DNA of 64,000 bases, from assembly GCA_947085185.1 (NCBI GenBank), contig CAMTVK010000005.1, forward strand, positions 32,001-96,000, read 5' to 3'. The notes beneath the pieces are model-generated. The model was not told the DNA's origin. It worked only from the letters and a program-made list of their open reading frames with translations, and searched no databases. Both the position numbers and the translations under genes were made by a program. Origin of the DNA: Candidatus Fraserbacteria bacterium. Its GTDB lineage: Bacteria; Bipolaricaulota; Bipolaricaulia; RBG-16-55-9; DRXL01. This document shows positions 1 through 64,000 of this stretch, piece by piece; within the stretch, counting starts at the first letter, position 1, and each line of letters starts with the position of its first letter.

Positions 1-1
1 C

Positions 2-319
2 ACCCGATTTATAGCGAGCCAACAGAGCGATCAGGACGTAGTGATACTGCACGCGGCCGTCGGGGTCTTTGAAGATTCTGTCTAATACGTCAAGAGTGCG
101 TTCGAGCTCGATCTCGATGTGGCACTCTTCGCGGATCTCTCTCTTGGCAGCATCGCGGACGGTCTCGCCCAGCTCGACGACCCCACCAGGGAGGCTCCAT
201 TGGCCCTTGCGCGGCTCGTGCCCGCGACGCACCAACAGGATCTTTCTGTCTTGGAAGACTAAGACGCTCACCCCGACGATAGGGTGTGGGGGATACTCAC
301 GATCTCTGTCAGAACCCAT
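2..319 (-). CDS. Nudix hydrolase (runs off the window edge; not in ORF track)
   Basis: Manual translation MGSDRDREYPPHPIVGVSVLVFQDRKILLVRRGHEPRKGQWSLPGGVVELGETVRDAAKREIREECHI; Nudix box GGxxExGE...REIREE. Confidence 0.9.
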   Translation of the reverse strand, partial: MGSDRDREYPPHPIVGVSVLVFQDRKILLVRRGHEPRKGQWSLPGGVVELGETVRDAAKREIREECHIEIELERTLDVLDRIFKDPDGRVQYHYVLIALLARYKSG

Positions 320-386
320 ACAAACGCTATTATAATCGAGCTATCAGGTTTCTCCCACTTGCCGAGCTCGATGCCCTGACGAGATC

Positions 387-1082
387 CTAGAGCGTCCCAC
401 TCTTCTCTTTCAGCTTTTCTTCGTCCTTGATGATGATATAATAGCGTTTCTTATCTAAGATGCCCTCTTTCGCGAGACGATTGAGAGCAGAAGTGGTGTT
501 CTCGCGGGCAGACCCGATGAGATCGGCCAGCTCTTTGTGCGTGATCTTAAAACTAATTTGGGTTCCTTCAGGGGTCTGTTCGCCGTGCTCTTCGATGAGT
601 CTCAAGAGTTGACGTGAGAGCCGCGTGGTGATGTCTTTGAAGACCAAGTCTTCGAGCTTTTGCTCTAAGTCACGCGCCCGCTTGCCGAAGAGCTGAATGA
701 TCTCGAGCGCTAACCAGGGCTTGCGCTCGAGAAGATAGAAGAACTTCTCGCGCTCTATAGGGTGAATGATCGCATCTTGCAAGACTTGGGCTAAGTGTTC
801 GCGGCGCTTGGCCCCGACCAAGACCATCTCGCCGAAGATCTCTCCCGCGCCCAAGATCGCCAACGTGAGCTTGCGGCCGCTCTCGTCCAAGTAGGCCAGC
901 TTCACTTTGCCGTCTTTGACATAATAGACGCGATCGTCAATATCGCCCGGTTGGTAGATGACTTCACCCTTTTTGTAAAATCGTCCCGACGTGGATTCGA
1001 CGATCTCGCTCAGGGCTTCTGCGATCTGCTGTCCGTTGGGCTGGTGCCCGGTCATGCTCAGCATCGTGAAGTGGTTCACCAT
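387..1082 (-). CDS. Crp/Fnr family transcriptional regulator
   Basis: cNMP-binding domain (GEIFGE) plus C-terminal HTH ITHKELADLIGSARENTTSAL. Confidence 0.93.
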   Translation of the reverse strand: MVNHFTMLSMTGHQPNGQQIAEALSEIVESTSGRFYKKGEVIYQPGDIDDRVYYVKDGKVKLAYLDESGRKLTLAILGAGEIFGEMVLVGAKRREHLAQVLQDAIIHPIEREKFFYLLERKPWLALEIIQLFGKRARDLEQKLEDLVFKDITTRLSRQLLRLIEEHGEQTPEGTQISFKITHKELADLIGSARENTTSALNRLAKEGILDKKRYYIIIKDEEKLKEKSGTL

Positions 1083-1389
1083 AGTCTCTTCGTGCCCTCT
1101 CTGGGAGCGCTGGTGTGCAGTGCGCTCTGGGATGCTCTTACTCTAACGGGTCAGGGAATGGGCTGAAAGGACCTGTGGCAGAGTGGCGCAGGGGGGTTCG
1201 TGACGCGGGCGACAGCCGAGGGAGCGCTTTTGGGACAACTGCCGTCACCTTATGAGGGGACAGGCATAACTCATGGCGACAAAAAAAGTCAAGAGAAGAT
1301 TTTTGGGAAGCTTAGAGATGACAAGCTGGGATAGCATGAGCAAAGCGCGCTCAGAGAAGATCACGCAGTCTAAGGATGAGAGACTCCTT

Positions 1390-2940
<1,551 letters not shown>

Positions 2941-3066
2941 GAATTCGAGAGTCACTCAAGGCAGAATCTCGGAGAGATTCTGTGCTTCTCTCGGGGTTGA
3001 GAGAAACAGCGCTTTGCTTCATGCTATCCACTTGTCAAAGAGCGATCTTCTCTGAGGAGTGCCAGC

Positions 3067-3095
3067 ATTATAACACACTCTGTTCGACTTGTCAA
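3067..3095 (-). promoter_or_regulatory. sigma70 promoter of the 16S gene
   Basis: TTGACA-17 bp-TATAAT on minus strand (TGTCAA 3090-3095, ATTATA 3067-3072); boxA-like CGCTCTTTGACA just downstream. Confidence 0.9.
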
Positions 3096-3139
3096 GAGCT
3101 AAAAAATGCTTATCTGAAGAGCGTTTTGCGCCTGGGCCC

Positions 3140-3619
3140 TCATACGAGCTTTGCCAAAGCTGCCCTGATGGCCCCAAGGTCCGGCAGCTGCCGGGGGTCG
3201 TCGCTCACCCATTTGTACCGGACGGTACCGGTCTTGTCGAGTACGAAGACGCTGCGCTTGGCGACCCCCTTCAGCCCCATCAGATCTTCGTGCAGCACCC
3301 CATATGCCCGGCTGATCTCTCGATTAAAATCTGTCAAGAGCTCGAATTTCAGAGCGTTCGCCTTGATGAACGCATTGAGCACAAATGGGCTATCCACGCT
3401 GATCCCGTAGACGCGGGCCCTCAGAGAGTTCAACTGGCTCAGGCTATCACGAAACGCGCACATCTCGTTGGTGCAGATGGGACTGAACGCCAAAGGGAAG
3501 AACGCTAAGACCATATTCGCCTTCCCCAGCTCCTTGCTGAGTGTGAAGTCCTGGAACTGCTCGCCATTGCAGACTTTTGTCGTGAAGTCCGGGGCTTTTT
3601 GGTTGAGCTCTACGGCCAT
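3140..3619 (-). CDS. Peroxiredoxin (AhpC/TSA family)
   Basis: FFPLAFSPICTNEMC peroxidatic motif; GISVDS; AKRSVFVLD. Confidence 0.92.
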   Translation of the reverse strand: MAVELNQKAPDFTTKVCNGEQFQDFTLSKELGKANMVLAFFPLAFSPICTNEMCAFRDSLSQLNSLRARVYGISVDSPFVLNAFIKANALKFELLTDFNREISRAYGVLHEDLMGLKGVAKRSVFVLDKTGTVRYKWVSDDPRQLPDLGAIRAALAKLV

Positions 3620-3755
3620 GATCGAACCTCCCTACGCTCAAGATGGCTTCATTGTAAAGCAGACTCCCGAAGTCTGCAAATGGGGGAGTGAAACTTGTCC
3701 CGTGGCTGGGGGTTATATATTCTGTCTCCATCTCTCTCGCAAAGGGGTGAGCACA

Positions 3756-4550
3756 ATGACGGGCAAGAAGGTCGTGCGCATGATGGCGCTGGTTCTGCCA
3801 GCGATGGCGCTCTTGGCTGCGGGACCGATCTTGGTCAATCAATCACACAGCAGCGATTCTGTCTCGGCGAGCAGCGGCGAGCAACCGGGGAGACATCTGA
3901 CGCTCACCTTCACCAACGATACGGGCGTGGAAGCCGACGGATTGCAGATCGAGTTCAAGAAGGCCCCCGCGGGCATACAGTTTGTCAAAGTCGAGCCGTT
4001 CAAGAGCACCATGGCGGTGCTCAAGAGCAACGTTGTGGTGCTGACGAATGGGCGCGTCGGGCCAGGGGAGAAAGCGCGCCTGAGCGTGGTCGGCGATCCG
4101 TTTGGGATGGCTGTGGCGGACTTCCAATGGATTCGTCAAGGGGTGTTGATCGCCGGGAAGACTCGACAGATCGAGGTCGAGGAGCGCGTCATCACTCGTG
4201 AAACGGTCTTGGTCGATCGCACCGAGAAGGAGCCGGAGCCGTTGGTGGTGTCGGTGCGCTTTGAGCTTGTCAACGGGGCAAGCCGGCTCTTTGTGACTCA
4301 AGGGATGATGATCGCTGAAGGAGCGCTTCTTGCGATCAAAGATCAGGTTCGCTTAGAGTTGCTCATGAACGAGATCGCGCGCGCGAAGAATCTCAAAGAG
4401 CGCGAGAAGCTCCAAGCCGAGCTCAAGAAGCTCGAGGTGCGTGCACCGATCAGCGGGTTGGTGCGCGAGCTCTCTTTCGATGTCGGCGAAGAGACGACCA
4501 AAGTCGAAGCGAAGCTCCTAGTTGTCACCAGAGCGAACGCTTTACAGTGA
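3756..4550 (+). CDS. Hypothetical exported protein with membrane-fusion-protein-like (barrel-sandwich/coiled-coil) C-terminus
   Basis: SD (AGGGGTGAG) before ATG 3756; N-terminal signal; V.QG..I..G..L...coiled coil...LEVRAPISGLV. Confidence 0.6.
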   Translation: MTGKKVVRMMALVLPAMALLAAGPILVNQSHSSDSVSASSGEQPGRHLTLTFTNDTGVEADGLQIEFKKAPAGIQFVKVEPFKSTMAVLKSNVVVLTNGRVGPGEKARLSVVGDPFGMAVADFQWIRQGVLIAGKTRQIEVEERVITRETVLVDRTEKEPEPLVVSVRFELVNGASRLFVTQGMMIAEGALLAIKDQVRLELLMNEIARAKNLKEREKLQAELKKLEVRAPISGLVRELSFDVGEETTKVEAKLLVVTRANALQ

Positions 4551-4574
4551 AGCTGAAGCGACAGCTTACGGCAG

Positions 4575-4601
4575 GCCACGGGGTGCTCCCGTGGCTTTTT
4601 T
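4575..4601 (+). terminator. Rho-independent terminator
   Basis: GCCACGGG-GTGCT-CCCGTGGC hairpin followed by TTTTTT. Confidence 0.85.
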
Positions 4602-4716
4602 GTTAGAGTGGGCTTCGTGGACAGCTCGTCTTCATTGGCGGTTGCATTGCCCTGCGAATTTCAGTATCTTAATGGGGATTATCCCAGTCTGTCTTTCATA
4701 GAGAGGAGTCGGGAAT

Positions 4717-6636
4717 ATGCACCAGAAGAACCAGCTCGCGTGGCTTATCGGGGGTGCACAGGGCAGCGGGGTTGATTCCGCGGCTAATCTTTTTGCCAAG
4801 GCCTGCGCCTTCGGGGGGCTCTACGTCTATGGCCAACGCGAATACTACAGCAATATCATGGGTGAGCACAGCTACTATCAAGTCACAGTCAGCGACCGCC
4901 CCGTGCGCGCGACTCGCTCGCTGACGGATATTTTAGTGAGTGCCGACGCGGAAACAGTCTTTCTCCATGCGCTCAGTGTCAAGCCCAACGGCGCTCTCAT
5001 CTACGACCCGAAGCTCACTGAGACGTCTCTCAGCAAAGTTGCCGCGCTAGAGCATCGGGCACGCCATGATCTCTATCAGTATCTTCGCGCGAAAAATCTC
5101 AGCGAGACGCTCGCAGGTATGCTCCAAGATGCGCAAGCCCGCGGGGTACGGCTCTATCCCGTTCCCTACGACGAACTCTTGCAGAAGATGACGGGGGAGA
5201 AAGTGCCCCAGCTGGCGCAGGCCAAGCGCATGGCCAACGCCATGGCTGTCGCGGCCTCGTGCGCCCTCCTTCGCTATGATATGAAGCTCTTGGAGCGCGC
5301 CCTGGAAGATATCTTTCACGGCAAGAAGAAAGTGATCGAGCTGAACTTGCGCGCGTGCGAGCTTGCGTATGAGTACGTCTCAAAGAATTTTGCGCAAGAT
5401 TTTCCCATCGTGCTGGAGCCGGTTCAAGCAAGCGCGCCGCGCATCTACGTGACGGGCAACCAAGCCACAGCGCTGGGAAAGCTCACAGCTGGCTGCACCA
5501 TGCAGACGTACTATCCCATCAGCCCTGCGACCGACGAGAGCGTCTATTTGGAAGCGCATCAGCTCTTCGAGCGTCAGGGCGGGCGCGGCGCGATCGTTGT
5601 CGTCCAGGTCGAAGACGAGATCGCAGCGATCACGATGGCGACCGGAGCGGCGCTCGCCGGAGCACGAGCCGCTACGAGCACCTCCGGGCCGGGGTTCTCG
5701 CTCATGGTCGAGGCGCTGGGCTGGGCCGGGATCAATGAGGTGCCCCTGGTCGTGACGCTCTATCAGCGCGGCAGCCCCAGCACAGGGCTCCCTACCCGCC
5801 ATGAGCAGGGCGATCTGAGATTTGTGCTCCATGCCGGCCACGGGGAGTTCCCGCGCATTGTGCTTGCTTCAGGAGATCTCGAAGAGTGCTTCTACGACGA
5901 GATCCGCGCGTTCAACTACGCCGAGAGATATCAGCTTCCTGTAATTCACTTGCTAGATAAAGCTCTCGCCAGCAGCAGCCAGACCCTTCCCGCCTTTGAG
6001 CCCCTGCGGGTACGCATCGATCGAGGGCTGATGCTCGAGAGCTCAGGGGGCGAGGGCTACAAGCGCTTCGTATACACGGAGACAGGGATCTCGCCGCGCG
6101 TGGCCTTGGGCACGCCCGCTGGAATCTTCTGGAACACCGGCGACGAACACGACGAGCTGGGGCACATCACCGAGGACCCCATCGAGCGCGTCCGGATGAT
6201 GGACAAGCGCGCCAAGAAATTAGAAGTCGCGGCTCGGGAGATCCCGCTCTCGGAGAAGCTCACGGTCTTTGGCGATCCCAGCTCTGAATTGTTGATACTC
6301 AGTTGGGGATCGCCCAAGGGGGCCATTCTCGATGCTCTTGAAGTCTTGCATGCCGAGAAGCAGTCGGTCTGTTTCGTGCAGTGTCGGCTGCTCTCTCCCC
6401 TGCCCAGCGATGAGCTGAGAGAATTGCTGAGCAAAGCCACGCGTCGCGTCTGTATAGAAAATAACTATTCAGGGCAGTTTGCCGGGCTGGTGCGCGAGAC
6501 TACCGGGGTCGCCATGGACCATCTGATCGTCAAATTCAATGGCCGTCCGATCACGATGGACGAAGTCTATCAGGCTGTGAAAGAGATTCTGTTGGGCAAA
6601 GCCCCACGAAGGATGGTGTTGACGCATGGCGCATAA
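4717..6636 (+). CDS. 2-oxoacid:ferredoxin oxidoreductase alpha subunit (gamma-alpha fusion)
   Basis: GGAQGSGV N-terminus, [36 protein letters not shown]. Confidence 0.95.
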
Positions 6637-8734
6637 GCCACAAGACTACAAGACAGACGTGCACAACAACTGGTGCCCAGGTTGTGTGCTGCCGGGCTCG
6701 CTTATTCACACGAACCCCAACGTTAAGCCTATCGAATCTATAAAGAAAGGCGATCGAGTGCTGGGATGGGATGGGCGCTATCATAGAGTGACGGAGGTCT
6801 TTAGCCACCGTCACCAAGGGATAATGTACAGAATTCGTGTGAAGTGCCTTGGGGAAGTCACGCTGACTCCAGAGCATCCTGTCTTGATTGCCAGACGCGC
6901 TTCCCCCAAGCGGCACACCCAGGACTTCACCCTCATCTGGGAACGAGCCGACCACATTCAGAAGGGGGACTATGTGGCGTATCCTATCCCTGCCGAAGTT
7001 GCTCCCTTGAAGGACTTCAAGCTTCCTGTGCGCAAGGCGCAGGATCGGCGCAGTGCGTCCCTGCCTGAGAGTATTCCCGTCACTCCTGAGTTTCTGCGAC
7101 TCGCGGGCTACTATCTGGCAGAAGGATGGATAGAGAGGCGCACGGCTAAGAAGGGCCGATTAGAAGCATCTATTTATTTCTCCTTCCCTCAGAGGGAGAG
7201 GAGATTCGTTCGCGATATAGAGCAAATCGTGGCTCGTGTCTTTGGTCTCAGTCTGTCTATTCAAGAGAAGCCCGAAAAGAGATCAATCGAGCTAGCGATT
7301 CACTCGGCGCGCTTGGCGAGAGCGTTCCAAGAGTGGTTCGGCAGCGGAGCCGATCAGAAGAAAATCCCCCATGAGCTGATGCTCTTGCCTCCGCCACAGC
7401 AGCGTGAGTTGCTCAGGGGGCTGTGGCGTGGCCATGGCTGGGTAAGCTCTCACCAAGTCCGGGCAAGCTATAAGACTATCTCAAAGACATTGCGAGAGCA
7501 GCTCAAGCTGTTACTCTTGCGCCAAGGGATTGTGCCCTCAGTCTACACCGAACCAGCTCGCAGGGGCCATCGCGAAGCCTATAGCCTCTTTGTCACGAGC
7601 GCCAGAGACTACGGGCGCTTGATGGAGGTATTGGGCGTAAAGCCCAAGAAACTGCCCACAGGCAACCCCCCCTCGACGGTGATCGGGCAGAACTTTGTGA
7701 TGGCTCCCGTAGCAGATATCGAGACCTTTGAGTACGATGGCCCAGTGTGGAACCTCGAAGTCGAAGATGTCCGTAGCTACGTGAGCGAGTGTGCCACTCT
7801 CCATAACTGTGGCGACTTTGGTATCCTCAACGCAGTGCAGATGGCTCTCGCTGAGTTAGATGTAGAACCCCATCGCGTCGTGGTCTTTTCGGGGATCGGC
7901 TGCTCGGGCAAGACCCCTCACTATATCAATACGTACGGGGTGCATACACTCCACGGGCGCGTCCTGCCCTATGCCGTGGGCGCTAAGTTAGCCAACCCCG
8001 ATCTGACGGTGATCGCCGTTGGCGGCGATGGCGACGGCTTAGGGATCGGCGCGGGACACTTCGTCAATGCCGGGCGCCGCAACGTTGATATCACTTATAT
8101 TCTGCACAATAACGGGGTCTACGGGCTGACTAAAGGCCAAGCCTCGCCCACGCTCAAGCTGGGCGTCCAAACAAAGTCACTCCCACAGCCCAATATCAAT
8201 CAGGGAGTCAACCCGCTCTTCTTAGCTTTGGCTGCAGGCTATACGTTTATCGCGCGCTCCTATGCGTACGATATTAAGCACTTGGTGAGCATCATTCAGC
8301 AAGCGATCGAGCATACTGGTTCAGCGTTCATTGACGTGCTGCAACCTTGTCCGACATATAATGACATCAACACGCGCGAGTGGTACGGCGGCGAAGACCG
8401 AAAAGACCCGCAGACGGGCAAGCCCCTCCCCCGGGTGTATAAGCTCGAAGAGCAGGGCTATGACCCGCTCATCAAGCCAGGGATGAGCGATGCCGAACTC
8501 GCTGAGAAGCTCAATAGATTTATCGAGAAAGCCCTCGAATGGGGTGACAGAATCCCTATCGGTGTTCTGCTGAAGAACGAGACGGTGCCCTCCTACGAAG
8601 ACCGGATCCTTCAAAGAATTCCATTCTATCGTGAGACACCGCCAGCAAAACAGCCGATTGCGGACGCCCAAGGCCGACCGACCATTGACTTGACAGAGTT
8701 TTTAGAAGAACTGAAAGTCACTGGGAACGTCTAG
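6626..8734 (+). CDS. 2-oxoacid:ferredoxin oxidoreductase beta subunit, intein-containing
   Basis: NNWCPG|intein|[24 protein letters not shown] motif GGDGD...[22 protein letters not shown]. Confidence 0.95.
6683..7807 (+). mobile_element. Intein (375 aa) with LAGLIDADG homing endonuclease domain
   Basis: C1 (CVLPGS), block [19 protein letters not shown]-like LAGYYLAEG and LRGLWRGHG, block F VWNLEVED, terminal HN followed by Cys+1; removal restores WCPGCGDF. Confidence 0.97.
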
Positions 8735-8739
8735 AAAAG

Positions 8740-9132
8740 ATGGGCGAACTGTGGCGCACCGTACACAGATATTTGACGTGGGGCGACTATCTGGTCATTG
8801 CTCTGGTCGTGCTAGGAGCTTCAGCGACGATCCCCGTGCTGCAGGGGACCCCGCAAGCATCGGGGCGGTGGGCTCTTGTCCGTTTGGACGGACGGATCGT
8901 GTATCAGCTTGCCTTAGATACAGATCAAGAAGTGACCGTCAGGGGCCCCGCGGGAGAGACAGTGATTCGGGTGCAGGGGGGACGAGTGCGCGTCGTCAGC
9001 TCTCCTGGACCGCAACAGATTTGCGTCCGCCAGGGATGGATTCACAAACCCGGCGAAACCCTCATCTGTTTGCCTAACCACGTCACGGTCGAGATTCCTG
9101 GAAGTTCTGGAATTGATGCGATCTCACGATGA
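8740..9132 (+). CDS. NusG domain II-containing (DUF1312-like) membrane-anchored protein
   Basis: N-terminal TM; SPGPQQICVRQGWIHKPGETLICLPNHV motif. Confidence 0.85.
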   Translation: MGELWRTVHRYLTWGDYLVIALVVLGASATIPVLQGTPQASGRWALVRLDGRIVYQLALDTDQEVTVRGPAGETVIRVQGGRVRVVSSPGPQQICVRQGWIHKPGETLICLPNHVTVEIPGSSGIDAISR

Positions 9133-9677
9133 TCCCCTACACGCGCAGGACGCTCCCCGAGGTCTGGCTGCTCAAGAGGATTCTCTTTGCGGCGCTTTTA
9201 GCTCTGGGGATCGTGCTCTATGTGCTCGAAGGGTTTTTCCCGCCGTTGGTGCCGGTGCCGGGAGCCAAGCTGGGGCTTTCGAATATCTTGGTGCTCTTCA
9301 CCATGATCTTTTTGGGCTACGGCGCGGGGATCTTTTTGGCGATTGCTCGAAGCATCTTAGGGGGCTTTATCGCGGGCACGCTCTTTGCCCCGGGAGCGCT
9401 GCTCAGTCTCACGGGAGGGTTGGTGAGCGCTCTCGTCGTCGCATTGAGCTTGCGTACGCTGCGCCCGCCGCTGGGGCTTGTGGGCATTAGTATCTTGGGC
9501 GCCATTGCCCATAACGTCACTCAGCTGGTTGTCGCGTATCTCCTCTTCGTTCAGATCACAGGGCTCTTGTACTATCTGCCGTTTCTGCTTATATTAGGGC
9601 TGATCAGTGGGTTAGTGACAGGGCTGATTGCTGTGTATCTCTTTGAGCGCTTAGGACGTGAGCTGGGATTATCTTAA
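9129..9677 (+). CDS. Gx transporter family protein (heptaprenyl diphosphate synthase component I-like)
   Basis: PVPGAKLGLSN and GISILGAIAHNVTQL motifs; follows a NusG-II gene, the usual pairing. Confidence 0.85.
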   Translation: MIPYTRRTLPEVWLLKRILFAALLALGIVLYVLEGFFPPLVPVPGAKLGLSNILVLFTMIFLGYGAGIFLAIARSILGGFIAGTLFAPGALLSLTGGLVSALVVALSLRTLRPPLGLVGISILGAIAHNVTQLVVAYLLFVQITGLLYYLPFLLILGLISGLVTGLIAVYLFERLGRELGLS

Positions 9678-9686
9678 AGAGAGATC

Positions 9687-10592
9687 ATGATTTGGGCTGA
9701 AGGGCTGACGCGCCGCTTTGGGGATCGCCTTGCCGTCGAGGCTCTCTCTCTAGAGATCGCTGAGGGCGAAGTCTTTGGCTTTCTTGGTCCCAACGGCGCG
9801 GGCAAGACGACCACCGTGCGGATGCTCGCCGGACTTTTGGCCCCTACAAGCGGACGAGCTCGTGTCGCAGGCATTGACGTGCAAGAGCCGCATCGCTTGC
9901 GCCCCCTCGTGGGCATTCTGACGGAACATCCCGGATTATACGAAAAACTTTCGGCATGGCATAATCTCAAATTCTACGCGGATCTTTATGATCTGCCTAA
10001 GCCCCACGTCCAGATTGAAAAATATCTGAGGCTGCTGGGCTTATGGGAGCGCCGCTTCGACCCTGTGGGGACTTTTTCCAAGGGCATGAAGCAGAAGCTC
10101 GCGATCGCGCGCGCTCTCTTGCATGAACCCAAAGTGCTCTTCTTGGACGAGCCCACCTCGGGGCTTGACCCCGAATCGGCCAAGACCGTGCGCGATTTTA
10201 TCGCACAGCTTTCTTCGCAGAAGCGCACGATCTTTCTGTGTACGCACAATCTCTACGAGGCCGAGCAGCTCTGCACGCGCATCGGACTGATGAAACAGCG
10301 ACTCATCAAAGTCGGCTCGCCCGCATCTCTCAAGCGCGAGCTCTTCGGTCGCCAGATCGTCATAGATCTGAAAAACCCCCTGGCGCTCCCTGAGGATCTT
10401 CAGTGCCCCTTCGTGCGCAACATCCAGATGAACGGGACAACGCTCTTGATAGAAGTGGACGACCCTGAAGAGCACAACCCCGCGCTCATTCGGAGATTAG
10501 TTGAGCTTGGGGCGCAGATTCAGTTTGTGCGTGAGCAGGATCGCTCGTTGGAAGAAGTCTACCTAGAGCTGATCGCAGAGGAGCACCGATGA
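9687..10592 (+). CDS. ABC transporter ATP-binding protein (ABC-2 exporter)
   Basis: GPNGAGKT, FSKGMKQ, LFLDEPT. Confidence 0.95.
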   Translation: MIWAEGLTRRFGDRLAVEALSLEIAEGEVFGFLGPNGAGKTTTVRMLAGLLAPTSGRARVAGIDVQEPHRLRPLVGILTEHPGLYEKLSAWHNLKFYADLYDLPKPHVQIEKYLRLLGLWERRFDPVGTFSKGMKQKLAIARALLHEPKVLFLDEPTSGLDPESAKTVRDFIAQLSSQKRTIFLCTHNLYEAEQLCTRIGLMKQRLIKVGSPASLKRELFGRQIVIDLKNPLALPEDLQCPFVRNIQMNGTTLLIEVDDPEEHNPALIRRLVELGAQIQFVREQDRSLEEVYLELIAEEHR

Positions 10593-11338
10593 AGCGCATT
10601 CGGATTCTGATGCTGAAAGAATGGCGCGAGGTGTTCAAAGGGGGCAAGACGGTCTGGATCGGCACGGTCGCTATCCCCTTGATCTTGCTGGCGATCTCGC
10701 TCTTTCAGCTCTTTGGGATCAGCGACTGGCGCCAGGTCGACCCTGCAGAGCTTCCGAGTGTCGTCGGGACGATCTTTCTTGTGCCGCTCTTGTATTTTGT
10801 GATGTTCCCGCTCGTCATCCCGCACTCGATCGCGATCTATGCGATCATGAGCGAAAAAGAACAGAAGAGCCTAGAGCCCTTGCTGGCGACGCCGCTGCGC
10901 ACCAGCGAGCTCTTTCTCGCGAAGATGCTCGCTTCAGTCCTGCCCACGCTTGCGATCACGTGGATGGCCTTTGGGCTCTTTCTCGCGCTCGTACGAGTCT
11001 TACTTCCGGCGCATATCCTAGAGCTTGCATGGGAGCAGTTTAGCTTTCTCTGGCTCATGACCTTAGGGGTGTTTGCGCCTCTGGCTGCGACGTTCATGAC
11101 GTTGGCTTCCATGGCCATCGCCACGCGCGTGAGCGACCTGCGCACCGCGCAACTGCTCAGCAGCTTTGCGATGCTCCCCATCTTGATGTCCTCGTTCTTC
11201 TTCATCTTTCAGCAAGCTTGGGACAAGCCCCTCTTTCTCGGCTTTCTCTCGGGAGCCCTTCTGGTGCTCGATGTGGGACTCTTAGCACTGAACGTCAAGC
11301 TCTTTGGGCGCGAAGAGATTCTGACTCGCTGGCGCTGA
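10589..11338 (+). CDS. ABC-2 transporter permease
   Basis: Multi-TM; EKEQKSLEPLLATPL motif; coupled to ATPase. Confidence 0.9.
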   Translation: MKRIRILMLKEWREVFKGGKTVWIGTVAIPLILLAISLFQLFGISDWRQVDPAELPSVVGTIFLVPLLYFVMFPLVIPHSIAIYAIMSEKEQKSLEPLLATPLRTSELFLAKMLASVLPTLAITWMAFGLFLALVRVLLPAHILELAWEQFSFLWLMTLGVFAPLAATFMTLASMAIATRVSDLRTAQLLSSFAMLPILMSSFFFIFQQAWDKPLFLGFLSGALLVLDVGLLALNVKLFGREEILTRWR

Positions 11339-11341
11339 ATT

Positions 11342-12226
11342 ATGCCCCTCACAAGCCCCTCGTATATCCGAGACATATTAGCTCGCCACAAGATTCGCTT
11401 GAAGAAGAGCTTAGGGCAACATTTTCTTGCCGATGAGAACATTTTGAGGAAGATCGTGTCAGCGGCCCAGATCGCTGACACAGACACAGTCGTTGAGATT
11501 GGTGCGGGGATCGGCACGCTCACCCAAGAGCTGGCGCAGCGCGCCGGGCACGTCATCGCCGTCGAGATAGATCACCGACTCATCCCGATTCTTGAAGAGC
11601 ATCTGCGCCCCTACTCCAACGTCACCATCGCGCCCCAAGACTTTTTACAGTTCGATCTGCGCGCGGTCGTTCGACAAGCCAAGAAGATCGCTGTAGTCGG
11701 CAACTTGCCCTATGGCGTGACAGCCCCAATCTTAGAGAAGCTTATCGAAGCTCACGCAGTGCTGGGATCTGCGACGCTCTTGGTGCAATGCGAAGTCGCC
11801 GAGAAGCTCTGTGCACGGCCGGGCACGCGCGACGCCAGCGCGATCACGATCTTTGCGCAGAGCTTCGCGCAAGTTCAGAGATTATTCTCAATCTCGCGCC
11901 ACGTCTTCTTTCCCGTGCCCCAGGTGGACTCGGCCTTGGTGCGCTTCGAGTTCTGTGAGCATCCAAGGTTTCGTGCCCCAGAAGATCTGTTCTTCAGGGT
12001 CGTCCGTGCGGCGTTCCATCTGCGGCGCAAGACTTTAAGACAAGCGCTCACTCGATCTCCTTGGCTTGCCCTGCCCCCAGAGCTCGCTTTGAGCGTTTTT
12101 GAGCGAGCGCAGCTGGACCCGCAGCGTCGGGGTGAGACTCTTTCTCTCGAAGAGTTCGATAGGCTCGCCCAAGCGCTCGCTACTCTGTCCGGGCTACATA
12201 ATTGCGCAGCACGCCGATCCCACTGA
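11342..12226 (+). CDS. rsmA: 16S rRNA m6,2A dimethyltransferase KsgA
   Basis: KKSLGQHFL, VEIGAGIG, VGNLPY, FFPVPQVDSA, RRGETLS. Confidence 0.96.
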   Translation: MPLTSPSYIRDILARHKIRLKKSLGQHFLADENILRKIVSAAQIADTDTVVEIGAGIGTLTQELAQRAGHVIAVEIDHRLIPILEEHLRPYSNVTIAPQDFLQFDLRAVVRQAKKIAVVGNLPYGVTAPILEKLIEAHAVLGSATLLVQCEVAEKLCARPGTRDASAITIFAQSFAQVQRLFSISRHVFFPVPQVDSALVRFEFCEHPRFRAPEDLFFRVVRAAFHLRRKTLRQALTRSPWLALPPELALSVFERAQLDPQRRGETLSLEEFDRLAQALATLSGLHNCAARRSH

Positions 12227-12908
12227 TCTCAACTTCGACGACGTCACCGGGGGCAAGAGGACCGACCCCTGCCGGCGTGCCCGTGGCGATGACATCCCCG
12301 GGCTCCAGCGTCATAAAACTCGTGATCTCTTCGATAATGCGGGGAATATCGAAGATGAGCTGAGACGTATCGGAGCGCTGGCGCACCGTCCCGTTGACGC
12401 GCGTCTCAATCGTAAGGGGCCAGGAAAGCTCATCTGGAGAGACTAAGATAGGGCCAAGAGCTGCGGCGGTATCGAATCCCTTGGCGCGTACCCAATTGAG
12501 CTCCCACGATTGTGCCTCACGATCGGAAATATCGTTGAAGCACGTGTAGCCCCAGATGACATCGAATGCTGCTGAAGCCTTGACGCGCTTGCAGCGCTCT
12601 TTGATGACGAGGGCAAGCTCACCCTCGTAATCCACTCGTGAAGAATTGGGCAGGTAGATCGTGGCTTCCGGGCCGATGAGCGCTGAAGGGGGCTTGAGGA
12701 AGAGCGCTGGGCGTTGAGGGAGTGTTCGGCCCATCTCTTGGGCGTGATCGCGATAGTTCACGCCGACACAGACGATCTTCGTCGGCTGAGCCGGAGGAAG
12801 CACAGAGAGCTCGCTGAGCTCTCTGGGCTGTCCGCGCACGAGGACCGTATCGCCGACGAGCTCCCTCACGTATGCTTGGCCGTCTTCAAGGACGCGTACC
12901 CACCGCAT
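12180..12908 (-). CDS. Fumarylacetoacetate hydrolase family protein
   Basis: KIVCVGVNYRDHA, VDYEGEL, NDISDR, AKGFDT, PGDVIATGTPAGVG; start reassigned to ATG 12908. Confidence 0.93.
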   Translation of the reverse strand: MRWVRVLEDGQAYVRELVGDTVLVRGQPRELSELSVLPPAQPTKIVCVGVNYRDHAQEMGRTLPQRPALFLKPPSALIGPEATIYLPNSSRVDYEGELALVIKERCKRVKASAAFDVIWGYTCFNDISDREAQSWELNWVRAKGFDTAAALGPILVSPDELSWPLTIETRVNGTVRQRSDTSQLIFDIPRIIEEITSFMTLEPGDVIATGTPAGVGPLAPGDVVEVEISGIGVLRNYVARTE

Positions 12909-13608
12909 AGCTGTATAGCTTACAGAAAGACCGGGGCAAGCCCACAAGGGCTGTCGTGGCGGTACGGCGCGGCATGGGGCTTGGCCTTCTGGCCCAGTTC
13001 CACACAATATGAAGCCCCAGCGCAAGCGTCCATAAGAGAAAGATCCACCCGATCCACCAGGTCTGCCAAAACGGTCGTGGTGCTGGTACGGGCAAGCACG
13101 CTCCTCCAAACGAGCTTGGGGGCTTGACGGGCTTGTTGACCCCTTCAAGCTTTAAGCTTCCATCTGGCATCTGAGGGTTAGCTGGCTGGGTCTCACCAGA
13201 GGGCACACAAGGGCGCGAGACCATAGGTGGAGGCAGCATCACAAGGGAGACATTTACAGCAAAGAGCACGAACAGCGCACAGACATATACCCCAAGGTGC
13301 GCTCGGATCATTCTGGGGAGGTCATGCCACATCTCGCGCCATAGAGCGACACGCCCTAGCTCAAGACGGCGCATGAGCGCCACCTGCCGAGCGCAGTCTG
13401 TGCACGTCAACGTGTGCTGAGAGACCTCCGTCAGCGTCCAAGCTTGATCGAGCGAGCGCGCTCCAACCTGCCAAGCATCAGTGAGCCGTCCCCTCACGTA
13501 CGCGTCTAGGAGAGCTCGCGAGGGGTGCATGCCCTCGCGAGGAGGTGTCCGCAACGGCTTCACTAAATCCCAAAACCAGCTCCAGTCATCGCTTTGATGA
13601 TGATTCAT
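12886..13608 (-). CDS. Membrane protein with zinc anti-sigma (HxxxCxxC) motif
   Basis: HP...LLDAY...QHTLTCTDC followed by two TM helices. Confidence 0.6.
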   Translation of the reverse strand: MNHHQSDDWSWFWDLVKPLRTPPREGMHPSRALLDAYVRGRLTDAWQVGARSLDQAWTLTEVSQHTLTCTDCARQVALMRRLELGRVALWREMWHDLPRMIRAHLGVYVCALFVLFAVNVSLVMLPPPMVSRPCVPSGETQPANPQMPDGSLKLEGVNKPVKPPSSFGGACLPVPAPRPFWQTWWIGWIFLLWTLALGLHIVWNWARRPSPMPRRTATTALVGLPRSFCKLYSYAVGTRP

Positions 13609-14041
13609 GGTCAACCCCCTTCAGCTCCTCATAGATTGCGATGATACGCTCTTTGATGCGTGTCGGGTTGAACTCTTTGCCGACGAGCTGGAAGACTTCG
13701 GTCCAGTCGAGATGGGTCCCGCTGAGCTTCTCGATGGTCAGCTGATCGAGCTTCACGGTTTTGCGCCTGAGCGCCTGTCTGAGCAGTTTGCCCTTGGCGG
13801 GGTCGTCCACCAATGGCGGATAATAATTGCTGAAGAGATAGACGAGCAAGCCCCGCACGTGGTCGGGATCGTAGCGGCGCTTGGCATAGCCAAAAGCGAG
13901 CCAGCGTCGCGCTTGGTCGAGATTGCCATCTAAGCTCAAGAGATCCTCCATCTCCGCAGGAGGCAGATCGGTACAGCGTATCAAGTGCTCCGCGTATGCC
14001 AGTCGAATCTGTGGGCCGAGCGTACTCAGGTCGTAGTCCAT
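13586..14041 (-). CDS. Hypothetical protein, possible degenerate sigma-4-like HTH
   Basis: 151-aa ORF overlapping the anti-sigma-like gene; C-terminal LDWTEVFQLVG...TRIKERI. Confidence 0.55.
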   Translation of the reverse strand: MDYDLSTLGPQIRLAYAEHLIRCTDLPPAEMEDLLSLDGNLDQARRWLAFGYAKRRYDPDHVRGLLVYLFSNYYPPLVDDPAKGKLLRQALRRKTVKLDQLTIEKLSGTHLDWTEVFQLVGKEFNPTRIKERIIAIYEELKGVDHESSSKR

Positions 14042-14118
14042 CCGACCTGCATCCTAGCATATGTCATAATTATAATGCAAGGGGCTCGATTTCTGACACT
14101 TGTTTCTCCAAGAAGCGA

Positions 14119-14147
14119 TTGACAGAGCTAATCTGGACGGGTATAAT
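14119..14147 (+). promoter_or_regulatory. sigma70 promoter of tRNA-Leu
   Basis: TTGACA-17 bp-TATAAT. Confidence 0.9.
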
Positions 14148-14156
14148 TTCTCAAGA

Positions 14157-14243
14157 GCCGAGGTGGCGGAACTGGCAGACGCGCGGGACTCAAAATCCCG
14201 TGGTGGCAACACCGTGTGGGTTCGACTCCCTCCCTCGGCACCA
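14157..14243 (+). tRNA. tRNA-Leu(CAA)
   Basis: GCCGAGG/CCTCGGC acceptor stem, anticodon loop CTCAAAA, long variable arm, GGTTCGACTCC, encoded CCA. Confidence 0.97.
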
Positions 14244-14286
14244 CAAGATCCCTGCACTCAGTTGCACAAACCCCAACAATTCGGTA

Positions 14287-15171
14287 ATGATAGGGGTTGT
14301 GAAAAAGCTCAGATGGGTGGTCATCGCCAGTTTCAGCGTGCTGGTTGCCTGCGGGAGCTTATGGATTTCTCAACGAGAATCTCCTTCGCCCCCACATCCT
14401 ACGCAAACTGTGCCCATAGTGCGTCCAGCTCTCCCAACCCAAGCCCCCGGTGCTCTCCCTCCATCAGCTCAGAAGATCACTCTCAACGACGTGCGAGAGC
14501 TCTATCGTCAGGGGCAACGCCAGCTCTATAACTCGACAGTGGGCACAGAATATCTGCAGGCGCGGGCGCTGTTGCAGAGCGCACAGGCCCTCTTGGCGCA
14601 GCTCAACGGCGAGATCACAGAGACAGTCTATTGGCAGGCACGTTTAGAATTTGAGCTGGGCAATTGGTATCACGGGGCGGCCTGGGGAGACCCCGCACAA
14701 GCCCAAGAAGCTTTACCGTACTATCTCACGGCAGAACGGCTTGCGCGACAGCTCACCGAGCGTGCCCCGGACTTCTCTGAGGGCTATCGGCTGCTAGGGG
14801 AGACCCAGATGCGCATTATCAGCTTAAAGGGCTGGCTCCAAGCCCTCACCCATGCCCAAACAGCTAAAAAGAATCTCGATCGCGCGGTCACGCTCGACCC
14901 TAAGAACGCTGAAGCTCACCTAGCGTTAGGGATCTATTATCTGTACGCGCCAACGCTCTTTGGAGGAGATTTAGAAAAAGCTCTCAGCTCTCTCAGGGAG
15001 AGCGAAGCGCTGACATCAGATGAGACAGTGCGATTTCTGTCGTATCGGTGGCAAGGGGTTGCATACGCGAAACTGGGCAAGCTCGGCGAGGCCAAAGAAG
15101 CGTTTCGCAAAGCCCTGCTGATCTACCCTAAAAGCTCATGGGATCGGAACGAGCTGAATAAGCTCCGATAA
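14287..15171 (+). CDS. Membrane-anchored tetratricopeptide repeat protein
   Basis: N-terminal TM, Pro-rich linker, TPR patterns (LDPKNAEAHLALG; GVAYAKLGKLGEAKEAFRKAL). Confidence 0.8.
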   Translation: MIGVVKKLRWVVIASFSVLVACGSLWISQRESPSPPHPTQTVPIVRPALPTQAPGALPPSAQKITLNDVRELYRQGQRQLYNSTVGTEYLQARALLQSAQALLAQLNGEITETVYWQARLEFELGNWYHGAAWGDPAQAQEALPYYLTAERLARQLTERAPDFSEGYRLLGETQMRIISLKGWLQALTHAQTAKKNLDRAVTLDPKNAEAHLALGIYYLYAPTLFGGDLEKALSSLRESEALTSDETVRFLSYRWQGVAYAKLGKLGEAKEAFRKALLIYPKSSWDRNELNKLR

Positions 15172-15187
15172 CACTCAGGAGGTCTCT

Positions 15188-16543
15188 ATGGAGCAAGTCT
15201 TTCAGTACATTGACGCGCATCGTGATGAGTTTCTAGAGCGTCTCAAGGTGCTGTTGCGCCAGCCCAGCGTCGCTGCTCAGAATTTGGGGATGGAGCCGTG
15301 CGCTCAGCTCGTCCAGCAGATGCTCCAGAGCGTGGGGTTTAAGACCCAGATCTTTCCTACAGACGGCTTTCCCGTCGTCTACGGCGAGCTGGAGGGCACA
15401 AGCGATAAAACTCTGATGTTCTATGATCACTACGATGTGCAGCCTCCGGAGCCCTTGGAGCTGTGGGAGTCCGATCCGTGGGACCCGCAGATCCGAGGCG
15501 GAGGGCTCTACGCGCGCGGGTCTTCAGATAATAAGGGCGATCTGGTAGCGCGGCTGTGCGCTCTCGAAGCGTATCAGAAGGTCATGGGCGGACTGCCCAT
15601 CACGATAAAGTTTGTGATCGAAGGCGAAGAAGAGATTGGCAGCCCCCATCTCGGGCAGTTCGTCCAGGAGCACAGGAGTCTTCTGAGAGCCGACGGGTGC
15701 ATCTGGGAGTTCGGACACAAAGATCTCAAAGACGTTCCCCAAATCTATTTGGGGCTGAAGGGCATCTGTTACGTGGAGCTGCGCGCCACGGGAGCGGTGA
15801 GCGATCAGCATTCGTCGTGGGGGACGATTGTGCCCAATCCGGCGTGGCGTTTGGTGTGGGCACTCAGCACTCTCAAGGACAGGAACGAGAAGATTCAGAT
15901 CACGGGATTTTACGAGGATGTGCGCCCGCCCAGCCGCGCTGAGCTCAAAGCCGTCTACGATCTGGACTTCGATGAGAGAGGGTGGCGCAAGAAGTTCGGG
16001 ATTCAGAGATATCTCTTGGGGCTCTCTGGTCGTAAGCTCAAGAAGAAGCACTATTTCGAGCCGACGTGCACGATCTGTGGGATCTGGAGCGGCTATACCG
16101 GCCCAGGGCCCAAGACGGTGCTCCCCGCTGAAGCCCGCGCCAAGATCGACTTTCGCTTGGTGCCCGATCAAGACCCCAAAAAGATTCTCTCTCTACTGAA
16201 AAGACACTTAAAGAGACACGGCTTTGGGGATATCGAAGTGATCGGGATGCATGGGGTCAACCCGGCCCGCACCCCCATGGATGATCCCTTGGTAGAATTG
16301 GTGCGGCGCACCGCACAAAAAATTTATGGAGTCAGGCCGGTCGTGCACCCGACGTCCGCAGCAAGTGGCCCTATGTACACGCTCTGTCAGAGATTGGGCA
16401 TCCCAGCAGTCTCGACAGGGATCGGCTATGCCCACTCCAACACCCACGCCCCCAACGAGAACATTCGCATTGACGACTTCGTTCAGGGCATCAAACACAT
16501 CGCCAGCATTGTCCATGAGTTCTCTTCAACATCTCTGAGGTGA
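15188..16543 (+). CDS. M20 family metallopeptidase/dipeptidase
   Basis: YDHYDVQP, ARGSSDNKG, EGEEEIGS, HAPNEN. Confidence 0.94.
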   Translation: MEQVFQYIDAHRDEFLERLKVLLRQPSVAAQNLGMEPCAQLVQQMLQSVGFKTQIFPTDGFPVVYGELEGTSDKTLMFYDHYDVQPPEPLELWESDPWDPQIRGGGLYARGSSDNKGDLVARLCALEAYQKVMGGLPITIKFVIEGEEEIGSPHLGQFVQEHRSLLRADGCIWEFGHKDLKDVPQIYLGLKGICYVELRATGAVSDQHSSWGTIVPNPAWRLVWALSTLKDRNEKIQITGFYEDVRPPSRAELKAVYDLDFDERGWRKKFGIQRYLLGLSGRKLKKKHYFEPTCTICGIWSGYTGPGPKTVLPAEARAKIDFRLVPDQDPKKILSLLKRHLKRHGFGDIEVIGMHGVNPARTPMDDPLVELVRRTAQKIYGVRPVVHPTSAASGPMYTLCQRLGIPAVSTGIGYAHSNTHAPNENIRIDDFVQGIKHIASIVHEFSSTSLR

Positions 16544-16549
16544 TCAGCT

Positions 16550-18370
16550 ATGCAAACTCTCGAAGCACCGCCGCGCAGCAGTGCCATAGGGGTCAGATGG
16601 GATCTGAAAGACTTATATCTTGACCCCGACGATCCAGCTTTGGAGCGTGACTTGCGCAGTGCACTGGAGCGAGCGCACGCGTTTGAGCAAAAATATCGCG
16701 GGCGGCTGCGCCAAGGGATCGCTCCACGCTCTCTCTACGAAGCCCTGATTGAGCTGGAGAGCATATCCGAACAGATGGACAAGCCCTTGATCTATGCGCA
16801 TCTGCTCCATGCTTCTGATACCCAGAACCCGCGCCATGGAGCGCTGCTTCAATCTACCCAAGAGCGCCACACCCAGATCCGACAGCATCTGCTCTTCTTC
16901 GACTTGGAATGGATGGACCTGCCCGATGAGACTGCGCGGGTTCTCATGAACGCTCCGGAAGTCGCGCGCTATCGGCACTACTTAGAAAAAGCCCGGCTCT
17001 TCCGGCCACATAAGCTCTCTGAACCCGAAGAGAAGATCTTAGATATCAAAGCGAACACGAGCACGCGGGCCTTTCAGAGGCTCTTCAGCGAGATCGTCTC
17101 TGGACTCACAGTGCAGATCGGCCGAGGGAAAGCCGCACAGAAGCTGACCCTCGATCAAGCCCTCGCCAAGCTCCATGAGCCCGACCGCACCGTCCGCAAG
17201 AACGCTGCCAAAGCGATCACCCACACGCTGCGCACCCACGCCCGCGTGCTCACTTATATCTTCAATGCGCTCGTGCTCGATCATAAGATCACTGATGAGC
17301 TGAGAAAGTTTCCGTCCCCCATGCACGCGCGCCATCTGGCGAACGAGATCGAGCCCGCTACCGTGGAGGCCCTGATGACCTCGTGCGAGCGCTCTTATGA
17401 TATCGTCCAAGAGTATTATCGTCTCAAGAAGCGCCTGCTGGGGCTGCGCACACTCTATGATTATGATCGCTACGCTCCGATCTCAGCGGAGCTCCCCCAG
17501 CGCCAGTGGACCGATGCCCAACGAATTGTCCTAGAAGCCTATCGCGACTTCTCCCCACAGATAGCTCAGATCGTCCAAGAGTTTTTGGACAAGAACTGGA
17601 TCGACGCGGAAGTGCGCTTTGGCAAAGTCGGCGGGGCGTTCTCCGCGAGCACCGTGCCCAGTGCCCATCCCTATATCTTGCTCAACTACACAGACAAGCT
17701 GCGCGATGTCATGACGCTGGCGCACGAGCTGGGTCACGGCGTCCATCAGTATCTCTCCCGACGGGTGGGCCACTTGCAAGCCGATACCCCCTTGACGATG
17801 GCCGAGACGGCCAGCACATTTGGAGAGATGCTTACGTTCCGCAAGCTGCTCGCGGAGATTCAAGACCCTAAAGTGAAGCTCGCGTTGCTCTGCAGCAAGA
17901 TTGAGGACTCGTTCGCGACGATCTTCCGGCAAATTGTGCTGACGCGCTTTGAGCAGAAGCTGCATGAGGCGCGGCGCACCCAAGGGGAGCTCCCTCCAGA
18001 GCGCATCGGTGAACTCTGGCTCGACGCCAATCGCTCGATGTTTGGCGACTCCGTCACGCTCACCGATGACTATCGCTGGTGGTGGCTGTATATTTCACAC
18101 TTTATTCACGTGCCGTTCTATTGCTATGCCTATGCGTTCGGAGAGCTTTTAGTATTAGCGCTCTATCAGAGATATCTCCGCGAGGGGGAGGCGTTCGTGC
18201 CCTTGTATGTAGATCTGCTTGCGAAGGGGGGATCTGACAGCCCTCAGAAGCTCTTGGCCCCGTTGGGGATAGACACAAGCGATCCGAACTTCTGGAAGAC
18301 AGGGCTCGAGTTCTTGCGCACGATGGTACAAGAGGCCGAGCACCTGGCTCAGACGCTCCCGAGTTTGTAG
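16550..18370 (+). CDS. pepF: M3 family oligoendopeptidase F
   Basis: TLAHELGHGVH, AETAST, HFIHVPFYCYAYAFG. Confidence 0.93.
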   Translation: MQTLEAPPRSSAIGVRWDLKDLYLDPDDPALERDLRSALERAHAFEQKYRGRLRQGIAPRSLYEALIELESISEQMDKPLIYAHLLHASDTQNPRHGALLQSTQERHTQIRQHLLFFDLEWMDLPDETARVLMNAPEVARYRHYLEKARLFRPHKLSEPEEKILDIKANTSTRAFQRLFSEIVSGLTVQIGRGKAAQKLTLDQALAKLHEPDRTVRKNAAKAITHTLRTHARVLTYIFNALVLDHKITDELRKFPSPMHARHLANEIEPATVEALMTSCERSYDIVQEYYRLKKRLLGLRTLYDYDRYAPISAELPQRQWTDAQRIVLEAYRDFSPQIAQIVQEFLDKNWIDAEVRFGKVGGAFSASTVPSAHPYILLNYTDKLRDVMTLAHELGHGVHQYLSRRVGHLQADTPLTMAETASTFGEMLTFRKLLAEIQDPKVKLALLCSKIEDSFATIFRQIVLTRFEQKLHEARRTQGELPPERIGELWLDANRSMFGDSVTLTDDYRWWWLYISHFIHVPFYCYAYAFGELLVLALYQRYLREGEAFVPLYVDLLAKGGSDSPQKLLAPLGIDTSDPNFWKTGLEFLRTMVQEAEHLAQTLPSL

Positions 18371-19017
18371 CCAAATCCGCGCACCGTGAGGATTATCTTT
18401 GGGTTTTCAACATCCTCCTCGAGCTTGTTGCGCAATAGATAGATATATTTCTTGACGTCCTCAGACGACGCATAGGGGTTCTCCTGCCAGATCGCGTCAA
18501 TGATCTCGCGGTGGGAGAAGACTTTGCCCGGTTTGGACGCCAAGAGCTTTAAGAGCTCATACTCTTTGGGCGAAAGCTCGATCACTCTCTCTCCGAGATG
18601 CACTTCTTTGCGCTCATCGTCGATCTGGAGCGCCCCAAGCTGTATATATGGGGATCGGCTGACGCGACGCATGACCGCCTCGATACGAGCCTCGACCTCA
18701 CGAAGATCGAAGGGCTTAGTGATATAATCGTCTGCCCCCGTCGAGAACCCGCGCACCTTGTCGTCTGTGGAGTCTTTGGCGGTCACCATGATCACGGGGG
18801 TCTTCGCGCCGCTCTCTCGGAGCTTCTGGAGCACCATCCAGCCGTCGAGCTTGGGCATCATCACGTCGAGCAGGAGCAGATCGGGCTTCTCTTTGGGGAA
18901 TTTCTCTAAAGCTTCCTGGCCGTTCATCGCCGTGATGATAAAGTGTCCTTTGGCTTCTAAAAACTTGCGCAGCAGATGCAAGGACGTCGCATCGTCCTCA
19001 GCGATGAGAATGCGCAT
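18349..19017 (-). CDS. OmpR family response regulator
   Basis: Receiver (AEDD, DVMMP, KPF) plus winged helix (TVRGFGY). Confidence 0.95.
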   Translation of the reverse strand: MRILIAEDDATSLHLLRKFLEAKGHFIITAMNGQEALEKFPKEKPDLLLLDVMMPKLDGWMVLQKLRESGAKTPVIMVTAKDSTDDKVRGFSTGADDYITKPFDLREVEARIEAVMRRVSRSPYIQLGALQIDDERKEVHLGERVIELSPKEYELLKLLASKPGKVFSHREIIDAIWQENPYASSEDVKKYIYLLRNKLEEDVENPKIILTVRGFGYKLGSV

Positions 19018-20563
19018 GGGAGACCTCCTCAGACCTCGGACCGGTCGGCTCCACAGGCAGCATGATCGAGAAGACGCTGCCCCGTCCGACCTCGCTGTCT
19101 ACAGCAACGCGTCCACCGAGCATCTCGACGTATCGCTTCACGATGGTGAGCCCCAAGCCAACCCCTTGGGACTCTCGGGTGTTGGAGCTGTCTAGCTGCG
19201 TGAACGGCTCAAAGATCCGGTCACGCTCGTGTTCTGGGATGCCGATGCCGGTATCTGAGACCGAGAACCGATATTCGTTCTCGTGTACTGCCCCTGAGAG
19301 AGCCACGCGGCCCGCGGGCGTGTACTTGATCGCATTACTCAGCAGATTGATCAAAGCCTGCTTGAGTTTGGTCCCGTCGGTGATGAGCGTGCACGGCTCG
19401 ATCTGATAAGTCAGTGCAAGCCCTTTGCCACGGGCGAGGGCGCTCACAGCTTTGATCGCTTCTTCCCCAACAGCTGAAGCCTCAACGGCTTCCAAATACG
19501 GACGATCCTCGCTCGCCTCGAGCTTAGAGAACCGCAAGATATTGTCAATGAGCTCTAAGAGGTGGTTTCCGGATTTTAAGATGTTTTCGAGATCATCGCG
19601 CTGGGCTTGGGTGAGTGAGCCGTCTACTCCTTCTAACAAGAGCTGAGAGTATCCTAGGATAGCATGGAGTGGGGTCTTCAGCTCGTGGCTCATCACGGCG
19701 AGGAAGTCGGATTTGGCTCGATTGGCTTTGACCAGCTGGGCGTTGATCTGCTCGAGCTGGCGCTTGCGCTCTTCGATGGCATCGGCCATAGCATTGAACT
19801 CTCGAGCGAGCGTCTCCAATTCGTCTCCTGTGGAGACACGAGCGCGAGCTGAGGGGTCTTGCTTGAAGCGTTGCAGGGCCTGGGTCAGGGTCTCCGCCGG
19901 CCCTAAGATCATCTTATAGAACATAAAAGCGATGATCAGAGCGAGCACAATGTACCCACCTATAACGAGCGCGATGAAGGCTGCTTCGCGGCGCACGAGG
20001 GCCGGCGTCGTTGCGAGACTGACCCCCAGCTGCAGCGCAGAGAACGTAGGGACTTCTTGGCGGATCTCTCGTCGCTGGATCTGCCCTGTGCTGTCTCTAT
20101 AGAATTCGACTTTGTAGTCCACTTTGGTGACAGGCTCGACATACGTCAGATGCAGAAACGGTGTGCCGCGGAAGGGTTGGATCTTTTGCACTCGCATATC
20201 TCGGGTGGTCGGCAGTTCTGAGATGCCCGCGGCAAACTGTTGTTGAGCTTCTGGGCTCAAGTCTTCGGTGTGATCGCTGCAGGCTGTCTCTCCGGCGATG
20301 ACGATCTTGAGATAGATGAGCCCCTCATCGCGGAGGTCTTTGATGAATCTGGTGCATGACTGCGAGAGTATTTCGCCTGACCGGTTGAGCAGAGCTGGTC
20401 CAATGATCTTCACAATTGTCTCCCACTTGACACGCACCTGGCTCTCCAGCAGATCAGAAAAGCGCATGATCGCCAGGATCCCTAAGGGCACGGCCACCAA
20501 GAGCGTGAACCCCAGCAGCGTGAAGATGAACTTATAGCGCAAGCTGAGCCGCAGCCACTTCAT
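18998..20563 (-). CDS. Sensor histidine kinase (HAMP-HisKA-HATPase)
   Basis: Two TMs, HAMP, SHELKTPL, NLLSNAIKY, DTGIGI, GLGL. Confidence 0.95.
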   Translation of the reverse strand: MKWLRLSLRYKFIFTLLGFTLLVAVPLGILAIMRFSDLLESQVRVKWETIVKIIGPALLNRSGEILSQSCTRFIKDLRDEGLIYLKIVIAGETACSDHTEDLSPEAQQQFAAGISELPTTRDMRVQKIQPFRGTPFLHLTYVEPVTKVDYKVEFYRDSTGQIQRREIRQEVPTFSALQLGVSLATTPALVRREAAFIALVIGGYIVLALIIAFMFYKMILGPAETLTQALQRFKQDPSARARVSTGDELETLAREFNAMADAIEERKRQLEQINAQLVKANRAKSDFLAVMSHELKTPLHAILGYSQLLLEGVDGSLTQAQRDDLENILKSGNHLLELIDNILRFSKLEASEDRPYLEAVEASAVGEEAIKAVSALARGKGLALTYQIEPCTLITDGTKLKQALINLLSNAIKYTPAGRVALSGAVHENEYRFSVSDTGIGIPEHERDRIFEPFTQLDSSNTRESQGVGLGLTIVKRYVEMLGGRVAVDSEVGRGSVFSIMLPVEPTGPRSEEVSHAHSHR

Positions 20564-20571
20564 ACCGTGTT

Positions 20572-20600
20572 AGTGTAGCGCCTAGGCAAGGAGTCGTCAA
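20572..20600 (-). promoter_or_regulatory. sigma70 promoter of histidine kinase (leaderless-type)
   Basis: TTGACG-17 bp-TACACT, 8 nt before ATG, no SD. Confidence 0.75.
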
Positions 20601-20696
20601 CACCAATGGTCACCTAATTTCCACGCTGGTTCCATGTCATTGGTACACAAGAGCTCGTACAATAGAACTCGAAGCTGGCCCACTCTCTTCACGTAA

Positions 20697-20862
20697 GGGG
20701 CTTGGTGTCTCTCGCAGAGGGAGAAGTCTCGAAGGCTTCTCTCACGGATGGGAGGGTTTTGCCTCTCTGGGGGCTGCCTGACCTCCTCCCCACCGAGAGG
20801 ATTTTTCCTTGCCAGCCGGCACTGCGCCAGGAACCAAGCCCCACCTTCCTTCTTCGGAGGGA
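20697..20862 (+). ncRNA. Putative structured non-coding RNA of unassigned family
   Basis: Closing stem GGGGCTTGGT/ACCAAGCCCC, nested stems with G-U pairs on + strand, terminal cUUCGg hairpin, upstream TACAAT (20658-20663). Confidence 0.5.
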
Positions 20863-20891
20863 TTGACGCTCGGGTCCCTATCCCCTACAAT
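20863..20891 (+). promoter_or_regulatory. sigma70 promoter of the downstream secreted-protein gene
   Basis: TTGACG-17 bp-TACAAT. Confidence 0.75.
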
Positions 20892-20915
20892 AGCTCTGAT
20901 GCAGAGGGGGGACTC

Positions 20916-21848
20916 ATGCGAAGAGTTCGAGCCTGCCCACGCTGGGGTGTGCTCCTCGGCTTGATGCTGATGGGTGTGCCCTGGCTTATCGGGACAGCTC
21001 AGGGCTGCTCGGTCCAGTCCTATGTCGACGGTCGTTGCTCCGCGGAGCTTGCTCTGTCAACACGGGTGAGAGAAGATCATCGTGTGACAGAATCTGGGGG
21101 AAGTTTGCTGATCGCTCTTGCGACGCTGCAGCGCGAGCCGGAGCACGCCTCTCAGATGCTCTCTTCTCCTCCGCCGTTGGTGGGCATCTCCTATCTGACT
21201 ATCCAGCGACTCATGCTGGCTCCGCCCGAAGAAAGATCCGTCGAGTCGCAGATGATCTGGGATTTCGGGCGCGTGGCGCAGCTGGAAGCGCGCCTGCGCA
21301 ACATAGACGCGATCATGCGCGCACTCCTTGAAGAATTCTTTCAATCTCACGGCTCTCTCTTGCAGAACCGCGAGCTGACGGTGCTCATCAACGTTGACGG
21401 CTTGGGGCTCTTCTTGCCTGCCCAAATTGAGAGCCTCAGCAGCTTCGCGCTCGACGAACGGCTCCATCTCTCCTTGAGTCGCGCGACCATCACCTTGCGC
21501 ATGGCCACCGGCTTTGGCAGCGTGATGGGCCAGATCGAACTCGATCCCAAAGACTTCGAGATCAGTAAAGAGAGAGTCGGGATTGAGCTGGCGCTCGGCT
21601 CGACTTCGCTGTCGGGGATCACGACGTTCGAGCAAGGGGTTGGCTTGATCAGCCAGGTGTATTCTATCAAAGCTCAAGTGGGGGACGTCGAGCTCGTGGG
21701 CCAGGCAGTGTTCACGTCCACCTCCCAAGAGTTCACGATCGGCATGAGCATCGCGGGGATAGCGCTCTCGGGGAGCTCGCTCATCACCCCCAGCAGCTTC
21801 ACGCAGAGCTTGCTCATTGAGATTCCCATCATGGTGAGAAAGAAATAG
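20916..21848 (+). CDS. Hypothetical secreted protein with beta-strand-rich C-terminus
   Basis: SD AGAGGGGG, signal peptide, alternating hydrophobic strands in C-terminal half. Confidence 0.6.
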   Translation: MRRVRACPRWGVLLGLMLMGVPWLIGTAQGCSVQSYVDGRCSAELALSTRVREDHRVTESGGSLLIALATLQREPEHASQMLSSPPPLVGISYLTIQRLMLAPPEERSVESQMIWDFGRVAQLEARLRNIDAIMRALLEEFFQSHGSLLQNRELTVLINVDGLGLFLPAQIESLSSFALDERLHLSLSRATITLRMATGFGSVMGQIELDPKDFEISKERVGIELALGSTSLSGITTFEQGVGLISQVYSIKAQVGDVELVGQAVFTSTSQEFTIGMSIAGIALSGSSLITPSSFTQSLLIEIPIMVRKK

Positions 21849-21851
21849 CTC

Positions 21852-22646
21852 TTAGCTGAGCCGACGCACCGCGGTCCAAAAGTCTGAGCTGATGCCAATG
21901 AGTTTTGTCGGCTGAGCAGACTTACGAATCTGCACGGTTTGGTTCAGGGTGAGCGTGCCCACGGGATCGCCGTCGGCGAGCAACGACGCCGGACGCTTGG
22001 CAACAGCCGTCAAGAGACTATCACTGGGCAGCACAAGCGGGCGCGCACCCAACCGATGCGGCGCCAACGGCACGACTAAAAGACACTCCATCGTCGGCTC
22101 GATGATCGGGCCCCCGGCGGAGAGCGCATACGCTGTCGCTCCCGTTGGTGTAGCAATAAGCACTCCATCGCCGGGGTAGCACCCGATGGCTTCTGCTCCC
22201 AAAAAAAGCTCGATCTCCGTGCGCCGGCTGATCTCGGTATGCACGAGCCCAATCTCATTGAGCGCTGTGCAGGGCGGCGCTTCCACCCCGACAGCTTCGA
22301 TCCTCATGCGCCTCTCAAGAGTAAAGTTATCTGTGAGCACTTGCTCGAGTGCTCTTTCGAGCTCATCTATCCCGACCGATGTCAGAAATCCTAAGCTCCC
22401 CAAGTTGATCCCTATAATGGGCAGATCGAGCTCGGCGGCCGTTTTGGCTCCCTTGAGAAGAGTTCCGTCTCCGCCCAGCGTCACGACCAGATCACAATCT
22501 CTCTCTTCCACAGGACTCTTGTCAATGCCGGATCGTACTGCAATGGAGATGCTTTTCGCAGTCGTCCATTGTCTCAAACGTTCTAACGCAGCGTCGATCT
22601 GGGGCTTGGCGAAGTTCGCTATCACTAAGATCTTTCGCAGCTTCAT
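21852..22646 (-). CDS. nadK: NAD kinase
   Basis: LGGDGTLL, GINLGSLGFL, ALNE, GDGVLIATPTGATAYALSAGGP. Confidence 0.95.
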   Translation of the reverse strand: MKLRKILVIANFAKPQIDAALERLRQWTTAKSISIAVRSGIDKSPVEERDCDLVVTLGGDGTLLKGAKTAAELDLPIIGINLGSLGFLTSVGIDELERALEQVLTDNFTLERRMRIEAVGVEAPPCTALNEIGLVHTEISRRTEIELFLGAEAIGCYPGDGVLIATPTGATAYALSAGGPIIEPTMECLLVVPLAPHRLGARPLVLPSDSLLTAVAKRPASLLADGDPVGTLTLNQTVQIRKSAQPTKLIGISSDFWTAVRRLS

Positions 22647-23416
22647 ACGTACTGCCAGCGGCAGATCCAGCGCTCCAAGAGATCAATAATAATATAGAAC
22701 GCCAACCCCAACATGCCCATGGCTAAGATCCCCGCGAACATATGTTCATAGTTCCAATAGCGCGACCATTGGTCATAGATATAGCGCCAGAGCCCATAGC
22801 GCGACGCGAACGCTTCTGTTAAGGCTAGAGCCATGATGGCCATACCAATGGAGATTCTCAGTGCGGAGAACATGGCGGGGAGGCTCGCCGGCAGGATCAC
22901 GTGCTTATAGACATGCCATGTGCTCGCCCCGGCGCTCACTACCGAGAGCACGTAGCTCTTGGGAATATTTTTAGCTGCGTCTCGGGTGGACAACAGGAGC
23001 TGGAAGACCAGAACGAGCGTGATCAGCCCGATCTTGGGGGCATCGTAGATCCCCAAGAAGACGAAGAGCAACGGCAGAAAGACGACCTTCGGGATAGGAT
23101 ATGTCAAATAGATCGAAGGGCTCAGCAGACGATCTAAGACGCGTTCATGCCCGATGACCAATCCCAAGGGCACAGCGATGACTATCGCCAACAGCAACCC
23201 ACTGAGGACGCGGTAGCCACTGGCGAAGAAGTGCGGGACCAAGCTGTGCCACTCGATGATCAAGATACTGAGCGCTCGTATCGGTGGCGGCACGGCTCCT
23301 TGGAGCGGCTTGCCTGCAAACAACGTCGAGACGCACCAGCTCGCCAGCCACCACACCCCAAAGAAGAGCACGATCCCCAGCACATAGCCCACAAGATAAT
23401 GCTGAAGGCGCTTCAT
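22643..23416 (-). CDS. ABC importer permease (nitrate/sulfonate/taurine family)
   Basis: PIPKVVFLPL, EAA-like loop SAGASTWHVYKHVILPASLP; ATGA overlap with the ATPase gene. Confidence 0.9.
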   Translation of the reverse strand: MKRLQHYLVGYVLGIVLFFGVWWLASWCVSTLFAGKPLQGAVPPPIRALSILIIEWHSLVPHFFASGYRVLSGLLLAIVIAVPLGLVIGHERVLDRLLSPSIYLTYPIPKVVFLPLLFVFLGIYDAPKIGLITLVLVFQLLLSTRDAAKNIPKSYVLSVVSAGASTWHVYKHVILPASLPAMFSALRISIGMAIMALALTEAFASRYGLWRYIYDQWSRYWNYEHMFAGILAMGMLGLAFYIIIDLLERWICRWQYV

Positions 23417-24537
23417 GACAGCTCCCGTCGCAGCTCTAAGACTTTCACATAGAACGCTTCGCTGGTGCGCGATGTCCCCACGCACGGGTTCTCGAGAATC
23501 GCTTTGATGCGCGCCGGGCGCTCCGTGAGCACCACGATTCGAGACCCTAAAAAGACCGCTTCTTGGACGTCATGGGTGACGATAATCTGGGTGAAGCCGC
23601 GCTCTTTCCATAATTGAAAGAGCAGATCTTGGATGCGCTCGCGGTTGAACGCATCGAGCGCTGCTAACGGTTCGTCCATCAATAAGACTTTGGGGTGTGT
23701 GGCAAGGGCTCGTGCCAACGCGACGCGCTGGCGCTCCCCGCCCGAGAGCTGATGGGGATAGCGATCGTAGAATTTGCTGTCAAGCCCAAGCTCGTCAAGG
23801 ATGGGTTTGACACTCTGGACTTGCTGGAGGATCAGAGCGTTGGCCTCGCGGATCTGTCGCGGCATGGTGAAGAGATCATAGACGAGTCGGCTGATCAGTT
23901 CTGCAGTCAGCATAAGCACGATGACAAATAAGGCAACCTGGGGCCAGCCCCCGCCCCACAGCACCTCGCTCCAGGTGGCCTCCGCATTGACCGTGATGAT
24001 CTTGTGAACTTCGCTCCAGTAGAAGCCCCCCGCGATGAGATCCAACCCCAACGCCACAAGATAGACGGCAGCTGAAAAAGGGCGATCGAGGTAGAAGCGC
24101 TGACCCGCAGCCCACGCCCCCGTTACCAGTAGCCAAAAATATGCCCAAAAGAGCGATTTCTTGCGACGGCGCCACTCTTGCTTCAGCGACTCATCTTCAG
24201 GGAGCTCCAGCGCATCTCGCGGAGGCGGACCCCCAAGCTCAAGCAAGAGACTCGCATTCTTCCAGACGGTCTTCCACGGCAAGAGCCCCAAATCTTGAAA
24301 GATGAGCGCGACGTCGCGGCGCGGCCGCTCCACCAGTTGACCGTCTACGATCACGCGGCCTGCGCTCGGTTTCACCAGCCCACAGATCGCATAGAGCAAA
24401 CTGGTCTTGCCGCACCCTGACGGCCCCAGGATCGCGACGCTCTCCCCAGCTCTGATAGAGAGATGCAGATCGTCCACAACTGGGACAACACGGTGGCCAT
24501 CGCGATACTCTAACCGCAGCCCATCGATGCGGATCAT
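23413..24537 (-). CDS. ABC importer ATPase with inserted TM2-like membrane domain
   Basis: GPSGCGKT, FQDLGLLPW, LSGGERQR, LLMDEP, VTHD; ~138-aa hydrophobic insert between Q-loop and signature. Confidence 0.9.
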   Translation of the reverse strand: MIRIDGLRLEYRDGHRVVPVVDDLHLSIRAGESVAILGPSGCGKTSLLYAICGLVKPSAGRVIVDGQLVERPRRDVALIFQDLGLLPWKTVWKNASLLLELGGPPPRDALELPEDESLKQEWRRRKKSLFWAYFWLLVTGAWAAGQRFYLDRPFSAAVYLVALGLDLIAGGFYWSEVHKIITVNAEATWSEVLWGGGWPQVALFVIVLMLTAELISRLVYDLFTMPRQIREANALILQQVQSVKPILDELGLDSKFYDRYPHQLSGGERQRVALARALATHPKVLLMDEPLAALDAFNRERIQDLLFQLWKERGFTQIIVTHDVQEAVFLGSRIVVLTERPARIKAILENPCVGTSRTSEAFYVKVLELRRELS

Positions 24538-25608
24538 CTATCCGAGAAAGCGAAAGTCGGTCACCGCAGCGAACACGAGCTTTTCGCGAATGTAGCGCTT
24601 CTCCAGAGCCCAAGTGACATGGGCGTCGAACTCGTCGGCGCGGAGGGCTCGCGGCTGTGGGAAGTACGGCACACGCAGACGATCACGCCAGCCCTCAGGG
24701 AATTTGAGCTCTTGCCCGCGCAGCTCCGGGAAGCAGATGTTGACCCCGGCGCGAATGATCGTGTCAATGATAAAATCGCGCGAGCTGGCGTTGAGCGTGT
24801 TGACGGATTCTTTGAGGGCTTGGAAGAACTTGCGCACGCGCTCGCCGCGCTCTTGGAGCAGCTGACGCGAGAAGAGCACCACGCTCGGCGGGATGCGCAC
24901 CCCCTTATAATCCGAGAGCGTGATGATCTCGACGTTGTTTGCTTGGGCAACGACTTCAGTGAGCGTCGCGTGGGGTTCAGGCAAGATCGCCACTTGGACG
25001 CTGACTGTGCCCGCGCCGAGCATCTGTGCGATCAGCTGAATCTTGTCAAAGTCCTCTACGCCCGTGTAGTACTGATCGATATCGCGCGGTCTGACGCCCT
25101 TGGACTGCAAGAGCACATCCGTGAGATATTCCATATCGGAGGGTTGCACCAGCGTGATCTGGCGCTTCGGGCCGCTCTTGATGACGTCTTCTACAGAGCG
25201 ATAGCCGCTGAATTTGTGGGTGAGCATCGCCACGGTGCGCACGATTTGATTGCCGGTACGCGGGTCTGGGGTGGGCTCAAAGACCGTTCCGCTGATGGCT
25301 GCTGGGGCCTGGCGGCCCAGCAAGAGCACCGCGCTTGTTAAGTCTACCGCAAGCCCATCGAGCTGTCCTCCCAGAAATGCTGTATTGCGTTCGAGGGCGT
25401 TGCCGCCGCAGACCAGCTCTATAGTGACCCCGTGTTTGTTAAAAATCCCTTGCTCGAAGGCAAAAGCCAGTGGGACCGCGTCCTGGGCGGGCATCATGCT
25501 GAAACGGATGGGCTTGGTTTGCTGCGCCGGTGCCTTGCCTATGAAGAGACCAGCAAGTGCCATCCCGCTCGACACGAGAAAAGCTCTACGGCTCATCGGT
25601 CTTTTCAT
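24538..25608 (-). CDS. ABC substrate-binding protein (SsuA/THI5-like), Tat-exported
   Basis: SRRAFL twin-arginine signal; AFEQGIFNKHGVTIEL, GQLDG; first gene of ABC operon. Confidence 0.8.
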   Translation of the reverse strand: MKRPMSRRAFLVSSGMALAGLFIGKAPAQQTKPIRFSMMPAQDAVPLAFAFEQGIFNKHGVTIELVCGGNALERNTAFLGGQLDGLAVDLTSAVLLLGRQAPAAISGTVFEPTPDPRTGNQIVRTVAMLTHKFSGYRSVEDVIKSGPKRQITLVQPSDMEYLTDVLLQSKGVRPRDIDQYYTGVEDFDKIQLIAQMLGAGTVSVQVAILPEPHATLTEVVAQANNVEIITLSDYKGVRIPPSVVLFSRQLLQERGERVRKFFQALKESVNTLNASSRDFIIDTIIRAGVNICFPELRGQELKFPEGWRDRLRVPYFPQPRALRADEFDAHVTWALEKRYIREKLVFAAVTDFRFLG

Positions 25609-25680
25609 AACTCTTTCTCCACCCTCTTGAAAGCTTGGCTCGAATAATTTCAGTGTACCCCCTGGACTTGGAACTTTCAA

Positions 25681-27642
25681 CTAGCGCCCCTGAAATTGGG
25701 GTTTCTTCTTGCTCAAGAACGCATTGACCCCTTCGAGCATGTCGTCGGTAGTGAAGAGCACCCCAAACGCCTCGCGCTCCAACAGCAGGGCTGCTTCGAG
25801 GGAGCAGTCCGCTCCAGCGTTGATGATCTGTTTGATGAAGCGCACGGCGATGGGCGCACGAGACGCTAATTTTTCAGCGAACGCTGCGACTTGTTGCTCA
25901 AAAGTCTCGTTGTCGTAGACGTGATCGATCAAGCCCCACTGAGCGGCTTGCTCCGCGCTGATGCGCTCCCCGAGCATACAGAGCTCCTTGGCGCGCGAAG
26001 GGCCCAGTATACGAAGCAGGCGCTGGGTGCCCCCCCCACCGGGGATCAACCCCAACTGAATCTCAGGTTGGCCGACTTCGCTGCGCTTGCTCGCCAGGCG
26101 AAAATCGCACGCTAACGCAAGCTCTAAGCCTCCGCCCAGCGCAAACCCGTCTATCGCAGCGATGACCGGTTTTGGGCAGAGTTCGGGTGCCCTGAAGAAT
26201 TCCCCCAGCTCTACAAATTGATAGGGCTTCCCTTGGGTGAACTCTGCAATATCCGCGCCGGCGCTGAACGCTTTGCCGCCCTCCCCCTTAAGCACGATCA
26301 CCCGCACGTCAGGATGATCGCGAAGCTCCATGAAGACTTGAGGCAGCTCCTTGCGCATCTCAGCGTTGATCGCGTTCAGCTTCTCGGGACGATTGAGCGT
26401 CACATACGCCACGTAAGTCTTCTTGTCAATCTCGACCTTGAGAGTCTTATACTCTTTGCGCTCTTTCTTGTACTGATAGAATCCTTCGCCTGCAGCCTCG
26501 CCGGTCTTGCCAGACTGGACCATCTGTTTGAGGAGATTGTTGACCTGGTAGCGTGGGTCTTTGTGGTGCGCGTAGAGGCGCTCGAGCTCGTTGACGAGCT
26601 TGTCTAAGCCGATTCTATCAGCGCGGCGCAGCAGCCCTTCGGGGAAGTTCAGTCCCAACTGACATGCTACGTCTATCTGCTCGGCCGTAGAGACACGGTT
26701 TTCAATCAACCATGCGGCTTCGTTGACCATGAGCGCATAGAGCGGCAGGGGGTTGAACTTGGCCCCCGCCTCACGGGAGTAAGTGGCGCCGCCATCGGCG
26801 TAATTGTAAAACCCGCGCCCGGTTTTGCGGCCCAGACGCCCCTCTTTCACTGCTTGTTCGATCACCGGAGGGATGGGCAGCCCAGCCTCTTTCATCAGAT
26901 TATAGCCGACGTCAATGCCCGTCAGGTCTTGCAGCTCGAACGGGCCCATGGGGAAGTTCTCGTAGAATTTCATCCGGCTGTCAATTTCTTCGATGGTTGC
27001 TTCGCCGCGCGAGACGAGCCAGCCCGCCTCGAAGAGATAGGGGCCAACCAACACTCTATTGACGATAAACCCGCGCACGTCCTTCTCGACGCGAATCGGG
27101 GTCTTGCCTAATCTCTTGGCCAGTTCAACGATGAGCTCCATCGTCTCTTCGGAGGTCTTCTCCCCCTTGATCACCTCGACGAGGGCCATGCGCACGACCG
27201 GGTTGAAGAAGTGCATGCCCACGACTTTATCTGGTCGCTTGGTCGCCCGGCCCAACTCGGAGATGCTCAACGAACTCGTGTTGCTGGCAAGAATAGTATG
27301 AGATGGCGAGAGCGTGTCTATCTCTCTGAAGATCGCGAGCTTTAAGCTCATGATCTCCGGGACAGCCTCAATGACGATATCTGCGTCAGAGACAGCTTCT
27401 TTCAAGTCTACAAGAGGGGTGATCAACTTGAGGGCTGCGTCGGCTTTTTGTGGGGAGATGGTGCCCTTTTCTGCGAGCTTTTTGAGGCTCCAGCTGATCT
27501 GATCGTAGCCCTTTCTCACGAGCTCTTCGCTGATGTCGCGCATCTTGACGGTATAGCCCGCCAGGGCGGCGACTTCAGCGATGCCGTGCCCCATCGTGCT
27601 TGCGCCGAGCACCGCAATAGTCTTCACATCCGTGATCTTCAT
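25681..27642 (-). CDS. 3-hydroxyacyl-CoA dehydrogenase / enoyl-CoA hydratase fusion
   Basis: IEAVPE, ASNTSSL, GMHFFNP then crotonase motifs FSAGADI, GGGLELALACD, PEIQLGLIPGGGGTQRL. Confidence 0.95.
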   Translation of the reverse strand: MKITDVKTIAVLGASTMGHGIAEVAALAGYTVKMRDISEELVRKGYDQISWSLKKLAEKGTISPQKADAALKLITPLVDLKEAVSDADIVIEAVPEIMSLKLAIFREIDTLSPSHTILASNTSSLSISELGRATKRPDKVVGMHFFNPVVRMALVEVIKGEKTSEETMELIVELAKRLGKTPIRVEKDVRGFIVNRVLVGPYLFEAGWLVSRGEATIEEIDSRMKFYENFPMGPFELQDLTGIDVGYNLMKEAGLPIPPVIEQAVKEGRLGRKTGRGFYNYADGGATYSREAGAKFNPLPLYALMVNEAAWLIENRVSTAEQIDVACQLGLNFPEGLLRRADRIGLDKLVNELERLYAHHKDPRYQVNNLLKQMVQSGKTGEAAGEGFYQYKKERKEYKTLKVEIDKKTYVAYVTLNRPEKLNAINAEMRKELPQVFMELRDHPDVRVIVLKGEGGKAFSAGADIAEFTQGKPYQFVELGEFFRAPELCPKPVIAAIDGFALGGGLELALACDFRLASKRSEVGQPEIQLGLIPGGGGTQRLLRILGPSRAKELCMLGERISAEQAAQWGLIDHVYDNETFEQQVAAFAEKLASRAPIAVRFIKQIINAGADCSLEAALLLEREAFGVLFTTDDMLEGVNAFLSKKKPQFQGR

Positions 27643-27702
27643 AGCCCCAATCACCTCAGTTATGATAACGCACAGGTGGGGCAAGGTGCAAAACGCTGAG
27701 CC

Positions 27703-28266
27703 TCAGAAGCGTCGCTCCAAGAGCGTGAGCTTATATGTCAGCGCAAGCTCTTGGGGGATCGTCGCGCCGATGTTGTAGCCGAGCGTCGCTCCCAAGGCGG
27801 CCATCGTCACCGGGTTGACCACGAGCGAAAGATCTGTCGGCTCGATCACCCAATTGCCTGCGACCGCGGCTCCAAAGAGAGTCCCCACGATGCTTCCCGC
27901 AAAAGCGAGCAGCAGATTGCCCTGCACCCCTACGATCGCCCCTGCTAATGAGACTCCAAGAAACGTCGCCCCTGGAGGGATACCCAAATGAGGTCCAACG
28001 ATGAGAGAGATGAGCGAGGTTCCCAGCTGGCAGGCGCGTCGCTCTGGCTGGATCGGCGGGCACGGTTGCACTATCGAGAGCGTCCAATACGTGACGTAGA
28101 AGCCGAGCCCGGCCCCCACAAGAGCCCCCTGTACCCCAAAGAGAAATTCAAGAAAGATATAATCCGTCGGCTGCACCGGGCGCTCGGCGCGAGCCTCTGC
28201 TGAGATCGAAAACAGAGTGAGCGCAATCACAAGGACGCACGCGAGCGCTTTTTTAGAAGAGATCAT
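27703..28266 (-). CDS. Hypothetical membrane protein
   Basis: Signal peptide and Gly-rich hydrophobic helices; overlaps upstream gene. Confidence 0.6.
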   Translation of the reverse strand: MISSKKALACVLVIALTLFSISAEARAERPVQPTDYIFLEFLFGVQGALVGAGLGFYVTYWTLSIVQPCPPIQPERRACQLGTSLISLIVGPHLGIPPGATFLGVSLAGAIVGVQGNLLLAFAGSIVGTLFGAAVAGNWVIEPTDLSLVVNPVTMAALGATLGYNIGATIPQELALTYKLTLLERRF

Positions 28267-29374
28267 AGTTTGCTGTGATCGTCAAGCCCTGGGTCCATTC
28301 TTCAAAGTCGCTAGCGCGGGTAAATTCTAATTGTACAGCGAGGTTGAGATTGGCTTGCACTTGGAACGTCAGGAGCAGCTCGATATTTTGAATATCTAAG
28401 GAACTACGGTTTTTGATCTGGGTGCGCACGAAGTTATAAGACGCTTGAGCGTCGATGCTCTCGCTGATCCGGAACGAGTAGTTCGCCTGGGCGAGCAGCA
28501 CGTAGTCTGCTAACAGATCCAGCGACGAGCTGAAGCGCAAGCTGCTGCGAAACTGCGAGCGCGGCGCTGGGGCAAGCGCGTACTCAAACGACGTGAGCGT
28601 CAGCCAGTCGCGCGGTCCTCCTTGTGGGTCAAGTAATTCATAGCCCATTCCCAGGCGCAGCTCCCAGCCGCACAGCTTCTCGTCGGCTGTTTCGTTGAGA
28701 ATCTCTTCGATGCGCAGAAGTGCGATGGCCCCGAGTTGTCCCTGGGGGACAAACCCGCTCGACTCGATGATCTCCTCCAAGCGTTGTACTAGACTAGCAA
28801 GATCAAGAAATTCGAGACGGCGCCCGATAGTATCCGCGAGCTCAAAGAGCACAGCTGGGGGCAAGGGCGCGGAGAGCGCCTTCAGCGATACTAAGCGCTC
28901 TTGGATCTTGAGGGCTTTGGAGAGCGCCGTGACGTCTTTGAAGCGCCCGTACCCTAAGCCCGCGAGCGCGCGCACCCCAGGGCTGATGAGCGTCGTGGAC
29001 CCTTGGGCTTCTGCGCCGATGAACCCGAAGAAGTTCGTCTGCCCAAGATACGCCCGCAGGTTCATGGCGCCGTCGGCCTGATAGCTGAGCGTGTCTTTGG
29101 TTAAGTCGAGTTTGAGATGGGCTTGCTGAGAGAGCCCAAACGCGGGTGCATCGAGCAGGCGCGCAAAAGACGCCCTCAAGCTCCCGGAATTCACGTTCTC
29201 ACGATCGTCTTTGAACTGATCGTTATAATAGCGATAGTGCGCAGAAAGCTTGAGATCGCGGAACTCACTGCGTGGCGGCGTATACCCGCATAAGGGGCCC
29301 ACACGAGGTTGTCCAACGGCAGACCCGTTGCTGAAGAGAACAAAGACCGTCAGAACCCATACGAATTTTTTCAT
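28253..29374 (-). CDS. Putative outer-membrane beta-barrel-like protein
   Basis: Signal peptide, amphipathic strands, C-terminal GLTITANYDLF (beta-signal-like). Confidence 0.55.
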   Translation of the reverse strand: MKKFVWVLTVFVLFSNGSAVGQPRVGPLCGYTPPRSEFRDLKLSAHYRYYNDQFKDDRENVNSGSLRASFARLLDAPAFGLSQQAHLKLDLTKDTLSYQADGAMNLRAYLGQTNFFGFIGAEAQGSTTLISPGVRALAGLGYGRFKDVTALSKALKIQERLVSLKALSAPLPPAVLFELADTIGRRLEFLDLASLVQRLEEIIESSGFVPQGQLGAIALLRIEEILNETADEKLCGWELRLGMGYELLDPQGGPRDWLTLTSFEYALAPAPRSQFRSSLRFSSSLDLLADYVLLAQANYSFRISESIDAQASYNFVRTQIKNRSSLDIQNIELLLTFQVQANLNLAVQLEFTRASDFEEWTQGLTITANYDLF

Positions 29375-29454
29375 AAAAGCATTGTACTCTGTCGGGTGCG
29401 GGGAATGTCAAGTTTCTGGACAGGAAGCTTTTCGTTTGGTAAATTGAGCACAGC

Positions 29455-30321
29455 ATGCGCGCACGATTCTTTATCGTTGGCGTGGTGGTCTCTGTGTGTG
29501 GTGGAGGTGTGTTGGGCTGGCTGTGGTGGGCGTGGCAGTCAGGGGCGCCCCCGCAAGCACCATCTCTGCCGCCGGTGCCTTCTGTATCTGATACTCCTAC
29601 TCCGCCACCCCTACCTGCACCGTCGGATGAGCCCCAAAAGATTGTCAACAGAGTCATTGACAGCGGGACGCTCTTCATTGAGGCCCGCGGGCAGCGCCTC
29701 GGCACAGAAGAATATAGTATCTCCTACAACGAACGCGGAGAGATCGTGCTGCGTTCCAGGGGAACGCTTACGGTGAAGATCGCGCTCCTGAGCGCTCAAG
29801 CTACGTTCATTCAGGCAATGACATGGACAGCTCAGCGTCGCCCGATCAGCTATGAGCTGGCACTCCATGGTCCCCTTGGGATCGGCAACCGCAGTGTGAG
29901 CGCGCGCTTTGGCTCAACGACGGGTATAGTCAGCGATGGCGAACGCCAAACCGAGATCGCCCTCCCGAAAGAGCCGTTCTTGCTAGTGGGAATGTTCAGT
30001 TCGTATGCGATCCTGCCCCTGTGGGCTCAGCCGGACACTGCTCAGAAACTCAAAGTGATCGATCTTCGCGGGGAGCGTCGCGCTCGAGAGAATTGGGTAT
30101 CTCTTGAGCATATCGGTCTTGTCCAACTGAGCGAGGGGGGTTTTGCTCTCAGGGCGCACGAATATCTGCTCAAGGGCGAGCAGGGGACGCTGAAGCTCTA
30201 CGTTGATGGTGAGCGTCTCTTGGCATTGCAGGCCGACACAGCCGAGCGCGACCGAAGCTTTCGCATCTCTCGTAGTGATCTCTTCCCCAAAGGGTTTGAC
30301 GTGCTTCCCCATCAAAACTAG
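29455..30321 (+). CDS. Hypothetical membrane-anchored protein
   Basis: N-terminal TM, Pro-rich linker, beta-rich domain. Confidence 0.6.
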   Translation: MRARFFIVGVVVSVCGGGVLGWLWWAWQSGAPPQAPSLPPVPSVSDTPTPPPLPAPSDEPQKIVNRVIDSGTLFIEARGQRLGTEEYSISYNERGEIVLRSRGTLTVKIALLSAQATFIQAMTWTAQRRPISYELALHGPLGIGNRSVSARFGSTTGIVSDGERQTEIALPKEPFLLVGMFSSYAILPLWAQPDTAQKLKVIDLRGERRARENWVSLEHIGLVQLSEGGFALRAHEYLLKGEQGTLKLYVDGERLLALQADTAERDRSFRISRSDLFPKGFDVLPHQN

Positions 30322-30406
30322 CTTCGCGTTTCTCTTGGGACAGCTGTTCTTGCCCTCAGGAGATCACGCGTGGTATAGATAGAGCTGTGAAGGGAGGAGG
30401 TCACAC

Positions 30407-31657
30407 GTGAAGGGCCTGGTTCGTGTGGTGTGGCTGAGCGCCGCACTTGGTGTTGGGGCTTTTCTGGCGTATGCACAGTTGCAGGGCGGTGGCGGCAGCC
30501 CGCTGTCACCGGAGGTTGTAGGAGTCGATCTGCGGCCGACGATCCCGGCCGACGGCAGCAAGACGTTCGGTGCGGTGCGCTTTCGCGATGCCGACGGTGA
30601 TATCGTGCAAGCCCGCTTTGACGTTGTCGAAGCCGTAGATTTTGCGCCGTTCAGCTTCAATCCCAAAGTGAAGGGCCAGACGAGCGGGAGCTTTCCGTTC
30701 TTTGTCTTCTCGAAGATCCCCCAAAAAGTCCGATTGCGCCTCACCCTGATAGACGAAGCGGGCAATCAGAGCCTTCCTGTGGAGTTTCGGTTTGAGGCGA
30801 TCATGCTCATTGAGCTCTTGGGGAAGTGGGGGACGCGTGGAACGGGAGAAGCTCAATTCAACGGGATCTCTCATATCGCTCTCGACGATCGCAAGCGTGT
30901 CTATGTCACGGATTTCGGTTTAGATCGAGTGCAGAAGTTCACAAGTGATGGGCAGTTACTCGTGCAGTGGGGTGGACGCGGCAGCGGCAACGGCCAGCTC
31001 ACCGGGCCGTTGGGCATCGCTGTTGATTATCAAGGCGCCGTCTACGTTGCTGATGCGGGCAATCAGCGTATTCAGAAATTCACCGAGAGCGGGGCTTTCT
31101 TGACCAAGTGGGGCAGTCTTGGGACGGGCGAAGGGCAGTTCAGCTTTCCCACAGGGGTGGCGACTGATTCTCTGGGCAACGTCTACGTCGCCGATAAAGT
31201 CAACAACAGAATTCAAAAGTTCAGCCCGACGGGCGTGCTCATCGCGCGATGGGGGGCTTTTGGCCAAGCCGAGTCTCAGTTCAACTCCCCCAATGACATT
31301 GCCGTGAGCACTCAGGGGATCGTCTATGTGCTTGATACCGGCAACGGCAGAGTCCAAAAATTTATGCTCGATGGGTCTTATCTTGGGCAATGGGGGTCTC
31401 GTGGGGATCGCGACGGGCAGTTCCAGGCACCCTTGGGGATCGCTGTAGACAATCACGGCTTTGTCTATGTCGCCGACACGGGCAACGACCGAATCCAGAA
31501 ATTTTCGAGCGACGGGGCTTTCATGGTGAAGTGGGGGAGCTTAGGGGCCGGTGACGGCCAGTTCGATCAACCTGTCGATTTAGCCGTTGACCCCGAAGGG
31601 GTTATCTATATTGCCGAGCTAGGGAACCATCGGATTCAGAAGATCAAGTTCAAGTAG
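30407..31657 (+). CDS. Secreted NHL-repeat (6-bladed beta-propeller) protein
   Basis: Six repeats of WG..G.G.GQF..P.GIAVD..G.VYVAD.GN.RIQKF. Confidence 0.93.
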   Translation: MKGLVRVVWLSAALGVGAFLAYAQLQGGGGSPLSPEVVGVDLRPTIPADGSKTFGAVRFRDADGDIVQARFDVVEAVDFAPFSFNPKVKGQTSGSFPFFVFSKIPQKVRLRLTLIDEAGNQSLPVEFRFEAIMLIELLGKWGTRGTGEAQFNGISHIALDDRKRVYVTDFGLDRVQKFTSDGQLLVQWGGRGSGNGQLTGPLGIAVDYQGAVYVADAGNQRIQKFTESGAFLTKWGSLGTGEGQFSFPTGVATDSLGNVYVADKVNNRIQKFSPTGVLIARWGAFGQAESQFNSPNDIAVSTQGIVYVLDTGNGRVQKFMLDGSYLGQWGSRGDRDGQFQAPLGIAVDNHGFVYVADTGNDRIQKFSSDGAFMVKWGSLGAGDGQFDQPVDLAVDPEGVIYIAELGNHRIQKIKFK

Positions 31658-32063
31658 ACTTTTGCAAGTACCCTTGTAAGATCAAGACGGCGGCGAGGGC
31701 GTCTTTGGTTTGTGTGCGCTTGCGGCGGCTCATGCGAGCCTCAAGCAAGACGCGCTCGGCCTCGGCGGTCGTCAGGCGCTCGTCGAACGTGTGCACGGGG
31801 AGTGTGAGCGCGTCTTCGAGGGCTCTTTTGAAGTCGAGGACTTGCTGAGCTTTCGGTCCCAGGGAGCCGTCCATATTGATGGGCAGTCCCAGCACGATCT
31901 CCGTGACGCGATACTGAACAACGAGCTCGCTCAGAAAGCGCAGGTCGCTCTTGATATCTTTACGTTTATAGACTGCGAGGGGGCTGGCGAGCGTGCGGCT
32001 CTCGTCGCTGAGGGCCAGTCCCAAGCGTCTTTCGCCAAAGTCTATGCCGAGCACACGGGCCAT
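31650..32063 (-). CDS. ruvX: Holliday junction resolvase-like / pre-16S rRNA nuclease YqgF
   Basis: LGIDFGERRLGLALSD, GLPINMDG, DERLTT, DALAAVLILQ. Confidence 0.95.
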   Translation of the reverse strand: MARVLGIDFGERRLGLALSDESRTLASPLAVYKRKDIKSDLRFLSELVVQYRVTEIVLGLPINMDGSLGPKAQQVLDFKRALEDALTLPVHTFDERLTTAEAERVLLEARMSRRKRTQTKDALAAVLILQGYLQKST

Positions 32064-32133
32064 ACGTGAAGCTTAGAAGATTTCTCAGTGCGGTGCAATA
32101 GAGGCTATACTCTTTCTCAGGAGCGTGAGACCT

Positions 32134-32361
32134 ATGGCCGTTGAGACGTTGGTTGAGACCGTGGCCCCAAGCGAGACATGGATCAGCGTCTGGCACGACG
32201 ACGCCGAGAGAGAAGTCTATATTCAGTACGGGTATGTAGATATCAGCATGCCCGTGGAAGACTTTGAAGAGTTGGTCGAGACGCTCATCGAAGCGCGCGA
32301 AAAACTTAAAAGCTCCAGATCGCCCCGGGCAAGCCGGCGAAGAACTGGCTCAAGAGAATAA
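32134..32361 (+). CDS. Small acidic hypothetical protein
   Basis: SD AGGAG, upstream TATACT, protein-like composition. Confidence 0.6.
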   Translation: MAVETLVETVAPSETWISVWHDDAEREVYIQYGYVDISMPVEDFEELVETLIEAREKLKSSRSPRASRRRTGSRE

Positions 32362-33790
32362 GGGCTTGCAGAAGCAGCCCCTCAAGATACCCGATCACGC
32401 TCACAACAGAGGGCAGCGGGAGCACACTGGCTATCAGTAAGACTATACCGCCCCACAGGGCGATCGCGACGAGCGGAACGATCACAAGATTGCCCATGAT
32501 CGCTCCCCACAGATAGACTCGATGAAATTGAGAGGCGATCACAGGCGCGACGGCGATCTGCGCTGCCAGCGAGACGAGCACGAACATCACGAGCCAACGG
32601 AGCCCACAACGCACCCAGGACTCTTCCCGTGGGTGCTGTGGAGCAAGCCGGAAGTATTCTGCAATGTGTGGCCATAGATAGATCACAGCGAGCAGAATCC
32701 CCAACGTCCCGGCAAAGCTCAACTGAAAGCTCGCTTCCAAGAGTGCTTCTGGGTCGAAGAGCAGAATCCCCAGGGCGGCCATCGCTAGATTTTGCAAGGG
32801 ATCAGCCCAACGTTTGAGAATCCAGCCGCGCTCCGCTAAGAGAAACCCAACAGTCAGAAAGAAGAACATCAGCGTGGCCCGCACGAGGCTCACCTCAAAG
32901 CCTACGATCAAAAGATAGATCAGCACCACGGGTGCAGCAAGCAAGTAGAGTCGCGAGACGGAAAAGCCACACCATCTCAGTGTGAGTGCAAGTAACGCCA
33001 AGATCATTCCCAAGTTGGCCCCAGAGACCGCCAGCACGTGCATCACCCCGGCATCACGAAAAGCGCTTTCGATCTCGTTGGGGAGGCTCTCGCGCTCCCC
33101 AAAGAGTAAGCCCTTCAGGAGCGCGCTCTGCTCCAGCGAGAGATGTCTCTCTAGGCGTGCAAAGAGATCGCGGCGGAGGTCATATCCCCATTGCAGAAGA
33201 GAGAAGCCCCGACGACGAGCGACGATCTGGACTTGGCTCTCTCGATAGACCCAGATGACGCCCCAGATGTCGCGGCGTCGCAGATACTCGCGATAGTCGA
33301 AGAGCCTTTCTTGGCGCGTGGTGGGCACACGCACCGGCGCTCGGACGATGAGTTCGTCGCCATAGTCGATCCAAAAATATTCGGGGTCGCGCGTGTGATC
33401 GTAGATAACTTGCAGATACCCCGGGGCGTTCTGAGGCTTGAGCACGAAGCGCGAACGCTCCGGCCCATGATCGGGATAGCTGACGACGATGCCTCGGACG
33501 TGCTGGATTCTGTCGGTGTGCTCATAAAGTGTCTCTGTAGGGAAGCGCGCGTTGGTGTAGAGCAAATTGCCGAGGGCTATACAAGTGATCAGCGCTGAGG
33601 GTGTGCGGAGTGTGCGGAGTCGTGCGACTGTTAGGCTCATAAGGGTAATAAGAAGCCCCAAGAGCGTGACCCCAGCAAGCCAGGCAAACGAGAGCTTATA
33701 GAGATGTCCTAAGAGAATGCCCAGAGCGAAGAAGATCGCGATGAGCACCAGTGGCCGACGATGGTGGGTGTGACGAGGCGGCAGCATCAT
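32306..33790 (-). CDS. comEC: ComEC/Rec2 competence protein (no metallo-beta-lactamase domain)
   Basis: FDYREYL, AGVMHVLAVSGAN, SLVRATLM, SFQLSFAG. Confidence 0.92.
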   Translation of the reverse strand: MMLPPRHTHHRRPLVLIAIFFALGILLGHLYKLSFAWLAGVTLLGLLITLMSLTVARLRTLRTPSALITCIALGNLLYTNARFPTETLYEHTDRIQHVRGIVVSYPDHGPERSRFVLKPQNAPGYLQVIYDHTRDPEYFWIDYGDELIVRAPVRVPTTRQERLFDYREYLRRRDIWGVIWVYRESQVQIVARRRGFSLLQWGYDLRRDLFARLERHLSLEQSALLKGLLFGERESLPNEIESAFRDAGVMHVLAVSGANLGMILALLALTLRWCGFSVSRLYLLAAPVVLIYLLIVGFEVSLVRATLMFFFLTVGFLLAERGWILKRWADPLQNLAMAALGILLFDPEALLEASFQLSFAGTLGILLAVIYLWPHIAEYFRLAPQHPREESWVRCGLRWLVMFVLVSLAAQIAVAPVIASQFHRVYLWGAIMGNLVIVPLVAIALWGGIVLLIASVLPLPSVVSVIGYLEGLLLQALILLSQFFAGLPGAIWSF

Positions 33791-33829
33791 AACGGATCAG
33801 TACGGCGTAGGCACACCCTGCTCGATTCT

Positions 33830-33923
33830 TCTTGTTGAGGCGCTCCAGCAGCTGTTGGTGTCGTTTTTCTTTGGGGATATAGACTGTCAGCTGCCAGGGC
33901 GTCTCCCCGTTTGTCCGTCTCAC
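33830..33923 (-). pseudogene. Possible truncated ribbon-helix-helix-like small regulator upstream of comEC
   Basis: TATAAT + SD GAGGTG + GTG; LTVYIPKEKRHQQLLERL then reads out of frame into comEC. Confidence 0.35.
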
Positions 33924-34030
33924 CGAATCACCTCATTATACTTCAGTTGAGTTTACTGGGAAAGGCCCCGGGGTCCCTGCGCCAAGAGCAGTGGCGCACG
34001 AGCCCCCGATGCTGTATGATCGTGTGCGAG

Positions 34031-34222
34031 ATGTGGCGCTTCTGGCTGGTCGTGCTGATCTGTGGCGGACTGCTCCTGCTAGGAGCACGCTATTTTATCT
34101 TGTCGCGGATGAAGGACGACGAGTATCATCAGTGTCCGCACTGTCGCAGCTTCTATCGCGGCGAGGTGACCTACTGCCCACACTGCGGGCAGGTTGTGGC
34201 TCGTTGGTCGAATAGACGATAG
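34031..34222 (+). CDS. Small membrane-anchored double zinc-ribbon protein
   Basis: TM then CPHC...CPHC. Confidence 0.75.
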   Translation: MWRFWLVVLICGGLLLLGARYFILSRMKDDEYHQCPHCRSFYRGEVTYCPHCGQVVARWSNRR

Positions 34223-34225
34223 CAC

Positions 34226-34942
34226 CTACAGCACTTCGAGGATCGTGCTCAGCGAAAGCTCCGTCGAGTGCGCAAGATACGCCGCCCGACCTTCCCCATC
34301 CAGCTTGCTTGACCCTGATTGCTCCACCCTCACCGTGTAAACCCACTCATAAGAATGATCCTTCTGGAGCCTCAAGATCATAAACTCTAAGTCTTCGGTG
34401 GAGCTGAGGGCGTAGGGCAAGATCTCTCGCCAATAGATATATTCGATGTCGTGCTTGGCCGTCACTCTCAAAGTGATCTGCACGGAATCACCGACTTGGA
34501 GGGGTCTGTTAGGGAGAATCCGCTCGACTCGGACGAGTTCATTCTCTACACGCTCGACGCGGAAGTCCGGGGGGGGCGGCGCCAGCACCGTGATCTCTGT
34601 GCGCGCCGTCGCGCTCTGGCCTGCTTTGTCGTAGACTGTCAGTTGGATCGTATACTTCCCCGGTACTTCGAATGTCGGCTCAATGCGCGCCCCTGTGAAT
34701 TCCCGGCCGTCGCTCAGCCTCCAGTGCATGAGCACAATCCCGCGATCGTCCGTTGAGGACGAGGCGTCGAAGACTAGCGTCAATGGGGCAACCCCGGACC
34801 GTTCGCTCTGACACGCAGGACACTCAAGAGAGATCACAGCGACGGGCGGTTGGTCGGGCTTCTCCCCGATGGGGATGGGCTGAGTGCACCCTGAGAGCAT
34901 CACCGCAGTGAGCACGATCACAAGATATCTCGAACATCTCAT
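34226..34942 (-). CDS. PKD-domain lipoprotein
   Basis: Lipobox MLSGC; GVAPLTLVFDASSSTD...PGKYTIQLTVYD. Confidence 0.85.
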   Translation of the reverse strand: MRCSRYLVIVLTAVMLSGCTQPIPIGEKPDQPPVAVISLECPACQSERSGVAPLTLVFDASSSTDDRGIVLMHWRLSDGREFTGARIEPTFEVPGKYTIQLTVYDKAGQSATARTEITVLAPPPPDFRVERVENELVRVERILPNRPLQVGDSVQITLRVTAKHDIEYIYWREILPYALSSTEDLEFMILRLQKDHSYEWVYTVRVEQSGSSKLDGEGRAAYLAHSTELSLSTILEVL

Positions 34943-35030
34943 AGTCTCCTCTCCTTGACTGGGCAGAGCTATCGCTCTTAGACTACTCTGTGTAGGAGTC
35001 CAAACGATACCCCATAGTCCCAGGGCGAGC

Positions 35031-35044
35031 GTGACGTTGGTCAC
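35031..35044. promoter_or_regulatory. Candidate Crp/Fnr-type site
   Basis: GTGA-N6-TCAC between divergent PKD and HU genes. Confidence 0.4.
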
Positions 35045-35161
35045 TTTGCTTGCCCCCCGTCTAGGCCAGGGACACGTGACGAATTAGCACTTTGAAGAGG
35101 GGTTGCACTGGTGAGGGGGTTTCGTATAGAATGCAAAAAACTCGCTGACTCCGGAGGGGCT

Positions 35162-35500
35162 ATGAGGAAGATCGAGTTGGTCGCTCAAGTATCGCGGCGG
35201 ACCGGTGTGCCCAAGGAGACGGTGCTGAAGTCATTGAACGCAGCGCTGGACGTGATCGCCGAGACTATTGCGTGTGGGGAAGAAGTGAGGCTGAAGAACT
35301 TTGGGACGTTTCGCGTAGTGCCGCGGCGCCCTACCCAGCGTAGCCATCTTCATACTCATCAGCTCGTGACTATCCCAAGCAAGGTTATGCCGCGCTTCTA
35401 TCCCGGCAAGCCTCTCAAGAAGCTCATAGCAGAAAGCTTGATCGTCGTGCAGCTGCCCAGCGGGCGTCTGACCGCCCGCCCACGGGCTGATCTGAGCTGA
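35162..35500 (+). CDS. HU/IHF family DNA-binding protein
   Basis: KIELVAQVS, GEEVRLKNFGTF, PRFYPGKPLK. Confidence 0.9.
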   Translation: MRKIELVAQVSRRTGVPKETVLKSLNAALDVIAETIACGEEVRLKNFGTFRVVPRRPTQRSHLHTHQLVTIPSKVMPRFYPGKPLKKLIAESLIVVQLPSGRLTARPRADLS

Positions 35501-35504
35501 GACT

Positions 35505-36959
35505 TTAAAGCCGTCGGAGAAACTGCTCGGCTTCGTCCTTGTAGGGATGGAACGGGTCGGCAAGGACAAGGGTGCGCTTGGGCTCGACGAAGACCCCATC
35601 CCATTCGATCATATACTCTCCCACAGCGTGTTGGCACAGGCCCCGCACGATCTTGGCGCGCCCACAGGCGCGCGTGTCTGTGGGGGCTTCTTCGAGGGCG
35701 CGCTCGATCTCTCGCTCACTGACGAGCCGCCGCCGCGATTCAAGCGCATAATAGAGCCCGTGGTCTGGGTCGATATTATGATACTCTAAGTCTAAGCTGT
35801 GCAGGACTTCATCCTGCCAGGTCAGCCCTTCGCTCTCCTTGAAGAGCTGGAGCATGTGGAACTTGGCCACCCAATCCAGCCGGTCGGCGAGCTCCAACGG
35901 ATCGCGCTCCAGGGCATCGAGAGTCTCTTCCCAACTGTGCAGAATCTCGTCGGTCTCGTCGTCGCGCCCGGAAAACCGCCGCTGGGCGGCTTGGAGATAG
36001 AAGCGTTGGAGATCGATAGCGGAGATGGTCGAGCCGTTTTCGCGTCGCACGATCCATCGATGAGTAGGGTCGCGCGAGATCTCTTTGAGGGCGCGCAGGG
36101 GCGCAGCTAACTCTACCCCCGACGGCACCGCTTGCTCCTCGAGCAGATCTAACACCAAGATCGTCGTGCCCACTTTGAGAAACGTCGCGTACTCCGAGGG
36201 GTTCGCTTCGCCAAAGAGCAAGTGCAAGCGCGGGCTGCGCGACAGCTCGTACATCTGGTCCCACTTGGGATTGATCAGCGCCCGGCTGAAGCGCACCCGC
36301 CCAGAGACCGTGTGCAAGATATGATCGGCTCTCTGAGAGAGCTGAAACTCTACAGTGGGATCGGGTTCGACGCCGTAGGCTGAGTCCACGAAGACAGAAT
36401 CAGCCGTATGGCGTGTGGGGGATTTGGCTTGCCACGTGGTCGTAAGCCGGTGGCCACCGACCCGGCCCGCTCCAGCGAAGATCTGCCGAGTCACTAAGAA
36501 CGGGACGAGCTTATCGAGCGCATGGCGCCAGGAGAGCGACTCCGGGTCAACAGAATAATTCTCATGACATCCGAAGGTGTGCCCCGCGAAGTGATCCACG
36601 CTGTTATTATAAAAGCTGACTCTCTCGTGGAGCCGAAGCTCGCGCAGCACTTTGAGAATCAGCCGCTGCCCCGCGCGCTCATACGCGATCAGATCTCGCA
36701 AGGAGCGGCATTCTGGGGTCGCGTACTCCAAGTGCGAGCCGACGGCGTCAATATAGAGCCGGCCCCCGTTGATCAAAAATCCTCCGGCTTCGGCAGGCTC
36801 AAAATACATATCTCGGGTGTGCAAGTCGAGCAATCCCCAGCGTTTGTCACGGAAGACTGCGTTCTTGACGCGCTCCACGATCTCTTCGTACGGGCCCAAT
36901 TTGGGATCGCGCACCAAGCATCCAAACTCTGTCTCTAGCCCCACGACCCGATGCTGCAT
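35505..36959 (-). CDS. pafA: Pup/UBact-protein ligase (PafA family)
   Basis: GLETEFG, NGGRLYID, HLEYATPEC, GCHENY, SQRADH, LDWVAK, DLEYH; no Dop loop. Confidence 0.9.
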   Translation of the reverse strand: MQHRVVGLETEFGCLVRDPKLGPYEEIVERVKNAVFRDKRWGLLDLHTRDMYFEPAEAGGFLINGGRLYIDAVGSHLEYATPECRSLRDLIAYERAGQRLILKVLRELRLHERVSFYNNSVDHFAGHTFGCHENYSVDPESLSWRHALDKLVPFLVTRQIFAGAGRVGGHRLTTTWQAKSPTRHTADSVFVDSAYGVEPDPTVEFQLSQRADHILHTVSGRVRFSRALINPKWDQMYELSRSPRLHLLFGEANPSEYATFLKVGTTILVLDLLEEQAVPSGVELAAPLRALKEISRDPTHRWIVRRENGSTISAIDLQRFYLQAAQRRFSGRDDETDEILHSWEETLDALERDPLELADRLDWVAKFHMLQLFKESEGLTWQDEVLHSLDLEYHNIDPDHGLYYALESRRRLVSEREIERALEEAPTDTRACGRAKIVRGLCQHAVGEYMIEWDGVFVEPKRTLVLADPFHPYKDEAEQFLRRL

Positions 36960-37003
36960 ACCTCACGCTCCTGAGGACTCTCTACATTATTAGCTGATCC
37001 AAG

Positions 37004-37750
37004 CTATCTTAGCAAGAACGGCTTGAGCTCCTCTGCGCTCAGAAGACGAAAGCATCGTTCGCGCCGCGAGTGGCGCTCCAGCAAAGCGGCTTCGACTGCG
37101 CTCGTTTCAAGGGCTTCCGCGAGCACGGCGCGCCAGTCCGATGCGCTCGTAGCTCCGGCTTCGCGACGGCCTACTGCCCAAGCTTCCAAGGCCTTCTCGA
37201 GCGCGGCATCGCGCTTCGGGGTTTTTTGGGTGAACGCTGTGAGCACGCGCTCCATCGCTTCACGGGCGCCCTCGGTGCCCGCTGCCACTCCACACCGATG
37301 CGCAAGAGAGAACTCCCCATCATAGTTGAGCAGATAGAACAGATCGTCTTGGGGGGAGTCGCCCAGTTGGGCAAAGAGCCCGCGCACGACCAAGGGCAAT
37401 CGTAAGGGATCGCTGAAGCTTTGCTTGAGCGCCGGGCTGAGTGCCACACCTACGACGCGCTGAATCGAGACGTCGTGAGGGCTTCGCGCAAACCCCTCCG
37501 CATGCGCAAAATCTACGGCGATCTGACGAATCGTCTCAAGATCAGATTGGTTCCCAAGGCCCGCGAACGCGAGTCTGTCATAGATCTCAAAGATCTTTCG
37601 CTGCTGGGAGCGGCGCACGGTGACGAGCAAGACGCCCTCATGACACGAGAGCCCGACGATGGGGCTGCCCTCGCGCAGCCGGTCTTCGACGTAGTCGGCT
37701 TTTTGGCGCAGCGTCTGCTGCCAGTCGTAGGGAGTAAAAGCCATGGTCAC
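37004..37750 (-). CDS. prcA: 20S proteasome alpha subunit
   Basis: PYDWQQ N-terminus, KIFEIYDRLAFAGLG; follows prcB. Confidence 0.9.
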   Translation of the reverse strand: MTMAFTPYDWQQTLRQKADYVEDRLREGSPIVGLSCHEGVLLVTVRRSQQRKIFEIYDRLAFAGLGNQSDLETIRQIAVDFAHAEGFARSPHDVSIQRVVGVALSPALKQSFSDPLRLPLVVRGLFAQLGDSPQDDLFYLLNYDGEFSLAHRCGVAAGTEGAREAMERVLTAFTQKTPKRDAALEKALEAWAVGRREAGATSASDWRAVLAEALETSAVEAALLERHSRRERCFRLLSAEELKPFLLR

Positions 37751-38508
37751 TCTTTCACGAGGGTTTTTTGGATGGAGCGCAAGGTCTCTTCGGGAACGTC
37801 GAAAATCCCCTCAGCGGTCACGATCTTGGCCAAGGGCAGACTGTGACGAATGCCCCCGGTTGCGGTGTCCAGCGACGCTGCGATCTCCAGGAGCAAGAGC
37901 GTCTCGGAGAGGGCCTGTTCGAGCTTCATGGTGTGGAAGGGGCCCTTGGTGCGCACGATGTACTCAAAAGATCCGCGAATGCGCTCCGCGCCCGAGCCGG
38001 CAGCGCCGAACTCTCGGCTCTCAAAGCGCGCCCCCATGACGTCATAAAAGAAGATCCGTCCCTCGTTTTTTGCTCTATCGAACGCGCTGACGATGGGGAG
38101 AAACCCTCCGATTCCTTGGAGGGCGCTAGGGAGAGCTCGGCTGAGCACTCGTGAGACTTCGGAGAGTTTGCCCTCCAAGCTCATCTCTTGGAGCTGGCTG
38201 CGCGCGTAGTATTTGAGCGAGTGCTGCAGAAATCGCACAGCTTCAAACGCCGCGGCATACGACCCGGCGATGGCGATGAGCGTCTCATCGTCGAGCTTTA
38301 AGATCTTTTCGGCATCTTCGGAGAAGATCGCATTGCCTGCGGTGGCGCGTCGGTCGGCCACGTTCAAGACGCCCTGGTCGAACTTCACGGCGATGACTGT
38401 TGTGCCGTGAGTCCCAACCGAAGAGCTCGGAGGAGATGGGCTTGCTTCCACAGAAGGGAAGCGCAGCCCATACATTTCGAGAAGCTGGGCAAAGTCACCG
38501 TGGCTCAT
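37747..38508 (-). CDS. prcB: 20S proteasome beta subunit
   Basis: Propeptide then HG|TTVIA, ADRRATAG, SLEGK, GSG. Confidence 0.93.
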   Translation of the reverse strand: MSHGDFAQLLEMYGLRFPSVEASPSPPSSSVGTHGTTVIAVKFDQGVLNVADRRATAGNAIFSEDAEKILKLDDETLIAIAGSYAAAFEAVRFLQHSLKYYARSQLQEMSLEGKLSEVSRVLSRALPSALQGIGGFLPIVSAFDRAKNEGRIFFYDVMGARFESREFGAAGSGAERIRGSFEYIVRTKGPFHTMKLEQALSETLLLLEIAASLDTATGGIRHSLPLAKIVTAEGIFDVPEETLRSIQKTLVKE

Positions 38509-38522
38509 GCTGATAGGTCACT

Positions 38523-38693
38523 TCACTCTCCGCTGCGCTGCCGATAGCGCTGCGCTTGGCGCGGGTCCACCCGCCGCATCCGCTCCAACAGCCTTTCCGT
38601 GTCTGGCTTGGGCACGTTGGGCGTGCGCGGCCCATCGTCTCCGGGCTTGGTCAGCGGGTCCTGAGGAATCGGCTTGACGGTTCTCTCTGGCAT
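38523..38693 (-). CDS. ubact: UBact ubiquitin-like modifier (56 aa; missed by ORF track)
   Basis: MPERTVKPIPQDPLTKPGDDGPRTPNVPKPDTERLLERMRRVDPRQAQRYRQRSGE; C-terminal R[ST]G[EQ]; strong SD AAGGAGGT; lies between dop and prcB. Confidence 0.93.
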   Translation of the reverse strand: MPERTVKPIPQDPLTKPGDDGPRTPNVPKPDTERLLERMRRVDPRQAQRYRQRSGE

Positions 38694-38709
38694 AGACTGT
38701 ACCTCCTTC

Positions 38710-40209
38710 TCAGATGCTCTGAGTCGTCTGCTGTATGATACCCCAAAGTTCGCGCGGCGTCGAGGCCCCCTCTAAGACGTTCGTGAGGGCACCAACCCGC
38801 CCGTCTACAAGCGTCTTGAGATCGAGCATCACATCTCGCCCGTCTTGCGAGAGCGTGATGCGACCCCACGAGAGCGCACGAATCTGTGAAGAAAACTTGC
38901 GCACGCACAGCCCGCGAATGAACGCGCGCGTATCAGCCGGAGGATGGTCCATCGCTCGCACAACCTCTTCTTCGGTGACCAGGCGACGCATGGCTCCTTG
39001 GCGCTGCAGCTCATAGAAGAGACTCCGTTGCGGATCGAGAACGTGATACTCTAAGTCGAGGCTACGCACGATCTCCTCGTGCCAGCTCAGCTTCTCCGAC
39101 TCAATGAAAGTCCGCAGCAGCTCGCGCTTGGCAACCCAGTCGAGCCGATCAGCGCATCGAGACGGATCGGCTTCGAGGTCGTCGAGCACGGATTCCCATG
39201 CGTCAAGGAGCCAATCGGTCTCGGCGTCGCGATGGCGAAAGAGCTCTTGGGCAGCCTTCAGATAAGCTCTCTGGACGTCGAGTGCTGAGATCGAGCCTAC
39301 TTCTTCGAGCTCCACGAGCCAGCGGTACGAGGGATCGCGCGAGAGCTCTTTCAGTGTGCGCACGGGGTCCTTGAGGGTTCCCGGGGGACCGGAACCCGCT
39401 TCGAGCGTTGCGATCACGAGCGCTGTCGTTCCCACTTTCAGGGCCGTCGCGTACTCACTGAGATTGGCATCGCCGCAGATGACGTGCAGTCTTCTATACA
39501 ATCTCTCATCGGCGTGGGGCTCATCGCGGCTATTGATGAGCGGGCGGCGGTCGAGCGTGTCCACGCTGCACAGCTCGGAGAAAAAATCGGCGCGTTGCGA
39601 GAGCTGATAGTCTGCTGAGCCATTGTCGCTCCCCACTCGGCCAGCTCCAGCAAAGAGAATGCGCGTCACCAAGAATGGGATCAGCCCAGCGATCAACTGT
39701 TCAAACGGCAGCCCGCGCTTGACGAGATAGTTCTCATGGCAGCCGTAGCTCATGCCGTGATAGTCAATATTATTCTTGAAGATTGAGACGGGGCGTCCGG
39801 TCTGGCGGGCATACGCTTGGGCTGCTGCCCAGACGATGCGCTCGCCGGCTTTGTCGTGGGCGATCAAGTCGCGAAGCGACCGGCATTCGGGGGTGCTGTA
39901 TTCAGGATGCCCATGATCGTGATAGAGCCGTGCGCCGTTCGCTAAGACTTTATCGGCGTGGTCTTCGGAAGCACTCAGATATTTTCGCGAGGGTTTTTCG
40001 TACTGTGCGTCTTTGGGGTTGAGGGTGAGGGTTGGGGCGCGCCAGCCGCGCGCGTCGCGCAGAGGGTCTTCGTCGCGATAATCCCAGGGCTGAGCGCATG
40101 GTCCAGGGTAGCATCGGACGAGAGCCCTGGCTTCGTCCACCAGATCTGTGAGGGCGATCCCTTCGATGAGGAGTCCGTATTCGGTCTCAAGGCCGAGCAA
40201 GCGATCCAT
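38710..40209 (-). CDS. dop: Depupylase/deamidase (Dop family)
   Basis: GLETEYG, Dop loop WDYRDEDPLRDARG, HPEYSTPEC, GCHENY, RDEPHAD...RRLHVICGDAN. Confidence 0.9.
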   Translation of the reverse strand: MDRLLGLETEYGLLIEGIALTDLVDEARALVRCYPGPCAQPWDYRDEDPLRDARGWRAPTLTLNPKDAQYEKPSRKYLSASEDHADKVLANGARLYHDHGHPEYSTPECRSLRDLIAHDKAGERIVWAAAQAYARQTGRPVSIFKNNIDYHGMSYGCHENYLVKRGLPFEQLIAGLIPFLVTRILFAGAGRVGSDNGSADYQLSQRADFFSELCSVDTLDRRPLINSRDEPHADERLYRRLHVICGDANLSEYATALKVGTTALVIATLEAGSGPPGTLKDPVRTLKELSRDPSYRWLVELEEVGSISALDVQRAYLKAAQELFRHRDAETDWLLDAWESVLDDLEADPSRCADRLDWVAKRELLRTFIESEKLSWHEEIVRSLDLEYHVLDPQRSLFYELQRQGAMRRLVTEEEVVRAMDHPPADTRAFIRGLCVRKFSSQIRALSWGRITLSQDGRDVMLDLKTLVDGRVGALTNVLEGASTPRELWGIIQQTTQSI

Positions 40210-40258
40210 AGGATTCATTATGCCAGAGAGTGGGGCTTCTGTCATATTGTGGGGACAG

Positions 40259-40287
40259 TTGACGAGATGTGTGCAAGCAGCTATAAT
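40259..40287 (+). promoter_or_regulatory. sigma70 promoter of tRNA-Asp/tRNA-Phe
   Basis: TTGACG-17 bp-TATAAT. Confidence 0.88.
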
Positions 40288-40297
40288 GTGCGAGCAC

Positions 40298-40374
40298 GGG
40301 GGTGTGGTGTAGTGGCCTAACACGCTGCCCTGTCAAGGCAGAGATCGCGGGTTCAAATCCCGTCATCCCCGCCA
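40298..40374 (+). tRNA. tRNA-Asp(GTC)
   Basis: GGGGGTG/CATCCCC stem, CTGCC-CTGTCAA-GGCAG arm, GGTTCAAATCC, encoded CCA. Confidence 0.97.
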
Positions 40375-40376
40375 GC

Positions 40377-40449
40377 GCCGAGGTAGCTCAGTTGGTAGAG
40401 CACAGGACTGAAAATCCTGGTGTCGGCGGTTCGAGTCCGCCCCTCGGCA
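40377..40449 (+). tRNA. tRNA-Phe(GAA), CCA not encoded
   Basis: GCCGAGG/CCTCGGC stem, CAGGA-CTGAAAA-TCCTG arm, GGTTCGAGTCC. Confidence 0.97.
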
Positions 40450-40493
40450 CTGAAATTTGCACCGAATTCTCTTAAGAAGGGAGAAGAACCGTC

Positions 40494-40634
40494 ATGGCCG
40501 ATAAGAAAGAGATACGAGCAGTGGAGATCCCCGAAGGGGAGGGGCGCTTGCCGTGGTGGGTTTGGGGCGCTGTCATCGCTTGGTTGATCTACGCGTTTCT
40601 GATCGGGCCGTTCGCTCTGACTAGCCCGCGTTAA
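40494..40634 (+). CDS. 46-aa single-TM peptide, putative small oxidase subunit (missed by ORF track)
   Basis: MADKKEIRAVEIPEGEGRLPWWVWGAVIAWLIYAFLIGPFALTSPR; purine-rich SD; stop 1 nt before ccoN start. Confidence 0.75.
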   Translation: MADKKEIRAVEIPEGEGRLPWWVWGAVIAWLIYAFLIGPFALTSPR

Positions 40635-40635
40635 C

Positions 40636-42075
40636 ATGGCAAGGGGGATGGCGATGACAGAACAGCGCGCTATAAAACTCTGGTTCTTCTCGGCGCTCTT
40701 GTGGTTGGCGTTGGGGCCCCTGATCGGTGCGCTGATGTCTCTGCAGTTTCTCTGGCCCAGCGCGCTCGATTTCTTAGCTGACTTGAACTTGGCTTATAGC
40801 AAGGTCCGCATCTTCCATACGAATCTCGTGATCTATGGCTGGATCGCCATGAGCTTAGTCGCCGCGATCTTCTATATTATCCCTAAGCTCTGTGGTGTCC
40901 CGCTCAAGTACCCTCGGCTTGCGTATTGGGCTGGATGGCTCTGGAATCTCGCGCTTGTTTTAGACGTCGCTTTGATATGGGCAGGGATTGTAGGGAACCC
41001 GCTGCTCTCGATCCAGCCCTACGAGTATGCCGAAGCCCCTCTTATAGTAGATATTCTCATTGTGCTGTGCGCCGTCGCTATTATTGTTAGCGTGCACGCG
41101 ACGGTGCTGGCCCGCACCAAGCCCACGCTCTATGTCTCCGTCTGGTACTTGCTGGGGGGGCTGTACACGACGGCGATCACGTATTTAGTTGGGAATTTCT
41201 TGGTGCTGGCGTTCACGGGCTTGGGCAATCAGATCATTCACGCCTGGTGGCTACACAACGCCGTGGGGTTGTTTATTACCCCATTGGGGCTGGGGATCGC
41301 GTACTATCTCATCCCCATCACGGCGCAGCAACCCGTCTATTCGCACCGATTGAGTATTATCGGCTTTTGGACCCTGATGGCTTTTTATCCGGGCACCGGG
41401 CTCCATCATTTCTTGCAGATGCCCATGCCCACGTGGATCGGCGAGTTTGCCGTGGTCAGCTCGGTGTTGTTAGCTATCCCGGTGCTCGCCGTCGTCGTCA
41501 ATCACGTGGCGACGCCAGGCCCCAATTGGAAGCGCATCTTCGAGTCCTTCCCCTTGAGATTCGCGATCTTCGGCTCGGTCTATTATCTCTTTACGTGCAT
41601 GCAGGGGGCGTTCCAGACGACCCATGCCGTCAATTGGTTCGTGCACTTTACGGAATGGGTCCAGGCTCATGCGCACTTGGCGCTGACGGGCGCGTTCACG
41701 TGCTACGGCATCGCTGCGATTCTCTATATCTTTCCGCGCGTGACCGGTCGGCAGCTCTACAGTCGCACGCTCGCAAGCTGGGTCTTCTGGATCATGGCCG
41801 TCGTGTTTCCCTTGTTTTATCTGGGGTTCACGCACTCTGGGCTGGTGACCGCGATCACCATCAATATCTTGGGCAACACCATCTATGAGACGATCTCGGC
41901 GGTCTGGCTGGCCCGATTCTTTAGAACGCTCATGGGTGTGGGGGTTGTCTTGGGCTTTTGGCTCTTGGGGTATCTCATAGTGCGCTCGCTCCAGATTGGC
42001 CCGAAGTTCGAAGAGGGCATGAACGAGATCGCTGAATCCATTCCGGCGCGTGCCGACAGGATGGTGACGGCATGA
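40636..42075 (+). CDS. ccoN: cbb3-type (C-family) heme-copper oxidase subunit I
   Basis: All six His ligands: FHTN, WWLHNAVG, Y..TGLHH, AHAH; helix-VII Tyr. Confidence 0.9.
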   Translation: MARGMAMTEQRAIKLWFFSALLWLALGPLIGALMSLQFLWPSALDFLADLNLAYSKVRIFHTNLVIYGWIAMSLVAAIFYIIPKLCGVPLKYPRLAYWAGWLWNLALVLDVALIWAGIVGNPLLSIQPYEYAEAPLIVDILIVLCAVAIIVSVHATVLARTKPTLYVSVWYLLGGLYTTAITYLVGNFLVLAFTGLGNQIIHAWWLHNAVGLFITPLGLGIAYYLIPITAQQPVYSHRLSIIGFWTLMAFYPGTGLHHFLQMPMPTWIGEFAVVSSVLLAIPVLAVVVNHVATPGPNWKRIFESFPLRFAIFGSVYYLFTCMQGAFQTTHAVNWFVHFTEWVQAHAHLALTGAFTCYGIAAILYIFPRVTGRQLYSRTLASWVFWIMAVVFPLFYLGFTHSGLVTAITINILGNTIYETISAVWLARFFRTLMGVGVVLGFWLLGYLIVRSLQIGPKFEEGMNEIAESIPARADRMVTA

Positions 42076-43082
42076 CCAACCACCATCAGCCTTGGCAAGC
42101 TCCTAGTGAAGCTTCCGCGATCTATTGGGTCGTGGTCGTCCTCGTTGGGGCGGGAATTCTCGCGTTTATGCTCTGGGGGCTCTATGGGAGAATGCGCCCG
42201 CGAAGATGGACGACGGCGGGCTATCACGCCCTGGGCGCCTTAGTCATTATTATGACGCTCTTCACGCTCGTGCTCTATATCATTCCTGCCAACCAAGCCC
42301 AGCAGATTCCCCCTACGGCGCGTGCTTGGGACTGGAAGCCCAAAGAAGTTATCACAGACCCTGGAGGCTCACGCCTCGAGGGCGAGCCCTACCGGGGGTA
42401 TTTGGTCTACCTAGCCAATGGGTGCACATACTGTCATACGCTCTATCTGCGCCCCGAAGATATAAAGACGGGCTGGGCTGAGGGTGCCCGCCCCGATGAA
42501 GTCTCTCAGATGGGGGATTTTGTGCGTTATCCGTTTACGATGCTGGGCACCCAGCGCGACGGGCCCGATCTTTCGGTCATCGGGCGCAAGATCCCCGATA
42601 TGAAGTATCACATAGATCACTTGGTAGACCCACAGAAGTTCAAGCCCAAGTCAGTGATGCCGAGCTATCGCTATCTCAGCGAGAGAGATCTTCGTGACTT
42701 GGCGGCGTTCTTAGTGAGTCTGGGCAACGAACCCCAGAAGCTGCGCGCGGGCGTGACCGTGCCGCCTCCGCCCACGGAGGACCCGCGCGTTGCCAAGGGC
42801 AGAGAACTATATAGGAGTCTGGGGTGTGTGGCTTGTCATAGTGTAGATGGCTCGCCCAACGTCGGCCCTACTTGGAAAGGGCTCTTCGGCCGCGAAGTCG
42901 AAGTCACGCTGCCCGACGGATCTGCTCAGACTCTCGTCGCTGACGAAGAGTATCTCAAAGAGTCCATCGTGCAGTCGGGGGCGAAGATCGTCAAGGGCTT
43001 TCCGAACGTGATGCCCAGCTACGGGCAGCTCAGCGACGAAGAGCTCCAAGCGTTGATTGAATATATCAAAAGTTTGCGCTAA
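42072..43082 (+). CDS. ccoO: cbb3-type oxidase subunit II-like protein fused to an extra cytochrome c
   Basis: GCTYCH...GTQRDGPDL...SVMPSY, then second heme CVACH. Confidence 0.85.
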   Translation: MTNHHQPWQAPSEASAIYWVVVVLVGAGILAFMLWGLYGRMRPRRWTTAGYHALGALVIIMTLFTLVLYIIPANQAQQIPPTARAWDWKPKEVITDPGGSRLEGEPYRGYLVYLANGCTYCHTLYLRPEDIKTGWAEGARPDEVSQMGDFVRYPFTMLGTQRDGPDLSVIGRKIPDMKYHIDHLVDPQKFKPKSVMPSYRYLSERDLRDLAAFLVSLGNEPQKLRAGVTVPPPPTEDPRVAKGRELYRSLGCVACHSVDGSPNVGPTWKGLFGREVEVTLPDGSAQTLVADEEYLKESIVQSGAKIVKGFPNVMPSYGQLSDEELQALIEYIKSLR

Positions 43083-43107
43083 AATAATACTCGGAGGCTG
43101 ATGCAGA

Positions 43108-43587
43108 TTGGACACTGTGCGTAGAGAGTTATTAGTTGTTCTGTCTGTCGTTCTTCTTTTGTTGACCGCTTGTGGCGGCGGCACGCAGCAGCCGGCCCAG
43201 CAACCGACTCCGCCCCCGGCAGCGAAGACGCCCCCGGCTACCCCACCGCCAGCGGCCACCGAAGATGCACAGATCGCCCGCGGCAAGGAGGTCGCCGCCA
43301 ATATGGGCTGCTTGGCTTGTCACACTATAGACGGCTCAGCCAGTGTTGGTCCTACGTGGCAGGGTGTCTTCGGTCATGAAGTCACGGTCGTCCTTCCCGA
43401 CGGCACGGAGACGAAAGTCACGGCTGACGAAGCCTATCTCAAAGAGTCGATCTTGAACGCCGGCGCGAAGATCGTCAAAGGCTTCCCTAACGTGATGCCC
43501 AGTTACGAAGGGCAGATCAGCGATGAAGATCTCGAAGCGCTGATCGCGTACATCAAGACGCTCGCGGGCGAGCACAAGCACAAGTAA
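43108..43587 (+). CDS. Lipoprotein monoheme cytochrome c
   Basis: Lipobox LTAC, Pro-rich linker, CLACH, distal Met in VMP. Confidence 0.9.
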   Translation: MDTVRRELLVVLSVVLLLLTACGGGTQQPAQQPTPPPAAKTPPATPPPAATEDAQIARGKEVAANMGCLACHTIDGSASVGPTWQGVFGHEVTVVLPDGTETKVTADEAYLKESILNAGAKIVKGFPNVMPSYEGQISDEDLEALIAYIKTLAGEHKHK

Positions 43588-43606
43588 TCTGCGCCCTCCT
43601 CCTACA

Positions 43607-43643
43607 CCTCTCTCCCTCTGCGAGGGAGAGGGGCTGGGGTGAG
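43607..43643. repeat. REP-like palindrome
   Basis: CCTCTCTCCCTC-TGC-GAGGGAGAGGGG followed by CTGGGGTGAG; intergenic. Confidence 0.6.
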
Positions 43644-43668
43644 AAGAGAGGGCTGGAAAGAGACGAGC

Positions 43669-44031
43669 ATGGATCCTCTCCATTGGCTGGGTATCTTGAT
43701 GGGTCTGGGCGTCTTGATTCTACTCGGCTTGGCCGTCCTGCGCGGCGAGTTTGCGGAGATCGAGCGCCCCAAGTACGAGATGCTTGGCCAAGAGCTGCCC
43801 CGAGAGTCCAAGCCGGCGCAGCCAGGGCGCTTGGGCGTTGAAGACAGAATTATTCGGTTGGGATTGGCGATTGCTGGGGGGTATTACGCCTCGCGGTTTG
43901 GGTGGGGCACGCCGTTGGGGGTAGTTTTGGCCGTGCTCGCACTCTATGTGGGCGTGACGGCCATAGTTGCCCATGATTATCTCTACAAAATCTTGAACAT
44001 AGACACGCGCCTGCCGGAGCATCGGGGTTAG
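43669..44031 (+). CDS. CcoS-like / DUF2892-like fusion membrane protein
   Basis: N-terminal TM + AVLRGEFAEIERPKYEML; C-terminal EDRIIRL...LYKILNIDT. Confidence 0.6.
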   Translation: MDPLHWLGILMGLGVLILLGLAVLRGEFAEIERPKYEMLGQELPRESKPAQPGRLGVEDRIIRLGLAIAGGYYASRFGWGTPLGVVLAVLALYVGVTAIVAHDYLYKILNIDTRLPEHRG

Positions 44032-44141
44032 AAAAATTGAATCAAGATTGTAGCACGACGTGCGACAAAATACCAATCTGGCATCCCCTCCGTCTATTGC
44101 GTAGAATAAATAGTCAGTGCTTAAGGAGGCGATCTTCTAAA

Positions 44142-45521
44142 ATGGAAGCGCAAGCACCAAAACAGATCAAGCGCCCCACGCTGTGGATCACCGGCGGAGT
44201 TGTCGTCGTCGCGGTCGTCGCAGCAGTCTTAGCCGTCTGGACCCTAACCAAGCCGCCCTCGCCCGCCGTCGGCGCTATCACTGCTTATACGCTCGACAAC
44301 GGGCTGCGACTCATCGTCTATCAAGACACAACAGCTCCGGTCGTCTCGGTCAACGTCTGGTATCGCGTCGGCTCCAAAAATGAACCCCAGGGCAAACGCG
44401 GCATGGCGCATCTCATGGAGCACATGGCTTACAAGGGCTCCAAGAACGTCGGCCCCGAAGAACACTCCAAACTCATCGACCAGGCCGGAGGCCAAGACAA
44501 CGCGTTCACGGGAGATGACGTCACCGGCTACTGGGCACGCTTGCCTAAAGAGAAGCTCGATTTGGCCCTCTATCTCTTCGCTGAGCAGATGCACAATCTC
44601 GTGCTCACCCAAGAACACTTAGATTCCGAGCGCGAGGTCGTCAAAGAAGAGTGGCGTGTGCGCTTGGAGAACCAACCCGTCAGTAAAGCGTTTGATAAAT
44701 TCAGAGATATTGCGTTCGCGGGCACGCCCTACGCCAAGGGCCCCGAAGGCTACATGGAAGATTTAGACAGCATCACGCTCGAAGACCTTCAGAATTTCTA
44801 TCAGACGTACTATGCCCCTAATAATGCCGTCTTAGTAGTCGCCGGGGATGTGCGCCCCGACGACGTGCTCGCCCTGACGAAGAAATACTTCGGAGAAATT
44901 CCCAAAGTGCAACTTCCGCCTCAGACCCCGGTCACCTTGCCCCCGCAGACCCAAATGCGCGAAGAGACTTTAGAGATGGCCGTGCAGTTGCCCGTCATCA
45001 TTGGGGGCTATCAAGTGCCGGGCAGCGGACACCCCGACGAGCCGATCCTCGAAGTGGCTAACTTCATTCTCTCCAGAGGGCAGAGTTCTCGGCTCTACAG
45101 GCAGCTCGTCCGCGAGCAACAGATCAGCGTCGCTGCCGGCAGCTTCCCCTTGGTCTTCAAGGACTTGGGCACGATGCTGATCTATGCGTTCTTCACCCCG
45201 GACAAAGACCCCAGCCACGTCAAAGAAGCCCTCTTGAAAGAGCTCGAACGTTTAGCGAGTGAACCCATCGATGACACAGAGCTCCAGAAAGCGAAGAACC
45301 AGCTGACGGCTCAGTATATCTTCGGATTGGATTCGCTCTCAACCGTCGCCAGCAATATCGCAAAAGCTGAGATGATTTACGGCGACTACAGGGAGTTCGA
45401 AAAGAGCAAGACCAAGTACGCCGCGATCACAGCTGCAGACGTGCAGCGCGTCGCGCAGACGTATTTCAAGCGCGAGAATCTCACTCTTGTCACCCTGAAG
45501 CCCGAAGGAGGCGCGCCATGA
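44142..45521 (+). CDS. M16 zinc peptidase, catalytic subunit
   Basis: AHLMEHM (HxxEH), NAFT, EREVVKEE, YYAPNNA. Confidence 0.95.
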   Translation: MEAQAPKQIKRPTLWITGGVVVVAVVAAVLAVWTLTKPPSPAVGAITAYTLDNGLRLIVYQDTTAPVVSVNVWYRVGSKNEPQGKRGMAHLMEHMAYKGSKNVGPEEHSKLIDQAGGQDNAFTGDDVTGYWARLPKEKLDLALYLFAEQMHNLVLTQEHLDSEREVVKEEWRVRLENQPVSKAFDKFRDIAFAGTPYAKGPEGYMEDLDSITLEDLQNFYQTYYAPNNAVLVVAGDVRPDDVLALTKKYFGEIPKVQLPPQTPVTLPPQTQMREETLEMAVQLPVIIGGYQVPGSGHPDEPILEVANFILSRGQSSRLYRQLVREQQISVAAGSFPLVFKDLGTMLIYAFFTPDKDPSHVKEALLKELERLASEPIDDTELQKAKNQLTAQYIFGLDSLSTVASNIAKAEMIYGDYREFEKSKTKYAAITAADVQRVAQTYFKRENLTLVTLKPEGGAP

Positions 45522-47776
45522 GACAGTTCAAAAAGTTCCCGACGACTGAAGTCGCCGGCCCAGTAGATGAAAGCGTGCTGAAGCACGCTCAACAGCCCGC
45601 TTCAGTGGGCTTGCACATTTTGAGCCGGATGCTTCAGCATCCGGTCACCAAGTTCGTGCTCGTTTTGCTGCTCAGCTCAGGAGTCGTCTGGGCGCAGAGC
45701 AACGTCGAGCCCATTCAACTGCCCCCAATCAAGACGGTCACCCTAGAGAACGGGCTTAAAGTGATGGTGATCGAGCAGCCGTCGCTGCCCATCGTGCAGT
45801 TTTCGTTGCGCGTGCGCGCCGGAGCGATCCATGAGCCAACCGACCGCACGGGGCTAGCGACGTTCACTGCGATGATGCTGCGCCAGGGGACGACCACCAG
45901 AACGGCCGATCAGATCTCAGAAGCGATCGACTTCGTTGGCGGCTCTCTGGGCGCAAGTGCTGATATTGAGCGCACCGATGTGACCGCCCGTGTCCTGAAG
46001 AAAGACCTCCAAGTCGGCTTGGATCTCCTAGCAGATATCGTGCAGAACCCCAACTTCCCCGAAAAAGAGATGGGGATCATTCGCAATCAACTGATAGCCA
46101 CCGTGCGCAGCACTTACGATGACCCCGGATCGCTCGCTGCGGCCCATTTCGATTTTGCGCTCTTTGGCACAATTCACCCTCTGGGGCGAGCCATGAGCGA
46201 GCAGAGTATTAACACAATCACCCGTGACGATCTCGTCACTTTTCATGGGATGTACTATCGGCCCAATAATGCCGTGCTCGTTGTTGCTGGGGACGTCAAG
46301 GCCGACGAAGTCATGAATCTCATCAAGAGAGCGTTTGGCAGCTGGCAGAAGGCCGATGTTCTCCCAGCCCCGCTGCCGGAGCCCGTCAAACTCCAGGGCT
46401 ACAAAGTGCGCTTCGTGCACAAGCCCGGACAGACCCAGACCCATATCGAGCTCGGACACTTTGGGCTGGCCGTCACTGACCCGGATTATATCACAACAGT
46501 ATTAGCTAATTACGTGCTAGGCGGAGGGGCGTTCTCCTCGCGCTTGCTCCAGATAATCCGTGCCAAAGCCGGCAAGACATACTCGATCTTCAGCTACTTC
46601 CCCAGCTACAGCTTCCCAGGCTCTTTCAGAATTTCCACGTTCACCCGCAACGACCAAGCCTTCGAGACGCTCCAGATGATTCTGGATGAGTTCAAGAAGT
46701 TCAAAGAGCACGGGATCACCCAAGAAGAACTCCAAGCTGCCCAAGATAACATCGCCGGCAGCTATATTCTGAGACTAGAGACGCTGTCGGGGTTGGCGAC
46801 GACCGTGCTCAGTACCGACTTTTATGGGTTTCCGATGGACCGGATCAGAAATTGGCGCAAGCTGGTGCGCTCGGTGACGCTGGAGCAAGCAAACAAAGCG
46901 ATCAGGGATCGCTTCGATCCGGAGAATCTCGCGATCGTCTTGCTCAGCGATGTCAAAATTTTAGAGGGCCGCACAGAGCTCATCCCCGGGGTTTCTGTGG
47001 AGGGCGTCAACGTTGTGGATTGGACGGATTCCATCACGGCGCGCGCCAAGCCCTATACAGAATTTCTCGCGGCGATGGCTGCACCCAAGGGGCCAACAGA
47101 GCTGACCTGGGCTGCGCAGATCACTCCGGAAGCGAAAGTGCTCTTAGAAAAAGCATTTGCGGCTCAGGGCGGGTTTGAGAGACTGGCGCGGCTGCGCGAC
47201 ACGTACACAAAAGTGCGCGGGAGCATCTTCCAGGGGGGGCAAGAGCTCAAAGTCGAGGGCGAGGTCTGGATCAAGCTGCCCAACAAGCTGAGGCAGACTC
47301 TCACATTTGCGGGCGGGCAGGGCACCGTGATCTATAACGGGGTGCAAGGCTGGGCCGAATTTGGAGGGCGGGTGCGCGACCTGCCAGCGCAGTCGCTCGC
47401 GGAAATTCGTGAGTCCATCGAGTTCGACTCGCTCTTGGCCCTCTGGAACATCGCGCGGGCAGACTACAAGTTCGAGGTCGTCGGCACAGACCAAGTGGAC
47501 GGAAGAGAGACTCAGATTCTCCGCATAACTACTGATCAGGGCAAATCCGCGGATTTCTTCTTCGACCTCCAGAGATTTGTGCCGTTGAAGATCGCGCTGA
47601 AGACGTCCCAAGGCACACTGAAAGAGCAACTGCTGAGTGACTATCGTCAAGTAGACGGCTTTTGGGTGCCGTTTGCCCTCAAGACGCTCGAAGATAAAGA
47701 GCTGACCGATAGCCTTGAGGTGTTGGAGTTCAAAGTGAACACCGGCGTGGGGGACGAGCAGTTTGAGAAGCCCTAA
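45518..47776 (+). CDS. M16 peptidase non-catalytic subunit with C-terminal beta-rich extension
   Basis: M16 fold without HxxEH, YYRPNNA, LGGGAFSSRL; ATGA coupling; extra ~230-aa domain. Confidence 0.88.
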   Translation: MRQFKKFPTTEVAGPVDESVLKHAQQPASVGLHILSRMLQHPVTKFVLVLLLSSGVVWAQSNVEPIQLPPIKTVTLENGLKVMVIEQPSLPIVQFSLRVRAGAIHEPTDRTGLATFTAMMLRQGTTTRTADQISEAIDFVGGSLGASADIERTDVTARVLKKDLQVGLDLLADIVQNPNFPEKEMGIIRNQLIATVRSTYDDPGSLAAAHFDFALFGTIHPLGRAMSEQSINTITRDDLVTFHGMYYRPNNAVLVVAGDVKADEVMNLIKRAFGSWQKADVLPAPLPEPVKLQGYKVRFVHKPGQTQTHIELGHFGLAVTDPDYITTVLANYVLGGGAFSSRLLQIIRAKAGKTYSIFSYFPSYSFPGSFRISTFTRNDQAFETLQMILDEFKKFKEHGITQEELQAAQDNIAGSYILRLETLSGLATTVLSTDFYGFPMDRIRNWRKLVRSVTLEQANKAIRDRFDPENLAIVLLSDVKILEGRTELIPGVSVEGVNVVDWTDSITARAKPYTEFLAAMAAPKGPTELTWAAQITPEAKVLLEKAFAAQGGFERLARLRDTYTKVRGSIFQGGQELKVEGEVWIKLPNKLRQTLTFAGGQGTVIYNGVQGWAEFGGRVRDLPAQSLAEIRESIEFDSLLALWNIARADYKFEVVGTDQVDGRETQILRITTDQGKSADFFFDLQRFVPLKIALKTSQGTLKEQLLSDYRQVDGFWVPFALKTLEDKELTDSLEVLEFKVNTGVGDEQFEKP
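45533..45655. repeat. Cluster of four CTGAAG/CTTCAG-centred palindromes flanked by AAGTTC direct repeats
   Basis: Palindromes at 45539-58, 45572-89, 45594-611, 45625-44; AAGTTC at 45533-38 and 45650-55. Confidence 0.85.
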
Positions 47777-47778
47777 GT

Positions 47779-48366
47779 ATGATAGACTTTCTTGAGGGGG
47801 AGCTTGTCGAGCTGGCTGAACACTCGCTCGTCTTGGCAGTCAATGGGGTGGGCTATCGTCTGCTCGTCTCCAAGGCGACCGTGCAAGCGTTGCGCGGCCA
47901 GACCGGCTCTGTGAAAGTCTACACACACGTGCACTATACCCAAAACGATCTAGCGCTCTACGGCTTTGCCACACCCCAAGAGCGCCAGCTCTTTGAACTC
48001 TTAATCTCTGTCTCTGGGGTTGGCCCCAAGGTCGCCATGGGGATTCTCTCCGAGACGACTCCTCAGTACTTTGCTGAGGCGATCTTACAGAACCGGCGCG
48101 ATCTCTTAGAGGACGTAAAAGGCGTGGGGCGCAAGACCGCTGAGAGACTGATCGTGGAACTGAAAGAGAAGGTCGCGCAAATTCCGTTGGGGGGCGAGCC
48201 GGCTCTCGCGCCAGCAACGACGCAAGAAGAGCTTGCCGTCAAAGCGCTGACGCGCTCGCTGGGGTTCACCGAGAGCGAAGCACGCCGTGCGGTCGCACGA
48301 GCAAAGGCGACGGGAGCAACAACAACGGAAGAGTTGGTGAAGAAAGCGCTCGCGTTGCTGTCGTAG
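47779..48366 (+). CDS. ruvA: Holliday junction branch migration protein RuvA
   Basis: VNGVGY, LYGF, VSGVGPKVA, VKGVGRKTAERLIVELK. Confidence 0.96.
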   Translation: MIDFLEGELVELAEHSLVLAVNGVGYRLLVSKATVQALRGQTGSVKVYTHVHYTQNDLALYGFATPQERQLFELLISVSGVGPKVAMGILSETTPQYFAEAILQNRRDLLEDVKGVGRKTAERLIVELKEKVAQIPLGGEPALAPATTQEELAVKALTRSLGFTESEARRAVARAKATGATTTEELVKKALALLS

Positions 48367-48414
48367 CAGAACGGATAGAGCACAGTAGCCCGAGGTGTTT
48401 TAAGGAGGTACAGC

Positions 48415-49617
48415 ATGGTCACGCTGTCGTTGCGTCGCACTATACTGATAGCTGGGGTGTTGGGGGTCTTTGGGCTGACGGCGTGCATCACGGCTGCGGT
48501 GCAGCCGGCTCAGCCGCTCGATCCGTGCAGCGTTCAGTTTCCGACAACCGTGCCGCAGCTTGAGTTGCAAAAACTTGCGGACGGCTTCACTCGGCCCGTC
48601 TATGTCACGCACGCAGGGGACGGGTCGGGACGGCTCTTCGTTGTCGAACAATCCGGACGTATTCTCATCGTTCGTGACGGCAGGACACTCTCGACGCCAT
48701 TCTTAGATATTCGCGATCGCGTCGAGTCCGGCGGGGAGAAGGGCCTGCTCAGTGTCGCCTTTCACCCAAAGTACAGGGAGAACGGGCGGCTCTTCGTCAA
48801 CTACACCGGGCGCCGAAAGGGCATACTCAAGACGATCATTGCCGAGTACAGAGTGTCGCCGACAAACCCTGACGTCGCCGATCGCGCTGAGAGAGTTCTC
48901 TTAGAGATCGAGCAGCCCTTTGAGAATCACAACGGCGGGCTCAACAAATTCGGTCCCGACGGCTTTCTCTATATCGGGATGGGCGACGGCGGTGGGGCAG
49001 GCGACCCGTTCAATTTCGCGCAGAACTTAGAGTCGCTCTTGGGGAAGTTTTTGCGCATGGATATCGATCATGAGCCGTATGCGGTCCCTCAAGATAATCC
49101 CTTTGTGGGCCGGGAGGGTGCGCGCCCGGAGATCTGGGCCTACGGGCTGAGAAATCCTTGGAGATTTTCGTTCGATCGGTGCACTGGGCGACTCTTCGCC
49201 GGGGACGTCGGGCAGGATCGCATCGAAGAGATTGATCTGATCGAAAAGGGCAAAAACTACGGCTGGCGCATTATGGAGGGCTCGCAGTGTTTCGATCCTC
49301 CGTCGCTTTGCAATACCCAAGGGCTAGAGCTGCCCATTGCCGAGTACGATCACTCTTTGGGCTGCTCGGTGACTGGGGGCTACGTCTATCGCGGGAGGCA
49401 ATATCCGGCTCTGATCGGGCATTATCTCTTCGGTGACTATTGCAGCGGGCGCATCTGGGCGCTCACTGAAGACAGCGCCGGGCGCTGGACCATGCGCCAA
49501 TTGATAGATTCTCCCTTGAGCATCAGCTCATTCGGTGAGGACGAGCTCGGCGAGCTCTACGTGGTGCACTACGGGGGAGCGATCTATCGCGTCACGACGA
49601 AGTCTGGTTCTACGTAG
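48415..49617 (+). CDS. PQQ-dependent glucose/sorbosone dehydrogenase family protein
   Basis: GEKGLLSVAFHP, NHNGG..FGPDG.LYIGMGDGG, YGLRNPWRFSFD. Confidence 0.92.
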   Translation: MVTLSLRRTILIAGVLGVFGLTACITAAVQPAQPLDPCSVQFPTTVPQLELQKLADGFTRPVYVTHAGDGSGRLFVVEQSGRILIVRDGRTLSTPFLDIRDRVESGGEKGLLSVAFHPKYRENGRLFVNYTGRRKGILKTIIAEYRVSPTNPDVADRAERVLLEIEQPFENHNGGLNKFGPDGFLYIGMGDGGGAGDPFNFAQNLESLLGKFLRMDIDHEPYAVPQDNPFVGREGARPEIWAYGLRNPWRFSFDRCTGRLFAGDVGQDRIEEIDLIEKGKNYGWRIMEGSQCFDPPSLCNTQGLELPIAEYDHSLGCSVTGGYVYRGRQYPALIGHYLFGDYCSGRIWALTEDSAGRWTMRQLIDSPLSISSFGEDELGELYVVHYGGAIYRVTTKSGST

Positions 49618-49639
49618 TTTTCCCCAAATCTCGACCTGG

Positions 49640-49659
49640 TCTCCATAAGTTCTCCATAA
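49640..49659 (+). promoter_or_regulatory. Tandem direct repeat, candidate OmpR/BaeR-type binding site
   Basis: TCTCCATAA-N2-TCTCCATAA (11-bp period) upstream of a CATATT -10 and the PepSY gene. Confidence 0.65.
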
Positions 49660-49721
49660 TCGCTTGTCATATTAAGAGTGCCACCCAGAAGATTGGGTGA
49701 GCTGACAGAAAGGAGTGAGCT

Positions 49722-50144
49722 TTGATGAAAAAGCTCTATCTCAGTGGTGGGGCGCTGGTCGTCGCGATGGCGCTATTGGCGGGCGTGGCGTTCTATTATG
49801 CATCAGCCCAGAACCAAACGACCACGGAACAACCGAGGCCTCCAGCTATCATGGGGAGCGTCCAAGCTCCTAGCCGGGCGTCTCTCTTAGCGAGTCTTGC
49901 GAAGATTGATATTCTCAAAGCGATCGAAGTCGCCAAGAGCCAACAAGCCGGAACTGTCATTGGGGCCAATCTGGGCGAGCGCAATGGCTATGTCGTCTAT
50001 AACGTTGTCGTCTTGGCTGCTGACGGCAGCTCCGTGCTTGTCATCATTGATGCTGGAAACGGCAACGTCCTGAGCGTGACCAAACTGCCTCGGGACAGGC
50101 GCTTGGGACGTTTCGGTTTTGGCCCTTGGAAGCGTAATTTTTAA
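49722..50144 (+). CDS. PepSY domain secreted protein
   Basis: Signal; AKIDILKAIEVAK...VYNV...IDAGNGNVL. Confidence 0.85.
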   Translation: MMKKLYLSGGALVVAMALLAGVAFYYASAQNQTTTEQPRPPAIMGSVQAPSRASLLASLAKIDILKAIEVAKSQQAGTVIGANLGERNGYVVYNVVVLAADGSSVLVIIDAGNGNVLSVTKLPRDRRLGRFGFGPWKRNF

Positions 50145-50188
50145 CCAACCTCCGACTGGCCTTCTCCTTCCCCCACGCTGGAGCGTTC

Positions 50189-50214
50189 GGGAGCCTGCAC
50201 CAGTGCAGGCTCCC
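50189..50214. terminator. Strong hairpin / probable terminator
   Basis: GGGAGCCTGCAC-CA-GTGCAGGCTCCC perfect 12-bp stem after PepSY gene. Confidence 0.65.
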
Positions 50215-50244
50215 TGACCTTCTCCTCGTATGTATAATAGAAAT

Positions 50245-50925
50245 GTGCACGCTTCGATCTTGGTCGTCGAGGACGAAGAGAAGCTCGCGCAGGCGATCGC
50301 GCTCTACCTGCGCAATGCCGGGTTTTCTGTGGAGATTGCGCTCGACGGCCAAGCAGCGCTCGAAGCGTTCGCGCGGTTCAACCCGGATCTGATCGTGCTC
50401 GATCTGATGCTCCCCAAAGTCGACGGCTGGACAGTCTGTCACAAAATTCGTCACAGCTCTGACGTGCCTATTATTATGCTGACGGCACGGGTGGGCGAGC
50501 CCGCGCGCGTCCACGGGTTGGAGCTGGGCGCCGACGATTATCTTGAAAAACCGTTCAGTCTAAGAGAGCTCGTCGCGCGCATCCACGCTGTGTTGCGTCG
50601 CACCGGGAAGAAGAGCCCCATGGTGATACGAGTTGGAGACTTGGGCATCGATTTGGAGAAGCACGAAGTCTTTGTCAAAGACAGAAAGATCGAGCTGACG
50701 GCAAGTGAGTTTGCGCTCTTAGCGTTCATGGCTCAGCATCCCCATCGGGTTTTCACAAGATTGCAGCTTCTTGATGCCATGCGCGGCTCCACCTATGAAG
50801 TCTCGGAGCGCGCTGTCGATTCGCACATCAAAAACCTGCGCAAGAAGATCGAGCGCAACCCTCAAGAGCCCGAATATATTCAGACGGTCTACGGGGTTGG
50901 GTATCGCTTTCGGGATGTGGAATGA
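50245..50925 (+). CDS. OmpR family response regulator (BaeR-like)
   Basis: VEDE, DLMLP, KPFS, DSHIKNLRKK, TVYGVGY. Confidence 0.95.
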   Translation: MHASILVVEDEEKLAQAIALYLRNAGFSVEIALDGQAALEAFARFNPDLIVLDLMLPKVDGWTVCHKIRHSSDVPIIMLTARVGEPARVHGLELGADDYLEKPFSLRELVARIHAVLRRTGKKSPMVIRVGDLGIDLEKHEVFVKDRKIELTASEFALLAFMAQHPHRVFTRLQLLDAMRGSTYEVSERAVDSHIKNLRKKIERNPQEPEYIQTVYGVGYRFRDVE

Positions 50926-50929
50926 AGTT

Positions 50930-52306
50930 ATGAGAGCTCTGTGGCAGCGTATTCCGTTTACGTATCAGTTGATCGGCGCCTTTGCCGTCGCGACGATCTG
51001 CGCGATTGGTATTGTCTATATATTCGCGGATTGGTCTATTCAAGAGCGCTTTCGGGCATACCGAGCGCGCGCTGCGGCCGTTCAAGCCCGCCCGCTCCAA
51101 CGCTTCCTGACGAGCTATTATCATCGTTTTGGCAGCTGGGAGGGCTTAAGTGATCTCCTTAACCCTCAGCTGCAGGAGCTGCCCCCGTTGGAGCAGCCGT
51201 TGGTCATCGCCGATGTGACGGGGTTTGTCTTTATTAGTAGCGACCCAAAGCTTGTGGGACGGAAGCTCTCGGAGCGCGAGCTCTCCGCGGGCGTGCCCAT
51301 TCGGGTGGGAGGCGAGCGTGTGGGCACGCTCATCATGGCCGTTCCCGCAGGAGCTTTCAACCCCTTGGAACAAGAGTTCTCCCAATCGGTACGCGAATCT
51401 ATCGTCTTGGCTGGAGGATTGGCGTTGATCATCGCGTTGGGGTTGGGGGTGCTCTTCGTGCGGCGGCTAGCGCGCCCGTTAGAAGAGCTGCGCGCTGCGG
51501 CAGAACAGATCTCCCAAGGGAGATTGGAACCGCGGGTGAGCATCACCAGCAACGATGAGCTCGGGCGCTTGGGAGAGACTTTTAATCAGATGGCCGAGAG
51601 CTTGCAGCGCTCTGAGCGCCTGCGCCGCCAGCTTATCTTAGATATTGCTCACGAGTTGCGCAACCCCCTGATGATTCAGCAGAGTCACCTAGAGCTCCTC
51701 TTGGATAACGTCGTTGCCCCCACCCCGCAGCAGCTCCAGACGATCTACGAACAGAATCTTTTGTTAGGGCGTCTGGTGCGCGATTTGCAGCTCTTGGCTC
51801 TCGCTGATGCTGGGGAACTCCAAATCGTGCGCATCCCGACCATGCTCCCTGAGATCCTCCAGAAAGTAGTCGCGCATATGCGCCCTGCTCTCGAAGAGAA
51901 ACAGATCACTCTCGAAGCCCAGATCTCTCCTGATCTGCCGACGGTAGCTGTCGACCCGCAGCGCATCGAGCAAGTGTTATTAAATCTTTTAGACAACGCC
52001 TGTCGGTACACGCTGCCTGGGGGGAAGATCGTGCTGTCTGCGCACAGGGAAGACGACGCTGTTCACGTCTGTGTGCGCGATCAGGGGCCGGGGATCGCCC
52101 CTGAGGATCTGCCCCATATCTTTGAGAGATTCTATCGTGGGGACAAATCCCGGACGCGCGCCAGCGGCGGGACGGGCCTGGGGCTCTCCATCGCGAAAGC
52201 TCTCATAGAGGCGCATGGGGGCAGAATTGGAGCAGAAAACGCTCCGCAGGGCGGGGCGTGTGTGCACTTCACGCTGCCGATTGCGGACACGGCCTCTCAG
52301 CGTTAG
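50930..52306 (+). CDS. Sensor histidine kinase (BaeS-like)
   Basis: [11 protein letters not shown] periplasmic motif, [25 protein letters not shown]. Confidence 0.94.
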
Positions 52307-52316
52307 AATAGTTTTT

Positions 52317-52874
52317 ATGAGAGCTGCACAATACACCGTCCATCATACGACCATACTAGCTATTCGCTGCGCGCAGGAGCGCTGCGCTGTGATCGCTTCC
52401 GACGGCCAAGCGACCCTTAATAATATTGTCTTAAAAAGCACGGCGAAGAAAGTCCGCAAGATCTATAACGATCAGGTCCTAGTGGGCTTTGCCGGCGCGA
52501 CCGCCGATGCGATCACGCTCTTTGAGCGCTTTGAGCACAAGCTGAAAGAGTGTAGTGGGAACCTCAAGCGCGCTGCGGTCGAGCTCACCAAGGATTGGCG
52601 GACGGATCGCGTCTTACGGCGTCTCGAAGCGGTGATGGCCGTTGCTAACCCCGAGGCGCTGCTGCTCATCTCTGGTGCTGGCGATGTCATTGAGCCCGAT
52701 GACGAGATGATCGGCCTGGGGTCTGGGGGAGCGTATGCGCTCGCTGCTGCCAAGGCCCTGCGCCAGAACACCGCGCTCCCCATAGAAGAGATCGCTCGAA
52801 AATCCCTAGAGATCGCGGGATCGCTCGATATCTACACCAATCAGCATATCTCCATAGAAAAACTTGAGTGGTGA
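52317..52874 (+). CDS. hslV: ATP-dependent protease subunit HslV
   Basis: [42 protein letters not shown]. Confidence 0.96.
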
Positions 52875-54265
52875 GACCGATGGCAGAGATTATAGAGATC
52901 AACCCGTTGGTGCACGAGCGCACAAGAGAGCTTTCTCCGCGAGAGATCGTGGCAGAGCTCGATCGATATATCATTGGACAAGAGCAAGCCAAGCGAGCGG
53001 TGGCCATCGCTTTGCGCAATCGTGTGCGTCGGATGCGCGTGACCGATCCCATCCGTAAAGAGATTCTCCCCAAGAATATCTTGATGATCGGTCCCACGGG
53101 GGTAGGCAAGACCGAGATCTCGCGGAGGCTCGCGAGCTTAGTCAAGGCCCCGTTTCTCAAAGTTGAAGCAACGAAATACACCGAGGTCGGCTATGTAGGG
53201 CGCGACGTCGAGTCTATGGTGCGCGATCTGGTCGAGATCAGTATGCACATGGTGCGTCAGGAAGCGATCGCGTTGGTGCAGGGGGAGGCGGAGCGCGCTG
53301 TGGAGGAGCGTATTTTAGATGCGCTCGTTGGTGCCGCACCCGTTGGCGCTGACGAGGAGCGCCGTGCTTCGTGGCAGCACACCCGCGAAAAGTTCCGCGA
53401 GAGGCTTCGGGCGGGCCAGCTCGAAGAGCATTATATTGAGATTCGGGTGAAGCGCGAGTCGCCGTTCTCCCAAGTCAATGTTTTTTCGCCGGAGGGCGTC
53501 GAGCAGATGGGCGTGGACATGGGGGAGCTCTTAGAAAAATTCATGCCGCCGGTCTTCGTCACCAAGCGTTTGAAGATCAAAGAAGCCCGCGAGGTGCTCT
53601 TCAATCAAGAAGCTGACAAGCTCATTAATCACGACGAAGTCAAGCGTCAAGCCCTCCAGCGTGCTGAAGAATCGGGGATTATCTTCATAGACGAGATAGA
53701 CAAGATTGCTGCAGGGGGGCGTGAGGAGCGCTGGGGGCCTGGGGTGTCACGACAGGGGGTGCAACGGGATCTCTTGCCTATCTTAGAGGGCTCAGCAGTG
53801 CGCACGCGCTACGGCACCATCCGGACTGATAATATCTTGTTCATCGCGGCGGGTGCTTTCACGATGGCCAAGCCCTCGGATCTCATCCCGGAGCTCCAAG
53901 GGCGATTGCCCATCCGTGTTGAGCTCAAGCCCCTCAGTAAAGACGACTTCCGCAGAATTCTCAAAGAGCCCGCTGATGCGCTCACCAAACAATATCAAGC
54001 GCTGATGGCCACAGAAGGGTTGCGCCTTGAGTTCACAGACGACGCGCTCGATGCGATCGCTGAGATCGCATTTCGTCTCAACGAAAGACTTGAGAACATC
54101 GGGGCGCGGCGACTCCATACTGTGATGGAGAAGCTCATGGAAGATATTGCGTTTGAGACGTGCGATCTGCCGGAGCCCAAGACGTTCACGATCGACGCTG
54201 CGTATGTTCAAGCGAAGCTCAAGGGCATCGTCGAAGACGTTGACCTGAGCCGATATATTCTGTGA
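52868..54265 (+). CDS. hslU: ATP-dependent protease ATPase HslU
   Basis: [37 protein letters not shown]. Confidence 0.97.
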
Positions 54266-54411
54266 CTCGTCGCAGGAAGTGTGAGGACAGCAACGTGCCA
54301 AGCAAGGAACCGTCTTATTTCGAGACCTAGCTAAGCTGTGACCTTCACGTTTAGTGGGCTCGCACTATGTGTGGTAAGGCCATAACTCCTTAATTAAGGA
54401 AGGTGAGGTCC

Positions 54412-55083
54412 ATGAATGAGAAAGCAAGATTAATCGGCTTATTCTTCGCAGCAGCGGGTGTAGTCGGGATCAGCTCTTATCTCGTCTTGCAGGCTTCCGT
54501 AGGTGTCTATGGGGGGTGGGTATTGCTGGCTCTCGCTTGGCTGGTGATGATTTTCAGTATGAGGGCATACTTATCTAAGACACAGGCTGTGCTGGCAACT
54601 TTGGCGGCGTCGATATGGTTATCTGCAGGATCCTTCATAGCGAGTGCTTTTCATGACACTCCGGCAGCCTGGTTCTTTCTCATAGCTGCTGTTGTGAGCC
54701 TGCTCATGATCCCCTTGGTAGTCAAATATCTAAGCTCAAATCAGGCTGGGGAGAGCCCAGAAGTATCAGAGCCTTGTGAAGGCTCTGCACGATGGCTTCT
54801 CGTGGGTGTGCAATGGCTCTTTGTAGGAGTAGCAGCTATACTCCTTGTCTATGCAGGCTATCTGGGTTGGCGTGTTTGGGCTCGATTATCCGAGAATGTT
54901 CTGATACTTGCTACGGTTGCGCTCATTCTCTTGATCGTTTTCAGTATGTCGATTAGTGGGGTCAAGAAGAACCCGCAACACTGGCTTTCCAGGGAGGGTC
55001 TATTCACTCTCTCTAGATTTTTGAACAACCTACTCGTTCCGGCTACTTTAATTTTACTGTTGCTCAACTTTATGACAAAGTAG
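54412..55083 (+). CDS. Hypothetical multi-TM membrane protein (AT-richer than flanks)
   Basis: SD AGGAAGGTGAGG; ~7 hydrophobic helices. Confidence 0.65.
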   Translation: MNEKARLIGLFFAAAGVVGISSYLVLQASVGVYGGWVLLALAWLVMIFSMRAYLSKTQAVLATLAASIWLSAGSFIASAFHDTPAAWFFLIAAVVSLLMIPLVVKYLSSNQAGESPEVSEPCEGSARWLLVGVQWLFVGVAAILLVYAGYLGWRVWARLSENVLILATVALILLIVFSMSISGVKKNPQHWLSREGLFTLSRFLNNLLVPATLILLLLNFMTK

Positions 55084-55633
55084 CTCTATTGAATCGGTTC
55101 ATCATCGTCTCGATATCTGTCTGCACAAAGCACTCGATCGCATCGGCCGCACGAGAGAGGATCTCCGGGAGCTTCTCCTGCTCTGCGGCCGTGAATTCCC
55201 CAAGGACATAGTCGGTCAGCTCCCCAATGGGCTGCTCCGTCCCGATGCCCACCCGAAGCCGGGGAATATCTTCGGTCTGCAGTTCAGCAACGACGGACTC
55301 CATGCCGTGATGGCCCCCAGCTCCTCCTCTCTTGCGGGCCCGCAACCTCCCAAATGGGATGTCTACGTCGTCATAGACAATGAGAAAATCTTGCGGCACA
55401 ATCGAATATATCTGACAGATCTCCCTCACGGCGACGCCGCTGACGTTCATATAGACAGCCGGCTCGACAACAAGCACCCGATCGCCTATGCGATAGACGA
55501 TCGAGAAATCGTGCTCAGTCTTTGGAAGCTGGGTGAAGCGTTCAAGGAACGAGCGCACGGCCAGCCGACCGATATTGTGGCGCGTGCGCTCGTATCGTTT
55601 TCCGGGGTTGCCTAAGCCAACGACGGCCTTCAC
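55070..55633 (-). CDS. pth: Peptidyl-tRNA hydrolase
   Basis: VGLGNPG..Y..TRHNIG, YMNVSG, GGHHG, RLRVGIG. Confidence 0.96.
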   Translation of the reverse strand: MKAVVGLGNPGKRYERTRHNIGRLAVRSFLERFTQLPKTEHDFSIVYRIGDRVLVVEPAVYMNVSGVAVREICQIYSIVPQDFLIVYDDVDIPFGRLRARKRGGAGGHHGMESVVAELQTEDIPRLRVGIGTEQPIGELTDYVLGEFTAAEQEKLPEILSRAADAIECFVQTDIETMMNRFNRATLS

Positions 55634-55638
55634 AGGAA

Positions 55639-56358
55639 TTATTTCTTGGCTTTCTCTTTCTCGGGCTTCTTCTCTTCGGCTTTGGCTGGGGCAGCAACTT
55701 TCTTTTCCGCACCGGTGGCCAGGGGCGCTGCGCCGCCTGCTGGGGCCGCGCCTTCCGCAGGAGCTGCGCCAGGCACGGCGCCCTCTGCCGTCGGCACCGC
55801 CGCGGCTACAACTTCCTCCTCCTTGCGCGGCGCCACGACCGTCACGATGGCTGCCTCCCCAGGTGTCAACACCTGCACGCCTTCGATCTTCAATTCGTTC
55901 ACGTGTACCGCTTCCCCGATGCCCAGATTCGTAATGTCTATCTCGATCACTTCTGGGATATTCTCTGCCATCCCGCGCACTTTCACGACGTCGCGCAGGA
56001 CCTGAAGGACGCCGCCCTCCTTGCGTCCCTTGGGTTCGCCGCGCAGCCGCACCGGAACTTCTATGGTCACTGGCCGATCCGGCGCAGGATGATACAAATC
56101 AATATGGATCACGCGGTCCGTCAACGGATCATACTGAATCTCTTTGATGAACGTCAGGAATTGCTTGCCGTTCAGCTCCAACGTGATCCGTGAGCTGCGC
56201 GTGATGCGCGCCAGCACCTTCTCTAGCTCTTTGGCGTTGAGAGCGATGGGCTGATGGATCTCGTGTCCGTAGAGCACGCCCGGAATGCGCCCTTGACGAC
56301 GGAGCGCACGCGGGTTGGGCTTCGTCCCCCGTGGCTCAGCTTCTATAGTGTATGACAT
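55639..56358 (-). CDS. rplY: 50S ribosomal protein L25/Ctc
   Basis: LRRQGRIPGVLYG, IQYDPL...HIDL, Ctc domain, Ala/Lys-rich tail. Confidence 0.95.
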   Translation of the reverse strand: MSYTIEAEPRGTKPNPRALRRQGRIPGVLYGHEIHQPIALNAKELEKVLARITRSSRITLELNGKQFLTFIKEIQYDPLTDRVIHIDLYHPAPDRPVTIEVPVRLRGEPKGRKEGGVLQVLRDVVKVRGMAENIPEVIEIDITNLGIGEAVHVNELKIEGVQVLTPGEAAIVTVVAPRKEEEVVAAAVPTAEGAVPGAAPAEGAAPAGGAAPLATGAEKKVAAPAKAEEKKPEKEKAKK

Positions 56359-56384
56359 AAGAACCTCCCAGTTTGAGCTAATTT

Positions 56385-57320
56385 TTAATAATGCGGAAAC
56401 ATTTCGCTCACAGACTCTTCAGCGTGAATGCGCTTGATCGTCTCGGCGAGCAGCACCCCGACCGAGATCGCTTCGATCTTTGGGCTAGAGGGCACGGGGA
56501 TCGTATTGGTCACTACGATCTTCTTCACCGGGGAGGCCTCTAAGCGCGGCACGGCGTCACCGGCAAAGACTCCGTGGGTGAACGCTGCCACGACCTCGCG
56601 CGCGCCAAATTCGAGTAATAAATTCGTGGCTTCGATCACGGTGTTGCCGGTCGCAAGAATATCGTCCACTAAGATGGCGCGCTTGCCCTTGACGTCCCCA
56701 ATGATATTGAGTGCCCGGACTTCCGTGGGGCTGATCCGGCTCTTCTCCACGATAGCGAGGGGCAGGTCGAGGCGCTCGGCGACGGCACGAGCGCGCTTGG
56801 CCGCTCCGACATCGGGCGCAATGATCACCGTGTCTTCCAAATTCTGATGGCGAAAATAATCAGCCAAGATCGGATCTCCTCGCAAATTGTCTACAGGGAT
56901 ATCGAAAAATCCCTGGATCTGTCCTGCGGGGAGATCCAGCGTTAAGACCCTATCGGCTCCCGCGGTGACGATCATATTGGCAACGAGCTTGGCGCTGATA
57001 GGCACGCGCCCGATATGTTTTCTATCTTGGCGGGCGTAGCCATAGTACGGGATCACCGCGGTGATGCGCTCCGCGGACGCGCGCTTGAGCGCGTCAATGA
57101 TCAAGAGAAGCTCCATAAGATGATCGTTCACCGGAGGACAGGTGGACTGGAGCACGCAGACATCAGCTCCACGCACGGTCTCTTTGATATGGACGTTGAC
57201 TTCGCCATCAGGGAAGCGGCTCACGTCTGCGTCGGTGAGCCTGATGCCAAGATGTTCGCTGATCTCCTGAGCCAAAGCGCGATTGGCGTTCCCTGCGATG
57301 AGCTTTAGGTCGTTTTGCAC
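56385..57320 (-). CDS. prs: Ribose-phosphate pyrophosphokinase
   Basis: FPDGE, PYYGYARQDRK, APDVGA, VDDILATG. Confidence 0.96.
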   Translation of the reverse strand: MQNDLKLIAGNANRALAQEISEHLGIRLTDADVSRFPDGEVNVHIKETVRGADVCVLQSTCPPVNDHLMELLLIIDALKRASAERITAVIPYYGYARQDRKHIGRVPISAKLVANMIVTAGADRVLTLDLPAGQIQGFFDIPVDNLRGDPILADYFRHQNLEDTVIIAPDVGAAKRARAVAERLDLPLAIVEKSRISPTEVRALNIIGDVKGKRAILVDDILATGNTVIEATNLLLEFGAREVVAAFTHGVFAGDAVPRLEASPVKKIVVTNTIPVPSSPKIEAISVGVLLAETIKRIHAEESVSEMFPHY

Positions 57321-57338
57321 GCCGCCAATATAGCACAT

Positions 57339-57749
57339 TTAAGGCTTGTGTGCAATCAGCCGATGCATTTCGTCCAGAGGGCGCTTTGGGGAAGTGTAGA
57401 TGATCGAGTGCATGGAGCCGCCACCGTCATTGGGGAAGCGCGGAATGATATGAACATGCAGATGGGGGACGGCTTGCCCGGCAGCGCGCCCGTCGTTCAT
57501 CCCTATATTGAACGCCGGAGCCCCAAGGGCACCAGCGAGGCGCCCCGCGACTTTCTGCACTGTTTGGAAGAGCCGGCCCACAAGCTCTGGGGAGAGCTCC
57601 GAGAGCCGTTCTGCGTGCGCTTTGGGGATGACGAGCGTATGGCCATCGGTCATGGGGTGGATATCGAGAAACGCGAGAGTCTCTGAGTCTTCGTAAATCT
57701 TATGGGCGGGGAGCTCCCCGCGCACGATCCGACAGAAGACGCAATTCAT
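57339..57749 (-). CDS. HIT family hydrolase
   Basis: CVFC, GHTLVIPK, AGQAVPHLHVH. Confidence 0.95.
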   Translation of the reverse strand: MNCVFCRIVRGELPAHKIYEDSETLAFLDIHPMTDGHTLVIPKAHAERLSELSPELVGRLFQTVQKVAGRLAGALGAPAFNIGMNDGRAAGQAVPHLHVHIIPRFPNDGGGSMHSIIYTSPKRPLDEMHRLIAHKP

Positions 57750-57753
57750 AGTC

Positions 57754-58956
57754 TCACTCCTTCAGAGAGACTTCTGCGAACGTGTGCTTCCCCACGCGCA
57801 CCAGGCTCCCTTCCCTATAGGGTACGCTCTGGTCGAACTGGGTGATCTTCACCCCGTCAACTTCGACGGCCCCTTGCTCGATGAGGCGCTTCGCTTCGGA
57901 ACGGCTCTTCACAAGCGGCGCTATTAAATCTACGATCCAGATGGTGCCATCGGGCTTGATGAGTCTCTTGTCAACAGAGAGCTTGGGCACGTCGGTGGGG
58001 CGCTCCTTGCGGGCAAAGATCCGCTCGAATTCTGCTAAAGCTCTATCAGCGGCTTCGCGGGAGTGGTAGCGCGCCACGACCGCATGGGCCATCCTCTGCT
58101 TTTGTTCTTTCGGATGGAGCTTCTGGATCTCTTCCCAGTCCAAGTCCGTCAGGAGCTTGATGTATCTCTCGATGAGCGCATCGGGGATGGACATCAATTT
58201 CCCGAACATCTGTTGGGGCGGCTCGGTGATGCTCACATAATTGCCGACGCTCTTGCTCATCTTCTTGACGCCGTCCAGCCCCTCGAGCAAGGGCATGAGA
58301 AAGCAGACTTGAGGCTCTTGGCCGTAGCGCTCTTGTAAGGCTCGCCCCACCAAGAGATTGAAGCGCTGATCGGTGCCGCCCAGCTCAATATCGGCCTGCA
58401 CGGCCACCGAGTCGTACCCTTGGGCGAGGGGATAGAGCAATTCGACAATACTGATGGGGGTGCCCTCGTGGAAGCGCTTGGAAAAATCATCGCGCTCGAG
58501 CATGGCTGCAACGGTGTACTTGGACGCCAGCTCCAAGAGCTTGGCAAAGTCCATCTTCTCCAGCCACTCGGAGTTATATCGAAATTCGGTGCGTTCTGGA
58601 TCGAGAATTTTGAGGGCTTGCTCCTTGTACTGTCTCATGTTCTCTGCGACTTCTTCTTTGGAGAGCATCTTTCGCTGGCTGGCGCGCTCCGAGGGATCGC
58701 CGATGCGTGCCGTGAAGTCTCCCACGATCAAGACCGCGATATGACCCAGCTCTTGGAAGTCGCGCAATTTCTGTAAGACGACCCCGATCCCGATATGGAT
58801 CTCGGGGCTTGTGGGATCAACGCCCAATTTGACGCGCAGGGGTTTTCTTGTATGCTGGGATCGCTCAAGCTTTTTGACAAAATCAGCCTCGGGGATGATA
58901 TCAACTGCTCGACGTTTGAGGAATCGGAGTTGCTCTTCAAGAGTCAGACGCTTCAT
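57754..58956 (-). CDS. tyrS: Tyrosyl-tRNA synthetase
   Basis: GVDPT..IHIGI, YPLAQGYDS, GGTDQ, KMSKS, S4-like tail. Confidence 0.97.
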   Translation of the reverse strand: MKRLTLEEQLRFLKRRAVDIIPEADFVKKLERSQHTRKPLRVKLGVDPTSPEIHIGIGVVLQKLRDFQELGHIAVLIVGDFTARIGDPSERASQRKMLSKEEVAENMRQYKEQALKILDPERTEFRYNSEWLEKMDFAKLLELASKYTVAAMLERDDFSKRFHEGTPISIVELLYPLAQGYDSVAVQADIELGGTDQRFNLLVGRALQERYGQEPQVCFLMPLLEGLDGVKKMSKSVGNYVSITEPPQQMFGKLMSIPDALIERYIKLLTDLDWEEIQKLHPKEQKQRMAHAVVARYHSREAADRALAEFERIFARKERPTDVPKLSVDKRLIKPDGTIWIVDLIAPLVKSRSEAKRLIEQGAVEVDGVKITQFDQSVPYREGSLVRVGKHTFAEVSLKE

Positions 58957-59058
58957 AGACGGGGTGAGTTTAGCGCAGGGCGCAGGGAGATGCAACTCTC
59001 AGTTTTTTGAAGGATGGGTTTTTGTATGTTATGCTTATATTGTGGAAGGTGGGAGATT

Positions 59059-60060
59059 GTGAGTTCAGCCTGTGCTATTAAAACGGAGCATTTGGGGCGT
59101 ATCTATCAGATCAAGCGCAAGCGCGGCGAGAGCGGTCCCACAACGCTCGTCGCTCTGGAAGACGTCAACTTAGAAGTGCGTCAAGGGGAGCTCTTTGGGC
59201 TGCTCGGCCCCAACGGTGCCGGGAAGACGACCCTGATAAAAATCTTGACGACGCTCCTTGCCCCCACCAGCGGGCGCGCATTTGTGGACGGCATCGATGT
59301 CGTAGAAAACCCCCAAGAAGTCCGCAGAAGAATCAACATGGTCTCCGGGGGCGAGTCGTGCGGGTATGGGCTGCTCACCGTCGAAGAGAACTTATGGATG
59401 TTCACGCAGTTTTATGGGCTTGACTTTCAGACGGCCCGCGAGCGCATTGAGTCTATGCTCGAGGTAGTAGGCTTGGCTGACCGTGCCAAGACCAAGGCGT
59501 ATCACTTGTCGACGGGGATGAAGCAGAAGATGAACTTTGCCCGCGGCTTCCTCAATGACCCTCAGATTCTGTTCTTAGACGAGCCGACCTTGGGGCTTGA
59601 CGTGCAGACGTCAAGAATTTTGCGGGATTTCGTGAAGCGATGGGTGCGCGAGCGCCCCGGGAAGACCATTCTCTTGACGACCCATTATATGGCCGAAGCT
59701 GATGAGCTGTGCGATCGCGTTGCCATCATTGACAAGGGCAGAATTTTAGCGTGCGACACTCCGGCCAATCTCAAGAAAAAACTCCAAGGAGCTTCGATCT
59801 TCAAGCTCCAGACGACGCCCTTGGAGACGCTCGATCATTTCGAGCAATTGCCTGGAGTCAGCCAATTTGCAGGCCAGCGACGCAATGGGCACACCGAGCT
59901 CAACTTCATCCTTGAGGACGAGAATGCCTTGATAAAAGTTCTCGATGCGGTGCAAGCCAAGGGTGGACACTTACTCTCGCTCGAGAAGCGTGAACCGACG
60001 CTCGAAGACGTCTTCATTCACTTGGTCGGTCGTGGACTGAGCGATGAAGAGAACTCTTGA
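59059..60060 (+). CDS. ABC transporter ATP-binding protein
   Basis: GPNGAGKT, LSTGMKQ, LFLDEPT, TTHYM. Confidence 0.95.
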   Translation: MSSACAIKTEHLGRIYQIKRKRGESGPTTLVALEDVNLEVRQGELFGLLGPNGAGKTTLIKILTTLLAPTSGRAFVDGIDVVENPQEVRRRINMVSGGESCGYGLLTVEENLWMFTQFYGLDFQTARERIESMLEVVGLADRAKTKAYHLSTGMKQKMNFARGFLNDPQILFLDEPTLGLDVQTSRILRDFVKRWVRERPGKTILLTTHYMAEADELCDRVAIIDKGRILACDTPANLKKKLQGASIFKLQTTPLETLDHFEQLPGVSQFAGQRRNGHTELNFILEDENALIKVLDAVQAKGGHLLSLEKREPTLEDVFIHLVGRGLSDEENS

Positions 60061-60887
60061 GGATGAAATACTTTCGACGCGAGCTGACGGTCTTTGTGCG
60101 CACCGTGATCGGTCGCGCGTATCCCAGACTGATTGGGCTGCAGCGCGAAAAGAGCTGGCTCTTCTTTGAGATCTTCCTGCCCCTGCTGGGGACTGCGGCG
60201 TTTGTCTTTATCTATCGGGCGCTGGGAGCCAAGCCCGAATTTACGGGCTTTGTCGTGCTCGGCGGAGCCATGACCGCCTACTGGATGAACGTGCTGTGGA
60301 GCATGGCCACCCAGTTTTATTGGGAGAAAGAGACGGGCAATCTCGCGCTCTATCTCATCGCTCCTACGTCGAGGATGGCCATTCTCTTGGGGATGGCTCT
60401 TGGGGGGATGGTCGCTACGACCGTGCGGGCTCTTGCTGTCTTAGTATTAGGATCGCTCGTCTTCCAAGTCACTTTCACGGTGAGCGACTGGGGAGCACTT
60501 TTGCTTGTCTTCTTCTTGACTTTAGTCGCCCTCTATGGGCTGGGGATGATCTTCGCTTCGGCGTTCTTGCTCTACGGGCGCGAAGCGTGGCACATGGCCA
60601 ATCTCCTCCAAGAGCCGGTCTTTCTGCTGTCGGGATTCTACTTCCCCATCAAGAGCTTGGGGTTTTGGATTTCTGCCGGAGCGTCGCTCATCCCCATCAC
60701 GCTCGGGCTTGATGCCATGAGACAGCTCTTGTACCCTCAGGCGGGCTGGGGCTTTCTCGATGTCCGGATCGAGACGCTCATCTTAGCGATCTTGAGCGTC
60801 GTCTTTATCGTGATAGCGCATCGGATGCTCTTATGGCTGGAGCATGTGGCGCGGCGTGAGGGGCGGCTCACCGTGAGGGGGCAGTGA
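60057..60887 (+). CDS. ABC-2 permease
   Basis: Six TMs, WEKETGNL, LSGFYFP. Confidence 0.9.
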   Translation: MRMKYFRRELTVFVRTVIGRAYPRLIGLQREKSWLFFEIFLPLLGTAAFVFIYRALGAKPEFTGFVVLGGAMTAYWMNVLWSMATQFYWEKETGNLALYLIAPTSRMAILLGMALGGMVATTVRALAVLVLGSLVFQVTFTVSDWGALLLVFFLTLVALYGLGMIFASAFLLYGREAWHMANLLQEPVFLLSGFYFPIKSLGFWISAGASLIPITLGLDAMRQLLYPQAGWGFLDVRIETLILAILSVVFIVIAHRMLLWLEHVARREGRLTVRGQ

Positions 60888-60891
60888 CGCT

Positions 60892-61761
60892 ATGGCTGCA
60901 CAGCCTGTGAGAGAGACGTGGCGCGAGAGCTGGCGCAGCTTAAAAGTTGCGACGTGGCTGGGGTGGCAGATCGAATCCAACTGGACGGAGCCCTTTCTCT
61001 TCGCGGTCTACTCGCTGGCCAAGCCCGTTGCCGGAGCGATGATCTTGGTTGTAATGTATTTAGTCGTCTCCGGCGGCCGAACAGATAACCCGCTCTTCCC
61101 GTATATTTATCTTGGGAATGCTTTCTATATCTACGTGGGCTCGGTGCTTATGGGGGTCAGCTACGCCGTGATTGACGATCGCGAGCACTATGGGGTGCTC
61201 AAATATATCTATGTGTCGCCGATCCAAGTCTATTTCTATCTGTTGGGGCGTGGGATGGCGCGCACCCTCACCGGCACGATCGCCGTGGTTATTACCCTTG
61301 CGTTTGGGATGCTTGTCTTCAAGCTGCCCATAAATTTTATAACGATGAACCATGTGCTCTTCTGGCCCGTCTTTTTGATAGGGCTAGCGGGGTTAGCGCT
61401 CGTGGGGATTCTCCTGGCAGGGGTGACACTGATTACAGCTCGACATAATTACTTTATGGGTGAGGCCGTCGCTGGGGCTTTGTATTTGTTATGTGGCGCA
61501 GTCTTCCCTCTCGATGTCCTCCCAAGGTTTCTTCAGTATATAGGGCTGGGATTGCCTATGACATACTGGCTGGAAGGACTGCGCCGCGCTGTACTAGGCA
61601 CGAGCGCCAGTCCATTACTGGCGCCCTTCTCCAACGAGACGATCTTAATAATACTAGCAAGCTCGACGCTCTTAGTCGGGGCGATCTCGCTGGGATTTTA
61701 TCGGTGGTGCGAGCGCCGCGCCAAAGAGAAAGGGCTTATAGATATGCAGACGATGTACTGA
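60892..61761 (+). CDS. ABC-2 permease
   Basis: Six TMs, DREHYG, LCGAVFP..VLP, LPMTYWLEGLR. Confidence 0.9.
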   Translation: MAAQPVRETWRESWRSLKVATWLGWQIESNWTEPFLFAVYSLAKPVAGAMILVVMYLVVSGGRTDNPLFPYIYLGNAFYIYVGSVLMGVSYAVIDDREHYGVLKYIYVSPIQVYFYLLGRGMARTLTGTIAVVITLAFGMLVFKLPINFITMNHVLFWPVFLIGLAGLALVGILLAGVTLITARHNYFMGEAVAGALYLLCGAVFPLDVLPRFLQYIGLGLPMTYWLEGLRRAVLGTSASPLLAPFSNETILIILASSTLLVGAISLGFYRWCERRAKEKGLIDMQTMY

Positions 61762-61790
61762 TCTGGTACACTATGCCCTGGCACAGCCGC

Positions 61791-62078
61791 ATGAAGATCG
61801 AAGGGATCTTATGGCTGAAAGAGATCGTAGACAAATTAGTCCGCAAGCATCATGTCCTTGCCGAAGAAGTGGAGCAGGTGTTGAGCAGCAAGCCAAGGTT
61901 TTATTTCATCCAAAGGGGGGAACGCGCCGGGGAGGACGTATATATGGCTTTAGGACAGACCAAGGCAGGGCGCTATCTCACCGTGCTCTTCATCTACAAG
62001 AAGACTAAAGAAGCCCTAATCCTAAGTGCCAGAGACATGGCCAAGAAAGAGAGGAAGCGCTATGAGCAAGAAAGATAA
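61791..62078 (+). CDS. BrnT-family toxin
   Basis: KH.V..EEVEQV, ALGQTKAGRYL, ILSARDM..KERKRY. Confidence 0.88.
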   Translation: MKIEGILWLKEIVDKLVRKHHVLAEEVEQVLSSKPRFYFIQRGERAGEDVYMALGQTKAGRYLTVLFIYKKTKEALILSARDMAKKERKRYEQER

Positions 62079-62355
62079 CATCCACAGCTTGCCCACTTTT
62101 CCAACGTTAGATGAACTAGTCGAGTTTTTCGACATGCACGATCTAGGACAGTATGATCTCCCCAAGGTGCAGTTCAGTGTGGACATCAAAAGATGCACGT
62201 ATCTCATAGCAGTTGACGCCGAGCTCGCCCATAAGATCGCGCACATCGCGCGAGCACAAGGCACGTCTTGTGAGAAACTCATTCACCGTTGGCTGAAGGA
62301 GAAGATCCGCCAGAGCAGGGAAGCGAGCGCCGCGCCAAAGAGAAGGGTCTCATAG
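62062..62355 (+). CDS. BrnA/CopG-family antitoxin
   Basis: [22 protein letters not shown]-like IARAQG....LIHRWLKE; overlaps toxin. Confidence 0.85.
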
Positions 62356-63129
62356 ATATGCAGACGATGTATTAGAACGAGACCACAGCGCCCTCAGATA
62401 TTCCCGACGCATCAACGCGATATTTTTGATCGAGATGTTCTTTGGGCAGACGGCCTCGCACTCCCCGTGATTGGAGCAATTCCCAAAGCCCTCTTGGTCC
62501 ATCTGCGCGATCATGCGCAGGGCTCTTCGCGTGCGCTCCGGTTGCCCTTGGGGCAGGAGCGCCAAATGAGCGATCTTGGCGCTCACAAAGAGCGACGCTG
62601 ACGCATTCGGGCAAGCGGCCACGCACGCCCCGCATCCAATGCACGCCGCGGCATCGAACGCGGCTTCTACGATCTCTTTTGGGATCGGAATGCTGTTGGC
62701 GTCGGGAGCACTCCCGGTGTTCACTGAGATATAGCCCCCAGCAGCTATGATGCGATCGAACGCGCTGCGGTCAACGACCAAGTCTTTGATAACCGGAAAA
62801 GCTTTGGCGCGGAAGGGTTCGAGGGTGATCGTCTCCCCATCTTTGAAATCGCGTAGATATTGTTGGCACGCCGTGCGTCCGCGCTTGGGGCCATGCGCCA
62901 CTCCGTTGACTAAAAATCCGCACGTCCCACAGATGCCCTCGCGACAGTCGCTGTCGAACTCCACGGGCAGCTCCCCTTGCTTGATGAGCTGCTCGTTGAG
63001 CACATCCAGCAGTTCTAGCAGTGACATATCCGGCGAGACATCTTTCACTGTGTACGTGATGAACTTCCCCGGTGTGTGGGCGTTGGGTTGTCGCCAGATC
63101 CGCACGTGCAGAGTCATTCTTTTGGTCAT
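62350..63129 (-). CDS. sdhB: Succinate dehydrogenase/fumarate reductase iron-sulfur subunit
   Basis: [33 protein letters not shown]. Confidence 0.95.
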
Positions 63130-63130
63130 A

Positions 63131-64000
63131 TCACTTATAGCTCCTCACCGTCGGTGTGACGAACTCAAAGTGTAAGGGCTCTGGATGCAATTGGGGATTG
63201 CTCAGATCCCCTGTGTATTCCCACGCCGCAACATAACAGAACTTCTCGTCGTTGCGCAGGGCTTCGCCATCGGGGGTTTGGTACTCTTCACGGAAGTGTG
63301 CCCCACACGATTCTTCGCGGTGGAGCGCATCTATCGCTATGAGCTCGCCGAGCTCCAGAAAGTCCGCAACCCGCCCGGCCATCTCTAAGTTTTTATTGAG
63401 CATAGAATTATCGCCGGGGACTCTCAGGTTGTTCCAGAACTCGTCACGGAGTTTGCGGATCTTTTCGAGAGCTCTCTGAAGCCCTTGGGCGTTGCGGGCC
63501 ATCCCCACATAGTCCCACAGGATCATCCCCAGCTCGCGATGGAACTCAAGCACGGTCCTCTCGCCCTTGATGGAGAGCAGCTGCGTCAGGCGCTTGTGGA
63601 CTTCCGCCAGAGAGTCTTGAAACGCGCTGTGTTCGCTCGTCACTTTGGGCAGAGTGGCGTTGGCAAAATAATCCCCAATCGTATAGGGGATGATGAAGTA
63701 TCCATCCGCGAGCCCTTGCATGAGGGCGCTCGCCCCAAGACGATTGGCGCCGTGATCGGAGAAGTTGGCTTCGCCGAGCACAAACAGCCCAGGGATCGTG
63801 CTCATTAAGTTATAGTCTACCCACAGCCCTCCCATCGTATAGTGTATGGCGGGGTAGATGCGCATGGGGACTGTGTAGGGGTCTTCTCCGGTGATGTGCT
63901 GATACATCTCGAAGAGGTTGCCGTATTTCTCTTTGATATAGTCAATGCCCTTCTCGCGGATGGCGTCAGAGAAGTCGAGATAAACAGCGCGGCCCATGGG
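63131..64000 (-). CDS. sdhA: Succinate dehydrogenase/fumarate reductase flavoprotein (C-terminal part; N-terminus outside window)
   Basis: [28 protein letters not shown]. Confidence 0.95.

Follow-up and report, generated by a model that had tools for sequence, protein, structure and literature searches.

The ATPase of an ABC importer in a Candidatus Fraserbacteria genome was found to carry, inside its nucleotide-binding domain (NBD), what sequence comparison identifies as a whole, diverged TM2-family protein. This domain insertion is real, ancient and under selection, and it is predicted to turn the importer ATPase into an integral membrane protein. The gene lies in a contig stretch of 64,000 nucleotides (the window, to which all positions refer), where a single open frame on the minus strand, from 24537 to 23413, encodes a 374-aa ATPase of the NitT/TauT type (NrtD/SsuB-like) split by the insert. 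The N-terminal NBD half (residues 1-101; 24235..24537) contains Walker A (residues 38-45; 24403-24426), the Q-loop with Q81 and the first helix of the helical subdomain. The C-terminal half (residues 241-374; 23413..23817) contains the signature LSGGE (residues 264-268; 23734-23748), Walker B with D288/E289, the D-loop and the H-loop with H322. Walker A, Q81, the signature, D288/E289 and H322 were invariant in an alignment of 27 homologues, which confirmed the intact Walker A/B, signature and H-loop reported by the first-pass annotation. A Pfam search matched ABC_tran (PF00005) in two separate stretches. The best NCBIfam matches were TauB, NrtCD, SaoA and SsuB. Since the equivalog scores were under the cut-off (TauB, 193 vs 357 bits; SsuB, 165 vs 395; NrtCD, 178 vs 292), the substrate is not readable from the names TauB, SsuB or NrtCD. 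Named homologues came from Ca. Bipolaricaulota/Acetothermia. In fold, motifs and operon partners, the ATPase resembles those of NrtD/CmpD and SsuB/TauB.

The operon, also on the minus strand, was as the first-pass annotation had described it, with the order binding protein, ATPase, permease and nadK and with stop and start codons that abut or overlap. It encodes an NMT1-like substrate-binding protein (24538..25608), a permease (BPD_transp_1, SsuC/TauC/NrtB-like; 22643..23416) whose start overlaps the ATPase stop, and NAD kinase (21852..22646). The system is a type I NitT/TauT importer, with both a binding protein and a BPD_transp_1 permease in the operon. Importers of this type have a soluble cytosolic NBD, whereas two membrane spans are predicted here. 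Tat export of the binding protein, as previously proposed, is likely: an SRRAFL motif is present and the genome encodes TatC, although the TIGR01409 score of 14.2 falls short of the cut-off of 16.7. The nadK gene follows the importer in 51 of the best 80 permease loci, with or without the insert. The link between importer and nadK predates the insert and is uninformative about it.

Several further features were recorded. In the permease, the conserved GLG motif reads GLW at residue 210; the same reading occurs in 12 of 13 metagenome loci, the 13th being incomplete. Among insert-less orthologous ATPases of the other families in the class, some (at L037, L040 and related loci) have a signature altered from LSGG to LSEG; at L037 and L040, the binding protein also seems to start without a twin-arginine motif. 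On the plus strand, a 366-aa open reading frame without a Pfam match (20748-21848) converges on nadK, and a related frame recurs at insert-bearing loci and a few sister loci. Two weakly Pfam-matching frames lie on the minus strand at 27703-29374, upstream of a fadB-like gene; one encodes a glycine-rich hydrophobic protein of 187 aa and the other a protein of 373 aa that matches DUF481 faintly and may be a beta-barrel.

Next, the limits of the insert were determined by comparison with orthologues. The distance from the Q-loop to the signature was 183 aa in the ATPase and 48 to 49 aa in four insert-less orthologues, which gives a net insert of about 134 aa inside the helical subdomain. It occupies residues 102-240 (24234-23818), almost exactly the limits of the in-frame insert of about 138 aa first noticed between the Q-loop region and LSGGE. 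Relative to the insert-less orthologues, the site is a loop of a few residues that links the first helix of the helical subdomain to the second. The insert consists of a Pro/Gly-rich linker of variable length (residues 102-117; 24187..24234; 26% identity within the genus) and a TM2-family membrane module (residues 118-240; 23818..24186) that is a whole, diverged protein of the stand-alone type.

An error of assembly was considered as the source of the insert and was ruled out. The strongest proof is that a profile of the insert, sought also in related genomes as had been suggested, matched this genome and 17/17 relatives of its family, in three genera. In each of two public sequencing runs, one assembled contig spanned both junctions with zero differences; the runs belong to one study, either may be the source sample, and the contigs are assembled sequence, not raw reads. 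In addition, all 13 confirmed metagenome loci have the insert within an intact NBD, with binding protein and permease adjoining. A recent foreign insertion was likewise ruled out: the GC content (0.59) and GC3 (0.70) of the insert are as in the flanking NBD halves, and the insert follows the family tree.

The TM2 identity of the insert is supported by a reverse profile search. A profile of nine inserts was run against 1.84 billion representatives and gave 35 matches, two of which were family members; the remaining 33 were PF05154 proteins, 32 of them over the cut-off. Both TM2-type motifs quoted in the first-pass annotation were found in the insert. The HMM scan that it had proposed showed the split of ABC_tran, but the TM2 match, at residues 126-165, was weak and under the gathering score (16 vs 27.9 bits). 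The best PF05154 score among the inserts of the relatives was 26.1 bits, and 9/9 aligned inserts matched PF05154 at an E value of ≤1, with 1.1e-4 as the best value. Because the insert stays under the Pfam cut-off, databases call the proteins of this family plain ATP-binding proteins. A profile of 15 stand-alone TM2 members scored the inserts at 62 to 72 bits, a partly circular result as these members had been found with the insert. The identity between the insert and a 149-aa stand-alone TM2 member was 29% over 116 aa, and a search of the ESM Atlas provided a lead to TM2 clusters at 0.80-0.81. The insert shares with stand-alone bacterial TM2 proteins and animal TM2D1-3 the motif order basic cluster, AY..L..G, RFYL, DLF..P.Q..N; the (D/H)RF motif, which in TM2 domains lies in the short loop between two membrane segments, appears in the inserts as QRFY or HRFY. 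Unlike stand-alone TM2 proteins (PF05154), it is internal to another domain, neither free nor terminally fused, and below the Pfam cut-off. The bacterial-type matches were mostly 85 to 160 aa long, and the long forms aligned across the entire module, from the basic cluster to DLF..P.Q..N, so the insert represents the in-frame capture of an entire small TM2 gene, preceded by a variable linker. No other ABC-TM2 fusion was present among the 35 representatives matched by the insert profile, or, in a weak search in which 7996 candidates were scored, among 45 matches to longer proteins. The latter comprised 43 family members, one kinase-TM2 protein and one DnaJ-TM2 protein. These last two (P0085 and P0086) are unrelated proteins in which TM2 is joined to a protein kinase domain and a DnaJ domain, respectively, and they show that TM2 is a mobile module.

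We then examined the distribution of the insert. The insert profile matched 0/166 other genomes of the phylum, many of which are incomplete, and every match in the genomes sat in an open frame of at least 355 aa. In orthologous operons of other families, the ATPase is a plain protein of about 250 aa. Among the best 80 permease loci, taken from species genomes, 13 ATPases had the insert (Q-loop to signature, 180 to 195 aa) and 62 did not (45 to 55 aa); 4 were not measurable by pattern, and 1 locus was without an ATPase. Insert-less orthologues occur in the rest of the phylum, in Firmicutes and in archaea. In a tree of a thinned sequence set with the insert columns removed, the 13 insert-bearing cores formed one branch among 38 insert-less ones with support of 96/89, and a larger quick tree of 132 rows gave the same grouping (SH-aLRT, 91). 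Judged from these phylogenies, the insert was gained once, in the ancestor of the family. No free TM2 gene that could have been the donor was found beside insert-less operons in 67 loci with flanks of up to 4 kb. Other TM2 genes in the order were limited to 2/4 genomes of another family, and none of these was matched by the insert profile at an E value of ≤0.001. The only TM2 domains over the cut-off in the order (G023:C8:4249-4395 and G026:C2:3548-3694; loci L143 and L144) lie in open frames of about 300 to 330 aa, in one genus of another family.

According to pairwise counts for 11 genes of the genus, which are approximate with dS above 1, the dN/dS of the module was 0.10 overall, compared with 0.087 for the N-terminal and 0.047 for the C-terminal NBD half. 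Within the module (boundaries below), the re-entrant part had a value of 0.065, one of the tightest constraints in the insert, while the first span had 0.080 and the outside loop 0.17. Identity within the genus was 85 to 89% in the re-entrant part and first span and 62% in the outside loop, whose length differs by 13 to 16 aa in the deepest members. These ratios indicate that the insert is under purifying selection. They bear on whether the module is a tolerated passenger, that is, a TM2 gene that fell into a permissive loop and was kept for an unrelated function or by drift. The PF05154 matches of the family (9/17 relatives) are the insert itself and no other TM2 gene was found there, so the fusion may be the sole TM2 copy of the family, a point in favor of such a history. 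However, the insert has been lost in none of 18/18 genomes in three genera, selection is strongly purifying, and a module helix is predicted to be continuous with the NBD. We therefore consider a passenger highly improbable.

To analyze the topology, we used an AlphaFold2 model built from 146 sequences, of which 42 had the insert, 21 were stand-alone TM2 proteins and 83 were insert-less. The model had a pLDDT of 90.2 and a pTM of 0.77; it was computed without a membrane, and our readings rest on its secondary structure and confidence. A first model from 27 sequences (pLDDT, 61) was set aside. When the model was superposed on CmpD, 245 residues matched at 1.7 A (Z, 31), which predicts an intact NBD; it also superposed on NrtC. 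A RecA-like fold with a helical subdomain, like that of NrtD/CmpD, thus appears to be kept. The fold-search matches covered the NBD and not the insert: about 130 residues of the ATPase match no solved NBD, and the search of solved structures with the insert gave only a chance-level match to PsaF (E, 0.22).

The model placed helices of the insert at residues 116-125, 129-142, 144-149, 153-183, 189-194 and 198-249. After a basic cluster come a short hydrophobic helix (129-142), a turn and a short RFYL helix (to 153), together read as a probable re-entrant loop (24079..24153). A predicted first full span (154-174; 24016..24078) would cross from inside to outside, followed by a net acidic loop (175-197; 23947..24015) predicted to be outside the cell, with W194, which is invariant in the 42 members. 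A predicted second span (198-216) then continues into the NBD as a 52-residue helix (198-249; 23791..23946). This helix is unbroken in the model, so that the last membrane helix runs into the NBD helix preceding the signature motif. The hydrophobic spans are retained in all members.

The number of crossings was inferred from several properties. Both ends of the insert must be cytoplasmic, which requires an even number of crossings; three full spans were ruled out on topology, as an odd count would put the NBD halves on opposite sides. Three hydrophobic segments do exist, in agreement with the roughly three helices of the first-pass annotation, but their mean Kyte-Doolittle values were 0.98, 1.67 and 2.10, and the first, at 14 residues, is short and only mildly hydrophobic, which makes it unlikely to be a full span. 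The counts of K/R were 4.9 and 2.0 flanking the short helix and 2.6 after the last span; the middle loop, in contrast, is net acidic. The distance between RFYL and DLF ranged from 22 to 73 aa across stand-alone TM2 proteins, which indicates a hairpin of free length. Because the first segment is short, mild and flanked by basic residues, the middle loop is acidic and the hairpin is variable in length, the topology is likely a re-entrant loop plus two membrane spans. The description of animal TM2D proteins differs, with two spans of which the first segment forms a full one (PMC8714088, consulted in part). Hydropathy, charge bias and the model all support, as a prediction, the membrane-tethered NBD proposed previously.

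The site of insertion suggests how such a module could act. In accepted ABC anatomy, the counterpart of the first helix of the helical subdomain is the F508 helix of CFTR, the one in contact with the coupling helix of the membrane domain; the insertion loop therefore lies beside the permease, near the bilayer. It is located just upstream of the structurally diverse region, which corresponds to CFTR 526-547 (PMC3521238, available part). The reading that we prefer, and to which we give an even chance, is that the TM2 insert is a predicted integral membrane module packing on the exterior of the permease as a built-in brace. In inward-facing NrtBCD, as described in the accessible part of PMC10945777, the two helical subdomains are apart from each other, and the permease helices TM1 and TM6 are exchanged between subunits. 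With this geometry, one module from each of the two ATPase subunits would sit at the edge of the permease dimer, adjoining the surface that holds the coupling helix; a conserved, rigidly joined hairpin at that place is most simply read as a brace. Such a module would fix the ATPase to the membrane in advance, keep it on the permease and follow the helical subdomain through the ATP cycle, and the last span and the NBD helix before the signature motif are predicted to form one rigid helix. The constraint on the module is as tight as that on the N-terminal NBD half, which would be more in line with a surface that contacts protein than with a simple anchor in lipid.

The permease offers evidence on both sides. 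The permeases of the insert-bearing family form one clade and have G210W in common, with W in 17/17 aligned and in 0/69 others. The substitution tracks the insert, in favor of a brace, but it is a single event on the branch of the insert and comparable fixed swaps occur in other clades, which weakens the argument. Against a brace, the permease, at 257 aa, is of normal length, with no helix lost for the insert to replace; a role of the insert as a substitute for lost permease helices was ruled out on the same ground. Insert-less orthologues work without the module, so it is not needed for basic transport, and its conservation could instead reflect the fold of TM2 itself or a ligand. In OpuA, a scaffold of extra membrane helices around the permease is needed for activity and was proposed to be static (PMC7673798, seen in part); that scaffold belongs to the permease, while the module here belongs to the ATPase, so it is a loose precedent for a brace.

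Alternatively, the module might only anchor the ATPase in the bilayer and raise its local concentration, with no specific contact to the permease. The hydrophobic spans kept in all members and the flexible, variable linker ahead of the module are in line with such a plain tether, and Bacillus subtilis TagH, an NBD subunit with its own membrane helix, sets a precedent (PMC11466899, in part). We nevertheless regard this as unlikely, because the conservation of 85 to 89% in the re-entrant part and first span goes beyond the needs of an anchor and the C-terminal joint is predicted to be rigid. The module could also be a sensor and gate, akin to the sensing or regulatory module that the first-pass annotation had named as an alternative, in which the outside loop or TM2 core would sense an external ligand, a partner protein or the membrane state and the helix would switch the ATPase on or off. 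The unbroken helix 198-249, which joins the outside loop to the helix preceding the signature motif, and the invariance of W194 both favor this idea, and OpuA offers a precedent, since its NBD contains an insert close to the membrane that senses ionic strength (PMC7673798, in the part available). However, by identity and dN/dS, no part of the module is under weaker constraint than the outside loop, which also differs in length among the deepest members, and the literature searched, partly as excerpts, yielded no ligand for any bacterial TM2 protein. A sensor is thus fairly unlikely in our assessment, and we return to the brace as the preferred reading.

Insertions between the Q-loop and the signature include the coiled coils of SMC/Rad50, the arm of ABC-F proteins, the chromodomain of eEF3 and the insert of UvrA, so the same general region takes whole domains. 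To our knowledge, those inserts are all soluble and occur in non-transport ATPases. The membrane helix of TagH is appended at the C terminus of the NBD. This arrangement, one membrane helix joined to a type V exporter NBD, differs from that found here, where the insert is internal, the partners are those of an importer, and a hairpin splits the helical subdomain; TagH also has an outside domain (PMC11466899, accessible text). Related importer NBDs have extra domains, where present, that are C-terminal and soluble (NrtC, MetN and ModC), and C-terminal regulatory domains of NBDs are among the nearest published cases (PMC10710835, in part). The NBDs of NrtD/CmpD and SsuB/TauB are cytosolic (PMC10945777, partial text), while the ATPase here is predicted to enter the membrane. 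Like the insert here, the helix-turn-helix of the OpuA NBD is confined to certain lineages, interrupts an importer NBD and touches the membrane, but it is short and cationic and stays out of the bilayer, which the insert here is predicted to enter (PMC7673798, excerpted). In a search of the literature, mainly of openly accessible papers and partly as excerpts, neither a TM2 domain nor a helical subdomain with membrane spans turned up in any ABC ATPase.

The importer likely takes up a small aromatic acid, and a naphthoate precursor of menaquinone is the leading, though tentative, candidate for its substrate. In the family, menA was over the cut-off in 13/18 genomes, while menD over the cut-off and MqnA/D were each found in 0/18, which makes it likely that the family salvages the naphthoate precursor. 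This genome has menA (G000:C14:20734-21486) and menG (G000:C6:88679-89353), with no menB over the cut-off. Orthologous importers adjoin ubiD- and ubiA-family genes in 5 of the best 80 loci, and representatives of these neighbors match menaquinone decarboxylase over the cut-off and resemble MqnP. The insert-less orthologues L079, L089, L105, L117 and L138 lie beside ubiD/mqnL- and ubiA/mqnP-type genes, in records labelled Clostridia, Bacillota, Firmicutes and Proteobacteria. The module itself might then serve in a hand-off, aiding bilayer entry of a lipophilic menaquinone precursor or recruiting the prenyltransferase MenA, in keeping with this gene content and these neighbors. However, the five ubiD/ubiA loci are without the insert and menA sits on another contig, so we judge a hand-off quite improbable, and the brace stays our favored role for the module.

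Importer ATPases are treated as soluble, whereas here the subdomain by which the ATPase grips the permease, and in which the signature motif lies, contains a built-in membrane protein. The range is narrow, one family of uncultured Bipolaricaulota bacteria, and within it the insert is kept in every genome searched; the NBD fold tolerates what are predicted to be membrane spans at that site. TM2 domains are widespread and in animals are tied to Notch signalling and Alzheimer's disease, with no molecular function known; even for animal TM2D proteins it is given as unknown (PMC8714088, partial text). It is possible, though we doubt it, that the ATPase is an integral membrane protein with a transmembrane signalling arm, in which a cue from outside or from the membrane, read by the TM2 module, would act through the rigid helix on the position of the signature motif. 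If true, ABC transporters could be gated in a new way, and a bacterial TM2 domain would have its first molecular role. The family also provides a clean test system for TM2, with close orthologues that have or lack the module and with transport or ATPase activity as a direct read-out.
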